Below the pieces are notes generated by a model. The model was given only the letters and a program-made list of their open reading frames with translations, had not been told where the DNA came from and did no database searches. Shown in pieces: positions 1 through 64,000 of a stretch of DNA of 64,000 bases. Numbering within the stretch: the first letter of the stretch is position 1; every line of letters begins with the position of its first letter. A program made the translations under genes and the position numbers. Source of the DNA: Candidatus Thorarchaeota archaeon (lineage in GTDB: Archaea; Asgardarchaeota; Thorarchaeia; Thorarchaeales; Thorarchaeaceae); NCBI GenBank assembly GCA_029855935.1, contig JAGSHN010000032.1, positions 1 to 64,000 of the forward strand, given 5' to 3'.

Positions 1-2
1 GA

Positions 3-53
3 ATAGAGCTGCTCGACTTCAAGTTCATGCAGCTTGTGGAGAAATACGCGTAG
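3..53 (+). CDS. 3' end of a CDS entering the window (…IELLDFKFMQLVEKYA*), product unknown
   Basis: Open frame from base 3 to TAG at 51-53 with host-like codon usage; too short to identify. Confidence 0.45.
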   Translation: MELLDFKFMQLVEKYA

Positions 54-141
54 CCCCAGCGGAGCGTGCTGTGAGCCTTGGCAATCTCTCTTGCTACTTG
101 GGTGAACGCTGGGGGGTGTCAGTGTTCTACGGGTGGGGAGT

Positions 142-618
142 TCATCCTCCTGGACCGCCGTGCCACGGAGCGTCACGCCAGAACATGTCCCAGATCATCT
201 CTTCCGTCAGTGTCTCCTGCTCGATGACAGTCTTGCGCAACTCGACGAGTAGTCTGTGATGGCGGATCTCGTCCTCCCGAATCATAGCGGCTATTGTCTT
301 TACCTGCTCGTTGTCGCTCTTCTCCATGAGCTCACCGTAGGTGGCCACAGCCTGTCTCTCAAGCTCTATGTGCTGCCTTATCCCCTCGGCGATCTTGTCT
401 CTCTCGTCTTCGCTGATGAACGGCGTGGGCCCCTCGATGGCCCTTCTCAATGACTTGAGGAGGGCGATGTGTTTCTTGGAGTCTTGCGCAACGCCCAGCA
501 GTAGGTCTTTGACAAAGGCATTGCTTAGCTTTGAGACATTCTCCTCGACAGTCTTGATGATTCGTTCCTCGAGCTCCGACTGACGCTCGACGAAGTCCAG
601 AGTCTCTCTCTTGTCCAT
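142..618 (-). CDS. Ferritin-like/rubrerythrin-family diiron protein
   Basis: Two helical halves with ELE…DSKKH and ELE…Y…EDEIRH carboxylate/His motifs. Confidence 0.75.
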   Translation of the reverse strand: MDKRETLDFVERQSELEERIIKTVEENVSKLSNAFVKDLLLGVAQDSKKHIALLKSLRRAIEGPTPFISEDERDKIAEGIRQHIELERQAVATYGELMEKSDNEQVKTIAAMIREDEIRHHRLLVELRKTVIEQETLTEEMIWDMFWRDAPWHGGPGG

Positions 619-809
619 TTGTCCTCTCCTCTTGTACTTCCCTATCAGCTGCTGCGTCTTATGAGACTTATGACGTGGCAGTTCTCTGTGACCTCGTTGT
701 CGAGCCCGTGACTATGTCGCAGGCCAGCACACACCAGCATGATGAGGGGGAGATAGAGAGGCGGGACAGCAACGGCGATGGGATCATTGTTCGCCCCGAG
801 TAGACTGGC

Positions 810-1466
810 TCATTGAAGGTCTGCGGCCTCGAAGAGCTTCTCGACGAAGATCTCAGGAGGAGTGAGTCCCTCCACAGAGACCTCTTCATTCAAGACGGTC
901 TTCGGCACACCAAACACCGCGTACCTTGTCGCCAAGTCTCTGAACTCTAGAGCCTCTATCATATCCGCCTCAATCATTGGGTTAAGGATGGCTGCCTGAT
1001 GGGCAAGACGTACCATTCCCGGGCAATACGGGCAGGAAGGCGTAGTGAAGACCTGTACATGGACAGGCTTGTCGATTGACTTGATGTCAGCGATTATGTC
1101 AGGCTCAAGCGGAGCCGTGCCCCTCGACGCGTCGGTTATGCTGCCGACCAGCGCACCGAACTCATGGCCCGCTGGAATCCCATAGAACCTGACCTTGTAT
1201 GGCTCTCTCCCGTGGATGACTATGGCCGGGTAGTATCTCACTCCGAGCTTCTCGGCCATCTCCTTGGCCTCTCCGTCCTCACCACGATGGACGACGACCT
1301 TGACAAGGTCTGATAGATCGGCCACGCTCTCGGCAAGTGCCTGAGTGTCCCCGCAGTAGAGACACTCGTGGTCGCGCACAAAGACGTGCAGTGTCACCTC
1401 ATTATCTAGGGCCTGGAACAGCTCCATTACCTGCTCCTGAGTCGCTTCATCGAGCTCTACAACCAT
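810..1466 (-). CDS. Protein disulfide oxidoreductase (two thioredoxin folds, AhpF-NTD/PDO type)
   Basis: CLYC and CPYC redox motifs; FYGIPAGHEF and VFGVPKT motifs. Confidence 0.9.
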   Translation of the reverse strand: MVVELDEATQEQVMELFQALDNEVTLHVFVRDHECLYCGDTQALAESVADLSDLVKVVVHRGEDGEAKEMAEKLGVRYYPAIVIHGREPYKVRFYGIPAGHEFGALVGSITDASRGTAPLEPDIIADIKSIDKPVHVQVFTTPSCPYCPGMVRLAHQAAILNPMIEADMIEALEFRDLATRYAVFGVPKTVLNEEVSVEGLTPPEIFVEKLFEAADLQ

Positions 1467-1532
1467 TCTCGACTCACCGACTCACCACCGCAGTCATCCC
1501 TAAAAACTGCAACGATATGGTGAAGGTTCAAC

Positions 1533-2606
1533 TCAGGCAAACCTGATGCGCCTCTCCTCCACAAGCTCTTCAAGAGCCGGCGGGAGATCTGTCCCCCTCA
1601 GCTCCTTGGCCAAGACAAGGTCGCAGTTCTCGGGAATTCCGAGGTCCATCAGCTCTGGACAGGAGGCTAAAGGAGTCAAGTTGATCTCCCTGAAGGAGTT
1701 CTCCATCGGATGTCCGCTGTAGAGATACAGCTCCTCCAGCTGGACGCAGTCAGCGAGCGGTTCAAGGTTCACCGACGACAAGTTATTGCCGGCGATGTCT
1801 AGGCTCCGCAGTGTTTCGCACTGGGCCAGCGGACGGAGATCCAACTTCTCAAGCGCGTTCATAGCGAGACCGAGCATCCTGAGGCTTCGACAGGACGACA
1901 GAGGCTCTAGGTCGATTGTTTCAAGTTCATTGGCACCCAGCCTGAGAATCGTCAGCTCTCTGCACTCTGAGAGAGGCTCAAGGTCAATTCTCCTCAGAGA
2001 GTTGTGCTGTAGATATAGGAACTTCAGTTTTCGCGCTCCTCTCAGAGGCTCCAAGTCAATCTGGGTGAGCCGGTTGTACATCAGGTTCAGCTGTGATAGG
2101 GATGTGCAGTTGGAGAGGGGTGACAGGTCAATCGATGCGAGGTTGTTGTGCTGCAGCTCAAGGACGGACAGTTCTTTGCAGCGGCTGAACGGTGACAGGT
2201 CAATCTCGCCAATATGGTTCCCGAAGAGTCTGACTCGGGTGAGATGTACACAGCCTGCCAGAGGGGAGAGGTCGATATTGCCGAGTCCAAGTCCACCCAG
2301 ACCCAGCTCCCGGAGACTCCTGCATACCCTCAGCGGAGTGATGTCGAGGTCTTCTCCCAGTGGATTCTTGGTCAATCGGACAGACTCAAGATTCTCACAC
2401 GACGCAAGAGGGCCGAGGTCTATTGTGGCTATCTTGTTGGAGGAGAGATCGACTCTGACCAGACGGCCGTGATGAGCCACCTCGCTCAGATCTATCTGTA
2501 CGATCCTCTTGCCAGAGAGGTCAAGCTCGGTCTCGTCGATGTCGATGTCAAGTTCGTGTTGCATACCGTCAGTTGTCACGTATCTTATGGTCACCACGTC
2601 TATCAT
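1533..2606 (-). CDS. Leucine-rich repeat protein
   Basis: About a dozen tandem 22-aa LxxLxLxxNxLxxIDLxPLxxC repeats. Confidence 0.92.
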   Translation of the reverse strand: MIDVVTIRYVTTDGMQHELDIDIDETELDLSGKRIVQIDLSEVAHHGRLVRVDLSSNKIATIDLGPLASCENLESVRLTKNPLGEDLDITPLRVCRSLRELGLGGLGLGNIDLSPLAGCVHLTRVRLFGNHIGEIDLSPFSRCKELSVLELQHNNLASIDLSPLSNCTSLSQLNLMYNRLTQIDLEPLRGARKLKFLYLQHNSLRRIDLEPLSECRELTILRLGANELETIDLEPLSSCRSLRMLGLAMNALEKLDLRPLAQCETLRSLDIAGNNLSSVNLEPLADCVQLEELYLYSGHPMENSFREINLTPLASCPELMDLGIPENCDLVLAKELRGTDLPPALEELVEERRIRFA

Positions 2607-2748
2607 AGGGGCATTCTCCGGTCCTCTCGGGGCTGCTCGCTAGCTGCTAATGAATCTTCTCGGTAGGTTCGGTAGTGCAGGCGCCGCGCAGTTACGTTTT
2701 TTAACTGAGTTCATCGCTGACTGGTCACTAGTCAAGAGATGATGCCGT

Positions 2749-3114
2749 ATGGGAGAAAAGACGTTAGGGTTCTTGCTCATGACGGGCCCCTACACCTTCG
2801 AGAACAGTATGACCTTCTACAAGCTGGCAAAAGCCGCAATTGAGAAGGGCTACGAGGTCAAGGTCTTCCTCTTTGTTGACGGAGTGAACAATGCCAAGCT
2901 GAATCAGGACCCGTCGCCAGAGGAGCCAATCAACGAGCTGTTTCAGGAGCTCGCAGACGCCGGTGTGGTCTTTCAGGCCTGCGGTCTGTGTACTGCCGCG
3001 AGGGGCTTCGACCAGACGGGCAAGGACTTCATACCGGGCGTCGAGGTGTCCGGCCTGACCGAGTTCGCAGAGATCGTCGGTGAGTGTGACAGATTGATCA
3101 CACTATCGGTCTGA
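2749..3114 (+). CDS. dsrE: DsrE/TusD-like sulfur relay protein
   Basis: GPY…VFLFVDGV…ACGLC…RG pattern; first of a three-gene DsrEFH-like operon. Confidence 0.82.
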   Translation: MGEKTLGFLLMTGPYTFENSMTFYKLAKAAIEKGYEVKVFLFVDGVNNAKLNQDPSPEEPINELFQELADAGVVFQACGLCTAARGFDQTGKDFIPGVEVSGLTEFAEIVGECDRLITLSV

Positions 3115-3128
3115 GGAGGTGCTTTCAA

Positions 3129-3479
3129 GTGGAGTTCACAGAGAGAAAGGTCTTGGTGATAGTACGGAGTCGCCCGTGGGGCATGATATTCAACTTCGAG
3201 GGTTGGCGTGCAGCAGTGGGTATGTTCGGAATGGATCACGAGCCCTCAATGCTGTTCCTCGGCGACGGTGTGTATGCTCTTCTCAAGTCGATGGATCAGA
3301 GACCGGTCAAGATGTTCAAGTCTACGTACGACAGTTTTGACGGCGTGATATACGCGAGCGCCCACTCTCTTGAGGAACGTAAGATCTCAAGGGATGAGCT
3401 GATAGACGGAGTCGAGGTCGTCGCAGACGAGGAGATGAGCAAGCTCTTCGAGGAGCACGACATCTCAGTGACGTTCTAG
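3129..3479 (+). CDS. dsrF: DsrF/TusC-like sulfur relay protein
   Basis: RSRPWG…EGWRAA…LFLGDGVY…SLEERKI…VTF C-terminus; operon position. Confidence 0.8.
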   Translation: MEFTERKVLVIVRSRPWGMIFNFEGWRAAVGMFGMDHEPSMLFLGDGVYALLKSMDQRPVKMFKSTYDSFDGVIYASAHSLEERKISRDELIDGVEVVADEEMSKLFEEHDISVTF

Positions 3480-3493
3480 GAGGTTGATGTGAG

Positions 3494-3793
3494 ATGAAGT
3501 TCCTCATCTGGTTGTCTGGTGAGTGTGTGAGTCTGAAAGAGGTAGTGGGGGCCCTGAGGGGTGCGGGCCATGAAGTTGGCATTCTTCTTGCTCAGAACGG
3601 TGTCTATCTGGCCGACAAGGGCTGTCCCTACGTAGAAGAGATTCTCGGCCTCGGTGTCACACTCTTTGCTTCAAGAGAGCATGCGGAGAGTCGGGGCGTC
3701 ATTGACCGGATGGTCACCGATGTCAAGCTTGTAGACTACTCCGAGATGGTCGATATCGTGATGGAGGAGTACGACCGCGTCATAACAGTGTAG
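3494..3793 (+). CDS. dsrH: DsrH/TusB-like sulfur relay protein
   Basis: ILLAQNGVY…AESRGV…VDYSEMVD…RVITV; operon position, GGAGG RBS. Confidence 0.78.
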   Translation: MKFLIWLSGECVSLKEVVGALRGAGHEVGILLAQNGVYLADKGCPYVEEILGLGVTLFASREHAESRGVIDRMVTDVKLVDYSEMVDIVMEEYDRVITV

Positions 3794-3822
3794 TGTCATA
3801 GTGCAGGAGAGCGGATACGGGA

Positions 3823-4230
3823 CTACGCTCTCTTGCCTGGCACAATGAGCACCTGCCCCAGCAGGTCACCCTTGAGCACCGAGGCCCTGATGTGCGACCT
3901 GAACTGAGCCTTGTCGGCGACGCGCTCCTCGGAGAAGTGCCTGAAGGTGAGCGAGCCGATGCAGAGCAGGTGGCCCATTCCGTTGACTCCGTAGAACGAC
4001 GGCACAACCATCGAGTATGGCTCCAGCTTTATGGGTCGGATTGATACAATCTGCACCTCTCCGGCCTCGAAGTGGATTCTCTCGTCCGCGACCACTGGAA
4101 CAAGTCTGGCACGCGACCAATCGAGGTTGACAGTGGTCTCCTCCATGCCCTCGACGTGTTTGCGGAGTCGATCGATGCCCATACTCTCAAGTTCTTTGCT
4201 GCAAGCGATCAGGTATATCTTGTCTGACAT
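3823..4230 (-). CDS. DUF22-like archaeal protein of unknown function
   Basis: PVVADE…AGEVQIVSIRPI…GH…KGDLLGQV resembles the archaeal DUF22 family. Confidence 0.55.
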   Translation of the reverse strand: MSDKIYLIACSKELESMGIDRLRKHVEGMEETTVNLDWSRARLVPVVADERIHFEAGEVQIVSIRPIKLEPYSMVVPSFYGVNGMGHLLCIGSLTFRHFSEERVADKAQFRSHIRASVLKGDLLGQVLIVPGKRA

Positions 4231-4469
4231 GGGTTTCTCACCACTACCTCGACTCTAGCAACATTCTCTTTTAGTATCCTTCGGATGGGATGGACTGTCA
4301 TAGGACCAGCCCCACAAGACCGAGATGAACTGGCGGCCCGTGGGGACGTTTCCTCTGGCAGAGCTCACTCAGCCACGTCTCCGCATGGTCTGCGAACCGT
4401 TTGCAGCGGGAGTACAAGATGATTCATCTCATGACTCCGGTCTAGAGCATCGTGTGGGTGCGGCCACCT

Positions 4470-5357
4470 TCACAGGCCCCGAAAATACGACGGTCTAAGG
4501 GAACCCTCGTCACGGTCCTCCAGAACTCTATCAATGACTGCTATCATCCTCTCTCGGTCCGCACTCAGTGTTCCACGCAATGGAAGATAGTTGGACGCAT
4601 GATTTGTGCGGAACACACAGCGGCTCAGCCGAGTTCTCGATATCAACAGTCTGAGTTCCCTCAAGACATCGAACGGACCAAGCGGGGTGAACTCCCCTCT
4701 CTGCACAAGTTCGTAGAGTCGTGTTCCCCGCGGAATCATCAGTGTCAGTGCACCGACGTACTCGGGATCGATCTGGTTGAGCGCATCTGCGGTGGCTATT
4801 GCGTGCCATTCTGACCTCTCAGGACCGCCAAGGCCCAGAATGATTGTGAGCGACAGAGGGATCCTCGCCTTCCTGATCTTCTTGCACGCCCCTATGGTCT
4901 CTCTCACGGTCACTCCCTTTCGTACCCAGCGCAGGATCTCCTCGTCACCTGTCTCCAGACCGAGATAGATGATCCCGAGTCCCGCCTGTCTCAGTAAGGT
5001 CAGGTCGTCTATGCTCTTGTCCCGGAGGTTCCTTGCATAGGCGTAGGTCCCCACCCTCTCCAGGGCCGGGAGCTCCTTGCGCAGTACGTCCAGAACGGCA
5101 AGCATCTCCTCTGTTGGCATTGCAAGAGCATCGCCGTCTGCAAGGAAGACGCGTCTGATGTGGGTCTTCAGGGTGGAGGGGAGCTGATTGAGGTCCTGTC
5201 TGATTCCTGTTGCTCCTCGTATTCGGAACTTGCGGTCGAGGTATGAGACACAGAATATACAGGCATTATGCGAGCATCCGACGGTCGCCTGCAGGATGAG
5301 CGATCTTGCCTCACTCGGCGGTCTCCAGATAGTCCCCTCATATCTCAGCATCGTCAT
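4470..5357 (-). CDS. Radical SAM protein of unknown substrate
   Basis: RPPSEARSLILQATVGCSHNACIFC (CxxxCxxC), FLADGDAL, YLGLETG, NHASNY. Confidence 0.9.
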   Translation of the reverse strand: MTMLRYEGTIWRPPSEARSLILQATVGCSHNACIFCVSYLDRKFRIRGATGIRQDLNQLPSTLKTHIRRVFLADGDALAMPTEEMLAVLDVLRKELPALERVGTYAYARNLRDKSIDDLTLLRQAGLGIIYLGLETGDEEILRWVRKGVTVRETIGACKKIRKARIPLSLTIILGLGGPERSEWHAIATADALNQIDPEYVGALTLMIPRGTRLYELVQRGEFTPLGPFDVLRELRLLISRTRLSRCVFRTNHASNYLPLRGTLSADRERMIAVIDRVLEDRDEGSLRPSYFRGL

Positions 5358-5532
5358 ATCGCCTCTTGCAGGACTCTCGTTGCAGCTCTTGCACTCCCAT
5401 CACGGAGCGGGCGCTCTCACGGCATCCGTTCTTTGTCGTTCGGACTCCTTTGGGACCCACGCTCGTGATACCGTCATAATACGCACGTTTATGCGAACAT
5501 ATCACTCTTCTTATCAACTGGTCGTTGCAGAG

Positions 5533-6096
5533 ATGCGTGTTCCTGTCTACAAGGTCCTGCTCGTCGGCGATGCAAATGTTGGCAAGTCCAGTATGATTAG
5601 ACGACTTCTGCTCGACGAGTTCGATCCAGACTACAAGGCCACTGTCGGAGTGGACCTTAGTGCGGCTGCGTTGAACCTCGGTCCAGACCGGCCAGTCATT
5701 CTCACGCTCATAGACCTGGGTGGTCAGTCGGACTTCACCGCACTTAGGACACAATACTACAAGGGCGCGCACGCAGCCGTCTTCGTCTTCGATGTCTCCG
5801 ACCGCACGACATTCGATGACCTGGCCTTCTGGTACGAGGGCGTTCGTTCTAACGTCTTTCCCGCAGCAGGCGGCGAGCCTCTCTTGCTAGTGGTGGGAAA
5901 CAAATCCGATGTGCGGGAGTCGCGGGAGGTCTCCTCAGAGGAGGGCGCAGGCTTTGCAAGGCAGATTGGCGTTTCATATATAGAGACCAGTGCCAAGACC
6001 GGACACAACATCACCGAGCTATTCGAGATGGTGGCAGAGCAGGCATACGAGCGGTATCCACCGAGGCCGCCTGTCAAAGAAGTTGGTGACGTCTGA
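5533..6096 (+). CDS. Rab/Ras-like small GTPase
   Basis: G1 GDANVGKS, G2 ATVGVD, G3 DLGGQ, G4 NKSD, G5 SAK; start moved to ATG 5533. Confidence 0.92.
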   Translation: MRVPVYKVLLVGDANVGKSSMIRRLLLDEFDPDYKATVGVDLSAAALNLGPDRPVILTLIDLGGQSDFTALRTQYYKGAHAAVFVFDVSDRTTFDDLAFWYEGVRSNVFPAAGGEPLLLVVGNKSDVRESREVSSEEGAGFARQIGVSYIETSAKTGHNITELFEMVAEQAYERYPPRPPVKEVGDV

Positions 6097-6261
6097 GCTG
6101 GCTGTTGCCACATCATGTCAGCACCCGTTTCTGCTCCTTGCAACTAGGGCGACTAGGTGAACATCGGAGAGTCCGTTTCTCTAGCGTCTGACCGGGGCCT
6201 GCTCGGAGTGGCTCTCGCCACTTTGGTATTGTTCATCCGTATTGCCCGAATTGTGCAAGTG

Positions 6262-9099
6262 CTAATCCACAACCTCGGTGGGAAATGCTTTGAACCCGTC
6301 TACCGAATACACTACCTTCTGCTGGGGAACGAGCCTTAGGTTGTTGAATGGATCGGGTATCAGATACGGTCGAATCCCGGCCGAGTCAATCTCGACAACG
6401 AACAGGACGAAGCCCGAGCCGTACATAGCAGCCGAGCGATACTCGTTGTGTGTCATCACGGGGCGCGTCGCACCCTCAATCCCCTTCACCTCGACGCGCA
6501 CTATCTCGCCACGACCTCTACAGAACAGGTCGTATCCCACATTTCTCTTCGACACATCCTCTACCACATAGCCTCGCTCGACATAGTACTGAGTTGCGAC
6601 ATCCATTGCTATGGCCTCCACCTCATGGGGCAGGTGTTTCTCTCTCTCCTCTGTACTCACAACAAGGCCCCCGGCCGCCCGAAAGGCGACCTCGAAGAGG
6701 ACGGTATCATCGGTCACCTCCGCTTCTGTAGGGCGGGTTTGGGTGTGGTCCTTGAGCCGTAGTCTCAGTGTATCCCTCTTGTATGGCAGTAGGTCAGGGA
6801 CGGCGAGTTCGTTCTGCAGGCGTTCCTTCTCCTCCTCCCAGCGGGCCTGAACCCGTTCCAGCCACTCTCTTGAGAGCCTCTGTCGGATTTCCTCCAGAGG
6901 AGTAAACCGAACCGTCACGAGGGGCACGTCAGCGAAGACCGGGACGAGGCTCAATACACCCTGAAGGGTCAGAGCCCCTCCTGGTGTCACGAGGATTGGC
7001 TCCTGATACACTGTCTTGTTTCTCACACGAACACTGAGGACACGAACCTCTCCCCTCATGTCCCTGTCATAGGCGAACTGCACGGCGTCGGGCTCAACTC
7101 TTAGATTCTTTGCAGTCTCAATGGCCGCACGGATGCCCGCGTCATCGAGGGTGAGTCGCCGGACAGCAATGAACTCCGAGGGAGTGTGAACATGATAGGT
7201 GCTTATGACCGAGGAGTCATTCGAATCGGGGAGCGAGCCTGAGGCGTAACCGGCGTCTCTCAGCAGTGCGAGGAACAGACGGATGTCCCCCTCCGACACG
7301 GTGCCGTCAAGGTCAATCTGCGCAGACTGCTGTAAGTCCTCCACGCTCACCACCTGCGACAGCGACATGCTCTGCTCGAGTATCTCGATGACCTGTCTGC
7401 CCGTTTCACGTGTTCTCTTGAAGGCCTCCTCTATCCGTTCGACCACCTCGGTTTCGCCCTCTCCGACATGCGCATGCCGCACGAGGATGTCCACGCTCTC
7501 CATCTCGTCTCCGAAGATGCTGAGGCCCACCTCGCCAAACTCCTCGTTGATGGCCTGCACCTTCTCAAGGACAATCTCCATCACCCGTCGTTCGACTCCG
7601 AAGGCGGGCAGAAAGTTACGTATCTTGAGGACTCTATGCCTCTGACCGAGCCGCCATATCCTCCCGACACGCTGGATGTAGACCACGGGACTCCACGGCA
7701 CCTCATAATTGATCTCTGCGCTGGCGGCCTGAAGATTCAGAGACTCCGACATCGCGTCTGTGCCGAGCAGGATGTCAATGGTATTGTCCACAGCGAAGCT
7801 ATCCACAATACGCTGACGTTCCTCCAGTGAGACCTCGCCTGTTATCTGATATACTCTATAACCCTCCTGTTCGAGTACCCCTGCGAGATACCTCACTGTC
7901 TCGAGAAAACCCGTGTAGATGAGACACTTGTGCCCCTCTTCCCTCAGCTCGGCAACAGTTTCCAGCAGGCGTCTGCACTTGCTGTCCCGAGGCATCCTCT
8001 GAATGAGTTCGCGCCCCATCTCCAGCACGGGACGGAGGAGGCTCAGCTCGGTTTCTCTGGCCCCCCTCTCCTCAGGAACCATCCCGAGAAGCGCCTCGAC
8101 TTCCTGATCTGTCAGCTCCTCTCCTGAATAGAGTTTCTCCGTGATGTCTTCAAGGGCCTCCGACTCAAGTTCCACGCTCTCGGCGCCGAGTAGACGCAGT
8201 CTGCGCCTCTCAAGGAGTCGCACTCCGGCACGAATGCTGGAGGAGATGGCGCGCCCAATGAGGATAGCAATGAGTGCGCCCGCCCCCGAGGAGTTCCAGT
8301 GCGACTCGGCATATCTCTCTGCACTCCTGTAGAAATCCTCCTCGTACGCTGTGACAGGACACTCCACAACGGCCTCGTCAATCTCTTGATCGAACAGCGG
8401 ATGGTCGTTGCAGTCGAGCGCGGTGCGCTTCAGTCGACGGATGATGAGTGGCTCGGGAGCGATAATCCTCCTCCGGTACTCAAACCTGTCCGTGTTCCCA
8501 TCGTGCGGTGTTGCGGTCAGTGCAAGGAGACTCTTGACCCGCTGTGTGAGACTCTCCAAGAGTCGCCCCCTAAGATTCCCGGGGCTGACCCTATGGAACT
8601 CGTCTACCACCAGCAGGTCCCACGACTCCTGCTCGAAGAGCTTCCGCCAGCGACTCTTCTTCACGGTGTCAATGGAGGCAATCATTAGGTCGGCGATGCG
8701 GGGACCGTCGGTGTCGGGGACAAATCTCTCAAAATGGAGCGCGAACTTATCGCGGAGTTCCTCTTGGAACTGAGCGAGGACACTCGGAGGAGTCAGTATC
8801 AGTATCCTCGACTCCCCCAACGACAGGAGCTCCTTGATGATCATACTAGCAAGAATGGTCTTTCCCAGTCCGGTTTCGTAGGCAATGAGCGCACGGATGC
8901 TGCCTGTCCTGCGGTACTCTCTCATTAGGTACGCAAAGTCGTACAGCTGGTACGGCACGGCATCAATCTTTGATGAGAGGAACACTTTCAGCGGGTCGTA
9001 CCTGATCTTCGCATCGAGATAGTGGGCCATAAAGGCCGCCATGAACTTGGCGTACTGGGTGTAGGCGGTGTCTACATCGTCACTGTTGTTTGTCATCAT
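6262..9099 (-). CDS. SNF2-family helicase with C-terminal DUF3883 PD-(D/E)xK nuclease
   Basis: ETGLGKT, DEFH, LTATP, ESLNLQ, QRVGRIWRLGQ; C-terminal EAIAM…DVSKRNVGYD…VEVKG…NEY; start at MMTNN (9099 or 9096) after GAGGGG, overlapping the upstream MTase. Confidence 0.9.
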   Translation of the reverse strand: MMTNNSDDVDTAYTQYAKFMAAFMAHYLDAKIRYDPLKVFLSSKIDAVPYQLYDFAYLMREYRRTGSIRALIAYETGLGKTILASMIIKELLSLGESRILILTPPSVLAQFQEELRDKFALHFERFVPDTDGPRIADLMIASIDTVKKSRWRKLFEQESWDLLVVDEFHRVSPGNLRGRLLESLTQRVKSLLALTATPHDGNTDRFEYRRRIIAPEPLIIRRLKRTALDCNDHPLFDQEIDEAVVECPVTAYEEDFYRSAERYAESHWNSSGAGALIAILIGRAISSSIRAGVRLLERRRLRLLGAESVELESEALEDITEKLYSGEELTDQEVEALLGMVPEERGARETELSLLRPVLEMGRELIQRMPRDSKCRRLLETVAELREEGHKCLIYTGFLETVRYLAGVLEQEGYRVYQITGEVSLEERQRIVDSFAVDNTIDILLGTDAMSESLNLQAASAEINYEVPWSPVVYIQRVGRIWRLGQRHRVLKIRNFLPAFGVERRVMEIVLEKVQAINEEFGEVGLSIFGDEMESVDILVRHAHVGEGETEVVERIEEAFKRTRETGRQVIEILEQSMSLSQVVSVEDLQQSAQIDLDGTVSEGDIRLFLALLRDAGYASGSLPDSNDSSVISTYHVHTPSEFIAVRRLTLDDAGIRAAIETAKNLRVEPDAVQFAYDRDMRGEVRVLSVRVRNKTVYQEPILVTPGGALTLQGVLSLVPVFADVPLVTVRFTPLEEIRQRLSREWLERVQARWEEEKERLQNELAVPDLLPYKRDTLRLRLKDHTQTRPTEAEVTDDTVLFEVAFRAAGGLVVSTEEREKHLPHEVEAIAMDVATQYYVERGYVVEDVSKRNVGYDLFCRGRGEIVRVEVKGIEGATRPVMTHNEYRSAAMYGSGFVLFVVEIDSAGIRPYLIPDPFNNLRLVPQQKVVYSVDGFKAFPTEVVD

Positions 9100-11740
9100 C
9101 CCCCTCTGCCGCCTCCTCCGCATACGAGTCAACTGGATATTCTCTGATGTCGTGAATGCTGTCCCACTGCTCCACGAACCTTGCGCAGACCCTGCCCTCC
9201 TCGTAGTTCGTGTTGGTCTGAGCCATCTGAGCAAGTGACTGGATAACACGTAGAATTTTCTTCTGCGGATACGGCGACTCCCTGATAAGGCTCTCTGCAG
9301 AAACCATGCCGTGTCGGACATAGTCGCGCAGGACTATGTGTACGGCATCAATCAGGCTGTGAGGCATCACAGGGTCAACACCGTTGACCTCGAAAGGTCC
9401 CCTTTCTGAGAAGTCGAGCAGACGACACCTGCTCCGGTCGTCAGGCAGACGACTGATGATGCCTGCGACACTAGTCTCTTCTACGCCCAGCGCCTTGAGC
9501 ACTTGATTGAGTTCTGTGAACGGGAACTCATTCACCCCTGCGTAGCGGAACCAGAGGTAGAGTGCGGTCTTGGGGTCCGCATCGTGAACGCCGAGACCGT
9601 GACTCGCAAAGAGGTCGATCACGTACCTCTGACCGAGTTCGAGTGCAAACTCGGCCGTGCTTCTGTTGAACGACCGTATATTCGAGTAGCGCGTTATCAC
9701 CTCAAGGATGACACCCGTGGCTGCGACCAGTAGGCTCGTCCTGTCTTCGCCATAGGTCTCTAGGAGGGAGGGGAATCGCGCGGAGAGCTTCTCGCGAATC
9801 TCATCTTCGAGGTCGAGCAGGTCAATTGTTCGGCCGGACTGACGCTTCCTTGCAGTTATCAGAAGAGAATGGAATACAGGCGACTTGTCGAAGAATATTG
9901 GCAGTGACCCACCCTCGGTGCGCAATGTGTGTGTGGAAGTCACCTGAAACCCCGCAGTTCTGAGAGACTCGATCACGTATTTCCAGCCTGTGACACGCCT
10001 GTGGACGTAGAACATGACGAGGAGTCCGTCGTCCTCTAGCAGTTCATAGAGTCTATGTATTGCAAGACGCATCCTCGACTCGAAATCGGCTTCGGTACGG
10101 CGTGTCTTGGGACTCATACCTACACTAAGTTCCTCGCTTGTTTCAGGTATCGCCGAGATGTTGAGAAGGTTTCCAGCCACCCTACTGTACCATACCTGAT
10201 AAAACTGCATCAGCTCAGGGTATTGGACATCGTTATAGTATGGGGGATCTGTTACAATCAGCGAGAATCTTTGAGCTGGCTTCCATGACAAGACAGACTC
10301 ATTGACTATCGAGATTCTTGGACTCATACGAGGATGTTCGAGACTCTCACTTGGGCCACATAGAGCAGTGATGGCGTACTCCAAACCTCTCAATACCCCC
10401 TCAATACTGTTGAGGAGAGAACCTGCTGTCCTAGCAAACGGATTGACCTCTACGTGATTCCATATCATTCCAATCCGGCGAGTCTTGAAGGCGTATCTCG
10501 TCGCTTTTGCTCCACTGTCCCAAGAGGCGGCCCGGTTATTGCACATAAGGTGTCTTGAGAAAGTCATCAAGAGGTAGGTACCAACTGCGGCCGCGTAGTC
10601 GGGATCCCGTTTGCGGATACTCTCCACCGATTCGTGAATCCCTCTTGCCATAAGCGCGTGGACGAGAAGCTGCCGCGGGCTAAACAGTCTGTACCAGTAT
10701 CTCAGATACCGACGGGACCATATCTCATATGGCATCTCCTCACTTGGGATGTAGGACGCCAGTTCATCCATGTTCTGGCTCAACAACTCTTGGGCAGCAT
10801 TGAGCGCCGCGTGGTCTTGCTCTGTAGGCAGCACAAATCGTCCGTCCTCTAGGTAAGCTGCCAAGAGCATCTCCCGCGCGTTTCTTGAGATATCGGCCAC
10901 AATATGGTCGTTTGAGATTTCCATGCCGCAGCCGGGATAGATACACCGGCCCTTGCCACCACCACAGTTTCCTTTCTGAGGTTTGGAACCAGCTACTATC
11001 TTGAAGACAAGATCGTCCCCCTTCGTTTCATAGGCCAAGGAAATGCCTCTGGCCGCGTCCAGCCGCCAGTTGTGCACAAGTGGTACCAACCTCCTACAGT
11101 GGGGACACTCAACGGCCCACGCATAGAAGTACACGCGCGGCCGAACTCCATCGTGGGGGGGATACAAGTTGGACAGACTGTCCTCCAAGTTTCGGAATAT
11201 CCGCTCGGCACAGTCCCTGACATCAGAAAGGAGTTGACTCGTGCCATCCTGACTATGAATCTGGCGGCCATATCTCAGGGGGTACTGCAAGGTACCCCTC
11301 ATGATCAGACACGCAATGGGATTGTAGTCCAGTGCGACAACATTCAATCCGAGACGCAATGCCTCGAACGGGATTGTACCCGCACCTGCGAAAGGATCCA
11401 GTACAACAATATTCCTATGATGGCCCGTGTCCCTCACGGCCCTCACCAGAGATTCAGGAACTGTCTTGTACGCCCGACGTCTTAGGGCGGAATCGACACC
11501 GAGAAGGTCAACTACCTTCGAAGGTTTGTCAACATCATTTGGGGATAGGAGTGCAGCTGCAATGGCCAGTCGTGCCATTATGAGCGGTTTTCTCGTGAAG
11601 TAATGATGAAACTCCACGATTGGTGGGCCCGCCCTTTTCTCCTTCTCGACCTCCTTGTTGAGGAGTGCAACAGGTACCCCTGCCTCGAGGAGGCTCCGTG
11701 GCGGAGTTTCAATAGTGTTTTCTCCCTTGCCCCGCCTCAC
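9080..11740 (-). CDS. DUF1156-containing amino (likely m6A) DNA methyltransferase, copy 1
   Basis: HHYFTRKPL DUF1156 motif, DPFAGAG SAM-binding motif, CPHC…C Zn-ribbon insert, TDPPYY catalytic motif. Confidence 0.9.
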   Translation of the reverse strand: MRRGKGENTIETPPRSLLEAGVPVALLNKEVEKEKRAGPPIVEFHHYFTRKPLIMARLAIAAALLSPNDVDKPSKVVDLLGVDSALRRRAYKTVPESLVRAVRDTGHHRNIVVLDPFAGAGTIPFEALRLGLNVVALDYNPIACLIMRGTLQYPLRYGRQIHSQDGTSQLLSDVRDCAERIFRNLEDSLSNLYPPHDGVRPRVYFYAWAVECPHCRRLVPLVHNWRLDAARGISLAYETKGDDLVFKIVAGSKPQKGNCGGGKGRCIYPGCGMEISNDHIVADISRNAREMLLAAYLEDGRFVLPTEQDHAALNAAQELLSQNMDELASYIPSEEMPYEIWSRRYLRYWYRLFSPRQLLVHALMARGIHESVESIRKRDPDYAAAVGTYLLMTFSRHLMCNNRAASWDSGAKATRYAFKTRRIGMIWNHVEVNPFARTAGSLLNSIEGVLRGLEYAITALCGPSESLEHPRMSPRISIVNESVLSWKPAQRFSLIVTDPPYYNDVQYPELMQFYQVWYSRVAGNLLNISAIPETSEELSVGMSPKTRRTEADFESRMRLAIHRLYELLEDDGLLVMFYVHRRVTGWKYVIESLRTAGFQVTSTHTLRTEGGSLPIFFDKSPVFHSLLITARKRQSGRTIDLLDLEDEIREKLSARFPSLLETYGEDRTSLLVAATGVILEVITRYSNIRSFNRSTAEFALELGQRYVIDLFASHGLGVHDADPKTALYLWFRYAGVNEFPFTELNQVLKALGVEETSVAGIISRLPDDRSRCRLLDFSERGPFEVNGVDPVMPHSLIDAVHIVLRDYVRHGMVSAESLIRESPYPQKKILRVIQSLAQMAQTNTNYEEGRVCARFVEQWDSIHDIREYPVDSYAEEAAEGDDDKQQ

Positions 11741-12162
11741 CGTCGCATATTCCTCCGCGAACGCATATGGATTGTCTTGAAGGCGCGTATTGCGTCCCGG
11801 CCATAGGTATTGTACTGCCAGTTCCAGAATATTGCCTCCTCAAGAGTGATTCGACGCATGGCCTCGAGAAACCGGGGCGCCTCCTGTGGCGATCTCAGAC
11901 TATTGAGAACCTTCAGTGCCAGTCTGAGACGATATCCTCTTTCGCGTTCGTTTCTGTCACGCGACGCCCGCTCCACGGCTTCAAGGAGTGGCACCCTCCA
12001 GTCCCGAACGGCTCCCATCACATTCTGCTCGGACAAGAAGTGTTGAACCAGCCGTACGGTCTGTGCAGTGCGGTGGAGTGTGTACGTGCAGTTGTCATAA
12101 AGTGCCGTTGTTGCACGAGGAATACGACCTGATGATGATGGGGCCCGGTATGATGTTGCCAC
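11737..12162 (-). CDS. Small basic accessory subunit of the DUF499 system (DUF3780-like by position)
   Basis: GTG at 12162 overlaps the DUF499 stop and its stop overlaps the MTase start; C-terminal LEEAIFW…AIRAFK helix motif. Confidence 0.65.
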   Translation of the reverse strand: MATSYRAPSSSGRIPRATTALYDNCTYTLHRTAQTVRLVQHFLSEQNVMGAVRDWRVPLLEAVERASRDRNERERGYRLRLALKVLNSLRSPQEAPRFLEAMRRITLEEAIFWNWQYNTYGRDAIRAFKTIHMRSRRNMRR

Positions 12163-14885
12163 TATGACCCCTCCTCGCGAATGTACAGTCTGATCGTGAC
12201 TCTTGTTCCTGGCAGGAGGTGCGCGCCTCTCCTCGACATCCACTGGGCCAGTTCTTTCACCAGATTTATCTCGCTGATATCTCCCGCAACTATGTTGCCC
12301 GTCAGGGCCCCGCGAAACTCGAACTCCGCCCGCGCCTCTCCTCGATGTTCCAGAAGCACTCTCGTGATACGTGAGTCGAGCTCTGTGAAGAAGTTTGCAA
12401 TCGGGACCTCTACAGACTCTAGTCGCTCGTCCGCCCGCGCGGATGTCAACGTGGTTTGACGGTCTGCTGCGGGCGACGACTTGTCGACGGCAGTTTCCTG
12501 GATGGTCGGACTGACCTGCTTCGAGTCAATGGTTGCCACATGCGGACTCTCCGCGGCTGCAGTGATTCTGGCCTCAGCCCGTCTTGTGCGAATCTCGCGT
12601 GCCAGTTCTTCAGTGACAACCGTGTCCCCGTCATGTACGCTGACGTTCATCTCTCGATAGTGCAGTACCAGCTCTGTGTCGTCGGCGGATGTGAAGTCGC
12701 CCTCAACAAGGCCGATCACACCCTGATAGACCGCCTCCGCAACCATCGACCGGACCTGGCTGGGCGTTGCGAAGGGGATTCCGAGCATCGAGTCGACATC
12801 CTCAAGGAGTTGACGCACCTGCACGTGGCTTCTTGCACCTATCAGCGCAGTGACATAGGTTCCTATGTCCATGTTAACAGGGTCGAATACCTTGTCGACC
12901 TCTCGGAGCCGCGATACGACGGTCGCGCACATAGTCCTGTTTTGGACAGGATGGACAGAGCACACTCGTTTCTTTGACTGGCTCAGATACTTCATCTTGG
13001 TGTACATTCCTCTAAACGTCTGGAGCGCCTGCGCCTCTTTAGCCTGTGCAATGGATTCGGCCTCCCTCTTCTCTCGCTTGTCACTGAGAGTCCTCATAAC
13101 GCGTAGTGCTGCCAGGTGATGTCTGCTGAAGTCCTCAAGTGGCCGCCCCATAGTGACATCGGGAATCATCACCACGACCGTGTTTCTCCGTCTTCCTGTT
13201 ATCTCCAGCATATCCTCCACAATTGCGTCGACGTTCTCCCAGTAGAGGGGGACAACGATGTTAAGTTTCCCGTGGGAAGGGACTAGGCCCTTGTGGTGAC
13301 GAAGGAAAAGACACACATCATCCTCTCCAGAAGAGGTCTCAAAGACGGTCGGGAACAGCGTTTTCTCCACATACTGTCGCACTTCTGTACTGCTTATCTG
13401 ACCCTTGCGATGGCGTATCAGATTAGGGACATTAGGTCGTGACTTGAACCAGTATCTCTTCTTGCCGGGATCTCCTGCCTGAGAACTCCAGAGAAATGTG
13501 GAGTATTCCATAAAGAAGGTTTCGATGATTCGTGCCATGTCGGCTTTTCCAACAATGTCAGGGAGGCAGCGGAGCAACTCATCGGGAGTAGCACCCTGCC
13601 TATCCGGGTCGGGGTGGAGCGAGTACAGGAACAGGGCGGCTGTTGCCCGCCCAAAGATACCGAAGCGCTTCCCACTATCCGCCTCACGCGCAGCGGTCAC
13701 CACATCCTTTGTGACGGCCTGTCTCAGTCCGGTCCCGAAGACGTTGGGATCCGTCAGAATCGCCACAAGGTCAGGATCATCAAAGAGGAGCTCAGCAGGG
13801 GATATCATCAGGCTCTCCACATCGTCCACGTGACGTAGAATACCTTTTATCCCCAGCGCGACGACCTTCAACGCATCCCGAGTCTGTTGGAAATCCCGGT
13901 ATAGGGACACTCGAGAATACAGAACATCTATGAGCGCGGGATGAAAGGGGTAGCTGCCGATGCAATCGAGTCCGGTCTTCTTTCCGACCTCGTTCTCCAC
14001 CGCCTTGGCCAGTTCTGCATCAATATAGTCCACAAGTCGTTTCTTCAGAATGGCTGTGAAGTCCGCCTCACCTACGGGTTGAATTGGCTGTGTGACACGC
14101 CCGAATAGCGACGCCATATCGGACTCATCGGTGGTGGTCGCAACAGCCTCGATAATGCCTGAAACGTAAGCCGCCTCCTCATCGTATACGCCCGTCCCCT
14201 TGGCGACCGCAACGACTAGAAGACAGTTGTCTGTCGAGTTTACAGCCTCTATGAACGTATGAAGATGTGCCTTCTCTTGTGTCTTCTGCTTGTCGTCAAG
14301 CTTTGCCGTGTACACGACAATCTCGTCGATGAGAAACACAACTGGTCGGCCCTCGTCCGACAACCGCTTGCGAGTTTCCTCCTTTGTGGGTGCCAGATAC
14401 TTCCCCAACACTGGGTCCTTTGTCAAAGGATATTGCAGGTTGTGGCCGTCTACCGCGACCACTTTCGCGTCCGGGACCTCCTCGATGCCAATGGTCGCCA
14501 GAATCTGAGGGTCTGGTACCCGCCGAGATGTGAATACGTGGTACAGCATCACCAGCAGGTGACTCTTCCCCCCGCCAAAGCCTGTCGCCAGATGGATGAC
14601 AGCTTTTTTTCCGATGCCCGCGGTTCGTGCGAGCGACCATTGGAGCACATCGAGCATCCGCGTCGTCAACACAGTTATCTCAAAGAACCTGTTTGGGTCA
14701 CGATACTCTGCGTGGCCGCGTCCCCGAATTACCTCTGAGAAGTCGACCTCGAAGACTTCGGGCGAGAAGTCCTTCAGCCAAGGCTTGAACCGAAGTCTTC
14801 GACTCTTGATTGCTTCGCCAAGCGATACAGCTTCGCTCCCTCTTACCATCCTGTTGATAGCCTCCTTTCCAGAATGCGGACTCAC
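12162..14885 (-). CDS. DUF499 AAA+ ATPase (BrxC-related)
   Basis: Y.DP..FF..T..T N-terminal motif, Walker A GFGGGKSH, Walker B FLIDE, SYPFHP, FQQTRDAL. Confidence 0.9.
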   Translation of the reverse strand: MSPHSGKEAINRMVRGSEAVSLGEAIKSRRLRFKPWLKDFSPEVFEVDFSEVIRGRGHAEYRDPNRFFEITVLTTRMLDVLQWSLARTAGIGKKAVIHLATGFGGGKSHLLVMLYHVFTSRRVPDPQILATIGIEEVPDAKVVAVDGHNLQYPLTKDPVLGKYLAPTKEETRKRLSDEGRPVVFLIDEIVVYTAKLDDKQKTQEKAHLHTFIEAVNSTDNCLLVVAVAKGTGVYDEEAAYVSGIIEAVATTTDESDMASLFGRVTQPIQPVGEADFTAILKKRLVDYIDAELAKAVENEVGKKTGLDCIGSYPFHPALIDVLYSRVSLYRDFQQTRDALKVVALGIKGILRHVDDVESLMISPAELLFDDPDLVAILTDPNVFGTGLRQAVTKDVVTAAREADSGKRFGIFGRATAALFLYSLHPDPDRQGATPDELLRCLPDIVGKADMARIIETFFMEYSTFLWSSQAGDPGKKRYWFKSRPNVPNLIRHRKGQISSTEVRQYVEKTLFPTVFETSSGEDDVCLFLRHHKGLVPSHGKLNIVVPLYWENVDAIVEDMLEITGRRRNTVVVMIPDVTMGRPLEDFSRHHLAALRVMRTLSDKREKREAESIAQAKEAQALQTFRGMYTKMKYLSQSKKRVCSVHPVQNRTMCATVVSRLREVDKVFDPVNMDIGTYVTALIGARSHVQVRQLLEDVDSMLGIPFATPSQVRSMVAEAVYQGVIGLVEGDFTSADDTELVLHYREMNVSVHDGDTVVTEELAREIRTRRAEARITAAAESPHVATIDSKQVSPTIQETAVDKSSPAADRQTTLTSARADERLESVEVPIANFFTELDSRITRVLLEHRGEARAEFEFRGALTGNIVAGDISEINLVKELAQWMSRRGAHLLPGTRVTIRLYIREEGS

Positions 14886-14931
14886 CTACTGGCCGTGATC
14901 CCGGACTTGTGCAGTCAGAACAAACGGCAGC

Positions 14932-14945
14932 ATATAATATTTCGT
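14932..14945 (-). promoter_or_regulatory. Candidate archaeal BRE/TATA promoter for the DUF499-to-helicase operon
   Basis: Minus strand reads ACGAAATATTATAT ~50 nt upstream of the DUF499 start, in the 148-bp gap after MTase copy 2. Confidence 0.45.
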
Positions 14946-15033
14946 TGCTGGTGCCTGGACCTATACCCTTCGAGAAACAATATCCCGCATCTCTGTTTCA
15001 GAATACCCTACGAGTCGCAACTAGAAAAGTCGG

Positions 15034-17712
15034 CTATTGACAACCATCGATACTATCCTCTGTTTGGTCCCAGTTCTCAATGTCATCGTCTAGCGCTGAC
15101 TGTATGAACCCGTCAACAGGGTATGTCCGGATGTTATGGATTGCCGCCCACTGGTGCACGAACCGTGCGCATATGGTTCCTTCGTCATAGCCCGTCGTAG
15201 TTCTACTCATCTTTGCCAGCGATTCTATTGTCTTGAGGATACTCTCCTGTGGATGTGGGAGCACTTGTATGAGGTTCTCAGCAGCCACGATACCATTCCG
15301 GACATACTCTCTGAGAACTGCGTGTACCGCGTCGATTAGGCTCTGTGGCCGGAGTGATTCGGCGCCGCTATTCTCGAAGGGCCCTCTCTCCGTGAAGTCA
15401 AGAAGACGGACTGTGCTGCGCTTGTCCGTCGTACGGTCGATAAGATCTGAGATGACCCATTCTTCAACTCCTAGTACTCTGAGTACCTGATTGAGCTCTG
15501 CTGATGGGAACTCGCTACGGCCAGCGTAGCGGAACCAGAGGTAGAGCATAGTTCTCGGATCGGCCTGATGAATATTGAGACCATACTTGGCGAATAGCTC
15601 GATCACGTATCTCTGACCAATCTCAAGGGCGTAGTCTGAGGTTCTCTTCGTGAATGATCGTATCTCAGAGTATCCTGTGATGACCTCTAGCACAACGCCC
15701 GTCGCTGCGACTAACAGGCTTGTCCTATCCTCTCCATAGGTTTCGATAAGTGACGGAAACCGTCGAAGCAGTTTTTCACGGATAGCTTCTTCCAACTTCA
15801 AGACGTCAATGGTTTGGTCACTGTGCCGTTTGCGGGCTGTTATCAAGAGCGAGTGGAAAACAGCCGACTTGTCGATGACAATGGGTCCTGTTCCGCTCTC
15901 TGTGCGAAGGGTATGAGTGGAGGTCACCTGAAAGCCGGCATTCCGCAGGGCCTCGACGACGTACTTCCAACCAGCCACACTTTTGTGAACATAGAACATG
16001 ACCAACAGTCCGTCGTCTTTCAGGAGGTTGTGGAGCTGGTGAATCGCGACATTCATCCGTGACTCGAACTCGGCGGTTGAGCGGTTAGTTCTCTTGCTTG
16101 ATCCCACGCTCAGCTCTTCGCTTGTTTCAGGAACAGGTGGGATGTCCAGCACGTGTCCCAAGATTCGACTATACCACACCTGATAGAATTGCAGCAGTTC
16201 TGGATATTGGACATCATTGTAGTACGGCGGGTCAGTTACGATAAGGTCGAACTTCCGAGAAGTTTCCCAAGAAAGTATGGACTGATTGATTACTGTCACG
16301 TCGCCAGCTACATCCTGTTGCTCGAAACTACCGTTTGGGCCACAGAGGGCTTCGACTGCATACTCGAGCCCACTCAATACATTCGCAATACTGTTCGAGA
16401 GCGCGCCAGCTGTCTTGGCAAAAGGATTGACTTCGCAGTGATTCCACATCATACTAACCCTACGCGTTGAAAACGGATGCGCTATCTTCCTAAACCCGCT
16501 GTCCCAAATCGTTGCCCGATTGTTGCGCATAAGATGTTTCGAAAAGACCATCGACAGGTATGTTCCGATTACTACAGCATAGTCGGGATCCTCTTGGGAA
16601 ACCCGGTCAACAATCTGGCGAATCTTCCTTGCCATAAGCGCGAGTACAACCAACTGGCGGGCGTTGAATAGCCTGTGCCAATATAGGAGGTACTTTCGAG
16701 CCGGTATCTCGTGGGTCATCTCCTCTGTAGGGATATAGGGTGACAAGGTGTCCATATTCTGTTCCAGAAATTTCTTTGCCCGAGCTAGCGCATCATAGTC
16801 TTCTTTGCGCGGGGTCACAAACTCCCCGTTTTCCAGATAAATGGCTACGAGCATTTCTCGTTCGTTCTGCGAGATGTCTGTCACAACGTACTCGTTTGGG
16901 ATTTCAGTTCCGCAGTCCTCGTAGATGCATCGGGCCTTCCCTCCTCTGCAGTTTCCTCTTACTGGTGTCGGTCCCGTTTCAACACGAAACGTAAGTTGTT
17001 CTCCCTCCGTTCTCTGGGCCAGAACAATGCCCCTGGGTCGGTCGAGATCCCAGCGCTGCATGAGAGGCACAATCCGTTTGCAGTGGGGACATTTGACAGC
17101 CCAAGCGTGAATGTACACGCGCGGTTTCCTTCTTCTATAAGAAGGATAGAACTGCGTCAGCTGTTCTCTTAGGTCCTTGTAGACTTCATTTGCATACTTC
17201 TCTACGTCTGCGATGAGTTGGCTGACTCCACTCCGTATGTTCATTCTGTGACCATATCTTAAAGGGTACTCAAGGGTCCCCCTCATCACGAGGCACGCTA
17301 CCGGATTATAGTCCAAAGCGACTACGTTCAGTCCCATACGTAACGCTTCAAAGGGAATCATCCCCGCGCCTGCAAAGGGATCGAGCATCGCGAAATCTGT
17401 GCCGATTGCCTTGCGAACCGCTTTCAACAGTGCACTTGGCATTCTCCGATACGCACGTTCACGGTTTGTGCGTCCTACGCCAAGTAGCTCAAGAAACTTG
17501 GAAGAGTCTTTCAGCCGCATCGGGGGGAGCAGTGCTGCAGCAATCGCCAGCCTCGACATAATGAGAGGTTTCCGAGTGAAGTAATAGTGCAGCTTTGTAA
17601 TTGGGGGCACTGCGTTCTTTTCTTTCCTTGCCTCCTCATTCACCTCTGCAACCGGCACTCCCGACTCAAGCAGGCTCCGCGCCATCTGTCTGTTTCTCTC
17701 TTCATCGCCCAT
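15034..17712 (-). CDS. DUF1156-containing amino (likely m6A) DNA methyltransferase, copy 2
   Basis: HYYFTRKPL, DPFAGAG, CPHC…C, TDPPYY; AGGAGG RBS upstream; collinear with copy 1 along its whole length. Confidence 0.9.
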   Translation of the reverse strand: MGDEERNRQMARSLLESGVPVAEVNEEARKEKNAVPPITKLHYYFTRKPLIMSRLAIAAALLPPMRLKDSSKFLELLGVGRTNRERAYRRMPSALLKAVRKAIGTDFAMLDPFAGAGMIPFEALRMGLNVVALDYNPVACLVMRGTLEYPLRYGHRMNIRSGVSQLIADVEKYANEVYKDLREQLTQFYPSYRRRKPRVYIHAWAVKCPHCKRIVPLMQRWDLDRPRGIVLAQRTEGEQLTFRVETGPTPVRGNCRGGKARCIYEDCGTEIPNEYVVTDISQNEREMLVAIYLENGEFVTPRKEDYDALARAKKFLEQNMDTLSPYIPTEEMTHEIPARKYLLYWHRLFNARQLVVLALMARKIRQIVDRVSQEDPDYAVVIGTYLSMVFSKHLMRNNRATIWDSGFRKIAHPFSTRRVSMMWNHCEVNPFAKTAGALSNSIANVLSGLEYAVEALCGPNGSFEQQDVAGDVTVINQSILSWETSRKFDLIVTDPPYYNDVQYPELLQFYQVWYSRILGHVLDIPPVPETSEELSVGSSKRTNRSTAEFESRMNVAIHQLHNLLKDDGLLVMFYVHKSVAGWKYVVEALRNAGFQVTSTHTLRTESGTGPIVIDKSAVFHSLLITARKRHSDQTIDVLKLEEAIREKLLRRFPSLIETYGEDRTSLLVAATGVVLEVITGYSEIRSFTKRTSDYALEIGQRYVIELFAKYGLNIHQADPRTMLYLWFRYAGRSEFPSAELNQVLRVLGVEEWVISDLIDRTTDKRSTVRLLDFTERGPFENSGAESLRPQSLIDAVHAVLREYVRNGIVAAENLIQVLPHPQESILKTIESLAKMSRTTTGYDEGTICARFVHQWAAIHNIRTYPVDGFIQSALDDDIENWDQTEDSIDGCQ

Positions 17713-18190
17713 TAGCCAGCGACCCCTCCTGCAGACTGTTTCGAAATAACTAACTGGCTCCTATCAGAAGAATCTTTCTTCCACGTCTTGGAAAGATACC
17801 CGCCAATAATGATATTTCTCATCCGTACGAGTTGAACTGTAAACGTGCACTGCCAAGTTGGGCTGAGAAAGACTTTGGCGAAACTATTGTGGCAATCATT
17901 TCGTACACATGGAGTGTACGGAGTTCCTCTCAAGGGGTCTGCCCGGCTCAATCCCTCGACCTGGATCTCCAGCATCTTTTCGCTTCAATCTCGGAGGAGA
18001 TACATTGCTATCGAGGCTGATCACCCGAATCAAGTGGTGTAGCGTGCCGATTTCGTTGCAAGCGTTTTGCCGTCAAAGGTGTATCAACTTCTCAGCTTAG
18101 CTGGGAAACGCTCAATCAGTAGCACTTAATACTGCCCCCCACGCAACTCCCCTCTGCAACCATTCTGGCCTGAAGAGAGAGGACTGTGAG

Positions 18191-19615
18191 ATGATCGAAG
18201 CACTTGAAAGAGGCATCGAGGAAGGTGAACGCCTCGGCGCGGATTTTGTTGAGGCAAGGTTCGAGGATCTTACTCTCCGTACCCTTGAGCGCACTGATGA
18301 TACCTGGCGTGACATTCAGGTGAAGTCGAGAAGAGGCGTTGCCATCACGTGCTATGTTGATGGCACTGCTGGCTTCTCCTTTGCTGCAAGTTCGGATGCA
18401 GCCACAGTTGTCGAGGCGGTCGGGCGGGCCTACAAGATGGCACGGGCATCAGCCTCTGCTGCAATGCTGAAGCTGCCCTTTGACAGAGATGAGCCTGTGA
18501 GTCCGACTCCGTCATACCGCCCCAAGATAGGCGTTCATCCTCGTGAGCGTGATCTGACATACAAGACGGAGCTTGTCAGTCGTGCTGTGGAGACGGCACG
18601 TGAACACGCCAAGAACGTCCGGAACATTCGCGGTCTGTACGGAGAGCTCTATGGTGACAAGGTCGTGGTCAACAGCGATGGTTCCAAGATTCAGTGGGAC
18701 TTTCTCGTGACCGAGCTGAGAGTACGTGTCACCTCCCGCACGGGCAGTGGGGATATGGTGGCAGGTATGGAGGGCTTTGGCGGAACGTTCGGGCTTGACA
18801 GATACGAGACCGAGCCCTACAACCCCGAGAGTATGGGCAAGGTCGCGGCCGAGCGCGCGAACGAACAGCTTGAGGCGCGTCCCTGTCCAGCTGGCAAGTT
18901 CCGGGGACTGATTGAGAATCGGCTTGTCGGCGTACTGGCACACGAGTCCTTCGGTCATCTCAGTGAGGCCGATTTTGTCGTCACAGGTGGCTCGCCACTG
19001 ACTGGCAAGGTCGGCGAGCGTCTCGGTACCGAGCACGCGACGATCATCGACTCAGGCATTGTGGACATAGAGTCCTACGGTGGTCTGTGGGTTCCATTTG
19101 ATGACCAGGGCACACCCGCAAGCGAAACCGTGGTCCTTGAGAGAGGAGTACTGAAACACTATCTGCACAATCGTGGTACGGCGAAGAAGCTTGGCCAGAG
19201 ACCCACCGGCAACGCACGGGCTGTGAACTTCACGTTCCCACCGATTGTCAGAATGACGAATACCTATTTCGCGCCCGGTGACCTCACTGAGGAGGAGGCC
19301 ATCGAGCTGGTGGGAACTGGTGTCTATGCCATCCAGACCTTCGGTGGCCAGGTACAGGGTGACGGCAGCTTTCTGTTCAAGGCTCTCAGGGGGTACTGGA
19401 TTGAAGACAGAGAGATCAAGTACCCCATTCGGGAAGTTTCGCTCTCAGGCAACGTTCTGGATCTTCTGGGCAAGGTCGAGGGCGCAACAAGGGACCTGCG
19501 ACTCTACAGTGGGTACTTCGGTGGCTGCGGGAAGGGCGGACAGGCGCCTCTGCCTGTCGGACTTGGCGGACCGAAACTGGTCATCGACGGCATCACATTT
19601 GGAGGGAAGTCATGA
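18191..19615 (+). CDS. tldD: TldD metalloprotease subunit
   Basis: HESFGHLSEAD, FDDQG, GNAR, RMTNTY, GGCGKGGQ…PVGLGGP motifs. Confidence 0.93.
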   Translation: MIEALERGIEEGERLGADFVEARFEDLTLRTLERTDDTWRDIQVKSRRGVAITCYVDGTAGFSFAASSDAATVVEAVGRAYKMARASASAAMLKLPFDRDEPVSPTPSYRPKIGVHPRERDLTYKTELVSRAVETAREHAKNVRNIRGLYGELYGDKVVVNSDGSKIQWDFLVTELRVRVTSRTGSGDMVAGMEGFGGTFGLDRYETEPYNPESMGKVAAERANEQLEARPCPAGKFRGLIENRLVGVLAHESFGHLSEADFVVTGGSPLTGKVGERLGTEHATIIDSGIVDIESYGGLWVPFDDQGTPASETVVLERGVLKHYLHNRGTAKKLGQRPTGNARAVNFTFPPIVRMTNTYFAPGDLTEEEAIELVGTGVYAIQTFGGQVQGDGSFLFKALRGYWIEDREIKYPIREVSLSGNVLDLLGKVEGATRDLRLYSGYFGGCGKGGQAPLPVGLGGPKLVIDGITFGGKS

Positions 19616-21027
19616 TGGACTCATCGCACAGAATAACATTCGACAGCGTCAGCGACGAGTTGCTGGCAGTGGCGGACTCTGCGCTCAGCCACGGACGCTC
19701 TGTGGCACCTGATGCAGAGGTGGAGGTCTTCGTCTACTTCTCAAAGAGCATGGAGGTGGAGATTGATCAGGGCATTGTCACCGCAAAGGACGGTGCGGTG
19801 GCTGGTGCTGCAGCCCGAGTCGCACTTGGCAAGAGGATTGGATTTGCCTCTGCGAGCGGCGTGTCTGACGACAGGGTCAAGTCCTGCGTGGACAACGCTC
19901 TGGAGGTGGCAAAGAGTGTCAATGTCGAGGACCCTCGTTTCGAGGGCTTCTGCGACCCAGCAGGACAAGGCCGTGACGGCGCCTTCGATGACCGGATCTT
20001 GGAGCTGGGTACAGACGACCTGATTCGCTGGGCTCAAGAGGTGATTGAGGAGGCCAAAAAGGTCGATGAGCGTGTGAAGATTGTCAGCTCCTCGGGCGAG
20101 GCTTGGTGGGGCGGCTATGCAGTCGCCAACACGCGCGGAGTCCTCGGAGCGACAAGATTTGGCGGAAACGTCATCACGTCCAATATTCAAGCCATAGAGG
20201 GAGAGGAGCGCCGTGGGTCTTTCGAGTTCGATGCAGCGCGTGATCGGCTTGTTGAGCGCGAGGGACTTGGTGCCAGGGCAGCAGAGCGGGCGGTCTCCCT
20301 TCTCGGAGCGAAGAAGCTCGACTACACGGGTGAGATGAAGACCGTGTGGGCGCCCATCCCGGCATCGACCTACATCGCCTCCAGCCTCTCCCGTTCGGTG
20401 CTGGGAAAGCCAGTTGTCGAGGGCATATCTCCGCTATGTGACAGGCTTGGCGACAAGATCGCTCCCGACTTTCTCACAATCGTCGATGATGGTCAGAGCC
20501 CCAAGTCTATGGGGACCTACGCAATCGATGCAGAGGGTCATCCTCAGAGAGACAACGTCGTCATCAAGGACGGCGTCCTGAAGGGATTCCTGTTCAACAG
20601 CTACTACGCACGAGCCTTTGATGTCGACCCCACCGGAAACGCTGTCCGAGGTGGCGGACTGTTCGGCTCAGCCATCCCGTATGAGGTGGGTGTCGAGGTC
20701 GGCACAAAGCATATGGATGTCGCTCCAGGGAGACGGCCACTTGAGGACATTGTCTCATCGATTGGGGGCCGCGCTGTCCTCATCCACGACTTCCCACTGG
20801 GTATATTCCACACCGATGTGGCGACTGGTGAGTTCTCTATTGTGGCCAACAGTGTATTCCTCATCGAGGATGGAGAGATCAAGCATTCCATTCAGCCAGT
20901 GTCTGTGGCAGGCAACTTCTACAAGGGCCTGACAGATCTCGTTGAGGCTGGCTCCGATGTCCGCTCTCTGCCGTGGAACGTGACCGTTGGCACACTGGTC
21001 TTCGACGGCTTCTCGGTCGTCGGCTGA
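19612..21027 (+). CDS. pmbA: PmbA/TldE subunit
   Basis: DAEG, TGNA, TGEFS, AGNF motifs with no HExxH; coupled to tldD. Confidence 0.88.
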   Translation: MMDSSHRITFDSVSDELLAVADSALSHGRSVAPDAEVEVFVYFSKSMEVEIDQGIVTAKDGAVAGAAARVALGKRIGFASASGVSDDRVKSCVDNALEVAKSVNVEDPRFEGFCDPAGQGRDGAFDDRILELGTDDLIRWAQEVIEEAKKVDERVKIVSSSGEAWWGGYAVANTRGVLGATRFGGNVITSNIQAIEGEERRGSFEFDAARDRLVEREGLGARAAERAVSLLGAKKLDYTGEMKTVWAPIPASTYIASSLSRSVLGKPVVEGISPLCDRLGDKIAPDFLTIVDDGQSPKSMGTYAIDAEGHPQRDNVVIKDGVLKGFLFNSYYARAFDVDPTGNAVRGGGLFGSAIPYEVGVEVGTKHMDVAPGRRPLEDIVSSIGGRAVLIHDFPLGIFHTDVATGEFSIVANSVFLIEDGEIKHSIQPVSVAGNFYKGLTDLVEAGSDVRSLPWNVTVGTLVFDGFSVVG

Positions 21028-21070
21028 GGGTGCGTCCGTCAACTGTCGCCGGAGTGTGAGCGGCTCTGCA

Positions 21071-21090
21071 GGGGGTGCCAGCGCACCCCC
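21071..21090. terminator. GC hairpin between convergent pmbA and M32 genes
   Basis: GGGGGTGC-CAGC-GCACCCCC perfect 8-bp stem, extendable by flanking GCGGC/GCCGC. Confidence 0.45.
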
Positions 21091-21185
21091 GTTGCCGCCT
21101 AACTGGGAATGGGCGTACCTGGGGACGAGTGATCTGATGCGTCTCCGGCACGTACCAGTTTCTCCTGTGCGTTGTAAGTCCGTGT

Positions 21186-22709
21186 TCAGAAACCGAACAG
21201 GCTGGAGTACTTCGTCTCAAGATACTGCAGGAATGGCTTGGCGTCCAGACCGCGTCCGGTGACCTCCCTCACTAGGTCCGCAGGATCGTAGAGCGCCGAC
21301 TTGCTGTGGATGTTCTCGATCAGCCATTTCTTGACGTGACTGAAGTCGCCCCTCGCCACGCCCTCTCGCCAGTCGGGAATATCCCGGTTCATCTTCTCGA
21401 GCCACATACCGTCGTACACGTTGCCGAGAGCGTAGCTCGGAAAGTAGCCAAACAGACCTGAGGCCCAATGGGTGTCCTGCATCACTCCCTCGGCGTAGCT
21501 CTCTATCTCGACGCCAAGATACTTCTCGTATCTCTCATTCCAGACCTGTGGGAGTTCCGACACTGTCACCTTATCTGAGAATAGTGCGCGCTCGATCTCG
21601 AATCTGATAATGACGTGGAGCGAATAGGTCACCTCGTCGGCCTCTATCCGGATCTTGGACGGACGGACGTAGTTGACGGCCCTGACAAAGTCCTCAATCG
21701 GGATGTCCGCGAACACCCCGCCCGTCAGTTCGTTCAATCTCGGATAGTAGTACCTCCAGAACTCCAGTGTCCGGCCGTAGATGTTCTCCACGAATCTCGA
21801 CATCGACTCGTGAATTCCCATGCTCGCAGCCTCTCCGACTGGCTGATACATCCAGTCCTTGTTCAGATTCTGTTCGTAGAGGGCGTGTCCTCCCTCGTGG
21901 AGAACTGCATAGAGCATTGACATCACATTGTCAGGATGGTAATGAACAGTGATCCTCACATCGTCGAAGTACCCGGTTGTGAACGGATGTTCGGTCTCGT
22001 CGATGCGTCCACCAGCAGATTCGCTTCTGATATCGTAGCCGATGAGGTCGGCGAGGTCCGCCGCAATCTTTCTCTGGACGTCCACCGGTATCGTCCTATG
22101 GAGGAAATCGGTGTTGAGCCCTGCTGACGCCTCCGCGCACTTCTGTGTCAGCGGGACCAGCCCCTCGCGCAACTGCGTGAAGACCCTCTGTATCATATTC
22201 GAGGTCATCGCCCGCTCATAGTCATCTATCATACTGTCATAGAGATCTGGGATGCCTTTCACCTCTTTGACAATCTCGTATCGCTGACGGGTGAGATCGA
22301 CCATCTTGTCCAGTTCGGGTTGGAACATCGACCAGTCGTTGTTGGCCTTGGCCCTCTTCCACACTTCTGTGGCAATCGCCTGCTGCTTGGCAATGGCCGC
22401 GACGAGTTCGGAGGGGACCTTTGTCTCCTCCTCGTATTCCTTTCGGGCCAAGTACAGGTTCCTCTTCTGGACCTCGTCGTACGACTCGCTCTCTCGTTCT
22501 GCCTCCTCAAGTATCCGGCCGGTCTCCGGCCTCGTCAGGAGGTCGTGCTGTAGCTTGGACAGTGTGGCGATCTGCTCGCTCCTGAGCCGGACACCACGTG
22601 GCGGGATGTACGTCTCCAGGTCCCAGTGTAGCATATAGATAGCAGTCTCAATGAGCTTGAGCTCCTTGTAACGTTCAAGGAATCTCTCGTAGGCTGTCAT
22701 CGCGTTCAC
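21186..22709 (-). CDS. Thermostable carboxypeptidase, family M32
   Basis: HPFT, DVRIT, HEGGHALYEQ, HESMS, IRIEADE, QDTHW, GYFPSYALG. Confidence 0.96.
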   Translation of the reverse strand: MNAMTAYERFLERYKELKLIETAIYMLHWDLETYIPPRGVRLRSEQIATLSKLQHDLLTRPETGRILEEAERESESYDEVQKRNLYLARKEYEEETKVPSELVAAIAKQQAIATEVWKRAKANNDWSMFQPELDKMVDLTRQRYEIVKEVKGIPDLYDSMIDDYERAMTSNMIQRVFTQLREGLVPLTQKCAEASAGLNTDFLHRTIPVDVQRKIAADLADLIGYDIRSESAGGRIDETEHPFTTGYFDDVRITVHYHPDNVMSMLYAVLHEGGHALYEQNLNKDWMYQPVGEAASMGIHESMSRFVENIYGRTLEFWRYYYPRLNELTGGVFADIPIEDFVRAVNYVRPSKIRIEADEVTYSLHVIIRFEIERALFSDKVTVSELPQVWNERYEKYLGVEIESYAEGVMQDTHWASGLFGYFPSYALGNVYDGMWLEKMNRDIPDWREGVARGDFSHVKKWLIENIHSKSALYDPADLVREVTGRGLDAKPFLQYLETKYSSLFGF

Positions 22710-22819
22710 CCGCGAGTGGAATGGTGAACGAAGGACGCCGCCGCCTTGTTATCTGTCTTCCGACCTCAACATTGAATCAGCGTCAGTGACCTCCCCACGC
22801 GATCAGCCGCAGCAACTCG

Positions 22820-23437
22820 TCATTCATCGAGGAGGGTGTGTCTCTTCTTCGGTGGTGCGCGAGATTTCTTCACTCCGTATGCGCCCAGTACCACCACCAG
22901 ACTGAAGATGGCGATCACCGCAATCCCCACATACGTCACAGTCGCACTGGCCCCGGGCGTGATGGCAAAGGGTCCGATGAAGTCGTCGGGAGAGATTGCT
23001 GTGTAGGAATACGTCCCGGTGTCATTCGCAAACCTGCCGTGGACGGAGACGGCGAAGTAGTTCTCAGGACCGCTGATTGAACCAGTGAGCCGGGCGTGAA
23101 CAACTACCGAGATTCTCGTCGCCCCACTGGCCGGGATAGTGGGACTCACCGTATCGGCGGCAATCGGCGCGTAGTCAGTACCAGTGGAGCGCGTGATGCT
23201 GACGGTGATCTCAGTTATGTTGACCTGTGTCACCGAGGGCTCCATGGCCTCCACAGTGACGTTGACAGTCACCCGTTCATCGAAGGGGCTCAACCACGCG
23301 TCTGGCCCCGTGATTGAGACCGTGATGTGGAACGGGTCGTGGTCAAGTTCTCTAGGACCGTACTGGAGGGCGGTGATTGGCACCGCTGAGATGCTCAGCA
23401 GAAGAACCATTATGACGAACAATCTTGCGACTCGCAT
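22820..23437 (-). CDS. Secreted/membrane-anchored beta-rich hypothetical protein
   Basis: N-terminal signal peptide, Thr/Val-rich body, C-terminal TM helix plus basic tail. Confidence 0.75.
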   Translation of the reverse strand: MRVARLFVIMVLLLSISAVPITALQYGPRELDHDPFHITVSITGPDAWLSPFDERVTVNVTVEAMEPSVTQVNITEITVSITRSTGTDYAPIAADTVSPTIPASGATRISVVVHARLTGSISGPENYFAVSVHGRFANDTGTYSYTAISPDDFIGPFAITPGASATVTYVGIAVIAIFSLVVVLGAYGVKKSRAPPKKRHTLLDE

Positions 23438-23523
23438 GCCGTGGCTAGGTACGTGCGCAGTGGTATTTACACCTTGCCTTGCTTGAGCGCTCCGTCACGG
23501 GCCGGGACCGGTGTGAATCACTT

Positions 23524-24729
23524 ATGAGGGCAGACGGTCAAGTCTTGTCTATGTACCGGCCCGAGACAGGCGACTCATCCGGAGTCCGAAGGGGAGAGCT
23601 GATACTCTGCCCTGACCATTTCTCCGAGCGGACTCTGGCGTGGTTCTTCTTCGAGGAGTCGCCTGCCTCACAGCGACTTCTCTTGGGTGTTGCAAGACTC
23701 GGGGCCGGGGAGGACGTACGATATGGTTTCTATCGCTGTGTGGTCACGCTCGACACGCTTGCGGCGGCAGCGAACGGCATTGGTCCTGACTGCGAGAGAC
23801 GTCCGTTCCTCCTGACCACGCGGGGGGAGGGCGACATAGTGTGGACCGTGAGCGGAGAGTCCGACCATCACATCGACGACGCATCAGAGTGGGTCCCGTT
23901 CGCGGTGATGACCTATGGCCTCCCGGCTGAGAGACGACCGTTTCCACTGCGATGGATCAGGTTCGCCCCTCTCAGCGCTCGTGACCTCACGCCTCCTCCC
24001 GCAGTGCCAGTCACACGACTTGATGACGACAGAGTTCAACGCCTGCTCACGCAGGTCGTCGATACGGGTCGTCAGGTCCGCCGTGTTCGGCCATATGTCT
24101 CCGGAAAGCCTGCCACCTATGAGATAGACTTCGTGGACGCGGAGAATGGAGAGCTCCACGGCATCTACGAGTCGCCGCTCACACAGGACGTGCGGGCGGT
24201 TCTCAGAGACCCCTTCGACAGAGGCATACCGTACCTGCTTGAGGGGAGGCCCCCTCTCACCTGGGATCCGGAGAGCGACATTGACTATGGCTGGCTCTCC
24301 GCAGACTCGGGTCGAATCCCTCTGCGATTCCTGAGGTACTACGTCCTGCGTCACGGCACTCCGCTTGGCCTGGAGCTGCCCGAGACCTCGCACGACCTTG
24401 CGCAGATGACGATGCGAGAGGATGCTGAGTTTGTCTTCCGCCACGAGTCCTCTAGGTGTCCCGGTCGGGGCTCGCACGGCATCTGCTGGCGACTGACCGT
24501 GACCGGGGTGGCACCCGGCCGTCTTGCTGCACTGGAGGGTCTGACGCTGGATAGCCGCGCGGTGGTAAGGATTGTCGAGATGCGAATCTTTGTGGATGTG
24601 TCCTCTGGCATCATCTACCAGCCCACAATGCGTGTCGTGGTAGACGATCCGTCCTTTGTTCCTCCCCGGGAATTCCTGCAGAGCGACATTGTCGGCCGTA
24701 TCCTTGTTGATGACGAGGACTATGGCTGA
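23524..24729 (+). CDS. Hypothetical protein
   Basis: ~400-aa ORF with host-like codon usage; no recognised family; start uncertain (23479/23524/23551). Confidence 0.6.
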   Translation: MRADGQVLSMYRPETGDSSGVRRGELILCPDHFSERTLAWFFFEESPASQRLLLGVARLGAGEDVRYGFYRCVVTLDTLAAAANGIGPDCERRPFLLTTRGEGDIVWTVSGESDHHIDDASEWVPFAVMTYGLPAERRPFPLRWIRFAPLSARDLTPPPAVPVTRLDDDRVQRLLTQVVDTGRQVRRVRPYVSGKPATYEIDFVDAENGELHGIYESPLTQDVRAVLRDPFDRGIPYLLEGRPPLTWDPESDIDYGWLSADSGRIPLRFLRYYVLRHGTPLGLELPETSHDLAQMTMREDAEFVFRHESSRCPGRGSHGICWRLTVTGVAPGRLAALEGLTLDSRAVVRIVEMRIFVDVSSGIIYQPTMRVVVDDPSFVPPREFLQSDIVGRILVDDEDYG

Positions 24730-24804
24730 GCAGGCGGACATCTCAAAGTCTAAGTAGGGCCATTGTCCACAGCGGCGCCGTACAACCAGTGGAGCGTGAT
24801 AAGG

Positions 24805-25698
24805 ATGGGCCTACCTGTGATAGTCGTACACGGTGGTGCGGGAAAATGGAAGGATGAGCGAATCCCAATAGGCGTTGAGCAGGTGCGCCAGGCGGCTCTT
24901 GTGGGATTCGAGGTGTTGAAGCGAGGAGGCTCCGCCCTAGATGCCGCCGAAGTCTGCACGGCGTACATGGAGAGCTGCGGAAAGCTCAACGCTGGCGTCA
25001 GTGCGGCACGCAATCTTGACGGGATTCGTGAGCTTGATGCGATGATCGTCGACGGCAGCCGCTTGGACTTCGGCTCGGTGGCGGCTGTGACCGGTATTTA
25101 CAACCCGATCTCGCTCGCGCGGTATGTGATGGAGAAGACACCTCACAAGTTCTTTGCCGGTGAGAATGCCCGACGGGTTTACGCTCAGATGCTCGCTGAT
25201 GGCTATCGCCCAGAGCGTTCTCCTGGTATTCTCGATATCACAGCCGAGACCTTAGGTCCTGTGAGTGACGACACGGTCGGCTGCGTTGTGGTGGACTCAC
25301 AGGGACGCGTCGCGGCAACATCCTCCACTGGAGGCACTCGCAAGAAGATGCCCGGACGTGTTGGGGACTCCCCCATAATGGGCGCCGGTGCTTATGCCAA
25401 TGAGGTCTGCGGTGTGGCCGCAACTGGCCAGGGCGAGCACATAATCCGTGTCTTGTTGAGCCGGACGGTGGCTCTATACGTCGAACAGGGCGATGATCCG
25501 CAGTTGGCGGCGCGACGCGGCATCGAACTGCTCATCGAGAAGACGGGCTCCGAGGCCGGACTCATTGTGGCGGACGTGAAGGGTGGGACAGGGATGTGGA
25601 CGAACGCCAAGGCCATGCCTGCTGCTGTGATATGCGGTGACGAGTCGTCATTGAGAGTATTCTCGATGCGTGACGAGATCAACTCGTACGAGCCCTGA
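24805..25698 (+). CDS. Isoaspartyl peptidase/L-asparaginase (Ntn hydrolase)
   Basis: VHGGAG, ELDAMIVDG, D|TVG nucleophile, TSSTGG, PGRVGDSP, TGQGE. Confidence 0.93.
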   Translation: MGLPVIVVHGGAGKWKDERIPIGVEQVRQAALVGFEVLKRGGSALDAAEVCTAYMESCGKLNAGVSAARNLDGIRELDAMIVDGSRLDFGSVAAVTGIYNPISLARYVMEKTPHKFFAGENARRVYAQMLADGYRPERSPGILDITAETLGPVSDDTVGCVVVDSQGRVAATSSTGGTRKKMPGRVGDSPIMGAGAYANEVCGVAATGQGEHIIRVLLSRTVALYVEQGDDPQLAARRGIELLIEKTGSEAGLIVADVKGGTGMWTNAKAMPAAVICGDESSLRVFSMRDEINSYEP

Positions 25699-25803
25699 CT
25701 TCGGTCTTGTCCTCAGTCGTCAATTCGCTATTGAGCCGCCACACTGGGATTCGGAACTGAGGTTCGCAGCACGGTCGCTGGTCGTGCGGACTCTGTGATG
25801 GCC

Positions 25804-26247
25804 CTATGCCTGCCTGCCGTGGTCCTTCAAGAGCCGCTGAATCAGGGCCTCGTAGTCGTTGAAAGGTCGTAGTCCGAGCACGCTGCGGGTGGGTCTTCCT
25901 TTCTCAAAGATGTGGACAATCGGGACGCTCTGGACACGGAACTGCGCGGCCACTCTGGGGTTCCTGTCGATGTCAATCTTCCCGAAGAAGACCTTGCCCT
26001 TGTACTTCTGGGCGAGCTCCACCATCATCGGTGCCAGGGCCTTACACGGTCCGCACCACTCCGCGTAGAAGTCAACGATGGCAATTCCTGTCTGCTGGAT
26101 TGTGGGCCAGAAATTCGCATCATTGAGTACGTTCACCTGTCCGTTGGCCAGCGGCTCAGCCACTGCCGGAACCGGTGGTTGACGCGCTCTGCGCATCAGC
26201 TCCTCCATCTTTCTTCGTCGTATCGCTGCCAGTTCGTCGTCGGACAT
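25804..26247 (-). CDS. trxA: Thioredoxin with archaeal N-terminal helix
   Basis: MSDDELAAIRRRK…DFYAEWCGPC…SVP; start moved to ATG 26247. Confidence 0.9.
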   Translation of the reverse strand: MSDDELAAIRRRKMEELMRRARQPPVPAVAEPLANGQVNVLNDANFWPTIQQTGIAIVDFYAEWCGPCKALAPMMVELAQKYKGKVFFGKIDIDRNPRVAAQFRVQSVPIVHIFEKGRPTRSVLGLRPFNDYEALIQRLLKDHGRQA

Positions 26248-26429
26248 GTTCTTCCCTCGCGGTTGTGCGTCACGTGCGCACACTCGATTGAGTATTTGAA
26301 CCCTTTGATGTGGGCTAACGGTGCAAGCGCCTCGGTGTGGTCCGACTGGCTGGTGGCCAATACCCACAAGTACTTTGGCATCAATGCCAGAGTGATCACG
26401 ATTAATCAGACCGAGGGTTGAGGAGAACG

Positions 26430-27029
26430 ATGCGGCACGAAGAGGGCGATGGCTCAACAGGCCGACAGACTCCTGAGAGCCGCCTTCCGCCGGGACAGAG
26501 ACGGGTCGACAGACTTCTGGAGCTGAGCGTTGAGCGTCCGCCAGCAATCGATAGCAGTGAGTGGAGGCTACGAATCTTTGGCGAGGTGGACAATCCGGTG
26601 GAGCTGACGTGGGACGAGATTCTTCGGTTGCCGTTCGTGAGGCTAACTGCTGATTTCCACTGTGTGACAGGGTGGAGCCGTCTTGGTGTGGAGTGGGGAG
26701 GCATTCTTGGCCGGACGGTGACCTCACTCGCAGGGGTGCGCCCGGCCGCCAAGTTCGTGATAATGCACGCGTACTCAGGCTACACAAGCAACATTCCCCT
26801 CGAAGTGTTCCTACAGGACGATACTCTTCTTGCCTACGAGCTGGACGGGAGGCCCCTGCCCCCTGAGCTTGGCGGCCCTCTGCGTGCCGTCGTTAGCAGG
26901 CTCTATGCTTACAAGAGTGTCAAGTGGCTCACGGGCATCGAGTTCTCACAGAGCGATCGGCCGGGCTTCTGGGAACAGAGAGGATACCATAACTATGCCG
27001 ATCCGTGGCAAGAGCAGCGTTACCAGTGA
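26430..27029 (+). CDS. Sulfite oxidase-like molybdopterin oxidoreductase (YuiH type)
   Basis: RLPPGQ, DFHCVTGWS, GGPLR, YAYKSVKW, GFWEQRGYH. Confidence 0.9.
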   Translation: MRHEEGDGSTGRQTPESRLPPGQRRVDRLLELSVERPPAIDSSEWRLRIFGEVDNPVELTWDEILRLPFVRLTADFHCVTGWSRLGVEWGGILGRTVTSLAGVRPAAKFVIMHAYSGYTSNIPLEVFLQDDTLLAYELDGRPLPPELGGPLRAVVSRLYAYKSVKWLTGIEFSQSDRPGFWEQRGYHNYADPWQEQRYQ

Positions 27030-27233
27030 CCCTCCGCCCACGTCAACACTGTCCAACGTGCGTCCATGCTCTGAGAACGGCCGCACAGCATACTAGCTCA
27101 GAAAGATTCCCAAGTCTGAGAAGAGCAGTGGGTGTGCCAGTCTTATGAGGACTTGCCATTCGGTTGTTGCCTTCCTCGTCGGGCGTGGGTGCTACTGGAC
27201 TGTATCTCACGAAGTCTACGGCTTGAGCTCAGT

Positions 27234-27632
27234 TCATAGGACTCTCTTCCGGGCGTCGACGGTGTGACCGCAGGACGCGCACTTCAGCTGTAGTGGCCCC
27301 ACCCACTCGACCGTTTCGTCAGACAGCGGCGCACCACAGTTCGGGCAGTTCGAAGGGGGTACGTAGACAGCTGATGATGTTCTCGTTTGGGCGGGCTCTG
27401 TGATCACGACAGGCCTGAGCGACCCCCGATGAAACCTTGATCCCTGCATCTTCCCTGTCAATGCTCCAATGAACATCATAACGCCAATTGCTCCGATGCC
27501 CAGTGCTATGAGAATGAATATCGGCGACGATCCTGTACTAAGTGTCATGTAGGTTCCAGCACCCGATATGACAATCCACACGAGTGAGAAGCATAGCAGA
27601 CAGAACCTGCCGCCGGTGTCAGACTCTTCCAT
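27234..27632 (-). CDS. Two-TM membrane protein with C-terminal zinc ribbon, paralog A
   Basis: Two hydrophobic helices, then CPNC…CASC; GGAGG RBS. Confidence 0.8.
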   Translation of the reverse strand: MEESDTGGRFCLLCFSLVWIVISGAGTYMTLSTGSSPIFILIALGIGAIGVMMFIGALTGKMQGSRFHRGSLRPVVITEPAQTRTSSAVYVPPSNCPNCGAPLSDETVEWVGPLQLKCASCGHTVDARKRVL

Positions 27633-27911
27633 AACGCATCCTCCGATGTTTTTCCCTGCGCGATACCCCTCGCCCCTCCATTCCGGTGCCGGCCATCTGC
27701 AGCCGGTCGCTGAGATGTCCGCGTCTTCGGCTGTTCCCGTGTGAGAGGGACGGATCGCCCTTGTCTGGCCTGTGAAAACTCACCATTTAGTTGTTGTCCC
27801 CCTTTGTCACCTCTTGGGCCAATCCTCAACTTGTTCCTGTTGTGACCACGTGCTTGTTTCTCCCTAGGATGTCAGAAAGACGATCCGCCCAAGACCAGCC
27901 GGAACGTAGAC

Positions 27912-28307
27912 TCACAGTACCCTCTTCTTGGCCTCAACGGTGTGGCCACATGAGGGACATTTTGCCTGGAGTGGCCCTACCCACTCGACTGTCTCATCAG
28001 ATAGAGGCGCTCCACAATTCGGGCAATTCGGAGGCGGAGTGTAGACAACAGGAGTCCCAGAGCCAGAGGGCTCTCTTATCACGACGGGCTTGAGAGAGCC
28101 CACCATCGCTGCCGTGTCGCCAAACTTTCCCGTTGCAATCCCGAGTACCAACATGACTCCGATTCCTGCCATTGCCAGTGGTACGAGCACGAACATTGGA
28201 GGTGCTCCTGCACTGGCAGCTGACATGCCCATTCCTACTGCTATCACAATCCAGATGATGATGAAGCATACTCCGAACCATTTTCCAAATGTATCGTTAC
28301 CTGACAA
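27912..28307 (-). CDS. Two-TM membrane protein with C-terminal zinc ribbon, paralog B
   Basis: TTG start after GGAGG; CPNC…CPSC; C-terminus nearly identical to paralog A. Confidence 0.8.
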   Translation of the reverse strand: MSGNDTFGKWFGVCFIIIWIVIAVGMGMSAASAGAPPMFVLVPLAMAGIGVMLVLGIATGKFGDTAAMVGSLKPVVIREPSGSGTPVVYTPPPNCPNCGAPLSDETVEWVGPLQAKCPSCGHTVEAKKRVL

Positions 28308-28600
28308 GGCGTATCCTCCAATTCCCTGTCCAGCGCGTGACCCCTCTGCTCTATGACCTGGTACCCACCCACTCCACGAGTCTTGTACCAAGGTGGAGGA
28401 TAGTCATATCGTCGTCCCCGTTTCAGAGCGGGGGCAGCGCATTCTAGTTCTGGCGCGACAACGCAACATTTAGTTATTGCCTTTTCTGTCAGCTGCGAGA
28501 AGATCCCTGCCGCATTGTGTCTGTCCCCCGCAGCTCTAGGTGGCACGCTTGCAAATGCTCATAAGGTGGCTCAGGGGCGGCCAATGTAGGCGAGTTTCAA

Positions 28601-30385
28601 ATGACTGGCGATGAGATGAGATGGGATCTCTCACAGATGGTCGACGACACCCACCCCGAGGCTATCAAGCGTGCTCTTGATGCCGCAGTAGAGGATGCAG
28701 TACGACTGCGCGAGAAGTACTACGGAAAGATTGCAGGGCTCAATGCCAAGGGCCTTCTGCAGCTACTCGAAGACGTCGACTCGCTCAAACTCAAGCACGA
28801 AGGAGTGTTTGACTATTGCTCACTGCTCTACGCAGCAGACTCCACAGACCCGGTGGCAAAGCAGCTTCACGATGCCGCCCAGACCGCAGCGATGCGTCTG
28901 ATGCAACAGACTGCATTTGTGGAGCTCGAGATTGGGCAGCTCCTGAAGCAGAATCCCGAGATAGTCAACGACCCCGTGCTGAGCGAGTACAAGCACTTTC
29001 TGGAGAAGATTGTTCGGCGTATTCCTCATATGCTGTCCGAGCGCGAGGAGCAGCTCATAATCACCAAGGACAAGAACGGCATTGACGCTTGGTCGCAGCT
29101 TCAGGGTGACTGGCTCTCGACGCGGACCTTCGAGATTGAGATAGAGGGCGAGAGGAAGGTGATGCCCTATGGTGAGATCATAGGTCTTTACCAGCATCCT
29201 GACAGAGAGGTCCGAAAGAGGGCCAACCAAGTCGTCTACTCCGGACTGGGGAAGGACGACATCATCTGGGCGAGCGCTCTCCGTGCAGTCTGCTCAGACC
29301 ATGTGCAGATGTGCGAGTGGCGCAAGTACTCCTCCCCGATGGAGTCGTCACTGATTGCCAATGATGTCGATCAGGAGACCATTGACGCTCTGATGCGCAC
29401 TGTGGAGAAGAACGTTGAACTGTATCGCGACTACTTGCGACTGAAGGCCAAACTGATGGGACTGCCCAAGCTTGGCAACTGGGACATTGTCGCGCCGCTT
29501 CCCACAGCTCCGAATATGGAGTACTCCTGGGAGGAGGCCAAGAATGAGGTCGTGGAGGCGTACCGCGGCTTCGACCACGAGGTGGGCACGTGGATTCATG
29601 ATATGTTCGACAGGCGACGAATCGATGGTGAGGTGCGAGCGGGCAAGCGTTCGGGGGCATTCTGTTCCTCGTGGCTTGCTGGCAAGGCGGCCTTCATCCT
29701 GCTGAGCTTCAATGGCAAGCTCGGGGATGTCTACACACTGGCCCACGAGAATGGCCACGCCATGCACGATCATCTGATGCTTCGCAACCAGAAGCCCTCA
29801 AACGTAGAGGTTGGAGCCTGCATTGCAGAGTGCGGCTCGATATTCGGCGAACTGCTTCTCACCGAACGCCTGCTATCAAAGGCCAAGACGAAGGAGGAGA
29901 CGCAGGCTGTGCTGGCCAACGTTCTCGACGAGTTCGGGATGGCAGCCTTTCAGGTCTCTGCGCGTGTCTTCTTTGAGAAGAGTCTCTATGAGGCCATCCA
30001 GCGTGGGGAGTTCCTCGACGGCGAGACTGTGGCACGCCTCTGGTGTGAGGCGCGCGACAAGATCTATGGCGACGTCGTTGAGTGGCTGCCCGAGATGAAG
30101 TGGGAGTGGACAATGAAGCCGCACTATTACATCCCTCGGTTCCGATTCTATAACTATCCATACGTCTTTGCTCAGCTCTTTGTCTTTGCTCTGTACAGAC
30201 TCTACAAGGAGCAGGGCAGGGAGTTTGTCCCCAAGTTCAAGGCTCTTCTCGCAGCCGGGTCAAGGAAGTCGCCCCGTGAACTCGCTGCGGAGATAGGCTT
30301 TGACATCGGAACAGAGGACTTCTGGCAAAAGGGGATGGACCAGGCGCGGGAGTTCGTGGAGATGCTTCGCGCCACGCTCGAATGA
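28601..30385 (+). CDS. pepF: Oligoendopeptidase F (M3B)
   Basis: WDLS N-terminus, GKRSGAFC, TLAHENGHAMH, AECGS, PHYY…FYNYPY. Confidence 0.95.
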   Translation: MTGDEMRWDLSQMVDDTHPEAIKRALDAAVEDAVRLREKYYGKIAGLNAKGLLQLLEDVDSLKLKHEGVFDYCSLLYAADSTDPVAKQLHDAAQTAAMRLMQQTAFVELEIGQLLKQNPEIVNDPVLSEYKHFLEKIVRRIPHMLSEREEQLIITKDKNGIDAWSQLQGDWLSTRTFEIEIEGERKVMPYGEIIGLYQHPDREVRKRANQVVYSGLGKDDIIWASALRAVCSDHVQMCEWRKYSSPMESSLIANDVDQETIDALMRTVEKNVELYRDYLRLKAKLMGLPKLGNWDIVAPLPTAPNMEYSWEEAKNEVVEAYRGFDHEVGTWIHDMFDRRRIDGEVRAGKRSGAFCSSWLAGKAAFILLSFNGKLGDVYTLAHENGHAMHDHLMLRNQKPSNVEVGACIAECGSIFGELLLTERLLSKAKTKEETQAVLANVLDEFGMAAFQVSARVFFEKSLYEAIQRGEFLDGETVARLWCEARDKIYGDVVEWLPEMKWEWTMKPHYYIPRFRFYNYPYVFAQLFVFALYRLYKEQGREFVPKFKALLAAGSRKSPRELAAEIGFDIGTEDFWQKGMDQAREFVEMLRATLE

Positions 30386-30543
30386 TGCAGTGAGATCTGC
30401 TTATGCTGGCGGCTGTCTGCCGCCAGTCCACGCCCGACCGTGCTCAGTCCCGCTTTGGCCGAGGTTGGATTCGATTCTCCCCTACTGTCAGAGGAAGGGA
30501 GGCAGAAGGAGGACCACCCCGGGAGTGGTCCTCTCACTCTGAT

Positions 30544-31905
30544 TCACTGTTCTGCGACCCAGTCGTCCGGCGGGATGGGGGGAATGTCAGATGGAGCTGT
30601 CTCGCCCTTCTTGGGCTGCGGCACCCATTTGAGTAGGAGAAGTGCAATTGCGAAGAACAGCAGAATCGTCAGCATAGCCGTCCGATGCGCCACGGGAGAG
30701 GCTGCGCCGCCCATAGCGACAAGCACCGTTCCGTACACGAGTGGGCCAAGGATGGCTGCAAACTTCCCCGTCAGAGCATAGAAACCGTACATCTCCGCCT
30801 TTTTCTCTTCAGGGATGAACTGGCCGTACATACTCCTGGCCGTACTCTGCGAGGAGCCCATTCCGACACCTGCGATCATCCCGACAATCCACCAGACTAG
30901 TACGTCCGTGCCGAAGTAGGCCATGAGCAGAGCGATGACCCAGATGAACAGCGTGATTATCAGTGTCTTTCTGGTCCCAATCTTGTCTGCTATCCTACCG
31001 AAGATGAAGGCACCGGGTATCGCGGCGAACTGTGTGACGACGAAGAAGAGAAGGATGTCAGTGTCGCTGAAGGCATACACCTTCTCCGCGAACAGCGAGG
31101 CATAGTATATGACGGTCGTGATCGCATCGCTGAAGAGGAAGTATGCCACGAGGAAAAGGGGGAGTCCCTTGTAGAGCTTGAGCTCACTGATCGTCCGACG
31201 CACTCTGACGAAGCCGATCTTGTACATGCTTATGCCCTCCTCCTCGGGTCTCCTAGCGGGTGGTCTGTTCTTTAGGAATGCAATACTCGGAATAGCAAAG
31301 ATGAGGAAGAAGAGTGCACTCAGTAGGTACGGCAGCGTAGGCTGGTCGGTGAAGTGGGTGTAGGAGTAGAGCGCAATCAGAATGGTCAGCATCGCACCCA
31401 CATATCCCGCTGCAAAGCCGTAGCCACCAATCCGTCCGATGTTCTCGTCTGTGCTGATCTCGGGCAGCCACGCATTGTAGAATGGCAGGGCGCCCTGGAA
31501 TCCGATGTTCGCTATGATGAAGAGTATCATTGCCCAGACCCACATCTCAATGCCGAGAAATGTGGGTATGTCGGCGCGCAGGAAGTAGAGCAGAGCATTG
31601 AACGTGACGCACAGTCCTGTGTAGAATACCAGGAACTTCTTTTTCGCACCGGAGTAGTCCGCAATCGCGCCGAGTATCGGCGAGCTGATCGCGATTATTA
31701 TCATCGTGATTGAGCCAGCAAAACCCCACATCGCATCAGCGAGGTTCGCGTTTCCCGTCGCGCTCTGAACGAGTCGAGAGAAGAACCGGGGAAAGAGCGT
31801 GGTCACAATCAGTACCGTGAAGCTGGTGTTGGCAAAGTCGTAGAGATACCAGCCAAGCCGCTCCTTTCGGTCAGTGGGAATCGTCTGCACAGTCTCTTGC
31901 TCCAT
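30544..31905 (-). CDS. MFS transporter, UMF1/Atg22-like family
   Basis: GWYLYDFANTSF, PILGAIAD, FYNAWLP, QSTARS, FYALTGK; ~12 TM. Confidence 0.88.
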   Translation of the reverse strand: MEQETVQTIPTDRKERLGWYLYDFANTSFTVLIVTTLFPRFFSRLVQSATGNANLADAMWGFAGSITMIIIAISSPILGAIADYSGAKKKFLVFYTGLCVTFNALLYFLRADIPTFLGIEMWVWAMILFIIANIGFQGALPFYNAWLPEISTDENIGRIGGYGFAAGYVGAMLTILIALYSYTHFTDQPTLPYLLSALFFLIFAIPSIAFLKNRPPARRPEEEGISMYKIGFVRVRRTISELKLYKGLPLFLVAYFLFSDAITTVIYYASLFAEKVYAFSDTDILLFFVVTQFAAIPGAFIFGRIADKIGTRKTLIITLFIWVIALLMAYFGTDVLVWWIVGMIAGVGMGSSQSTARSMYGQFIPEEKKAEMYGFYALTGKFAAILGPLVYGTVLVAMGGAASPVAHRTAMLTILLFFAIALLLLKWVPQPKKGETAPSDIPPIPPDDWVAEQ

Positions 31906-32096
31906 GACCGTTGTCCACCTTCAGTCTTGTGAGAATGCTGAGGAATCGGGCACGTCACGCGGTCTATTTATCAGTTGCTGGTTCTCCCTCACACGAGTTG
32001 GGGACATCACTGACGTAGCCTGAGCGCCTTTGTGTGTCTGGACACGGTCACAGATGGCCGACTCGCTCGCGTCTGGCAACGGCCCGGCTTATGGGG

Positions 32097-32528
32097 TCAC
32101 TGCGACCTGAGGAGTTCATCTATGGAGAGATTGAACTTAGGTCCGATCTCTCGGACAAAGGTCAGAGCGCCGAGGACCACAGCAGTGAGTTCCGAGTGGA
32201 AGTTCTCAAGGTTGGAGCTCCTGGGGATATCGTTCTCGGAGTACATCACACCGCTCTCATCTAGGCTGAAGGTCACATCGTCAAGTTCGTAGTTGCGGAG
32301 TAGCATCTCTCTCAAGACGCCGAAGCGACTCTCCTCGGGGATCATCGAGAGGTCTCCGAGCCTGACTCGGACCTTTATCCACTCGGGTTTTGTGGACTCG
32401 ATGATCACGGGGAGTCTGTGACCCTCCACGTCGTATATCGTGGAGTAGAGATCTCTGTCCTCATCGTAGTCGTATGGCATTCGCATCAGTTCAAGCCAGG
32501 TCCTAATCTGTTCACTCTCGAGTGTCAT
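32097..32528 (-). CDS. YbjN-like / T3SS-chaperone-fold protein
   Basis: ~140-aa acidic protein with LL..NY…FSLDESG pattern. Confidence 0.6.
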   Translation of the reverse strand: MTLESEQIRTWLELMRMPYDYDEDRDLYSTIYDVEGHRLPVIIESTKPEWIKVRVRLGDLSMIPEESRFGVLREMLLRNYELDDVTFSLDESGVMYSENDIPRSSNLENFHSELTAVVLGALTFVREIGPKFNLSIDELLRSQ

Positions 32529-32601
32529 TGTCTACACCAGTCGGGCTGCGGATGGCTGCGCATCCACTAATCAATGTTGATGGGACGTGTCCCCACCATA
32601 G

Positions 32602-33348
32602 TCAGACCTGGGCCTTCTCGCGAATCCACTGCAGTATGGCCCTATTGACATCGGCCGGACGCTCGAACATCACGCTGTGGCCAGCCCCCTCAATGACCAC
32701 CAGCTTGCTGTCAGGGATCTCACGCTCCAGATAGTCCGCGTACTTGACGGGTGTCAGCACATCCTCGGAGCCGACAATGATGAGAGTGGGGACGGCAATC
32801 TTGCCCACTTCCGGCATGATGTCAAACGTGTTGCACGCCTCAAAGTCACGCTGTATGACTCTGACGGGACACTTCCGCACTTCGGCCTTCGTGGCCTCAA
32901 TAAGTTCCTCTGATGCTCCCTCTGCGAACATATACTGCCCCACGGCCTCGACATAGCCATCGAAGTCGTTGTCAAGAAGGTCGAAGATGAACTGGGCCAC
33001 GCGGAGCCTTGCGCCTGTGCCGATGAGGACCAGTCCAGCCAGTCTCTCTGGGTGCCTGAGAGCGTAGAGTTGCGCCAGTGCGCCACCCATCGAGTGACCG
33101 CCGAGAACCACAGGCGGCTCGCTGTCTCTGACCAGCCAGTCGATCTCCTCAAGGTATGATCCAAAGACATCCTCTGGAGACCTATCAGGAGAGCGGCCGT
33201 GACCATTGAGGTCGATGGCTCGCACCCACAGATCCGATGAGAGCCCCCTGATCTGCATAAACCATGTGGCGGAGGAACCTCCGGCACCGTGGACGAGGAC
33301 CAGCGTGGGATGATTGCCCTTGCCCGACTCTTCGTAGTGTATTCTCAT
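32602..33348 (-). CDS. Alpha/beta hydrolase
   Basis: HGAGGS oxyanion, GHSMGG nucleophile, D..TP, AGH catalytic His. Confidence 0.93.
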   Translation of the reverse strand: MRIHYEESGKGNHPTLVLVHGAGGSSATWFMQIRGLSSDLWVRAIDLNGHGRSPDRSPEDVFGSYLEEIDWLVRDSEPPVVLGGHSMGGALAQLYALRHPERLAGLVLIGTGARLRVAQFIFDLLDNDFDGYVEAVGQYMFAEGASEELIEATKAEVRKCPVRVIQRDFEACNTFDIMPEVGKIAVPTLIIVGSEDVLTPVKYADYLEREIPDSKLVVIEGAGHSVMFERPADVNRAILQWIREKAQV

Positions 33349-33472
33349 TGCCTGCCGAGCCGTCGTGCTCGCCGTGCCTTTTCTCGCTTTCGGAGGATAT
33401 CCCGAGATTGGATGACAGTCTGTGCAGACATGAGTTAGGCTTAAATCGCTTCGTACTGCCTCCCCTCACACC

Positions 33473-33916
33473 TTGAAGGCCATCCATAACCGTACCTCAC
33501 TCCTACTATGCGTGGCGGGTGGAGCCCTTCTCGTCGCGTCTGGAGCAATGGGCCCGATGAGAGTCGCCCGAAGTCTGGCAGATAGTCTGAATCAACTCTT
33601 CGGCCCCGAGTCGGTTATGAGCTTCGAGATACTGCTGGGCATTCTGACGGTACTGATGATTCTTGCTGGAATCGGCGTCATTGTGGGTGGCGCTGTGATG
33701 ACCACTCGGAGAGTCGAGGCGGGACGCATCATCGTTGTCGTTTCGGTGGCGATGGGAGTCCTTGGCTTGGTGATCTGCCTCTTTCAGGCTGCTGTCACTG
33801 GCGAGCTGGCTCTGGACTGGGGTCTTCAGCTTGTCCAGTCACTCGGCTGGCTGGGAGCCATATTCGCTTTGATTGCCCGCATCATTGCGGAGCAGATGCC
33901 TCTCACGGCCCAGTAG
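33473..33916 (+). CDS. Four-TM hypothetical membrane protein
   Basis: Four Gly-rich hydrophobic segments. Confidence 0.7.
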   Translation: MKAIHNRTSLLLCVAGGALLVASGAMGPMRVARSLADSLNQLFGPESVMSFEILLGILTVLMILAGIGVIVGGAVMTTRRVEAGRIIVVVSVAMGVLGLVICLFQAAVTGELALDWGLQLVQSLGWLGAIFALIARIIAEQMPLTAQ

Positions 33917-33919
33917 GGG

Positions 33920-34147
33920 ATGATGTCGCTGGAACCACGGCGGATGAGCGCCCTTCTGAGAGCGGCACTGCTGCTGCTGTGGCTCGTGGCTTGGATACTG
34001 TACTGGCTCTCCGGAAGGAACACGGTCGTGGGACTGGCGCTCCTCGGGCTGGCTGCCCTGGCAAGCGTGGTGATCATAATCGTCAGCTGGTTCATCTGGG
34101 GCAGATACAGTTCAGAGCTTGCTGACATGGGTATTGCTGCACCGTAG
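33920..34147 (+). CDS. Small two-TM membrane protein
   Basis: 75-aa ORF with two clear TM helices starting 3 nt after the upstream stop. Confidence 0.5.
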   Translation: MMSLEPRRMSALLRAALLLLWLVAWILYWLSGRNTVVGLALLGLAALASVVIIIVSWFIWGRYSSELADMGIAAP

Positions 34148-34187
34148 AGGTCCCCACTGCGTGACAGTTCTCAGCATCAGAGATCCG

Positions 34188-34583
34188 TCACACGTCGAAC
34201 ACGGAGACCGATGACTCTAGGTTCTTGGCCGCCTGGATGCACTCTCTCAGGATGCCAACCTTGTCCTCCGTCATCGGCGCAAAGCACGCGACGAACCAGA
34301 TTCCCTTCCCGGTGCCCACTATTAGGCTGACTGCACCATCGGGATTGATGGCCACGAATCCGTCCCTCTCTCTCAGAGCCGTGAGGAACTCGATCATCTT
34401 CACCGTGAATGTCTGCTGGCCCGTGTTCCACGCGTGGAGTATTGTCGCAATGTCTTGTTCCTCAAGATGCATGTTCTCCGTAGTATAGACTATTCTGCCC
34501 TCATAGTCGAATACACAGGCGCCGATGATCTCCGTGTAGTTGGACATGGCAATGTCTATGGCTCTCTTGATTCGCATGACCAT
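34188..34583 (-). CDS. Profilin-like protein (Asgard eukaryotic signature protein)
   Basis: ~130 aa with IIGACVFDYEGRIVYTTENM…ILHAW…FTVK…FVAINPDG, matching the Asgard profilin pattern (G.I..QT.NW…T.QG.KY…N..G.G); start 34583 or 34577. Confidence 0.7.
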   Translation of the reverse strand: MVMRIKRAIDIAMSNYTEIIGACVFDYEGRIVYTTENMHLEEQDIATILHAWNTGQQTFTVKMIEFLTALRERDGFVAINPDGAVSLIVGTGKGIWFVACFAPMTEDKVGILRECIQAAKNLESSVSVFDV

Positions 34584-34729
34584 CTCTCTGTCCCCGCATC
34601 TACACTGTCGCGGGCCATTGAAATACATATCCTGCTTGTATCGGCGCCGCCGCAGGTGTGATAGACCCTGACCGGTACCAGGTACCCAGCTATGCACCCC
34701 TCCTCATTCACCTTGTCGCTCGTTGACCA

Positions 34730-35329
34730 TTATCTGACCTTTGCGAGGGCCGTTGCTAGGAGGACCAGCCTACTGTGCAGCTCATCGTTGTTCACGGTGG
34801 CACAGAGTCGTCGGTTGCTCACGTGAAGGCCGTGCCGGAGCGCTATCTGCTCAAGATTCGAGGTCCTCACGGGACCCGAGCGTACGGTGTACACGAACCA
34901 GTCGTCGGTCCCGGGTTCCCTCATCCGGCACGTGATATCAACATATCGGTTGTTCTCCTCGTCTAGGACGACACGGAACCTGCGACCAATCCTCTTCTGG
35001 ATCTTGACACCAGAGCCGAATATGCCCCTGAGAACTCCCATTGTGTATATTGTGGCTGGCGTGGGAAGGAATGCCCACGTCCAGAAGGCATAGAAGAAGA
35101 GCATCACGGAGACGGCGAGGATGAATCCAGCTGTGTTGAAGGAATACACGACCTCAAAGCCCGCGACCCAGCCCTCAGGCACATTGACTGGAATCTCTCC
35201 AGGAATCTCCGTCAGCGGTGTTCTGTAGAACACGTAGGTCGTGATGGCAAAGGCTATCATTATGGCACCGATGGCGATTCGCTGGCGTTCTGTATACAAC
35301 GCCCGCGCGCGTCTGAGCAGCATATCCAT
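34730..35329 (-). CDS. Hypothetical membrane protein (2 TM plus soluble domain)
   Basis: ATG 35329 lies just after the upstream gene's stop; two hydrophobic helices. Confidence 0.7.
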   Translation of the reverse strand: MDMLLRRARALYTERQRIAIGAIMIAFAITTYVFYRTPLTEIPGEIPVNVPEGWVAGFEVVYSFNTAGFILAVSVMLFFYAFWTWAFLPTPATIYTMGVLRGIFGSGVKIQKRIGRRFRVVLDEENNRYVDITCRMREPGTDDWFVYTVRSGPVRTSNLEQIALRHGLHVSNRRLCATVNNDELHSRLVLLATALAKVR

Positions 35330-35330
35330 A

Positions 35331-35729
35331 TCAGGTACCCTCCAGGGCCTTGAGATACACCTCGGTCGCCTCACTCCCAAAGTCCCTGCACATCTCTATC
35401 AACACCTTGAGCAACGGGTGCTCGGGGTTGATACGAATCGCGTACAGTTTCGGGGTGAGTTGGTCGATCAGTATCATCCTGTCCTGTTCCAAGTGCGAGA
35501 GGACTCCGCGGTAGAGGCTACGCGACTTCCCGCTATAGCCAATCAGCCGGCTCAGCTGAACGCCGCTCACGCTGCGCGGGTATATATGAGCCAAGGCCAG
35601 CAGAATTGCCCTCTTTGTGTCGTTGAGCGAGGACATCAGCTGGATCAGTTCATATGCCGCGCGACGTGGGTCCTCGTTCATTAGTCCGACCAACCGAGTA
35701 TCTAGATTGTTGTGTTCTTGACCGCACAT
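35331..35729 (-). CDS. Winged helix-turn-helix DNA-binding protein
   Basis: KRAILLAL…SGVQLSRLIG…SLYRGVLSHLEQDRMI…YAI wHTH pattern; start uncertain. Confidence 0.68.
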   Translation of the reverse strand: MCGQEHNNLDTRLVGLMNEDPRRAAYELIQLMSSLNDTKRAILLALAHIYPRSVSGVQLSRLIGYSGKSRSLYRGVLSHLEQDRMILIDQLTPKLYAIRINPEHPLLKVLIEMCRDFGSEATEVYLKALEGT

Positions 35730-35901
35730 AGGGTCATCCCCCAAATGGCGGAAGGCTGTCCAAGAACAGGGCCGCCGAACGTATTTCATTCTATCGTATC
35801 GGTCAAACGATTCTCCACCTCAGGCAACATAGAGTTAATAGCATTTGTTGCATAGCATAGAGCCGAGCTAAGGGTAAAAGATCTCATAGGAGGTCATCAA
35901 G

Positions 35902-36480
35902 ATTAGCACATTTGGAAGTAAGTACTTCGGTTGGCTCATATCGTTGGCCATAGTCTTGGCGCTCGGCTGGGTCCTGTTTCCACCAGGCTATGAGGCACTC
36001 ATTCAGTGGCTCGCGCCTGAGCTGGGCAACTATGTGCGGCCAACGCTGATCATGGTAAACCTGATGATAGTGGACCCCACAAAGAACCCCGTCATCCTCG
36101 CCGCGTGGGGTGCCGCTGGCTTCATTGGCGGTGTCTTTGCCGGGACGAAGAAGGGTGCCTTTGTCGTGGGCCTGGTCACGTGGCTCAGCTGTCTGGGCAT
36201 CCTTGCCTTTTCTGTCTATCAGATGATGCAGACCGGTTTCTCGACAGGCTCAATGCCACCGATGCCCCCTGGCTCGTCTATTCTCGACATCCTGTCCATA
36301 CCGCTGGTCCAGTCGATGATATCGCAGCTACTCCCTATGCTGTTGTCATCGGCATCGTCGGGTGGTAGTTTCGACCCGACGAGTCTGATAATGAGCCTGG
36401 CGATCTACGTCATCGTCCCGCTGGTGACGGTCATTGTGGCTGGAATGGTCGGGGCTACTATCCGTCCGAAGGAGGAATGA
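35902..36480 (+). CDS. Multi-pass membrane protein, probable ATT start
   Basis: AGGAGGT at 35888-35894 then in-frame ATT at 35902 giving MSTFGSKYFGWLISLAIV…; TTG 35944 lies inside the first TM. Confidence 0.7.
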   Translation: MSTFGSKYFGWLISLAIVLALGWVLFPPGYEALIQWLAPELGNYVRPTLIMVNLMIVDPTKNPVILAAWGAAGFIGGVFAGTKKGAFVVGLVTWLSCLGILAFSVYQMMQTGFSTGSMPPMPPGSSILDILSIPLVQSMISQLLPMLLSSASSGGSFDPTSLIMSLAIYVIVPLVTVIVAGMVGATIRPKEE

Positions 36481-36481
36481 T

Positions 36482-38149
36482 ATGATGAAAATCGCTACAA
36501 AGCACGCATTGGCACTATCGTTGCTGGTGTTTCTAATGGTGGTCCCTGCTGCTGTTGCAGCGGGAGGCCAGTCAGATGTGGGTATTCGCGCCACCGGTGA
36601 GATGGATGAACTCGTTGGAACGATTCTCACAGAGGGGGCGGATGCCCTGTTTGCGAACATTGACGAGGCCGGGCAGCCGCTCGTGATATATGGACGGGCT
36701 GGCGTGCCGACATCCGTCATCGACTTCAGTGACCCTGCATTCGACAACTGCATTGCTTTTGGTGTTGTCTCCGCAAGGGGCGAGATTGTGAAGATCCTCG
36801 CGGAGCAGCTGGGAGCGGCCAGTCAAGGAGGAGGAATGCTTGCTCCTGTCCCCGACTCTCTCGTCGCTCAGCAGTTCGGTGGTGATCAGGGATTCTCTGA
36901 AGGGCCGGACCTGTCTTTCCTGCTCGGAGACGAGTTCAGTATCCTTGCGGCACTCTATCTGAATGTTGACTCTGCGACAGCGCAGCAGAGGATGAGTGCG
37001 TTGATGTCTCAGATGACATCTGTGTTCAACTACCAGTTTGCCTACATCTACTCCATTCGCATCGATCAGAGCACGATACCGCCCGATGCCAACATCACTC
37101 TTCCGTTTGACTCCCTTGATGTCTTCCTCTATCAAGTACTGAATCCGTTCTCTGAGACAGCACAGTCGATACTCGACGTCCTGGGTCAAGATGGATTGGG
37201 CTCGTCGGTGGATGTCAGCAAGTTCAGTGAGGCAAGGTCTGCTGCCGCAGGCTTTCTTGCCGTACCGGACTTGGCCTACCTTGTGGACTTCGTCAACAGC
37301 ACCTTTGGGGGCATGGCAGCCAATGGCGGTTTCACGACGGCCTCTGCTCCGGACACGGCCTCGCTGTTGATGCAGCAGTTGCCTCCCTTGGAGGGACCCG
37401 TGGCAATAGGGGCGATTGGCTACTATGACGACCAGGTACTGTCCTCGTCGGACACGAGCGTCGGTATGGCAAGCCTCATCGGCGCAACAGGCTCCCTGAC
37501 AGCGCGTCCGGAAGGGCTCAGCGTAGTGATGATGCATGTCCCGGAGTCGGTCAATATTTCCTCGGTCCTCCCACAAGAGGAGAACTACACGTACTTCGAC
37601 AACACGACCAACATTGTCGTCTGGAACGCCACGCACTATGGTTCGGTACCTGACTACAAGATCTACTTCGGCAGCACGGAGTTTCCGCCACTCATCACAA
37701 TCGAGCGGACGTTCTCGCCAGAGACAACTACTCCGGGCGGCGAAGTGCAGGTCACTGTGACAGTGACGAATGATGGCGACCAGCCGGTGACGGATGTAGC
37801 AGTGAGCGACTGGGGCATCCAGGACACCTACGACACGATAACGGTCACAGGCACGAGGAACGCCACTGCGGCAACACTGAACCCTGGCGAATCGGTGTCC
37901 TACACATACACCGTCCACTTCGTCAACGAGGGGACGTATGCCTTCCCGCCCGTTGTCCTGCAATACGAATATGCCGGAAGGGCGTATAGCAAGCACATCC
38001 CTGAGGAGGGCTATACGGTGACCAACCCACCAGCGAATGTCCTCTCTCAGGCGATCTCTGACGGTATGCCCTACACTGGCGCTGCGGTCGGTCTTGTCGC
38101 ACTTGGTGCGATTGTCCAGATTGCAAAGTTTGCAGGTCGCCGAGACTGA
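36482..38149 (+). CDS. Cell-surface protein with C-terminal Ig-like (DUF11/BatD/CARDB-like) domain and membrane anchor
   Basis: Signal peptide; VTVTVTNDG…LNPGES..YTY…G.Y.FPP; many NxT/S sequons; C-terminal TM plus RR. Confidence 0.8.
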   Translation: MMKIATKHALALSLLVFLMVVPAAVAAGGQSDVGIRATGEMDELVGTILTEGADALFANIDEAGQPLVIYGRAGVPTSVIDFSDPAFDNCIAFGVVSARGEIVKILAEQLGAASQGGGMLAPVPDSLVAQQFGGDQGFSEGPDLSFLLGDEFSILAALYLNVDSATAQQRMSALMSQMTSVFNYQFAYIYSIRIDQSTIPPDANITLPFDSLDVFLYQVLNPFSETAQSILDVLGQDGLGSSVDVSKFSEARSAAAGFLAVPDLAYLVDFVNSTFGGMAANGGFTTASAPDTASLLMQQLPPLEGPVAIGAIGYYDDQVLSSSDTSVGMASLIGATGSLTARPEGLSVVMMHVPESVNISSVLPQEENYTYFDNTTNIVVWNATHYGSVPDYKIYFGSTEFPPLITIERTFSPETTTPGGEVQVTVTVTNDGDQPVTDVAVSDWGIQDTYDTITVTGTRNATAATLNPGESVSYTYTVHFVNEGTYAFPPVVLQYEYAGRAYSKHIPEEGYTVTNPPANVLSQAISDGMPYTGAAVGLVALGAIVQIAKFAGRRD

Positions 38150-38166
38150 GCGTCAGATCCGAGTGA

Positions 38167-38220
38167 GGGACCCATCCGGTCTTGGACTGGTTGGGCTCCC
38201 CTGCTCGCCTTTCTTTTTTC
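38167..38220 (+). terminator. Hairpin plus oligo-T terminator after the surface protein gene
   Basis: GGGACCCATCCGGTC / GACTGGTTGGGCTCCC imperfect stem followed by TTTCTTTTTT. Confidence 0.55.
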
Positions 38221-38275
38221 CTCGTGCTCCAGCAACTATATCAGGGTCCACCTGTAGCCCTTCTTCTTGATTGAC

Positions 38276-39238
38276 ATGCCGCTGCGAGACGAACTCTCAG
38301 GTTTTCTCAAGTTGCCCACAAGGTTCTTCGGTATTCCCGAGCCGCAGGAGGGCGACCCCGATGTGGCAGTCCTTGGAGTCCCGTACGACCTCACCTCCAG
38401 CTATGCTCCGGGATGCCGGTTCGGACCTGACGCACTGAGGCGTGCAACGACATCTGAGAGATCTCACAGTCAGGCAGTATACGTCGACTGCGGAATGTCA
38501 GACGGTCGTCAGCCGATGTTGTCAGAGTGCATCACGCTGGAGGACCTCGGCGATCTTGAGATAGACCTGCGACCGCCCCAGGCTGCGCTCATCGACATCT
38601 CGGATGCGATGTATCGACTGGCCCCGCACGGAACGGGGTACCTGCTGGTGGGCGGTGACCACTTTGTGACATACCCGGCTCTCCGAGGCCTACGCAGAGG
38701 GCATCCCGCTGAGTACGGTCTGGTATGGTTTGACGCCCATGCCGACTTCTACCCGGACTACGGTGGCGTCAAGCTGTCACATGCGACCACCCTGCGCCGA
38801 ATTATCGAGGACGGTCTGATTGACCCGCATAACATAGTCGCGGTGGACCTTCGTGCTGCCCTCCGAGAGCAGGCTATGGAGCTGGAGAGACTTGGTGCGC
38901 AGATCGTGTCTGATCAGGTTGGACTTGAGGAGGCTCTCGGGTCGCTGGTAACACGCATCGATGCGCTCTACGTCACGGTCGACCTCGATGTGCTGAGTCC
39001 CGAGCTCGTGCCAGGTGTGTCCCATCCCGAGGGCGGAGGGCCATCGCTTGAGTCGCTGTTCAGGATGTTGCACAGCTGCTTCCGGACAGGGATGGTCCGG
39101 GCCACTGATATTGTTGAGCTGAATCCTCTCCTCGATGGATCCGGGCTGACAAGGATAACCGCAAGGGACGTCGTCCGTTCGATTCTATCCGGATTCGCAT
39201 TACAGAAGGCCTTTAAGGAGAGGCAACAGTCCGCGTAG
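38276..39238 (+). CDS. Agmatinase/arginase-family ureohydrolase
   Basis: GVPYD…GCRFGP, GGDH, DAHAD, SHAT, DLDVL…PGV..PE.GG, DIVELNP. Confidence 0.9.
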   Translation: MPLRDELSGFLKLPTRFFGIPEPQEGDPDVAVLGVPYDLTSSYAPGCRFGPDALRRATTSERSHSQAVYVDCGMSDGRQPMLSECITLEDLGDLEIDLRPPQAALIDISDAMYRLAPHGTGYLLVGGDHFVTYPALRGLRRGHPAEYGLVWFDAHADFYPDYGGVKLSHATTLRRIIEDGLIDPHNIVAVDLRAALREQAMELERLGAQIVSDQVGLEEALGSLVTRIDALYVTVDLDVLSPELVPGVSHPEGGGPSLESLFRMLHSCFRTGMVRATDIVELNPLLDGSGLTRITARDVVRSILSGFALQKAFKERQQSA

Positions 39239-39299
39239 TGCTGGCGTTCTCTGGCGCCAGTCTCGCCCTGCCGAGACACGACTACGGTGTGGATTCAAG

Positions 39300-40673
39300 A
39301 TGGCAGACTACGACGTCATAGTTGCCGGCGCAGGCTCGGCCGGAGCAATAGCGGCCTATACGCTTGCGAAGAGGGGCCATCAGGTACTGCTCATCGACAG
39401 AAAGACGAGAGAGATGATCGGCCACAAGACGTGTGGCGATGCCCTTGGAGCGCATCACATCCGGTATCTGAAAGAGCTGATTGGACTCCCCGATATTCCT
39501 TCGAGCATCGTCGAGCACCCTGTCAATGGCATAGATCTGATAGCGCCTGACCTTGAGCACAGGCTCACACTTGCGGGGCCGACCACCGACGGGTACTCGT
39601 TCAACCGTCACAAGTTCGGTCAGTGGTTGCTTGGACTTGCTGAGGAGGCCGGTGCGGACGTCATGGCCTCGACCAGGGCCAAACGTCTTCTGTTCGACGA
39701 TCACAGGGTGTCTGGCGTGCGTGTACGTGCCGATGACAGCGAGACTGACCGGGACCTCACAGCGCGTATTGTCGTTGATGCGACTGGTGCTCCTGGCGTG
39801 CTGCGTCGCCAGCTGCCGGATGGCACAATGGTGGAGCGTACGGTTGCCAAGGAGGACCAGATGGTTGCCTGGCGTGAAGTGTACCATACGCCCGACTATA
39901 CGTTTGAGACACCTGACCTCCTTGAGATCTATTGGAACCAAGAATGGACCAAAGGCGGCTACACGTGGGTCTTTCCACAGGGTCCGCACCGCGTCAATGT
40001 CGGGCTTGGCTATATGATGCTGCCCGGCCATCGGCCGCCGCAGAGGGTGTACGATGAGTTTGTGCGACCCAACTGGGACTTTATGAGAACGCGGTTGGAG
40101 ACGATTGACGCCAGCGGTGGTATTGCGCCCGTTCGTCGCCCCCTTGATACGATGGTGGAACACAACTTCATGCTTGTGGGTGATGCGGCCTGTCAGGTCA
40201 ATCCTGTACACGGCGGAGGTATAGGTTCCTCGATGAGAGGCGGCGCTCATGCCGGCATTGTGGCCTCTGAGGCGCTTGAGGAGGGAGACACATCACTGGA
40301 AAGGCTGTGGCCCTACAACATCCGCTATATGGAGTCGTACGGTGTCAAGCAGGCCTCGCTTGACATCTTCCGCTGGTTCTTGCTCAATGTGACAAACGAT
40401 GACATCAACTTCGCTTTTGAGAAGGGCATCGTGAAGGGGTCCGACCTCCTTGAGGTCAGTATGACGGGCAAGCTTGTGCTGGGTGCTGGAGAGAAGTTCC
40501 GCCGACTGGTCTCGGGCATCGGCAAGGTTCCTCTGTTGATGCGCGTCAATCGGGTTGCCAAACTGATGGAACAAATAAAGGTGCTCTATGAGGAGTATCC
40601 GACATCGCCGGAGGGACTGCCTGCTTGGAGAGAGCGTCTTGGGCCGATCTATGAGGCCGCAAAGAACGCCTGA
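39300..40673 (+). CDS. Digeranylgeranylglycerophospholipid reductase (geranylgeranyl reductase family)
   Basis: GAGSAG FAD motif, K.CGDA, GGYTWVFP, GDAA..VNPVHGGG as in Sulfolobus-type GGR. Confidence 0.88.
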   Translation: MADYDVIVAGAGSAGAIAAYTLAKRGHQVLLIDRKTREMIGHKTCGDALGAHHIRYLKELIGLPDIPSSIVEHPVNGIDLIAPDLEHRLTLAGPTTDGYSFNRHKFGQWLLGLAEEAGADVMASTRAKRLLFDDHRVSGVRVRADDSETDRDLTARIVVDATGAPGVLRRQLPDGTMVERTVAKEDQMVAWREVYHTPDYTFETPDLLEIYWNQEWTKGGYTWVFPQGPHRVNVGLGYMMLPGHRPPQRVYDEFVRPNWDFMRTRLETIDASGGIAPVRRPLDTMVEHNFMLVGDAACQVNPVHGGGIGSSMRGGAHAGIVASEALEEGDTSLERLWPYNIRYMESYGVKQASLDIFRWFLLNVTNDDINFAFEKGIVKGSDLLEVSMTGKLVLGAGEKFRRLVSGIGKVPLLMRVNRVAKLMEQIKVLYEEYPTSPEGLPAWRERLGPIYEAAKNA

Positions 40674-40713
40674 TTGATATCTCTCATTAGACGCGAGAAG
40701 TCTCTCGCACAGG

Positions 40714-41709
40714 GTGATGCCAATGACGCAGGTCGAACGCGTCCGTGTTTCTCTGGGCACTGCGATGCAGTTCGGCCTGCTCGATGGCGACCCGGGAGCG
40801 CATTACACGACAGCATTCTTGATGACCTACAGGTCCGGTCGATGCGCAGCCAACTGTGCCTTCTGTCCCCAGGCCCGAGAGAGTCATTCCTCCTCCGACC
40901 GTCTGTCTAGAATTGCTTGGCCAGACTTTGAGTTTGCACGTGTGCTTGACGCCACGGCGCAGCGCGGGCATCTGTTCGAGAGACTGTGCATCCAGTGCAT
41001 CCTCTATCCCGGTCTTGTGGACGACATTGAGAGAATGGTCTTATCATTGAGGAATGTGACGCAGATGCCTATCTCTGTTGCCTCAGGACCTCTCTCTGAG
41101 GAGGAGCTGTCACGTCTCCGGAGTGCTGGTGTCAACGACATTGGGATAGCGATGGATGCCTCAACGCCCGAGATCTTCGACCGCGTCAAGGGCTCGGGAC
41201 GCAGGACACGGTTTAGATGGGATTCCCACGTGGAAGCCATCAGACGGGCTCTCAGGGTGTTTGGCCGTGGCCACGTGACGACTCACCTGATTGTGGGGCT
41301 GGGAGAAACTGAGGCAGAGGCTCTGGACTTTCTCAAGATGATGCACAGTCTTGGTGTCACCGTGGGTCTCTTTGCACTGACCAGCGTCCGCGGAACGGCA
41401 ATGGAGGACGCGTTGCCCCCGCCGCTCTCCGTGTACCGGCGTATTCAGGCAGCGAGGTATCTTCTGTTCGAGGCTGGCCTCAATCAGTCGCTCATCAGGG
41501 TCGACGAAGAGGGCAGAATCACGGTCAAGTTAGATTCGAAGAGCATAAGAGGAAGGCTCTCCACAGGTATTGCGTTTATGACCTCAGGCTGCAAGGGCTG
41601 CAACAGGCCGTATTACAACGAGCGGCCCCGAGGTCCGATGTACAACTTTCACAGGCCGCTGACGAGAGAGGAGGCCAAGCAGGCACTACACGATACGGAG
41701 CTGATATGA
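40714..41709 (+). CDS. lipS2: LipS2-type archaeal lipoyl synthase subunit (radical SAM)
   Basis: CAANCAFC plus C-terminal TSGCKGCNRP (TxGCxxC[ND]RP); adjacent to lipoate ligase genes. Confidence 0.75.
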   Translation: MMPMTQVERVRVSLGTAMQFGLLDGDPGAHYTTAFLMTYRSGRCAANCAFCPQARESHSSSDRLSRIAWPDFEFARVLDATAQRGHLFERLCIQCILYPGLVDDIERMVLSLRNVTQMPISVASGPLSEEELSRLRSAGVNDIGIAMDASTPEIFDRVKGSGRRTRFRWDSHVEAIRRALRVFGRGHVTTHLIVGLGETEAEALDFLKMMHSLGVTVGLFALTSVRGTAMEDALPPPLSVYRRIQAARYLLFEAGLNQSLIRVDEEGRITVKLDSKSIRGRLSTGIAFMTSGCKGCNRPYYNERPRGPMYNFHRPLTREEAKQALHDTELI

Positions 41710-41712
41710 AGA

Positions 41713-42480
41713 ATGGAGGAGTTGCGTTTCCTTGACCTTGAGACACACTCTGCAGCGATAAACATGGCCATAGACGAGGCGATAATGCGGTCGCTGCGTG
41801 ACGGTGCGGCAGTTCCCACCTTCAGGATATACAGATGGCAGCCCTCCGCTGTTTCCATCGGTGTCTTTCAAAGCATGCGCGAGGAGGTCAATCTCGACTA
41901 CTGCAAGACCTTTGGTATTGATGTCGTCAGGCGGATAACTGGTGGCGGTGCTGTCTATCACGACTATGATGGCGAGATCACCTACAGCGTCATCCTCCCT
42001 CAGGGTCATCGTCTGGCCCCTGCGGACATTCTCGAGTCCTATAAGTTGCTCTGCAAGGGCATAATTCTTGCACTCCGTCATCTCGGTATCAAGGCCGAGT
42101 TCCGCCCGGTCAACGACATCGTGACGGGTGGAAAGAAGATCTCGGGCAACGCCCAGACACGCAGGTTCTCGTGTCTGCTCCAGCACGGTACTACGCTTCT
42201 TGGCCTCGATGTCCGGAAGATGTTCTCCGTCCTTCGGGTGCCGCAGGAGAAGATCTCCGACAAGATGATAGATGATGTCAAGCAGCGGGTGACCTCCATC
42301 CGGGACGTTCTCGGCGAGATGGTGGGGATGACGGAACTCCGTGATGCCATAGTCGCTGGGTTCTCCGAGGCACTCAAAGTCGAGCTTGTCCCCGGAGCTC
42401 TATCCCGGACAGAGTGGGAGATGGCCAACACACTGGCGCGGGAGAAGTACTCGAGTGATGAATGGAACTTCAAGAGGTGA
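41713..42480 (+). CDS. lplA: Lipoate-protein ligase catalytic (N) subunit
   Basis: NMAIDEA, RRITGGGAVYHD, ND…GKKISGNAQ, QHGTTL. Confidence 0.93.
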   Translation: MEELRFLDLETHSAAINMAIDEAIMRSLRDGAAVPTFRIYRWQPSAVSIGVFQSMREEVNLDYCKTFGIDVVRRITGGGAVYHDYDGEITYSVILPQGHRLAPADILESYKLLCKGIILALRHLGIKAEFRPVNDIVTGGKKISGNAQTRRFSCLLQHGTTLLGLDVRKMFSVLRVPQEKISDKMIDDVKQRVTSIRDVLGEMVGMTELRDAIVAGFSEALKVELVPGALSRTEWEMANTLAREKYSSDEWNFKR

Positions 42481-42484
42481 GGAC

Positions 42485-42781
42485 GTGTATAGGTCGGTCT
42501 ACAAGGTACCGGGCGGCAAGCTGTTGAAGGTACAGTTCGACGTTGCTGAAGGCCGTCTTACAAGTGTTCGTTTCACGGGCGACTTCTTTCTTCATCCGGA
42601 GGAGGCGCTGGAGGAGATTGAGTCGAGGCTTGTGGGCGTGGAGCCGGAGCCTGACCGCATCCGTTCAGTCGTTGAAGACGTGTTCAGAGAACGTAATGTC
42701 ACTGCCGTTGGCTGCGGTCCTGCCGACTTTGCGGAGGTCATAATTGACGCTCTGCAGCGGGGCCCGGCGGAGTCGGTCTGA
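42485..42781 (+). CDS. lplB: Lipoate-protein ligase accessory C-terminal subunit
   Basis: KVPGGKLLKV…FTGDFFLHPEE..E.IE..L.G; GTG start at 42485. Confidence 0.85.
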   Translation: MYRSVYKVPGGKLLKVQFDVAEGRLTSVRFTGDFFLHPEEALEEIESRLVGVEPEPDRIRSVVEDVFRERNVTAVGCGPADFAEVIIDALQRGPAESV

Positions 42782-43006
42782 GGGCCGACCTTCTCCCTGC
42801 CGCGCTGAGGTGAGGCTGTCGGTCCTGTGCCTCGCCCAATGGCGGTTAACATCGGACATTCTTGTCTCGCAGCAGACCAAATCCTTCCTTACATGAGCTA
42901 ATCCGACAGGTATCGAATCGCCATGGCGTTTACCTGGGACCTAACAGGTCGTGTTTCCGCAGGCCAAAGCTTATTCTGGCCAACGGTTTGGGTAGAATTG
43001 ACTGCT

Positions 43007-43249
43007 ATGACCGATGCCAGATTCTACAATGACAAGATATACGTCCCCCGAAGTGTTCGCGAGAAACTTGGGCTAAGGAATGGCGACATAGTCCGATTTC
43101 AGACAACCAGCGAGGGCGAAGTGCGGCTTGTTATTCTGAGGAATAGTGAGGCGACACAACGGCTTCTCAAGCTGCTGGAGCACCCTCCAGACTTGGGAGC
43201 AATCAGGGGCGGACTGAGTTGGGCTGAGATCTATGAAAACGTTGCTTGA
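43007..43249 (+). CDS. vapB: AbrB/MazE-family antitoxin (VapB)
   Basis: KIYVPRSVREKLGLRNGD AbrB motif; overlaps the PIN gene. Confidence 0.82.
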   Translation: MTDARFYNDKIYVPRSVREKLGLRNGDIVRFQTTSEGEVRLVILRNSEATQRLLKLLEHPPDLGAIRGGLSWAEIYENVA

Positions 43250-43688
43250 CACAAATCTGCTAGTTCACGCATTCAACGCATCGTCTCCACATCACGCGCG
43301 GGCCAAGAGAGTACTGCACGATGCTCTGGAGTCACGCATTGACGCATATGTCACCCCTCAAATCCTCTATGAGTTCTTTGCTGTTGTCACGGACTCACGC
43401 AGAGTGGAATGCCCTCTCTCCACTGAGGACGCAACCAAGATATGTACGGACCTCTGGGTTTCCCCTGCCATCACGATTCTCGAACCCCAGTCCGCGATAT
43501 CCCTGGATGTGTTTGAACTGGCCAATTCCCACGGATTGCGGGGGGCCGAGATACTTGACTGTGTCATAGCGGCGACAGCGCGGGCGTGTGGCATATCTCG
43601 TATCATTACCCAGAATGTCAAAGACTTTGCGAAGTTCGACTTCCTCGGTGTCGTGAATCCCTTTCACGACTGGGCCACCCTCCGGTAG
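43233..43688 (+). CDS. vapC: PIN-domain toxin (VapC)
   Basis: LLDTNLL, ILYEF, D..IAATA, TQNVKDF. Confidence 0.9.
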   Translation: MKTLLDTNLLVHAFNASSPHHARAKRVLHDALESRIDAYVTPQILYEFFAVVTDSRRVECPLSTEDATKICTDLWVSPAITILEPQSAISLDVFELANSHGLRGAEILDCVIAATARACGISRIITQNVKDFAKFDFLGVVNPFHDWATLR

Positions 43689-43943
43689 GCGCAGCAAGGT
43701 TGTTTCCTGAAGGCCGACAACAGTCTATCTGAACTAGCCAAGGGATCTGATCTCATCTGCTGCTCTCTCTGGCGACGCCTAAGCGGGCCTTCCAAGGACT
43801 GGTTTCTCTTCTCAGAGGCAGTACCCGAAACGGCAGGTACTCGTCCAGTCGTAGATAGAAAGATATACGCAGACGCACATCTGCTGAGCGAGCTCTGCCT
43901 CTGTTTCCGGAGGAGTCGAGATCAAAGGACGGTGCACTGAAGA

Positions 43944-44933
43944 ATGGCTCTTAACGCCTATTTCACGATAGTTCTGCTGGCGATAGTCTTGTTTTTCATC
44001 GTGTGGGGTCTCGGGTGGCTCCTGGAGAGAATCTCGCGGGCTGCTCTAAAGACGACGCGCGAGATAGGCTCAAGGGGATGGAAACTTCTTGTGGGTCCCG
44101 GAGTTGCCCTTCACGAGTCCTCGCACGCGCTCGGCTGCATCTTCACGGGAACGAAGATCGTCGAGTTCAAGCCGCTGGCGGTACAAGAGACCGAAGACGG
44201 AATTGTTCTTGGGTACGTGTCTCATCAGAGGCCATCGAGTCCGCTGAAGGGTGCCGTCATAGGTCTGGCGCCCGTGGCAGTCTCGCTGGTTCTGTTGGTG
44301 TTCTTCGCACTAGGAGCGACGTACCTTGTTCCCAGTAGTCCGGGCATTGGCGGCAGAGCGCTGGAGCTATTGACTGATCTCATCGGGTTGAAGAATAACC
44401 CTGCGCTGCTCGCCGACCCACTGTACCCGGCCGTGAGGATATTCGAGTTTGTCTACCTCTTCCTGTACACCTTTGGTGCCCTCACGGTGATCAATCCGCT
44501 GTTCTGGATAGTGGCCTTCTTGGCGATGACGATAATGTTCAGCAACTCTCCCTCGGACGTTGACATTGAGAATGCATGGGCCGGACTGAAGATCATCCTC
44601 ATCTTCGATCTGATATGGCTGGTCATTGCGTTCTTCTATCCCCTAGCAGGATGGGCCCTCTACGGGCTGTTCGAGCTGCTGGCCGTGTTGTGGGCGCTGT
44701 CGCTGGGTTTTGCTGCCGTGGGCATTGGTTTCTTCATTCTGCTTGCAGGTCTGTCCAGAATCCGCTATCCCTACAACATTGTACCCATCGTGGTCTGCAT
44801 AGCGACTGGCATCGCGCTGATGTACGCTGGCATCGGTACGCCCACATTTCAGACGGTCGCGTCAATCGGTGCTCTCGTCGGAATGATACTCCTCCTGCTG
44901 GCTGTCAGGGGATCCCCCGAGCGGACAATCTGA
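43944..44933 (+). CDS. Integral membrane HExxH metallopeptidase (M50-like)
   Basis: GPGVALHESSHALGC, LGYV.H, IGLAP, PSDVD; many TM segments. Confidence 0.75.
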   Translation: MALNAYFTIVLLAIVLFFIVWGLGWLLERISRAALKTTREIGSRGWKLLVGPGVALHESSHALGCIFTGTKIVEFKPLAVQETEDGIVLGYVSHQRPSSPLKGAVIGLAPVAVSLVLLVFFALGATYLVPSSPGIGGRALELLTDLIGLKNNPALLADPLYPAVRIFEFVYLFLYTFGALTVINPLFWIVAFLAMTIMFSNSPSDVDIENAWAGLKIILIFDLIWLVIAFFYPLAGWALYGLFELLAVLWALSLGFAAVGIGFFILLAGLSRIRYPYNIVPIVVCIATGIALMYAGIGTPTFQTVASIGALVGMILLLLAVRGSPERTI

Positions 44934-44994
44934 GGCGGCTGAAGAAGAAGCGTGAACTCGCCGGGCCGCCTCGTCCTCCCCGGCCAACGTTCTC

Positions 44995-45870
44995 TCACAG
45001 GCTCTGCTCATATAGTATGAAATACCTGTTCTCGTACTCCTTGTCGACGTAGCCTAGGTATTTGGACCACTCCTTGGCTCTCTTGCCAAGAAACACGGCG
45101 ATCCTGTGGATGCCCCTCTGGGCACTCTCCTCAACCACCCGTGCCATCACGTCGACGAATGCTGTTCTGTCGATTGCGTACACGGTGTACGCAGCACGTC
45201 GCTGCTCTCCTCGCCCCACAACCCTGTAGAAATAGACAGCCTCTGGTGTGCCGTCCTCGCCAATCACCGCCCTGAACTCTGTCCTCTCTCCAAGCCTCTT
45301 CAACCCATCGACGCTCTTGTCCTCGAACATCCACGCAAGAGGGACCCTCTCTGTGTCAAGCAGGTCAGGATACTGGGTGCTGTAGTGGTACAGGCGCTCA
45401 GGAGAGATCGTCAGTGGCAGAATGTTCGGGCTCGGCGTAGGATGCGGCGGGTACGGGTGCTCGATCTTCAGATATCCCACCCGCGTGGCGATAGCGAAGC
45501 CTGTCTTCTCTGCCACACGCTGTGAGGCAACGTTCCTACTTCCTGTGGCGTATCTCAGGAGACGCAGGCCGCTGCGTCGGGCCTCACTCACAACGTGCTT
45601 GACGATCTGAGTGGCCAGTCCTTGCCCCTCATGTCTGGTACTGACTCGAAGTCCCTCGACCCAGGCGATGCCGGTCCCCGGGATGGACTCAAGCGCGCAG
45701 ATTGCCACGATGTCCTCTCCCTCGTCTATGCCATAGACGTGAGCGGTGGGGCTTCTGATCCAGAGTGGGAACTGATCTGGAACATAGTCATTGCCCTCCC
45801 AGATATCGGCGCAGAGTCTTCTCACTCTGCCGCGATCCTCGATGGTCAGTTCTCGTGGAGTGGCTGTCAT
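44995..45870 (-). CDS. GNAT N-acetyltransferase
   Basis: DYVP…WVEGLRV…HEGQGLA acetyl-CoA motif, NVAS..VAEKTGF. Confidence 0.88.
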   Translation of the reverse strand: MTATPRELTIEDRGRVRRLCADIWEGNDYVPDQFPLWIRSPTAHVYGIDEGEDIVAICALESIPGTGIAWVEGLRVSTRHEGQGLATQIVKHVVSEARRSGLRLLRYATGSRNVASQRVAEKTGFAIATRVGYLKIEHPYPPHPTPSPNILPLTISPERLYHYSTQYPDLLDTERVPLAWMFEDKSVDGLKRLGERTEFRAVIGEDGTPEAVYFYRVVGRGEQRRAAYTVYAIDRTAFVDVMARVVEESAQRGIHRIAVFLGKRAKEWSKYLGYVDKEYENRYFILYEQSL

Positions 45871-45966
45871 CTCAACGGCTGACGTACACCCTGCAATAAG
45901 AACCGATTGTTCTGTGCCATCATCTCTGGCGACGGGCTCTCGGGGCGCGGTCTATCACGTCCGTAC

Positions 45967-46983
45967 TCATTCGTGTGTCCCCAACCCTATTCTTGCTCCG
46001 ATCCGTCTGTTGATGGCGACCTCCCCGATGTCCGCACAATATGATGCTATCCTCTCAAGGTGCATTAGCAATAGGACCATTCTCGGTGACTTCTCTCTTC
46101 TTGACGAGCCCATCTTCTCAAGCCTCTTCGCAAGGCTCTCAGCGCTCTCCAGCACTGCGATTGCTTTGTTGTCGCTGGTGGAGAGTGACTGCTCTCCACC
46201 ATCTCCGATGTCGAAGAACGTCCTCGTTGTGTTCTCGTAGACCTCAGTCAACGACTTTGCTACGCGGGCCACTGATGGCCGGACCGTCTTCATAGCCCTC
46301 AGCTCTGAGGCGGCACCGCAGACGTGATCGGCAATTCGCTCGACGTACTTGGCTGCCAGGCTGAAGTTGAGGCAGTCGGACGGGGAGATTGCTATTCTCT
46401 TGGCGTAGCTCAGGTCTTGAAGGGCGAGATGGCAGAGTCGCTCGACGAAGTACCTGTGACGGTCCACGTCTTCGTCCCGCGCGATGATCTTTGACGCAAT
46501 GCTGACCTCACCCGTGACCATCGCATTGACCAACCCGTTGAGCATGTACTTTGCTGTTGCGAACTGACGCTTGAGGATGGGCTTGACCATTTGTTTCTCG
46601 CTTGTGTCGCTCACCACGATACTGGCACTGTGTTCGTCGAGAATCTCAAACCCGGGCAGCCTCCTTATCCATCCGCTGATCTTCTCTCTCACGCCTATCG
46701 CGATTGGCTCCGGGAAGACGATGTTGACAGAGTCGGCCCCTATCACGTACGCGCCAGTCAGCAGGTTCTCAATGCGCGACGGATTGACATCCGGCGACGA
46801 TATTGTGAGTCCCCCTCCCTCGGTCTCGCGGACAGATGCTGGAAAGAGCATCAGCGCACCATCAGGGCCCTGTTCCATTCTGATCTCAGCGTTCTTGCTG
46901 AGCCTGTTTCTTCTGACCCACTCCCGCGGTAGGTACACATAGTAGGAGTTTCTCACGAGGTGAAGTCGCCTTGTCACTGTCAT
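45967..46983 (-). CDS. AbrB-PhoU phosphate uptake regulator
   Basis: N-terminal SYYVYLPREWV AbrB domain; two PhoU repeats (ERIADH, ERIASY…DIGE); divergent from pstS. Confidence 0.88.
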   Translation of the reverse strand: MTVTRRLHLVRNSYYVYLPREWVRRNRLSKNAEIRMEQGPDGALMLFPASVRETEGGGLTISSPDVNPSRIENLLTGAYVIGADSVNIVFPEPIAIGVREKISGWIRRLPGFEILDEHSASIVVSDTSEKQMVKPILKRQFATAKYMLNGLVNAMVTGEVSIASKIIARDEDVDRHRYFVERLCHLALQDLSYAKRIAISPSDCLNFSLAAKYVERIADHVCGAASELRAMKTVRPSVARVAKSLTEVYENTTRTFFDIGDGGEQSLSTSDNKAIAVLESAESLAKRLEKMGSSRREKSPRMVLLLMHLERIASYCADIGEVAINRRIGARIGLGTHE

Positions 46984-47372
46984 CGGCGTATCTCCTCTTG
47001 GCGATTGTACTCGACTCGTCTCGGCCCGCACGCAGCAACGGGACGCTCCCTCCTGTCATCCGCCCCCTTTTCCCTTTTCCTATCCGTGGTGCAGTCCCCG
47101 CCACATGCCCGTACCAGCCGGCAGGTACGTGCTAGTGCACTCGCCGTACCATCCCCTCACCCGCCCTCCTCTGTGGCGTGGGCGTCCAAGTCGGCAACCA
47201 AGGCACGGGGCGCTGAAGCCTGACGCGCTCCCCGCTCGTACCGGTGCGCGTCTAGTACGTCTAGTACAAGCATGCCTTGGCAGTGAAGTGGATGCAGAGA
47301 GTTTAATACCTGCCTTTCCGGGGTCTGGACCCCAGAGTAGGGCCGTCTGTCGGTCCCGAGGATGGATAAGAG

Positions 47373-48419
47373 ATGGGACTGAAGACCACTTGCCTGGTGT
47401 TCGTTGCTGGGATAGTCCTTGGACTCGTCATAGGGCCTGTTGTGCTGGCGCCATCCTCCGGGGGTACTAGTCACACGATCACTACAGCAGGCTCGACGAC
47501 GGTGTTTCCGCTCTCGCAGGAGTGGGCGACGCACTTTCATGATGACCATCCGACGTTTACCGTCAGTCCCAACACCGGAGGTTCGGGACTTGGGCAGAGC
47601 CAGGTGGCGGCTGGTCTGGTCGATATCGGAGCATCGAGCTCGTATCCCGAGCCTGCCTACTGGGAGAATAATCCGCACGTCAAGATACTCCCAGTGTGCG
47701 CGGACGGTGTCGCGGTCGTTGCCAATCCGGCTGTGAACGGCACCGTCCTGAGGCTTGACTGCGACATGGTCGTCGCCATGTTCCAGCGCGAGGTCACGAC
47801 GTGGGAGGAGTTCGAGAGCACCTTTGGCGTGGAGATTCAGCAGACCGGTCCCATCAACGTGTACGTCCGTTCTGACGCCAGTGGGACCACGTCGACCTTT
47901 GCGCGCTGGCTGGAGACAGCCGACGAGAACACCAATCCCAACGGTGCTGAGTACGAGTGGACGCTGGGACATCACGAGTCGGTCTCGTGGCCAGAGGGCG
48001 TGAACTCCGTCGATGGTAATCCTGGGGTCGCACTTGGTGTGGCCGATGACCAGAACGGGATTGGCTATGTCGGACTGGCATTCATGGAGGGTCTGACGAC
48101 TGCGCAGTTGTACAACCCGTCAAGCGGGGAGTGGGTGTCTCCCTCGGTTCAGAACGTGCTGAACGCGGTGCCCGAGGAGATGAGTGACCCTGGTGTGGAT
48201 CTGATGAACGCACCAGCACACGACGCCTACCCCATTGCCCGTTTCCTGTACTATCTTGTCAACAGCGATCACCTGCGCTGGCCAGTACTGGTGTTTCTCG
48301 AGTGGGTGCTCGTCCGAGGGCAGGTCTATGTGCCCGATGTCGGGTACGTCCCTATCACGGGCAGTTCGGCTATGACATATGCGCAGCAGGTCGTCAGTTC
48401 ATTAAGCCCCACGGAGTGA
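47373..48419 (+). CDS. pstS: Phosphate ABC transporter substrate-binding protein
   Basis: AGSTTV, GGSGLG, DIGAS, RSDASGTT, IGYV, YPIAR. Confidence 0.93.
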   Translation: MGLKTTCLVFVAGIVLGLVIGPVVLAPSSGGTSHTITTAGSTTVFPLSQEWATHFHDDHPTFTVSPNTGGSGLGQSQVAAGLVDIGASSSYPEPAYWENNPHVKILPVCADGVAVVANPAVNGTVLRLDCDMVVAMFQREVTTWEEFESTFGVEIQQTGPINVYVRSDASGTTSTFARWLETADENTNPNGAEYEWTLGHHESVSWPEGVNSVDGNPGVALGVADDQNGIGYVGLAFMEGLTTAQLYNPSSGEWVSPSVQNVLNAVPEEMSDPGVDLMNAPAHDAYPIARFLYYLVNSDHLRWPVLVFLEWVLVRGQVYVPDVGYVPITGSSAMTYAQQVVSSLSPTE

Positions 48420-48572
48420 TGTGGTTCTGAATGATGGAGCAGGAGACGCGCACTGAGATGGTGAAGAGTTGGTGCTCGCATACGATGGTGTCAGATGTTC
48501 TGGGTGCGAACAGACGGTTGCCGCGCTGGGCTGTGTCTCGGGCCCGGCCTGAGTTCGCCCGGAGGCGATGAG

Positions 48573-49598
48573 ATGGTAATGCCCACGATTAGAGAAACTC
48601 TTGCAGCGTGGTCGAGACAGATCTCTGAGAGATACGAGAGTCTGTCTATGCGGCTTCGACGTTTGAAGGACCCAGCACATGTCGACCTTGCTGGGCGAAT
48701 CGGCCTCTTCATCCCAGCGACAACGGCAATCCTCATCATAGTCTTGATTCTGACCTTCCTGTGGTATGAGTCGATGCCAATCCTCACCAGTGATGTGGGT
48801 GGCCCGGCCATCTTTCTCGAGCCGACTTGGGACCCCAACAGAGACCTCTTTGGCATCGGCGTCTTCATTGCCGGGTCGCTCGTCTGCACGGGAATTGCTC
48901 TCGGAGTCGCACTGCCTGTCGGAATCGGAGCCGCGATCTTCCTCAGCGAGTTCTGTCCGTCACATCTTAGGGACGTCCTTCGAATGATCATCGAGATGAT
49001 GGCAGCCGTGCCGTCAATCGTCTACGGTCTATGGGCCTACACGGTGATGGTGCCGTGGATTCGCGACTCGGTGTATCCTGCGGTGTCTTCGAATCCTCTG
49101 CTCGCGTGGGTGCCGTTCCTTCAGGGCCCGACGAACGGCTACAGCGCTCTGGCTGGGGGCCTCATCCTCGCCATAATGCTGCTTCCGACGGTTGTCAGTG
49201 TATCGGATGATGCGCTGAGGTCCGTGCCACGGTCGCTCAGGGAGGCCTCGCTGGCCCTTGGTGCCTCGGAGAGCGAGACAGCCTTGAAGGTCGTACTGAG
49301 GGCGGCGTTGCCGGGCGTGGGCGCAGCCATTGTTCTCTCGCTCGGACGCGCGGTCGGTGAGACAATGGCCGTGCTGATGGTGACGGGCAACTCGCTCACG
49401 ATTCCCTACTCGCTGTTTGACCCGTGCTATGTCATGACCAGCATAATCACGAATCAGCTGGGCTACGCCTTTGTCTTTCCGCTCTGGAGGTCCGCACTGT
49501 TCGCTGTCGCTCTGGTATTGATGCTGATGTCAATCTGTTTCACAGCGATAGCCAAGGTGCTGATCTGGAGAGGCACGCGGATAGGAGCAGTGGTCTGA
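48573..49598 (+). CDS. pstC: Phosphate ABC transporter permease
   Basis: AAVPSIVYGLW, LREASLALGA, GRAVGETMAV; ATG 48573 after GGAGG. Confidence 0.93.
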   Translation: MVMPTIRETLAAWSRQISERYESLSMRLRRLKDPAHVDLAGRIGLFIPATTAILIIVLILTFLWYESMPILTSDVGGPAIFLEPTWDPNRDLFGIGVFIAGSLVCTGIALGVALPVGIGAAIFLSEFCPSHLRDVLRMIIEMMAAVPSIVYGLWAYTVMVPWIRDSVYPAVSSNPLLAWVPFLQGPTNGYSALAGGLILAIMLLPTVVSVSDDALRSVPRSLREASLALGASESETALKVVLRAALPGVGAAIVLSLGRAVGETMAVLMVTGNSLTIPYSLFDPCYVMTSIITNQLGYAFVFPLWRSALFAVALVLMLMSICFTAIAKVLIWRGTRIGAVV

Positions 49599-49607
49599 GG
49601 TGATGGA

Positions 49608-50588
49608 GTGAACAGGACGGACGATGAACGGGAGAGAGAAGGGACGCAGGCAGGACGGCTCTGGACTGTTCTGTCAGAGGGCGGGACACGCCTTGTTGCG
49701 TTGGGCGGACGGGCACGAAGGCTGACACGCCGTGAGGTGAAGGACATAGTGTTCAAGTTGCTCGTGGCGCTGATGGTGCTGATCGTCGTGACACCTTTCT
49801 TCCTCCTTCTTGCGCGGCTGCTCTCTGTGGGCCTTCAGGACCTGGTGGGGTCGGGGCCCGGACAGGGCTGGGAACTGATAGCCACACTGCCTGGTGCTGC
49901 GCTCAGAGGCGGAGTACTCAATGCAATCGTCGGGACCACGGTTCTCGTCCTCGTTGCAACGGCAGTCGGAGTCCCCCTGAGCGTGATGGGTGCAGTGTAT
50001 ATCAATGAGTACTCCCGGCCGGGACGGGTTCGCACGGCAATCGAGTTCGGGGCCGACGTCCTCGCCGGGATCCCCTCAATAGTGTTCGGCGCCTTCGGAT
50101 TCACGTTCCTTGTGGCCTATCTCGGTCTCGGTCTGGGCGCTCTCACTGGTGGGTTGACGCTGGCCTTTATGATGATACCGACAGTGATGCGCACGACTCA
50201 GGAGGCGCTGAAGCAGGTGCCGTCTTCGCTGCGAGAGGCCTCTCTGGCTCTCGGTGCCACAAAGTGGGCGACCACTTGGCGGGTCACCGTCCGTGCTGCA
50301 CTGCCCGGGATAGTGACGGGAATTCTGCTTGCGGTAGGTCGTGTGATGGGCGAGACCGCTCCGCTGATCTTCACGACGGGCAACAATCTCGGGCTTCCGA
50401 CGGGCCTAGTGGGACCGGAGTCGTGGGTGGCATCGCTACCGTTCACAATCTGGTCGTACATTATGGACCCACGTCCGTATCTTCAGGTGCGTGCACACAG
50501 TGCTGCCCTTGTTCTTCTGATGATGGTCCTCATCGTGGACATCTTGGCCAACTACGCATCACGTCGCCTGACAAGGAGGATTGTCTGA
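49608..50588 (+). CDS. pstA: Phosphate ABC transporter permease
   Basis: LAGIPSIVFG, EASLALGATKW, GRVMGETAPL. Confidence 0.93.
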   Translation: MNRTDDEREREGTQAGRLWTVLSEGGTRLVALGGRARRLTRREVKDIVFKLLVALMVLIVVTPFFLLLARLLSVGLQDLVGSGPGQGWELIATLPGAALRGGVLNAIVGTTVLVLVATAVGVPLSVMGAVYINEYSRPGRVRTAIEFGADVLAGIPSIVFGAFGFTFLVAYLGLGLGALTGGLTLAFMMIPTVMRTTQEALKQVPSSLREASLALGATKWATTWRVTVRAALPGIVTGILLAVGRVMGETAPLIFTTGNNLGLPTGLVGPESWVASLPFTIWSYIMDPRPYLQVRAHSAALVLLMMVLIVDILANYASRRLTRRIV

Positions 50589-51347
50589 GTGTACGAATAC
50601 AGGATAGAGGTAAAGGACCTAAACACGTGGTTCGGCGAGAAGCATGTGCTGAAGAACATAACGTGCTACTTCGAGGACAACTCTGTGACGGCCATAATGG
50701 GTCCCTCTGGCTGCGGAAAGAGCACACTCCTCAGGAGCATAAACCGGCTCAACGATCTCATCCCTGGTTTCCGACTGACCGGGCAGATCTTCTTTGCAGG
50801 GAGCAACATCTACGACCCGGACAGAAACGTTTACGAGCTCCGAAAGAGAATAGGAATGGTCTTTCAGAGGCCGAACCCGTTCCCGATGTCCATAAGGGAG
50901 AATCTCACCTTCGGTCCTCGTCTGCACGGCATAAAGGATGAGGACGAGCTTGAGCGTATTGTTGAGGACTCGCTACGCAAGGCCGCACTATGGGATGAGG
51001 TCAGAGATCAGCTCGACAGTCCAGCGGTCCATCTCTCAGGTGGTCAGCAGCAGCGTCTGTGTATTGCAAGGGCCCTCTCTGTCGATCCACCAGTGCTGTT
51101 GATGGACGAGCCTGTCTCAGCGCTTGACCCCATTAGCGCGGGAAAGATAGAGGACCTCATCGTACAATTGAAGAAGGAATACACGATAATCCTAGTGACC
51201 CATAACGTTCAACAGGCGTTCAGGGTCTCGGACCAGGCGGCCTTTCTATATATGGGCGAACTTGTGGAGTTCGACAAGACAAAGCGAATTGCCGTCGCGC
51301 CTGAGGACCCACGGACAGAGGCCTTCATAACAGGCAGAATAGGATAG
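50589..51347 (+). CDS. pstB: Phosphate ABC transporter ATPase
   Basis: [45 protein letters not shown]. Confidence 0.96.
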
Positions 51348-51357
51348 GTGGAGACAG

Positions 51358-52050
51358 GTGAGAACGCAACTGGAGTTCTATATGGAGGAGATAAAGAATC
51401 GTGTCGCAAGGATGTACGAGCTGGCGAGCCACGCCTTCATGATGTCTATAGAGGCCTTCAAGGAATTAGATGTGGAGATGGCTCGTGAGGTACAGCGGAC
51501 GTCCGACGAGATAGAGGAGTTGGGCATCAAGATTGAGGACAACGTGTTTGAGACCATCGTCCGCCGCCAGCCTGTCGCTCGGGATCTGCGTGCCCTGGGC
51601 AGCTACAACTTCGTCTCGTTGCATCTATACCGAGTCGGTCGCTACGCGTACAAAGTGGCCCACATAGTCAAGCTTGCAAGTCAGCACGAACTGTCACACT
51701 ACAAGAAACTCGAGTCGATTCCGTATATGGCAGGGCTTGCCAAGAAGACACTTGACATTGCTATGCACGCTCTCCTTGAGGGCGACCTCTCGCAGATTGA
51801 CGAGCTGGAGAAGCTCGAGGCGTCGTCAGACAAGGAGACCGTGGCAATGTTCGAGGAGATAGTGGAGTATCTGAAGAAGATGACCGGCATAACAACGATG
51901 TCCCTGTTCTACGTCATCGTCGGACGCTACTGCGAGCGTGCTGCAGACCACGCCTTCTCAATCGCTGAGAGGGCCATCTATGTTCACACTGGCAAGAGAA
52001 GAAAACTCGGCCTTGCGTACAAGGGCTCGGCTGACCGTGGCCCGCACTGA
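51358..52050 (+). CDS. phoU: Phosphate transport regulator PhoU
   Basis: RRQPVARDLR, ERAADH..SIAE; last gene of the pst operon. Confidence 0.9.
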   Translation: MRTQLEFYMEEIKNRVARMYELASHAFMMSIEAFKELDVEMAREVQRTSDEIEELGIKIEDNVFETIVRRQPVARDLRALGSYNFVSLHLYRVGRYAYKVAHIVKLASQHELSHYKKLESIPYMAGLAKKTLDIAMHALLEGDLSQIDELEKLEASSDKETVAMFEEIVEYLKKMTGITTMSLFYVIVGRYCERAADHAFSIAERAIYVHTGKRRKLGLAYKGSADRGPH

Positions 52051-52077
52051 GGAGAGGAGCGGGAACACGACTGACCT

Positions 52078-52599
52078 CTACACTGACCTCCCGGCTCTTA
52101 TAGCCTCGACCAGACTAGTGAATGCAAGGTCAACGTTGACGTTCTCGGTGGCGCTGGTCTGTATGAGTCGTGTCGCCTTCTGCTCAGCGATTCTCATGAC
52201 CTCCCGCGGGTCCACAACGGTGTCAAGGTCAATCTTGTTTTCGACCATCACCACAGGGACGTCTCCTGCAGCGGAGAACAGCGCATCCAGCCACTCGTCC
52301 ATGTGGTACAACGTCTCAGGGCGTGTACGGTCGAACACAAAGAACGCGCCAGATGCGTTCGAGCAATACTGTTCTCTCAGCTGCGCAAACGACTCCTCCC
52401 CGCCCAGATCCCAGATCACCAGCTTGTACACTGCTCCCTTGAGTCTGACAAGCTTGACGTGAAGAGTCGCACCGATGGTGCTGCCGATATCACCCGGGAG
52501 ACTGTCATAGACATACTGCTGAACAAGTGAAGTCTTCCCGACCCCCGTGTCACCAAGGAACACGAGCTTGTAGACAAAGTCGGGCTCGGGAGAAACCAA
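52078..52599 (-). CDS. Rab/Ras-like small GTPase
   Basis: GDTGVGKT, STIG, WDLGGE, NKID, TSAT; TTG start. Confidence 0.92.
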   Translation of the reverse strand: MVSPEPDFVYKLVFLGDTGVGKTSLVQQYVYDSLPGDIGSTIGATLHVKLVRLKGAVYKLVIWDLGGEESFAQLREQYCSNASGAFFVFDRTRPETLYHMDEWLDALFSAAGDVPVVMVENKIDLDTVVDPREVMRIAEQKATRLIQTSATENVNVDLAFTSLVEAIRAGRSV

Positions 52600-52671
52600 G
52601 ACGCACCACCGCGGCCAGGTGTACAGGCGTGAGGGATAAAACCTTCGTTCCTACTACGCAGACGCGCCTCT

Positions 52672-53205
52672 TCAGACCATGGTGAACTTCTCGCGTGCCT
52701 GAGTTAGTATCTGCCGGGAGAGCGTGAGGAAGGCCTCCTCTACGTTCATGTCTTCCTTCGCACTCGTTCTCACGTAGACGCAGTTGAACTTCTTTGCTAT
52801 CTCCTCTGCGTAGCCGGGCTTGATCTTTGAGTCCAGATCAATCTTGTTTTCCACGAGGACAAGGGGTATCGTTCCTGTGACCTCGTAGAGAACGCTTATC
52901 CACTGATGTATCCGGTCGAGAGTTTCAGGGCGGGTGGTGTCGAAGACAAAGAAGGCGCCCGCCGCGTTCTGGTAGTAGGCTCGTCGCAGCTGCTCAAAGT
53001 CCTTCTGTCCGCCTATGTCCCAGATCACCAGCTTGATGCGTACATCCTCGACATCGACAGTCTTTACGTGAATGTCGGTGCCTATTGTCGTGAGATACTC
53101 GCCCTCAAAGCTATTGTACACGTACCTTCCAACTAGGCTGGTCTTGCCTACGGCCGGTTCTCCAAGGAAGACTATCTTGAACAGGTAGTCAACAGGCGCG
53201 TGCAG
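52672..53205 (-). CDS. Rab/Ras-like small GTPase, probable CTG start
   Basis: Frame extends upstream of the called GTG to LHAPVDYLFKIVFLGEPAVGKTS (P-loop); TTIG, WDIGGQ, NKID, TSAK. Confidence 0.88.
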   Translation of the reverse strand: MHAPVDYLFKIVFLGEPAVGKTSLVGRYVYNSFEGEYLTTIGTDIHVKTVDVEDVRIKLVIWDIGGQKDFEQLRRAYYQNAAGAFFVFDTTRPETLDRIHQWISVLYEVTGTIPLVLVENKIDLDSKIKPGYAEEIAKKFNCVYVRTSAKEDMNVEEAFLTLSRQILTQAREKFTMV

Positions 53206-53414
53206 CTGAAATACTCTCCGGTGTCCGATGTTTCATCAGATGAGGGGGGCGAGAACAAGATAAAACTATCGAGCTTCTGGGAACTGTGCCCCGATGTTGA
53301 TCCGTCATCATGGCTCTTGTTCTCGCATATTCTTCTGCATACCACAATTCACGCCTCACAAGACCAAAAGTGACAAAAGCAGGCATAGATGCGCAGCAGT
53401 GGGTGTCCCATGGT

Positions 53415-54206
53415 ATGCGGATTGGAACCTTTGCGCGGAACAATGACCAAGTCGCAATGGCGATAGACAATGATGCTGACTTTGTAGAACTGCGAATGGA
53501 CCTTGAACACTCCATTGACTTTGAGGCCGCGAAACGACAGCTCTCTGACGCTGGCATTGGGATCACCCTTCACCTACCGAGCTGGCCCGACTGGCGCCCG
53601 ATTGAGGTGAGTCAGCTTGTGCTTCCGTACGTCGATCTCGGCAGACTGATGGATGCCGAGTTGGTGACCATTCACACGACTCTCTCAAGCATCTTTTATA
53701 CGGATGGGGAGATTGACGACTTTCTCAATGGCATCGGCCCCGTGTGTGAGGCTGCCGAGAGCTCCGGTGTGCAGCTGGCCATAGAGAATCTCGGGCTGCA
53801 GTACACAGAACTGGCCCTTCTGTTTGACCAGCAGCCCTGTATGAAGATGGTGCTGGATGTTGGTCACGCTCAGATCATGGCGCTGAGAAACCGTGCACTG
53901 GACCACGTGGAGTTCTTCTACGACCGTATTGCAATGGTCAATCTTCACGACAACAACGGTTCCAAGATGCTGGACGAGGTGATTGTCCTTCGCAGAGAGG
54001 GGCCTCTCTCCCGTCAGGAGATGAGAGAAGTCGCAAGACGGTACGACGAGCATCTCCCAATCGGTGAGGGGAGTGTGGATTTTGAGAGCGTTCTCTCTGC
54101 CCTGAAGAAGAGAGGCTACGATGGCAGATTCCTGATGATGTGCGCCGACCCGGCACGGTTCCCCGAGGAACGGGAGAAGTTCCTTGCTCTATGGCAGCAG
54201 GTCTGA
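53415..54206 (+). CDS. Sugar phosphate isomerase/epimerase (AP endonuclease 2 TIM barrel)
   Basis: VEL…TLHLP, TIH, AIEN, LDVGHA, LHDN, DEHLPIGEGSVDF. Confidence 0.85.
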   Translation: MRIGTFARNNDQVAMAIDNDADFVELRMDLEHSIDFEAAKRQLSDAGIGITLHLPSWPDWRPIEVSQLVLPYVDLGRLMDAELVTIHTTLSSIFYTDGEIDDFLNGIGPVCEAAESSGVQLAIENLGLQYTELALLFDQQPCMKMVLDVGHAQIMALRNRALDHVEFFYDRIAMVNLHDNNGSKMLDEVIVLRREGPLSRQEMREVARRYDEHLPIGEGSVDFESVLSALKKRGYDGRFLMMCADPARFPEEREKFLALWQQV

Positions 54207-54210
54207 CTCG

Positions 54211-55362
54211 TCACGCTTTCTGCAAGATCGAGTCTTTCAGACGTTCTACCTGTTCTATGCCCTTGCTATCTCCAGCGGCCTCGTAGAACGCCCGCGCAAT
54301 GGCCAGCATCTTCTGAGCCTCTCCGTTCTTTCCTTGTACGACAAAGAACCTCGCTCGTTTCAGCCGCGCCTCAGCCATCTCCGAATAGACGTGAGTGGGA
54401 TACTCAAAGAGGTCGGGCACGAACGTGGCGCCGCACCTCGGACAGGTGACCGGGGTCGCCTCTCCCACAGCCGCTCTCTCCTCTGCAACGGGCGGGGGGC
54501 CGGCGGTGGCAGGAGCGCTGGGCGGCGCCTCTGGGACGGCCGCCTCAGTCTGAGGTGCCGCAGTCCCTTCCGGTGGCTGCCCCTCGGATGGCATGACTGG
54601 GATCTCAGACTCGTCGACTTCGATCTTCTCGTAGAGAGAGGACCTGAACTCCGAGGGTACTGATGCCTCTGGAGGTGGTGCAGGAGGCGGCTCGACAGGT
54701 GGCCCCTCAGGATGAATTATCGCTGACATTGCTCCCAGTATCTTGACCTCGCTCTCCTCCGGTCGTTCCTCAAGACTCTCCTCTGGAGGTAGCTCGCCCT
54801 CGGCCTTCTCCTCTCTCCATTCGACGGCCTCAGGCGCGGTGGGCTCTGCGCTCGGAGCAGGAGCGGCCGCTGCAGGTGCTCGTGCGGGCTGCGCCTCTTC
54901 GGGCTCTGCACTCTCCTCAAGCAGCTCCTTCACCTCACTTGCCCTGAGCATCCTTGTCTCGACCACCCCAGTACCAGTCTCCTCAAGGCCGACCTCCTCA
55001 GCCTTCTTGAAGGCTTCTCTGGCCTTCTCAAGCTCCGACTTCACTCGCTTCCTTGTCCCCCGTCTGACGCGATCCCTTGCGACCTGTGACGGGCGGACCC
55101 ACTCCTCCTCTACCACAACTGCCTTCGGTCCTTGCTCTGCCTCTGTTTCCTGGGCAGCTGCTGCCGTTCCTGTCACAACCCTACCCGTCTCTGGGACCTC
55201 TACCTGCGGCTTCGCCAGGCGTGGTCTCCTCTTCGACACAGTCAGCTTGGCACCACATCTTATGCAGAACTTTCTCGTTGGCAGGTTCGCCTTTCCACAA
55301 TTGGGACAGACCTTCATTTGGCCACCCCACTTACTGACCGAGCTATACGCATCGTTGCTCAT
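54211..55362 (-). CDS. Zinc-ribbon protein with long Pro/Glu/Ala-rich linker and helical C-terminus
   Basis: CPNC…FC..CG at the N-terminus, CPRCG near the C-terminus, low-complexity middle. Confidence 0.78.
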   Translation of the reverse strand: MSNDAYSSVSKWGGQMKVCPNCGKANLPTRKFCIRCGAKLTVSKRRPRLAKPQVEVPETGRVVTGTAAAAQETEAEQGPKAVVVEEEWVRPSQVARDRVRRGTRKRVKSELEKAREAFKKAEEVGLEETGTGVVETRMLRASEVKELLEESAEPEEAQPARAPAAAAPAPSAEPTAPEAVEWREEKAEGELPPEESLEERPEESEVKILGAMSAIIHPEGPPVEPPPAPPPEASVPSEFRSSLYEKIEVDESEIPVMPSEGQPPEGTAAPQTEAAVPEAPPSAPATAGPPPVAEERAAVGEATPVTCPRCGATFVPDLFEYPTHVYSEMAEARLKRARFFVVQGKNGEAQKMLAIARAFYEAAGDSKGIEQVERLKDSILQKA

Positions 55363-55478
55363 ATAGCTTTGCCAAAGGAGCAGAAAGGACAGGCCTCGTC
55401 GGAGTGGGGCGCACTCCTCACTAGCCCCATATCGACGGGCATAAAGCGTTATATCCCCCCTCCTCTAGGGCTCAGGTC

Positions 55479-57923
55479 GTGAAAGTCTATAGCATCCCGG
55501 ACTGTGCATGGAGGATTAGGCTAGATGGACGGCCTGAGCGTGAGGGCTGCCCTAGGCGCTATCCCATCGGTCTGATGTTGCGAATGGCGCCTGTCCTGTT
55601 GAGAATTCGCAGGCAGAGGAAGGTGGCTGGGAGGGGTGCCGAGCCGCCGTCGATGTTCTCTGTGAGCGCAATCAACGACGGTCACAATCAGGGCGTACCC
55701 ATCGGTGGTCTTGGTGCTGGCAGTATCGGCAGAACATATCGCGGCGACTTTGCCAGATGGCACCTAAACGTCGGCGAGCACGTATATCACCCGTCTATCC
55801 CCAATCAGTTCCATCTCTTCATCCGACGCGACGGAGAGCGTCTTGCACGGACGCTCAATCCTCGTCCGTCGGCTCCCGTCCTCTCATCATGGGGGTGGGG
55901 TCTTGAGCCACATAGGGCCACGTATCACGCTCTATTCCCGCGAGCTTGGACTGTGTACGACTATGCTGACTGGGGTCTGCAGTTGACGTGTGAGCAGATC
56001 TCTCCCGTCATTGGTCACAACTATAGGGAGTCATCTTATCCTGTGGGAGTGTTTCACTGGTCCGTTCAGAACGTCGGTTCGCGTCCGCTGGACGTCTCTC
56101 TGATGCTCACGTGGGAGAATGCCATTGTGCCCACACGCAAGGCGCACCCCGGCGACTCTGTCTCAGGACACGTCTCTGAGCGTCAGGCGATGGTGGAGCT
56201 TCGACATGGCGAGGACGCGGATTGCTATCCCGTGTCCTTTGGGCTAGGGGTGGCATCGGACGATGCCTCTCTGCTCCTTCTGGAGAGCTTCGACACAGAG
56301 GGCGGCGGTGCGGGCGTGTGGTCCACATTCAGTGATAGGGGCATCGTGGACGAGAGGGCATCGGCGAATCCTGTGAGGTCAGGTCACCGCCACGGAGCTG
56401 CGTTGTGCTCTTGCACGAATCTGATGCCCGGAGAGTCGAAGGATATCACGTTCGCCGTCGCGTGGGACATCCCCATAATCAGGTTCGGTCGGAGGAGCTG
56501 GTATCGTCGCTACACGAGGTTCTTTGGGAGTTCTGGGGACAACGCTCTTCGTCTCACGGAGACAGCCCTTGGCGGCTGGCGCGAGTGGTCCCGACAGATT
56601 CACAAATGGCAGCAACCAGTTCTCGAGTCCGACCTGCCAGACTGGCTCAAGTGCGCCCTGTTCAATGAACTGTACTACCTCGTCGATGGTGGCACTGCGT
56701 GGACGGCCGGTCCGGTGGGGGCCAAGGATGATCGGGATGCTGGCACAGACCAATCCGCGAACGGGGCCGGGTCAGAACTGAGTGACGATATCGGTCACTT
56801 TGCGTATCTGGAGTGTTTTGACTATCCGTTCTACAACACGTACGACGTACACTTCTACGCGAGTTTTGCTCTTCTTTGGAACTGGCCATTACTGGATAAC
56901 TCCATTCACACCGACTTCGCCGATGCGGTTCTTGCCTCGGACGAGCGGGAGCGGATGCTTATTCTTCACAGGGGGACGGCTCCGAGGAAGCCCTACGGCT
57001 GCATACCTCACGACCTAGGGACTCCGCAAGAGGATCCTTGGGTGGCCACCAACGCGTACAACGCACAGGATGTGAGCCGCTGGAAGGACCTCAACACCAA
57101 GTTTGTGCTGCAGGTCTACAGGAACTACGTGATCACTGGAGATAGAGACTTTCTTGAGTACTGCTGGCCGAGCGTCAAGGTGGCAATGGAGTACGCCGAC
57201 CGCTTTGACACGGACGGTGACGGCCTCATCGAGAACGAGGGCTTTCCGGACCAGACCTACGACGTCTGGACGATGCAGGGCGTGAGTACGTACTGTGCCG
57301 GACTTTACCTTGCTGCGGCCGAGGCGATGGTCGCAATGGCCGGGATAATGAACGAGCCGGACGTTGCAGAGAAGTATCGTGAGGTGGTCAGCCGCGGTCG
57401 GAGAAGATTCACCGACTTGTTATGGACGGGTGAATACTTCAGGTTCGACTCGAGCGGCGGCCGTCATAGCGACAGCATTATGGCGGACATGCTCTCAGGC
57501 CTCCTGTATACGCACGTCTGCGGTCTCCCTCGGTACGTCGACGCGGAGAAGGCCCGCATGTCGCTGAGAACAATATTTGAGTTCAACGTGCTTCGTTTTG
57601 CGGATGGCGAGATGGGCGCGGTCAACGGTATGAGACCGAACGGCAAGGTGGACCGAAGCAGCCCGCAGTCAGCAGAGGTGTGGACTGGCACGACCTATGC
57701 CCTTGCGGCCCTGATGGCCTATGAGGGTCTACTGGAGGAGGCGGAGAAGACGGCCTACGGCATCTACAGAGTCACGTACCACTCACTCGGCTACTGGTTC
57801 AGGACACCTGAGGCGTGGCTCAGTGACGGCTCCTATCGCGCGTCGATGTATATGCGACCACTGGCCGTCTGGGCACTCGGGATGGCCCTCCTCCGCGATC
57901 GTGGTCACGAGGACGATGTCTGA
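55479..57923 (+). CDS. GH116 beta-glucosidase / non-lysosomal glucosylceramidase (GBA2-like)
   Basis: GVPIGGLGAGSIGR, LFNELY, YLEC.DY.FYNTYDVHFY, PHDLG, WKDLN.KF, DGDGLIEN..PDQTYD, EVWTG, FRTPEA, YMRPL. Confidence 0.93.
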   Translation: MKVYSIPDCAWRIRLDGRPEREGCPRRYPIGLMLRMAPVLLRIRRQRKVAGRGAEPPSMFSVSAINDGHNQGVPIGGLGAGSIGRTYRGDFARWHLNVGEHVYHPSIPNQFHLFIRRDGERLARTLNPRPSAPVLSSWGWGLEPHRATYHALFPRAWTVYDYADWGLQLTCEQISPVIGHNYRESSYPVGVFHWSVQNVGSRPLDVSLMLTWENAIVPTRKAHPGDSVSGHVSERQAMVELRHGEDADCYPVSFGLGVASDDASLLLLESFDTEGGGAGVWSTFSDRGIVDERASANPVRSGHRHGAALCSCTNLMPGESKDITFAVAWDIPIIRFGRRSWYRRYTRFFGSSGDNALRLTETALGGWREWSRQIHKWQQPVLESDLPDWLKCALFNELYYLVDGGTAWTAGPVGAKDDRDAGTDQSANGAGSELSDDIGHFAYLECFDYPFYNTYDVHFYASFALLWNWPLLDNSIHTDFADAVLASDERERMLILHRGTAPRKPYGCIPHDLGTPQEDPWVATNAYNAQDVSRWKDLNTKFVLQVYRNYVITGDRDFLEYCWPSVKVAMEYADRFDTDGDGLIENEGFPDQTYDVWTMQGVSTYCAGLYLAAAEAMVAMAGIMNEPDVAEKYREVVSRGRRRFTDLLWTGEYFRFDSSGGRHSDSIMADMLSGLLYTHVCGLPRYVDAEKARMSLRTIFEFNVLRFADGEMGAVNGMRPNGKVDRSSPQSAEVWTGTTYALAALMAYEGLLEEAEKTAYGIYRVTYHSLGYWFRTPEAWLSDGSYRASMYMRPLAVWALGMALLRDRGHEDDV

Positions 57924-57947
57924 TTGAACTATCGTGCTTGCCGATGG

Positions 57948-59192
57948 TCAGGCGGCGTGATCGTCGGTGCTACGGCGGCCTTGGCCAATCTCTCTCTGGA
58001 TTCTCAAGACGGTGTGTGCCACCTTTGAGTAGGCCTCGCCCAGTGTCTTACCCACGCCAAGGACGGTACACACAGGGTCGCCACGCCTGACCACCACACC
58101 TGCGGGCGTTCGGTCTACGGTTCCCTCAAATGCAGACAGGTCAGGGACAGGGCCAGTCCGCCTCGCATAGGCGACTATCTTGGCAACGGGTCTCAGTGGC
58201 AGTCCGGTCACAGGGAGCTCCCCCTCACAGGCCCTAAGGTGCATCGCCATCAGCGACCTGCCCGAGGCCAGCTCAAGCATCTCAAGCGTGCCCGTCACAC
58301 GCGGGTTCACCTCGAGCACCCACGCCTGTCCCTGGTCGTCTACAACGAAGTCGATTCCATTGTAGCCGATCAATCCGAGACCAGTGCAAAGACGTGCCAT
58401 CTGTTCGGAGAGAGAGGCAATATCATCCTCTGTGAGCGGTGACGGCCAGTAGTTACCGCAGTACACAAAGTCACAGTTTCGTCCTGCCAGTGGCATCCCG
58501 ATCAGCTGGCCTTGGATGCTGACCGTGACCGAGTCACGTCCGTCCCCAATCACCGTTGCACTGCAGTCGACGCCGCTGACATACTCCTGTATAAGAAGCG
58601 GCCGAACGCCATCCTCCCTTTGGCGTCGAGAGAACTCTCTGACAAGATGCTTCTCATTGATGGCCACACGAATCCCGCCGCCCCCGCCGGATGTGGGCCG
58701 TCGGATGACGCACGGATAGCCAATTTCTCGACCGGCTACCATCGCTCCCTCTGCAGTCGTCACGAGCCGCTCCGCAGGCATCCTCAGTCCCAGTTCCTCT
58801 GCCAGTCGTCTTACGAGTTCTCTGTCGCGAGCGCGCCTGAAACCGTTCGCATCGTTCCCAAGGAGTCTTGCTCTTGCCTCGAGTCGTTCCACAGCCTCCG
58901 GGTGGTCATCGAAACCGCTTCCCAGCACCAAGTTCCGAATATCCGGATCGAAGTTGCCAACAAAGTTCTCAACGAGAGCGTCATAGACGGGCTGTTCCAA
59001 TGAGGCACGCTGACGCTGTCCAGGTCGCGGATTGAGCACCGCGACCCAACGGTCACAGCAGGAGCTCAGGTCGTCGTCTCCCCAGAAGTCCGAGACGAAG
59101 ACGGTGGCACCTAGCCTCTTGAGCGAACATGCTATCGGACGGGCGTTGAAGCCAACCACTCCGACGCTTCCCTGGAAGGACGGTCTCTCCAT
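57948..59192 (-). CDS. ATP-grasp domain protein (archaeal/methylotroph C1-cofactor-associated type)
   Basis: RPIA.S…DFWGD.DL, GSGF, GGGG, QEYVSG, YCGN, GIDF, LEVNPR, GDPVCTV. Confidence 0.82.
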   Translation of the reverse strand: MERPSFQGSVGVVGFNARPIACSLKRLGATVFVSDFWGDDDLSSCCDRWVAVLNPRPGQRQRASLEQPVYDALVENFVGNFDPDIRNLVLGSGFDDHPEAVERLEARARLLGNDANGFRRARDRELVRRLAEELGLRMPAERLVTTAEGAMVAGREIGYPCVIRRPTSGGGGGIRVAINEKHLVREFSRRQREDGVRPLLIQEYVSGVDCSATVIGDGRDSVTVSIQGQLIGMPLAGRNCDFVYCGNYWPSPLTEDDIASLSEQMARLCTGLGLIGYNGIDFVVDDQGQAWVLEVNPRVTGTLEMLELASGRSLMAMHLRACEGELPVTGLPLRPVAKIVAYARRTGPVPDLSAFEGTVDRTPAGVVVRRGDPVCTVLGVGKTLGEAYSKVAHTVLRIQREIGQGRRSTDDHAA

Positions 59193-59313
59193 CGCTCTGT
59201 CACTAGCCCCGTTTACCTCCAATAAGGCTGTTGCTCGTCGACTATCGCCTTCATCCGCTGCCTGCGTCGCTGTCTCAGTGACCTTTATCTCTCCTCCCTA
59301 CCCGGTGAGGGCT

Positions 59314-59631
59314 ATGAAGAGAGTTCACGAGTCGGAGATTGACCTTGTCAGGGTTGAGGGAACCAGAGGCCACGTGGATGTCTGGGATGCGGTCAGAGGG
59401 CCGATTGTCGCTGGTGTCCGTGAGGTCGCTCCTGAGAGTAGGGTGCCACCAGCGCCTCATCGTCATCCCGAGGCACAGCTCATCTACGTCATATCGGGAG
59501 AGCCGCTGATAACGAACGGTTCCGAGACGCTCCGGCTGAGAGAGGGCGACTTTGTGATACTTGACCCTGATGAGGAGCACTACATCATCACCGATGATGT
59601 CCCGGCCAGGCTGTTCGAGGTTCGATACTGA
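59314..59631 (+). CDS. Cupin domain protein
   Basis: PHRHPEAQ.IYVISG…GDFV….EEH; ATG 59314. Confidence 0.85.
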   Translation: MKRVHESEIDLVRVEGTRGHVDVWDAVRGPIVAGVREVAPESRVPPAPHRHPEAQLIYVISGEPLITNGSETLRLREGDFVILDPDEEHYIITDDVPARLFEVRY

Positions 59632-59750
59632 GGGAGCATACGACGCACCGTGAGGCCTCGTCAGGGCTACGTCGTCGTCTTGGCGGCCCGTGTCTGTGCT
59701 CTCAGGCGAGAGTATGTCATTCACTGTCTTCGGAAGCCTCTTTCTCCAAT

Positions 59751-61343
59751 TCATCCAGCGCGACGCCTTCGTAGGGCCCCAACGACAACTACAACGACGA
59801 CGACAGCAACTGCGACACCGATTGCTATCGCAGGGACAAACGCTGATGCGCCCGTTGCTGTCGTGGACTCGGTTGTCGACGAGGTCGTTTCGTTCGGGGC
59901 GCCTACCACCGTGTAGACAAACCGGGCGTGACTCCAGACGCCATCCTCGTCCCGAACGTACACATCGAGATAATGCTCGCCATTCACAGCCGGTATCGCG
60001 GACGGTTCTGTCGAGTTTGCTCCACCATCCCACGAGAACAGCTTGGCCACCGGGACCCTGCTGAAGTAGATCTCTGGGACCACTCCCGGCCTGACTTGCG
60101 TGTTGTTTGCGTACACGCGCTCCTCTATCTCAATGGGTCCGCGGTCCGGAAGAGAGTAGGTCTCAGCCACGGTGCCGTCCGCCCTGACTGCTGTGAAGTT
60201 GACGCTCTGCGGTGAGACTTCAACGCGGAGATAGTGATAGAACGCGCCGCCCCACGGCGTCTCGTACGGCGGAGCCCCGGCACCGCCTGTGATTATGTGG
60301 ACGACACCGTTGACGGTCAGTCTGTTGTAGAGATGATCGTGGCCGGCGAAGAAGGCAGTCACGTTCGTGTCCTCAAGCAGCTGCTGGAGGTCTGCTCGTT
60401 CGTCCTTGTTCACGTCAAGAGCACTGCCGATGTGTCTGAGCGGGTAGAGCGGTCTGTGGGCAAAGACGAACTTCATTTCCTCAGTGGCCTGTGTCAGATC
60501 GTTGACCAGCCAGTCCCACTGTGGACCTGCTATGCGGCCCTCGTAGGCCTCCTGTTCCGTGTCTAGGAGGATGAAGTGCACACCTGCAAAGTCGAAAGAG
60601 CCGTACGTCTTCGGCTCGTCGGGCATCTCAAAGGCCTCTAGGAAGTACTTGTCGTTACGCACCCCCGTTGGAGTACGGATGTCGTGATTCCCAATCACGC
60701 CGTAGATGGGGACATAGTGACCCAGTCTGTCAGTGATGTTGGTGAAGTGCTCCCAGATGTTCTCGTTAGCCTTGTCGTCTGAGGTCAACGAGTAGACATA
60801 ATCGCCGGTCATCACAACAATGTCGGGGTCTTCTGCTGTCACAAGGTCGATGATCTCCGAGAAGACCTGAGGCTGTGTGGGCGCTGTGTCTTGGCCCGGT
60901 CGATTGTCCCCAAGGACAATCATCTTGAACGGCTGTCCGTCCGGTGGTGCAGTCTTGAAGTTATACGTGTCGCTCTCGGTCCCATTCGAGATGACCTTGT
61001 AGTAGTATCTCGTGCCGGCCTCCAATCCGCTGAGCCAGACACGGTGTTCAGTGACGGTGTCCGTGCTGCTCTCCGCATTGCTGAGGGTATTCTGCGCGAG
61101 GCCGTACTGAACAGTCGAGTTGGTGGGATCGCTTGTCACCCAGTAGATCATTGCTGTACTGTTCGTGACAAAGTTCACCGTGGGGCCTCTCACAACTGTG
61201 GTGCCCGCCGCGGGCTGATGGCTGTCTTGAGGGGCCGGAGCCGTCACGGTATGTGGTTCTGCCAGTGAGAGTGTGACAACGGCCCAGGCGGTCCCCGTGA
61301 GGAGTAGCAATACGACGAACCCTTTCCGCCAGTGAGGAGACAT
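59751..61343 (-). CDS. Secreted, membrane-anchored purple-acid-phosphatase-like metallophosphoesterase with FN3 domain
   Basis: Signal peptide; H.V.LSGL..GTRYYY FN3; GDNR, TGDYV, GNHD, HRP, GHDH motifs; C-terminal TM plus RRRR. Confidence 0.9.
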   Translation of the reverse strand: MSPHWRKGFVVLLLLTGTAWAVVTLSLAEPHTVTAPAPQDSHQPAAGTTVVRGPTVNFVTNSTAMIYWVTSDPTNSTVQYGLAQNTLSNAESSTDTVTEHRVWLSGLEAGTRYYYKVISNGTESDTYNFKTAPPDGQPFKMIVLGDNRPGQDTAPTQPQVFSEIIDLVTAEDPDIVVMTGDYVYSLTSDDKANENIWEHFTNITDRLGHYVPIYGVIGNHDIRTPTGVRNDKYFLEAFEMPDEPKTYGSFDFAGVHFILLDTEQEAYEGRIAGPQWDWLVNDLTQATEEMKFVFAHRPLYPLRHIGSALDVNKDERADLQQLLEDTNVTAFFAGHDHLYNRLTVNGVVHIITGGAGAPPYETPWGGAFYHYLRVEVSPQSVNFTAVRADGTVAETYSLPDRGPIEIEERVYANNTQVRPGVVPEIYFSRVPVAKLFSWDGGANSTEPSAIPAVNGEHYLDVYVRDEDGVWSHARFVYTVVGAPNETTSSTTESTTATGASAFVPAIAIGVAVAVVVVVVVVGALRRRRAG

Positions 61344-61471
61344 GACTGTTCCTCTGTGTCTTGACGCCTATGTTGAAAAGAGTTACGAGACCGCCGACCA
61401 AATGCCAGAGCAGGCGTCACAATCCAAGAGCTTATTGGGTCTGTCGCAAGACTGTCTGAGAGGTCTAGTAG

Positions 61472-63568
61472 ATGAACGAGGAGCGACGACCCAATCGGCT
61501 GGCTGATGAGACCAGTCCGTACCTACTGCAACACGCGTACAATCCTGTGGACTGGTATCCTTGGGGAGAGGAGGCCTTTGAACGAGCGCGGCGCGAGGAC
61601 AAGCCCATCTTCCTGTCGATAGGCTACAGCACGTGTCACTGGTGTCACGTGATGGCACACGAATCCTTCGAGGACGAGGAGGTGGCACGACTGCTCAACG
61701 AGAACTTCGTCTGCATAAAGGTTGATCGCGAGGAGCGTCCGGACGTTGATAGGACATACATTAACATCGCTCAAGCGATGATCGGCCACGCAGGTTGGCC
61801 TCTGACGATCTTCATGACCCCTGACAAGGTGCCCTTCTTTGCGGCCACCTACATCCCCAAGTATCCCTCCCGCGGAAGGCACGGGATGTTGTCTCTCTTG
61901 CCTCTCATCTCGGAGATGTGGCGGACGAGACGTGATGAGATTGAGAGGGTAGGGGAGCAGCTGAAGAGGGCTCTTGCAACGGCTCCCTCTCTAGCGGGAC
62001 GATTGCCCAGTGTTGAGGTCTTTGACGAGGCGTTTCAGGTCTATCTTGATACCTTCGACTCCACGTGGGGTGGTTTTGGAACTGCTCCCAAGTTTCCCGC
62101 ACCTCACAACCTGATGTTCCTGCTCAGACATTGGCGTATCACGGGCGACACTCGTGCGGTCCAGATGGTCGAGCAGACTCTCACGGCAACGCGGAGGGGC
62201 GGTATCTTCGATCAGGTCGGCTTCGGGTTTCACAGGTACTCGACAGACTCCCAGTGGAGACTCCCCCACTTCGAGAAGATGCTGTACGATCAGGCAATGC
62301 ACATCATGGCCTACACCGAGGCCTATCAGGTGACGGGCAAGACGGAGTACGCCAAGACTGTGGCAGAGGTCGTCGAGTACCTGACACGGGACCTGATGAG
62401 TCCTGACGGGGCCTTCTACTCAGCAGAGGATGCGGACTCCGAGGGGCGCGAGGGGGCATTCTACCTGTGGTCGGTTGAGGAACTGTCCGACGTGCTCAGT
62501 CCGGAAGAGCTGAAGGTCGTGACCACAGCCTTCTCTCTATCGGAGGACGGAAACTTCCACGACGAGGCGACTGGACGGCGGACCGGGCTCAACTTGTTGT
62601 ACTGGAGCCTGCCTCCTGACCGCGTGGCCTGGGAGCTGGATATGGATGCCGGGTCTGTGCTTGACATCCTCGAGTCGGCGAGAAGGAAGATGCTTGAGCG
62701 TCGGGCGACGCGTGAGAGGCCGCTTCGCGACGAGAAGATCCTAACCGATTGGAATGGCCTTGTCATTGCTGCTCTCGCCAAGGCTGGCGCCGCAATCAGT
62801 CCAGAGTTTCTGCAGATTGCCGAACGTGCTCTTAGAGCAGTCGTGGAGAGCCTGATGTCGGATGACGGCGAGCTCTATCACAGTAGTGCCCGCGGCTCGC
62901 TTGGCCAGGTCGCCTTCTTAGATGACTACGCGTTCCTGGTTTGGGGGCTACTGGAGCTCTACGAGGCGACATCGGACCCGGGACATCTGCGTCTGGCGCG
63001 TGACCTTCACAACAAGATGCTGGAACTTTTCGAGGACCGGGAGAACGGAGGGCTGTTCTTCTCAGGCGACAGGGCCGAGCAGCTTCTAGTCCGAGACAAG
63101 AGCGCCTATGATGGTGCAATCCCCTCGGGCAACTCTGTCGCTGCCCTGAACAGCGTCCGGCTGTCAAGACTGACCGGGGACCCTGCGCTGGAGGACGGGT
63201 GCCGCAGAATAGTGCAGGCATTCTCCGCAAGCATTGAGAGGAGTCCCACCGCTCACTCGATGATGCTGTGCGCGCTGACCTATCTGAGAGGGCCATCTCA
63301 CGAGCTGGTGATTGTTGGCGATGACTCAGATATCGATGAGATGCTGCGGAGTGTGCGGTCGTGGTTTCTTCCTCACACGGCGCTTGTAGTCAAGACTCCG
63401 CGGAACGTGTCGGCTGGGCTTGAAGAGCTTGCACCGTACACCTCAGAGTATCCGGTGCCCTCGGACGGCCATCCCGTGGCCTATGTCTGTTCAGGGCAGA
63501 CCTGCAGTCCGCCAGTCACTGATGTGGACGAGCTCCGTTCGCTGCTGGACGTGCGTTCTCTCGTCTGA
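61472..63568 (+). CDS. YyaL/SPATA20-family thioredoxin-domain (alpha/alpha)6 protein
   Basis: [49 protein letters not shown]. Confidence 0.95.
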
Positions 63569-63647
63569 CCTCCCGCGAACCGTCGACAGACAATCTTTAT
63601 ACCCACCCTTGTATGGTTGATATTAGGCACCTGTCTGAGGGAAAGAG

Positions 63648-64000
63648 ATGCCGGACGATAGGCTTACTGACCAGGAGAAGACCGAGGTTCTTGAGTCACT
63701 TGACAAGGCCCAGCTGAGTGATGACGAGGTACGACAACTGGTGGAGGCGCACGCTCTCGAGGGAGTGGAGCCCATAGACTCAGAGGAGGACCTAATCTCT
63801 GCTGCAGCCGAGGCTCTTGAGTTCGTGGAGTCGCTCGACACAACAGAGACTCCGGCAGAGGCTGCGGCAGCCGAGGATGCAATGGCGGGCTTTGATGGCC
63901 TGCTTCGCCGGCTTGAGAACCTGAGGACAGAGATCGCCTCTCTTCAGCGTGGCGTGGTCGGTGTCTTCGCTGCACAGCTCCTGACATTCCGTGGAAAGGT
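63648..64000 (+). CDS. Acidic coiled-coil protein, 5' part (runs off window)
   Basis: ATG 63648 opens MPDDRLTDQEKTEVLESL…LRRLENLRTEIASLQRG… with no stop before the window end. Confidence 0.7.
   Translation, partial: MPDDRLTDQEKTEVLESLDKAQLSDDEVRQLVEAHALEGVEPIDSEEDLISAAAEALEFVESLDTTETPAEAAAAEDAMAGFDGLLRRLENLRTEIASLQRGVVGVFAAQLLTFRGK

Follow-up and report, generated by a model that had tools for sequence, protein, structure and literature searches.

Hma, the HmaA/B/C system of PADLOC (PMC8565338), is the Type-1 form of the DUF499-centred BREX-related (BR) systems (PMC12839542), for which three core genes and an N-terminal TUDOR domain on the helicase have been described (PMC12839542). In the curation of Payne et al. 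(2024), each hma gene is present once and loci with two HmaB-type genes were left out. HmaA on its own was enough to defend Halomonas against T4, and over-expression of HmaB left T4 infectivity unchanged (PMC11232893). The role of the methyltransferase (MTase) in Hma is unproven. Self/non-self discrimination by DUF499/Hma systems is still obscure, the sole experimental study having been unable to show a role for the methylase. In an archaeal system, the Type V BREX of Haloarcula hispanica, the two MTases BrxX1 and BrxX2 are 53% identical; they methylate GTAYCCG and GACCCC independently, and defence needs both (bioRxiv 10.64898/2026.04.28.721311).

The locus described here lies in a 64,000-nucleotide stretch of DNA from a Candidatus Thorarchaeota archaeon (the window). 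It consists of five intact co-oriented genes on the minus strand, placed as the first-pass annotation of this DNA had placed them: MTase2 (MT2), a DUF499 ATPase, a 141-aa protein, MTase1 (MT1) and an Snf2 helicase-nuclease. MT2 (15034..17712), an extra upstream paralogue with its own GGAGG and ATG, is a DUF1156-type DNA amino-methyltransferase of 892 aa. Beyond a spacer of 184 nt (14850..15033) come the HmaC-like DUF499 AAA+/STAND-type ATPase (12162..14849, 895 aa), the small conserved subunit, a divergent DUF7680-like protein (11737..12162), the second DUF1156-type DNA amino-methyltransferase, MT1, in the canonical in-operon position (9080..11740, 886 aa), and an HmaA-like Snf2 helicase with a C-terminal DUF3883/NOV_C PD-(D/E)xK nuclease (6262..9099, starting at 9099 or 9096; ~945 aa). 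With refined starts, a GGAGG motif is found ahead of each gene. The last four genes do overlap, as had been reported: the GTG start of the small protein shares one base with the TAG stop of DUF499, the start of MT1 and the stop of the small protein overlap by 4 nt (GTGA), and the helicase-nuclease overlaps MT1 by 17–20 nt. The larger overlaps given at first came from the use of the longest open reading frames. As read from the sequence, a T-run follows directly after the MT2 stop in the spacer, and an AT-rich TATA-like stretch (~14932–14942) lies upstream of the DUF499 start, where an internal archaeal promoter may be present. An 87-aa open reading frame at 17712–17975 was treated as spurious, given its position in the upstream spacer and the lack of a family match.

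These five genes, and no others, make up an island of ~12 kb (6100..18190, unstranded), with a Ras-like GTPase gene on one side and tldD on the other. We consider this block as an insertion because the empty site is present in a genome of the same genus (G313), where the radical-SAM, Ras-GTPase and TldD genes adjoin with a gap of ~300 bp. Moreover, the MTase is missing from four of four same-genus genomes. Neither an integrase, a tRNA gene, a flanking direct repeat nor a target-site duplication was seen at the island borders. Overall, the island is an intact, restriction-modification-like block that the Thorarchaeote acquired horizontally, with a predicted anti-virus function. The source organism is known solely as a MAG. 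A neighbouring gene encodes an M32 carboxypeptidase that shares 74% identity with proteins named Candidatus Thorarchaeota.

Pfam and PADLOC agree that this is a DUF499-centred, BREX-related, restriction-like locus in an Asgard genome, as the first-pass annotation had proposed. When the five proteins were run against PADLOC and other HMMs, the Hma core was found to be complete and confined to 11.5 kb of the minus strand (HmaA, 2e-52; HmaB twice, 3e-47 for MT2 and 3e-49 for MT1; HmaC, 9e-39), and the PADLOC Hma models gave the best system-specific matches, above the RL models. Like Hma/Type-1 BR, the locus combines a DUF499 ATPase, a DUF1156 N6-type MTase and an Snf2 helicase with a C-terminal DUF3883/NOV_C PD-(D/E)xK nuclease. 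It differs, however, in its order, which runs from ATPase to helicase, the reverse of the helicase, MTase, ATPase order of the Asgard Hma loci sampled, in a conserved DUF7680-like fourth gene between ATPase and MTase, and in the doubled MTase, since its two HmaB-type genes break the rule of one copy for each hma gene.

The ATPase matches Pfam DUF499 (9e-18) but is only ~25% identical to typical DUF499 members, and PADLOC HmaC describes it better than the RL DUF499 model (9e-39 versus 2e-17). Across the clade alignment A1, its Walker A (GGGKS, 92–96) and Walker B (DE, 175–176) motifs do not vary. The helicase matches ResIII, SNF2, Helicase_C and NOV_C (DUF3883) in Pfam, and BrxH (6e-63) besides HmaA (2e-52) in PADLOC. 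The motifs GLGKT, DExH and QRVGR, and the D857...E870-x-K872 of the C-terminal NOV_C domain, a trait of Type-1 BR, are invariant in 13 clade helicases. No Pfam match was found N-terminal of the helicase core, where TUDOR is expected in Type-1 BR.

The identification with Gao_RL (Type-2 BR) made in the first-pass annotation could not be maintained. The order ATPase, small protein, MTase, helicase and the small fourth subunit are indeed Gao_RL-like, but Gao_RL has DUF3780 and an N-terminal PLD/HKD domain on the helicase, and the window a DUF7680-like protein and a C-terminal NOV_C. The NCBIfam Gao_RL equivalogs have cut-offs of 1000, 1200 and 1100 bits, and their scores here, 168, 77 and 121, fell far short of these; PLDc had no Pfam match in the helicase, and PADLOC PLD_Helicase and NCBIfam phospholipD_antiphage (the 121 bits against 1100) match the helicase core only. 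Type-3 BR has a standalone PglZ and iSTAND, and none of the five island genes has a PglZ match. Membership of BREX Type 5 was likewise rejected: PglZ, BrxA and BrxB are missing, the PADLOC PglX match is weak (5e-13) in comparison with HmaB, and the doubled MTase alone is in common. Haloarchaeal plasmid loci such as that of Halosimplex aquaticum (NZ_CP118160.1, L029) share the four-gene order and carry DUF7680 (3e-36) in the equivalent slot, but they have an N-terminal PLD nuclease on the helicase and a single MTase, and their proteins are ~24% identical to those of the window. Looking further afield, Type I restriction-modification (RM) loci can carry several hsdS genes, and some Type IIS RM systems have two strand-specific MTases. 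In both, as proposed here, one translocase/nuclease goes with more than one specificity-bearing modification component, although the protein families are unrelated and the specificity element of the window locus would be the whole MTase. The locus belongs to the DUF499-centred "BREX-related"/Hma superfamily, in a small archaeal lineage. As its doubled MTase recurs in related archaeal loci and has a counterpart in the characterised two-MTase BREX, it is a useful variant of a known broad family rather than a new kind of system.

The small protein occurs at the equivalent position in 18 related loci (31–47% identity). Against PF24728 (DUF7680), the protein of the window reaches 18.7 bits (E 0.002) and so stays under the Pfam gathering cut-off of 24 bits. 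Of its 19 clade relatives, 14 match this family, as do 16 of the 37 wider homologues, with a best E of 2e-9. An hhalign comparison with a haloarchaeal DUF7680 member gave an E of 0.0012 at a probability of 20%, and the syntenic slot is that of bona fide DUF7680. Our conclusion is that the small protein is probably a divergent member of the DUF7680 family. Its AF2 model is alpha+beta, with 3 strands and 5 helices (pLDDT 85), and searches with this model of the PDB (by Foldseek) and of the ESM Atlas returned nothing convincing (TM < 0.4, E > 0.1). PF12635 (DUF3780) matched neither the small protein nor its 18 clade relatives and 37 wider homologues; it also had no match in five genomes/records, a search in which the controls were likewise unmatched. 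DUF7680 is unmentioned in the searchable literature, and the family gains here a context, as the conserved fourth subunit in an archaeal branch of DUF499/Hma systems.

Both MTases are full-length and carry DUF1156 and N6_N4_Mtase in Pfam, and their DPFAGAG (motif I) and DPPY (motif IV) are intact, as described in the first-pass annotation. DPFAGAG, the CPHC of the zinc ribbon and DPPY stand at 111, 208 and 494 in MT2 and at 115, 212 and 498 in MT1. The two proteins are 61% identical over their full length and are sister paralogues with a support of 100/100; nothing closer to MT2 than 51% was found among 5.8 billion proteins searched. At the DNA level identity is 62% (68%, 80% and 38% at the three codon positions), dN is 0.30 and dS is saturated. 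Of the 121 clade-invariant residues each copy retains 117, and the losses are all conservative. Given that MT2 keeps its 892-codon frame, its motifs and these residues despite synonymous saturation, both copies have been under purifying selection since an old duplication. Their divergence peaks in the insert that separates motif I from motif IV. Similarly, in four independent paralogue pairs similarity is lowest over the region ~160–560 and highest in the C-terminal half. It should be noted that this insert is the least conserved part of the MTase clade-wide, so that its divergence between MT1 and MT2 is expected and is no proof of different motifs. "Specificity shuffling" between the copies was considered and rejected, since the longest shared repeat covers 149 nt with 71% identity and no identical run exceeds 23 nt.

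The clade is made up mostly of Bathyarchaeia and Methanosuratincola, with a conserved order of DUF499, DUF7680-like protein, MTase and helicase; this four-gene order, small protein included, is kept in ~18 related loci. A single MTase is the rule (15 of the 18 clade loci examined). The doubled MTase is nevertheless not without parallel: we found five further multi-MTase loci (G402/L003+L031, L059, L060/L061, L062/L063 and G714), three of them tandem. In all five, the extra MTases accompany one DUF499 and one helicase. G714 has three MTase copies; in L059 both MTases lie within the overlapping operon, and in L060 and L062 the extra MTase sits inside the operon. The L062 pair, at 78% identity, is a young one. 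The MTase-upstream layout of G402, as in the window, arose independently. In PLSDB, 181 records hold a relative, and in the four multi-match records that were opened the copies belong to separate loci.

Nor is a two-MTase arrangement without a characterised example, although the first-pass annotation knew of none: Type V BREX is such an analogue. It is archaeal, of the BREX family and methylation-based (predicted for the window), with two paralogous MTases (53% identical, against 61% here) and an Snf2-type helicase (BrxHII). Its operon is not homologous, however: it has PglZ, BrxA, BrxB, two BrxC ATPases and a PglX-type m4C MTase, and no DUF499, DUF1156 or DUF7680, so that it represents an analogous solution from the family with PglZ and BrxC. 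This two-motif precedent makes dual specificity, which the first-pass annotation had inferred, the best reading of the window locus, and we regard it as moderately probable that the Thorarchaeote acquired a DUF499/Hma-type island whose duplicated MTases see two motifs and share one ATPase/helicase-nuclease. We infer that each MTase, through its large target-recognition insert and zinc ribbon between motifs I and IV, would methylate a short asymmetric motif in the host's DNA, with m6A as the product expected from DPPY, and would also give the machine its sequence specificity. The DUF499 ATPase, probably together with the small subunit, would assemble or license a complex on unmarked DNA, and the helicase-nuclease would then move along the DNA by translocation and cut it. 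The second MTase was gained by the old duplication, with most divergence in the recognition insert. As the two enzymes would recognise and methylate different motifs independently, a single shared ATPase/helicase-nuclease could act on a wider range of foreign DNA.

The position of MT2 allows another reading. Lying behind the 184-nt spacer, and maybe separately transcribed, MT2 could act independently of the operon. It would then be an uncoupled "orphan" MTase, serving epigenetic regulation or protection from competitors' related systems, with no specificity input to the DUF499/helicase-nuclease. The spacer, the own ribosome-binding site and the possible promoter all set MT2 off from the four-gene operon, and other Asgard genomes commonly carry stand-alone DUF1156-type MTases that have neither DUF499 nor helicase within ~9 kb. 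Even so, we find an orphan role unlikely: MT2 lies with the operon within one discrete inserted block, the MTase-upstream layout evolved a second time in G402, the extra MTase is in-operon in L059, L060 and L062, and both MTases of Type V BREX serve defence. More improbable still is that the two MTases act on one asymmetric site, either on one strand each, as the first-pass annotation had suggested in the alternative, or as a heterodimer, and thus confer a single specificity. The Type IIS precedent and the retention of all catalytic motifs in both copies would suit such a pair, but 15 of 18 clade loci manage with one MTase, so that a strand-specific pair is not needed, the Type V BREX with its two MTases has two independent motifs, and the three paralogues of G714 do not suit a two-strand logic. 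That MT2 is the inactive remnant of a decayed second system, or the duplication an assembly or binning artefact, is scarcely credible, for even if the genome is a MAG and the GC content of MT2 is slightly lower than that of the other parts of the island (0.51 vs 0.54–0.57), MT2 keeps an intact frame under purifying selection, the low DNA identity and short identical runs cannot result from strain collapse, and host genes syntenic with G313 flank the island on both sides, on a contig reported as 454 kb.

Returning to dual specificity, a broader proposal can be made tentatively, and we lean slightly against it: that DUF499-DUF7680-MTase-helicase loci form a distinct and so far undescribed archaeal BREX-related subtype, with a Type-2-like layout, either a PLD or a NOV_C nuclease, and the whole MTase serving as an exchangeable subunit for specificity. 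MTases would have been duplicated or captured repeatedly and their inserts would then have diverged; this would be the general route of the lineage to multi-specific defence, with two or three MTases per effector. Loci with two or three diverged intact MTases beside one ATPase and one helicase-nuclease provide a natural test of what the methylase does. Should every MTase prove to have a methylated motif and a restriction target of its own, the specificity of the whole machine would reside in the methylase, as it does in BREX. The overall picture of prokaryotic immunity is unchanged by this, and a known family is refined.

The first-pass annotation knew of no characterised example from Asgard archaea either. 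We searched 400 Asgard genomes with the HmaB model, and the raw count of 103 overstates true HmaB because proteins of ~730 aa, widespread in the host's family, match only model positions ~570–810. In an assessment resting on 20 fetched regions, Hma-type DUF499 loci were found in at least six other Asgard genomes. Islands of this kind are exchanged between Asgard archaea and donors of the Bathyarchaeia and Methanosuratincola types.

The locus is a genuine defence island, intact and with clear borders. It is not a new system but a DUF499-DUF7680 subtype of mosaic make-up, in which the methyltransferase (MTase) is duplicated, with the extra copy in an unusual upstream position. Five large open frames lie on the minus strand between 6262 and 17712 of the window, their starts being chosen by a GGAGG motif 7–13 nt upstream of the start codon. 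The upstream MTase, MT2 (17712–15034, 892 aa), is separated by a 184-nt spacer from the DUF499 ATPase (14849–12162, 895 aa). The latter is followed by a small protein (12162–11737, 141 aa), whose GTG start has one base in common with the ATPase TAG stop, by the MT2 paralogue MT1 (11740–9080, 886 aa; start/stop overlap GTGA), and by a helicase-nuclease (9099 or 9096 to 6262, ~945 aa) that overlaps MT1 by 17–20 nt. The GGAGG-supported starts thus bear out the first-pass annotation, which had described five co-oriented genes, the last four overlapping, with motif-intact MTases: DPFAGAG and DPPY, as well as a CPHC zinc ribbon, are present in both copies. Pfam assigns DUF1156 and N6_N4_Mtase to both MTases, DUF499 to the ATPase, and ResIII/SNF2/Helicase_C plus NOV_C (DUF3883) to the helicase. 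Moreover, ATPase Walker A and B are invariant in the alignment of the clade (a small archaeal DUF499 lineage, mostly Bathyarchaeia and Methanosuratincola), as are GLGKT, DExH, QRVGR and the nuclease triad D857...E870-x-K872 in 13 clade helicases. All catalytic signatures of the locus are kept.

DUF499-centred 'BREX-related' systems comprise three types: Type 1 (Hma) has three genes and an REase at the helicase C-terminus, Type 2 (Gao_RL) adds DUF3780 and carries an HKD nuclease at the helicase N-terminus, and Type 3 contains PglZ (PMC12839542). The locus had initially been placed in Gao_RL. This placement is not tenable, since the PADLOC Hma models (HmaA 2e-52, HmaB ~1e-48, HmaC 9e-39) score better than those of Gao_RL (DUF499 2e-17, PLD_Helicase 2e-21), the three NCBIfam RL equivalogs fall an order of magnitude under their cut-offs, and relatives of the small protein match DUF7680 and not DUF3780. 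Here, the effector is of the Type-1 kind, while the gene order and the presence of a small fourth gene are those of Type 2.

The small gene is real, as it is kept in the same slot of 18 related loci at 31–47% identity. Judged by its sequence, its product is a putative divergent member of Pfam DUF7680: of the 19 clade members, 14 matched PF24728, as did 16 of the 37 homologues found by a profile search of a 1.8-billion-protein set, and none of either group matched DUF3780. The corresponding place in a haloarchaeal plasmid locus (DUF499-DUF7680-DUF1156-PLD/Snf2) is taken by a bona fide DUF7680, as it is in metagenomic loci. The predicted fold, three strands and five helices (pLDDT 85), had no match in the PDB or Atlas, and no mention of DUF7680 was found in the literature searched.

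MT1 and MT2 are 61% identical end to end and form sister branches with full support in the tree of clade MTases; among 5.8 billion proteins, nothing matched MT2 above 51%. At the DNA level their identity is 62% (68%, 80% and 38% at codon positions 1, 2 and 3), dN is 0.30, synonymous sites are saturated and no identical run exceeds 23 nt. This points clearly to an old duplication without recent gene conversion, leaves no substrate for recombinational 'shuffling' and rules out an assembly artefact. Of 121 positions without variation in 16 other clade MTases, each copy retains 117, and the few changes, two of them common to both, are conservative; selection has therefore maintained both genes, and decay or artefact is a very improbable account of the pair. 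The two proteins differ most in the long insert between motifs I and IV, where identity falls to 28–38% near residues 160–200, and are most alike in the C-terminal half.

Given the selection on both copies and the analogy with Type V BREX of Haloarcula hispanica, we favour, as reasonably probable, a model in which MT1 and MT2 would provide two specificities and one ATPase/helicase-nuclease would be served by both. In that system, which offers a direct functional precedent in the wider BREX family, the paralogous BrxX1 and BrxX2 (53% identical) act independently of one another in methylating GTAYCCG and GACCCC, and defence is lost when either is missing (bioRxiv 10.64898/2026.04.28.721311). An uncoupled, orphan role for MT2, in keeping with the 184-nt spacer and a possible promoter of its own, seems unlikely, and a strand pair, with MT1 and MT2 marking opposite strands, is more doubtful still. 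In the only experiments on Hma, the helicase-nuclease was sufficient for protection against T4, which it conferred by its nickase activity (PMC11232893). The locus is of value for testing whether it is the MTase that acts as specificity subunit in DUF499 systems.

The doubled methylase is less unusual than first thought. No characterised example of the arrangement had been known to the first-pass annotation; beyond the Type V BREX analogue, several natural loci resemble it. Of 18 clade loci, counted whenever one or both of the two positions could be read (~16 informative), 3 have two MTases: the window, a Bathyarchaeon (G402) and metagenomic locus L059. Directly upstream of DUF499 in G402 is an MTase that a contig break interrupts precisely at DPPY; it is of independent origin, since its closest relative is the MTase of another genome. 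L059 holds two 65%-identical MTases in tandem inside the overlapping operon, and the distant DUF499-DUF7680 loci L060/L061 and L062/L063 have tandem pairs of 62% and 78% identity. The metagenomic pairs are translationally coupled (L059:7051-17970, L060:6435-16023, L062:203-6505). Moreover, DUF1156 was found in 72 of 401 Thermoproteota genomes scanned, one of which (G714) has three MTases, 52–59% identical, beside one DUF499 and one Snf2 helicase. In every same-locus pair, each copy has the other as its closest relative, and the recognition insert is where they diverge most. This pattern fits repeated duplication or, alternatively, concerted evolution in which that insert diversified. We found no doubled MTase described in BR (BREX-related) or Hma papers; loci with any hma gene present twice were expressly left out of the Hma 'embedding' study (Payne et al. 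2024). The G714 paralogues (chromosomal C1:1397400-1413500, loci L052/L053; 913, 917 and 935 aa) are intact, two of the three being divergently oriented; the helicase there is nuclease-less, and an adjoining metallo-beta-lactamase/RMMBL-type gene may supply the nuclease.

The MTase is absent from all four same-genus genomes. One of these (G313) has the radical-SAM gene, Ras-like GTPase and tldD adjacent, with ~300 bp where the window has ~12 kb, which bounds the island at ~6100–18190; it contains exactly the five genes, MT2 included. Neither an integrase nor a tRNA nor a flanking direct repeat was found for the island. For all island proteins, the closest relatives belong to Bathyarchaeia and Methanosuratincola or lie on unbinned metagenome contigs (39–51% identity), which points to probable acquisition by horizontal transfer. 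The host is of Asgard type, as annotated, because a neighbouring M32 carboxypeptidase is 74% identical to Candidatus Thorarchaeota-named proteins and the locus has Ras-family GTPase and LRR genes on its flanks.

The Ras-family small GTPase beside the island (5188–6096, plus strand; Pfam Ras 1e-40) probably has an internal true start, its G313 orthologue being 194 aa. Together with the LRR protein directly beside the island (1533–2606, minus strand), it represents gene content typical of Asgard. A DsrE/DsrF/DsrH-like three-gene cluster (2749–3793, plus strand; TusBCD-type sulfur relay) comes before a DUF22 gene and a radical-SAM gene. In contrast to the bare insertion in the window, the surroundings of some related loci (L009:4754-8392, L002:7317-9683, L007:6478-9030, L060:1770-5244) look like defence islands, with AAA_30/UvrD_C_2 helicase, SMC/Rad50-like ATPase, second Snf2 helicase, GmrSD_N/HNH and Schlafen-AlbA_2 genes.

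The literature searched for DUF499 together with Asgard yielded nothing, and no Asgard example had been known to the first-pass annotation. The presence of such systems in Asgard archaea is nevertheless not novel, since helicase-MTase-DUF499 (Hma-type) loci, with one MTase each, occur in 6 of 20 regions from other Asgard genomes; many of the remaining regions hold stand-alone DUF1156 MTases. In one genus of another Asgard family (L034-L047; family f11, genus g36), nearly every genome encodes a DUF1156-type MTase of ~880 aa that has neither DUF499 nor a Snf2 helicase within ~9 kb, apparently an orphan conserved in the lineage. In the host's own family, a conserved protein of ~720–760 aa in 55 of 85 genomes matches the PADLOC HmaB model, the match being limited to model positions ~570–810, with the C-terminal MTase half in common.
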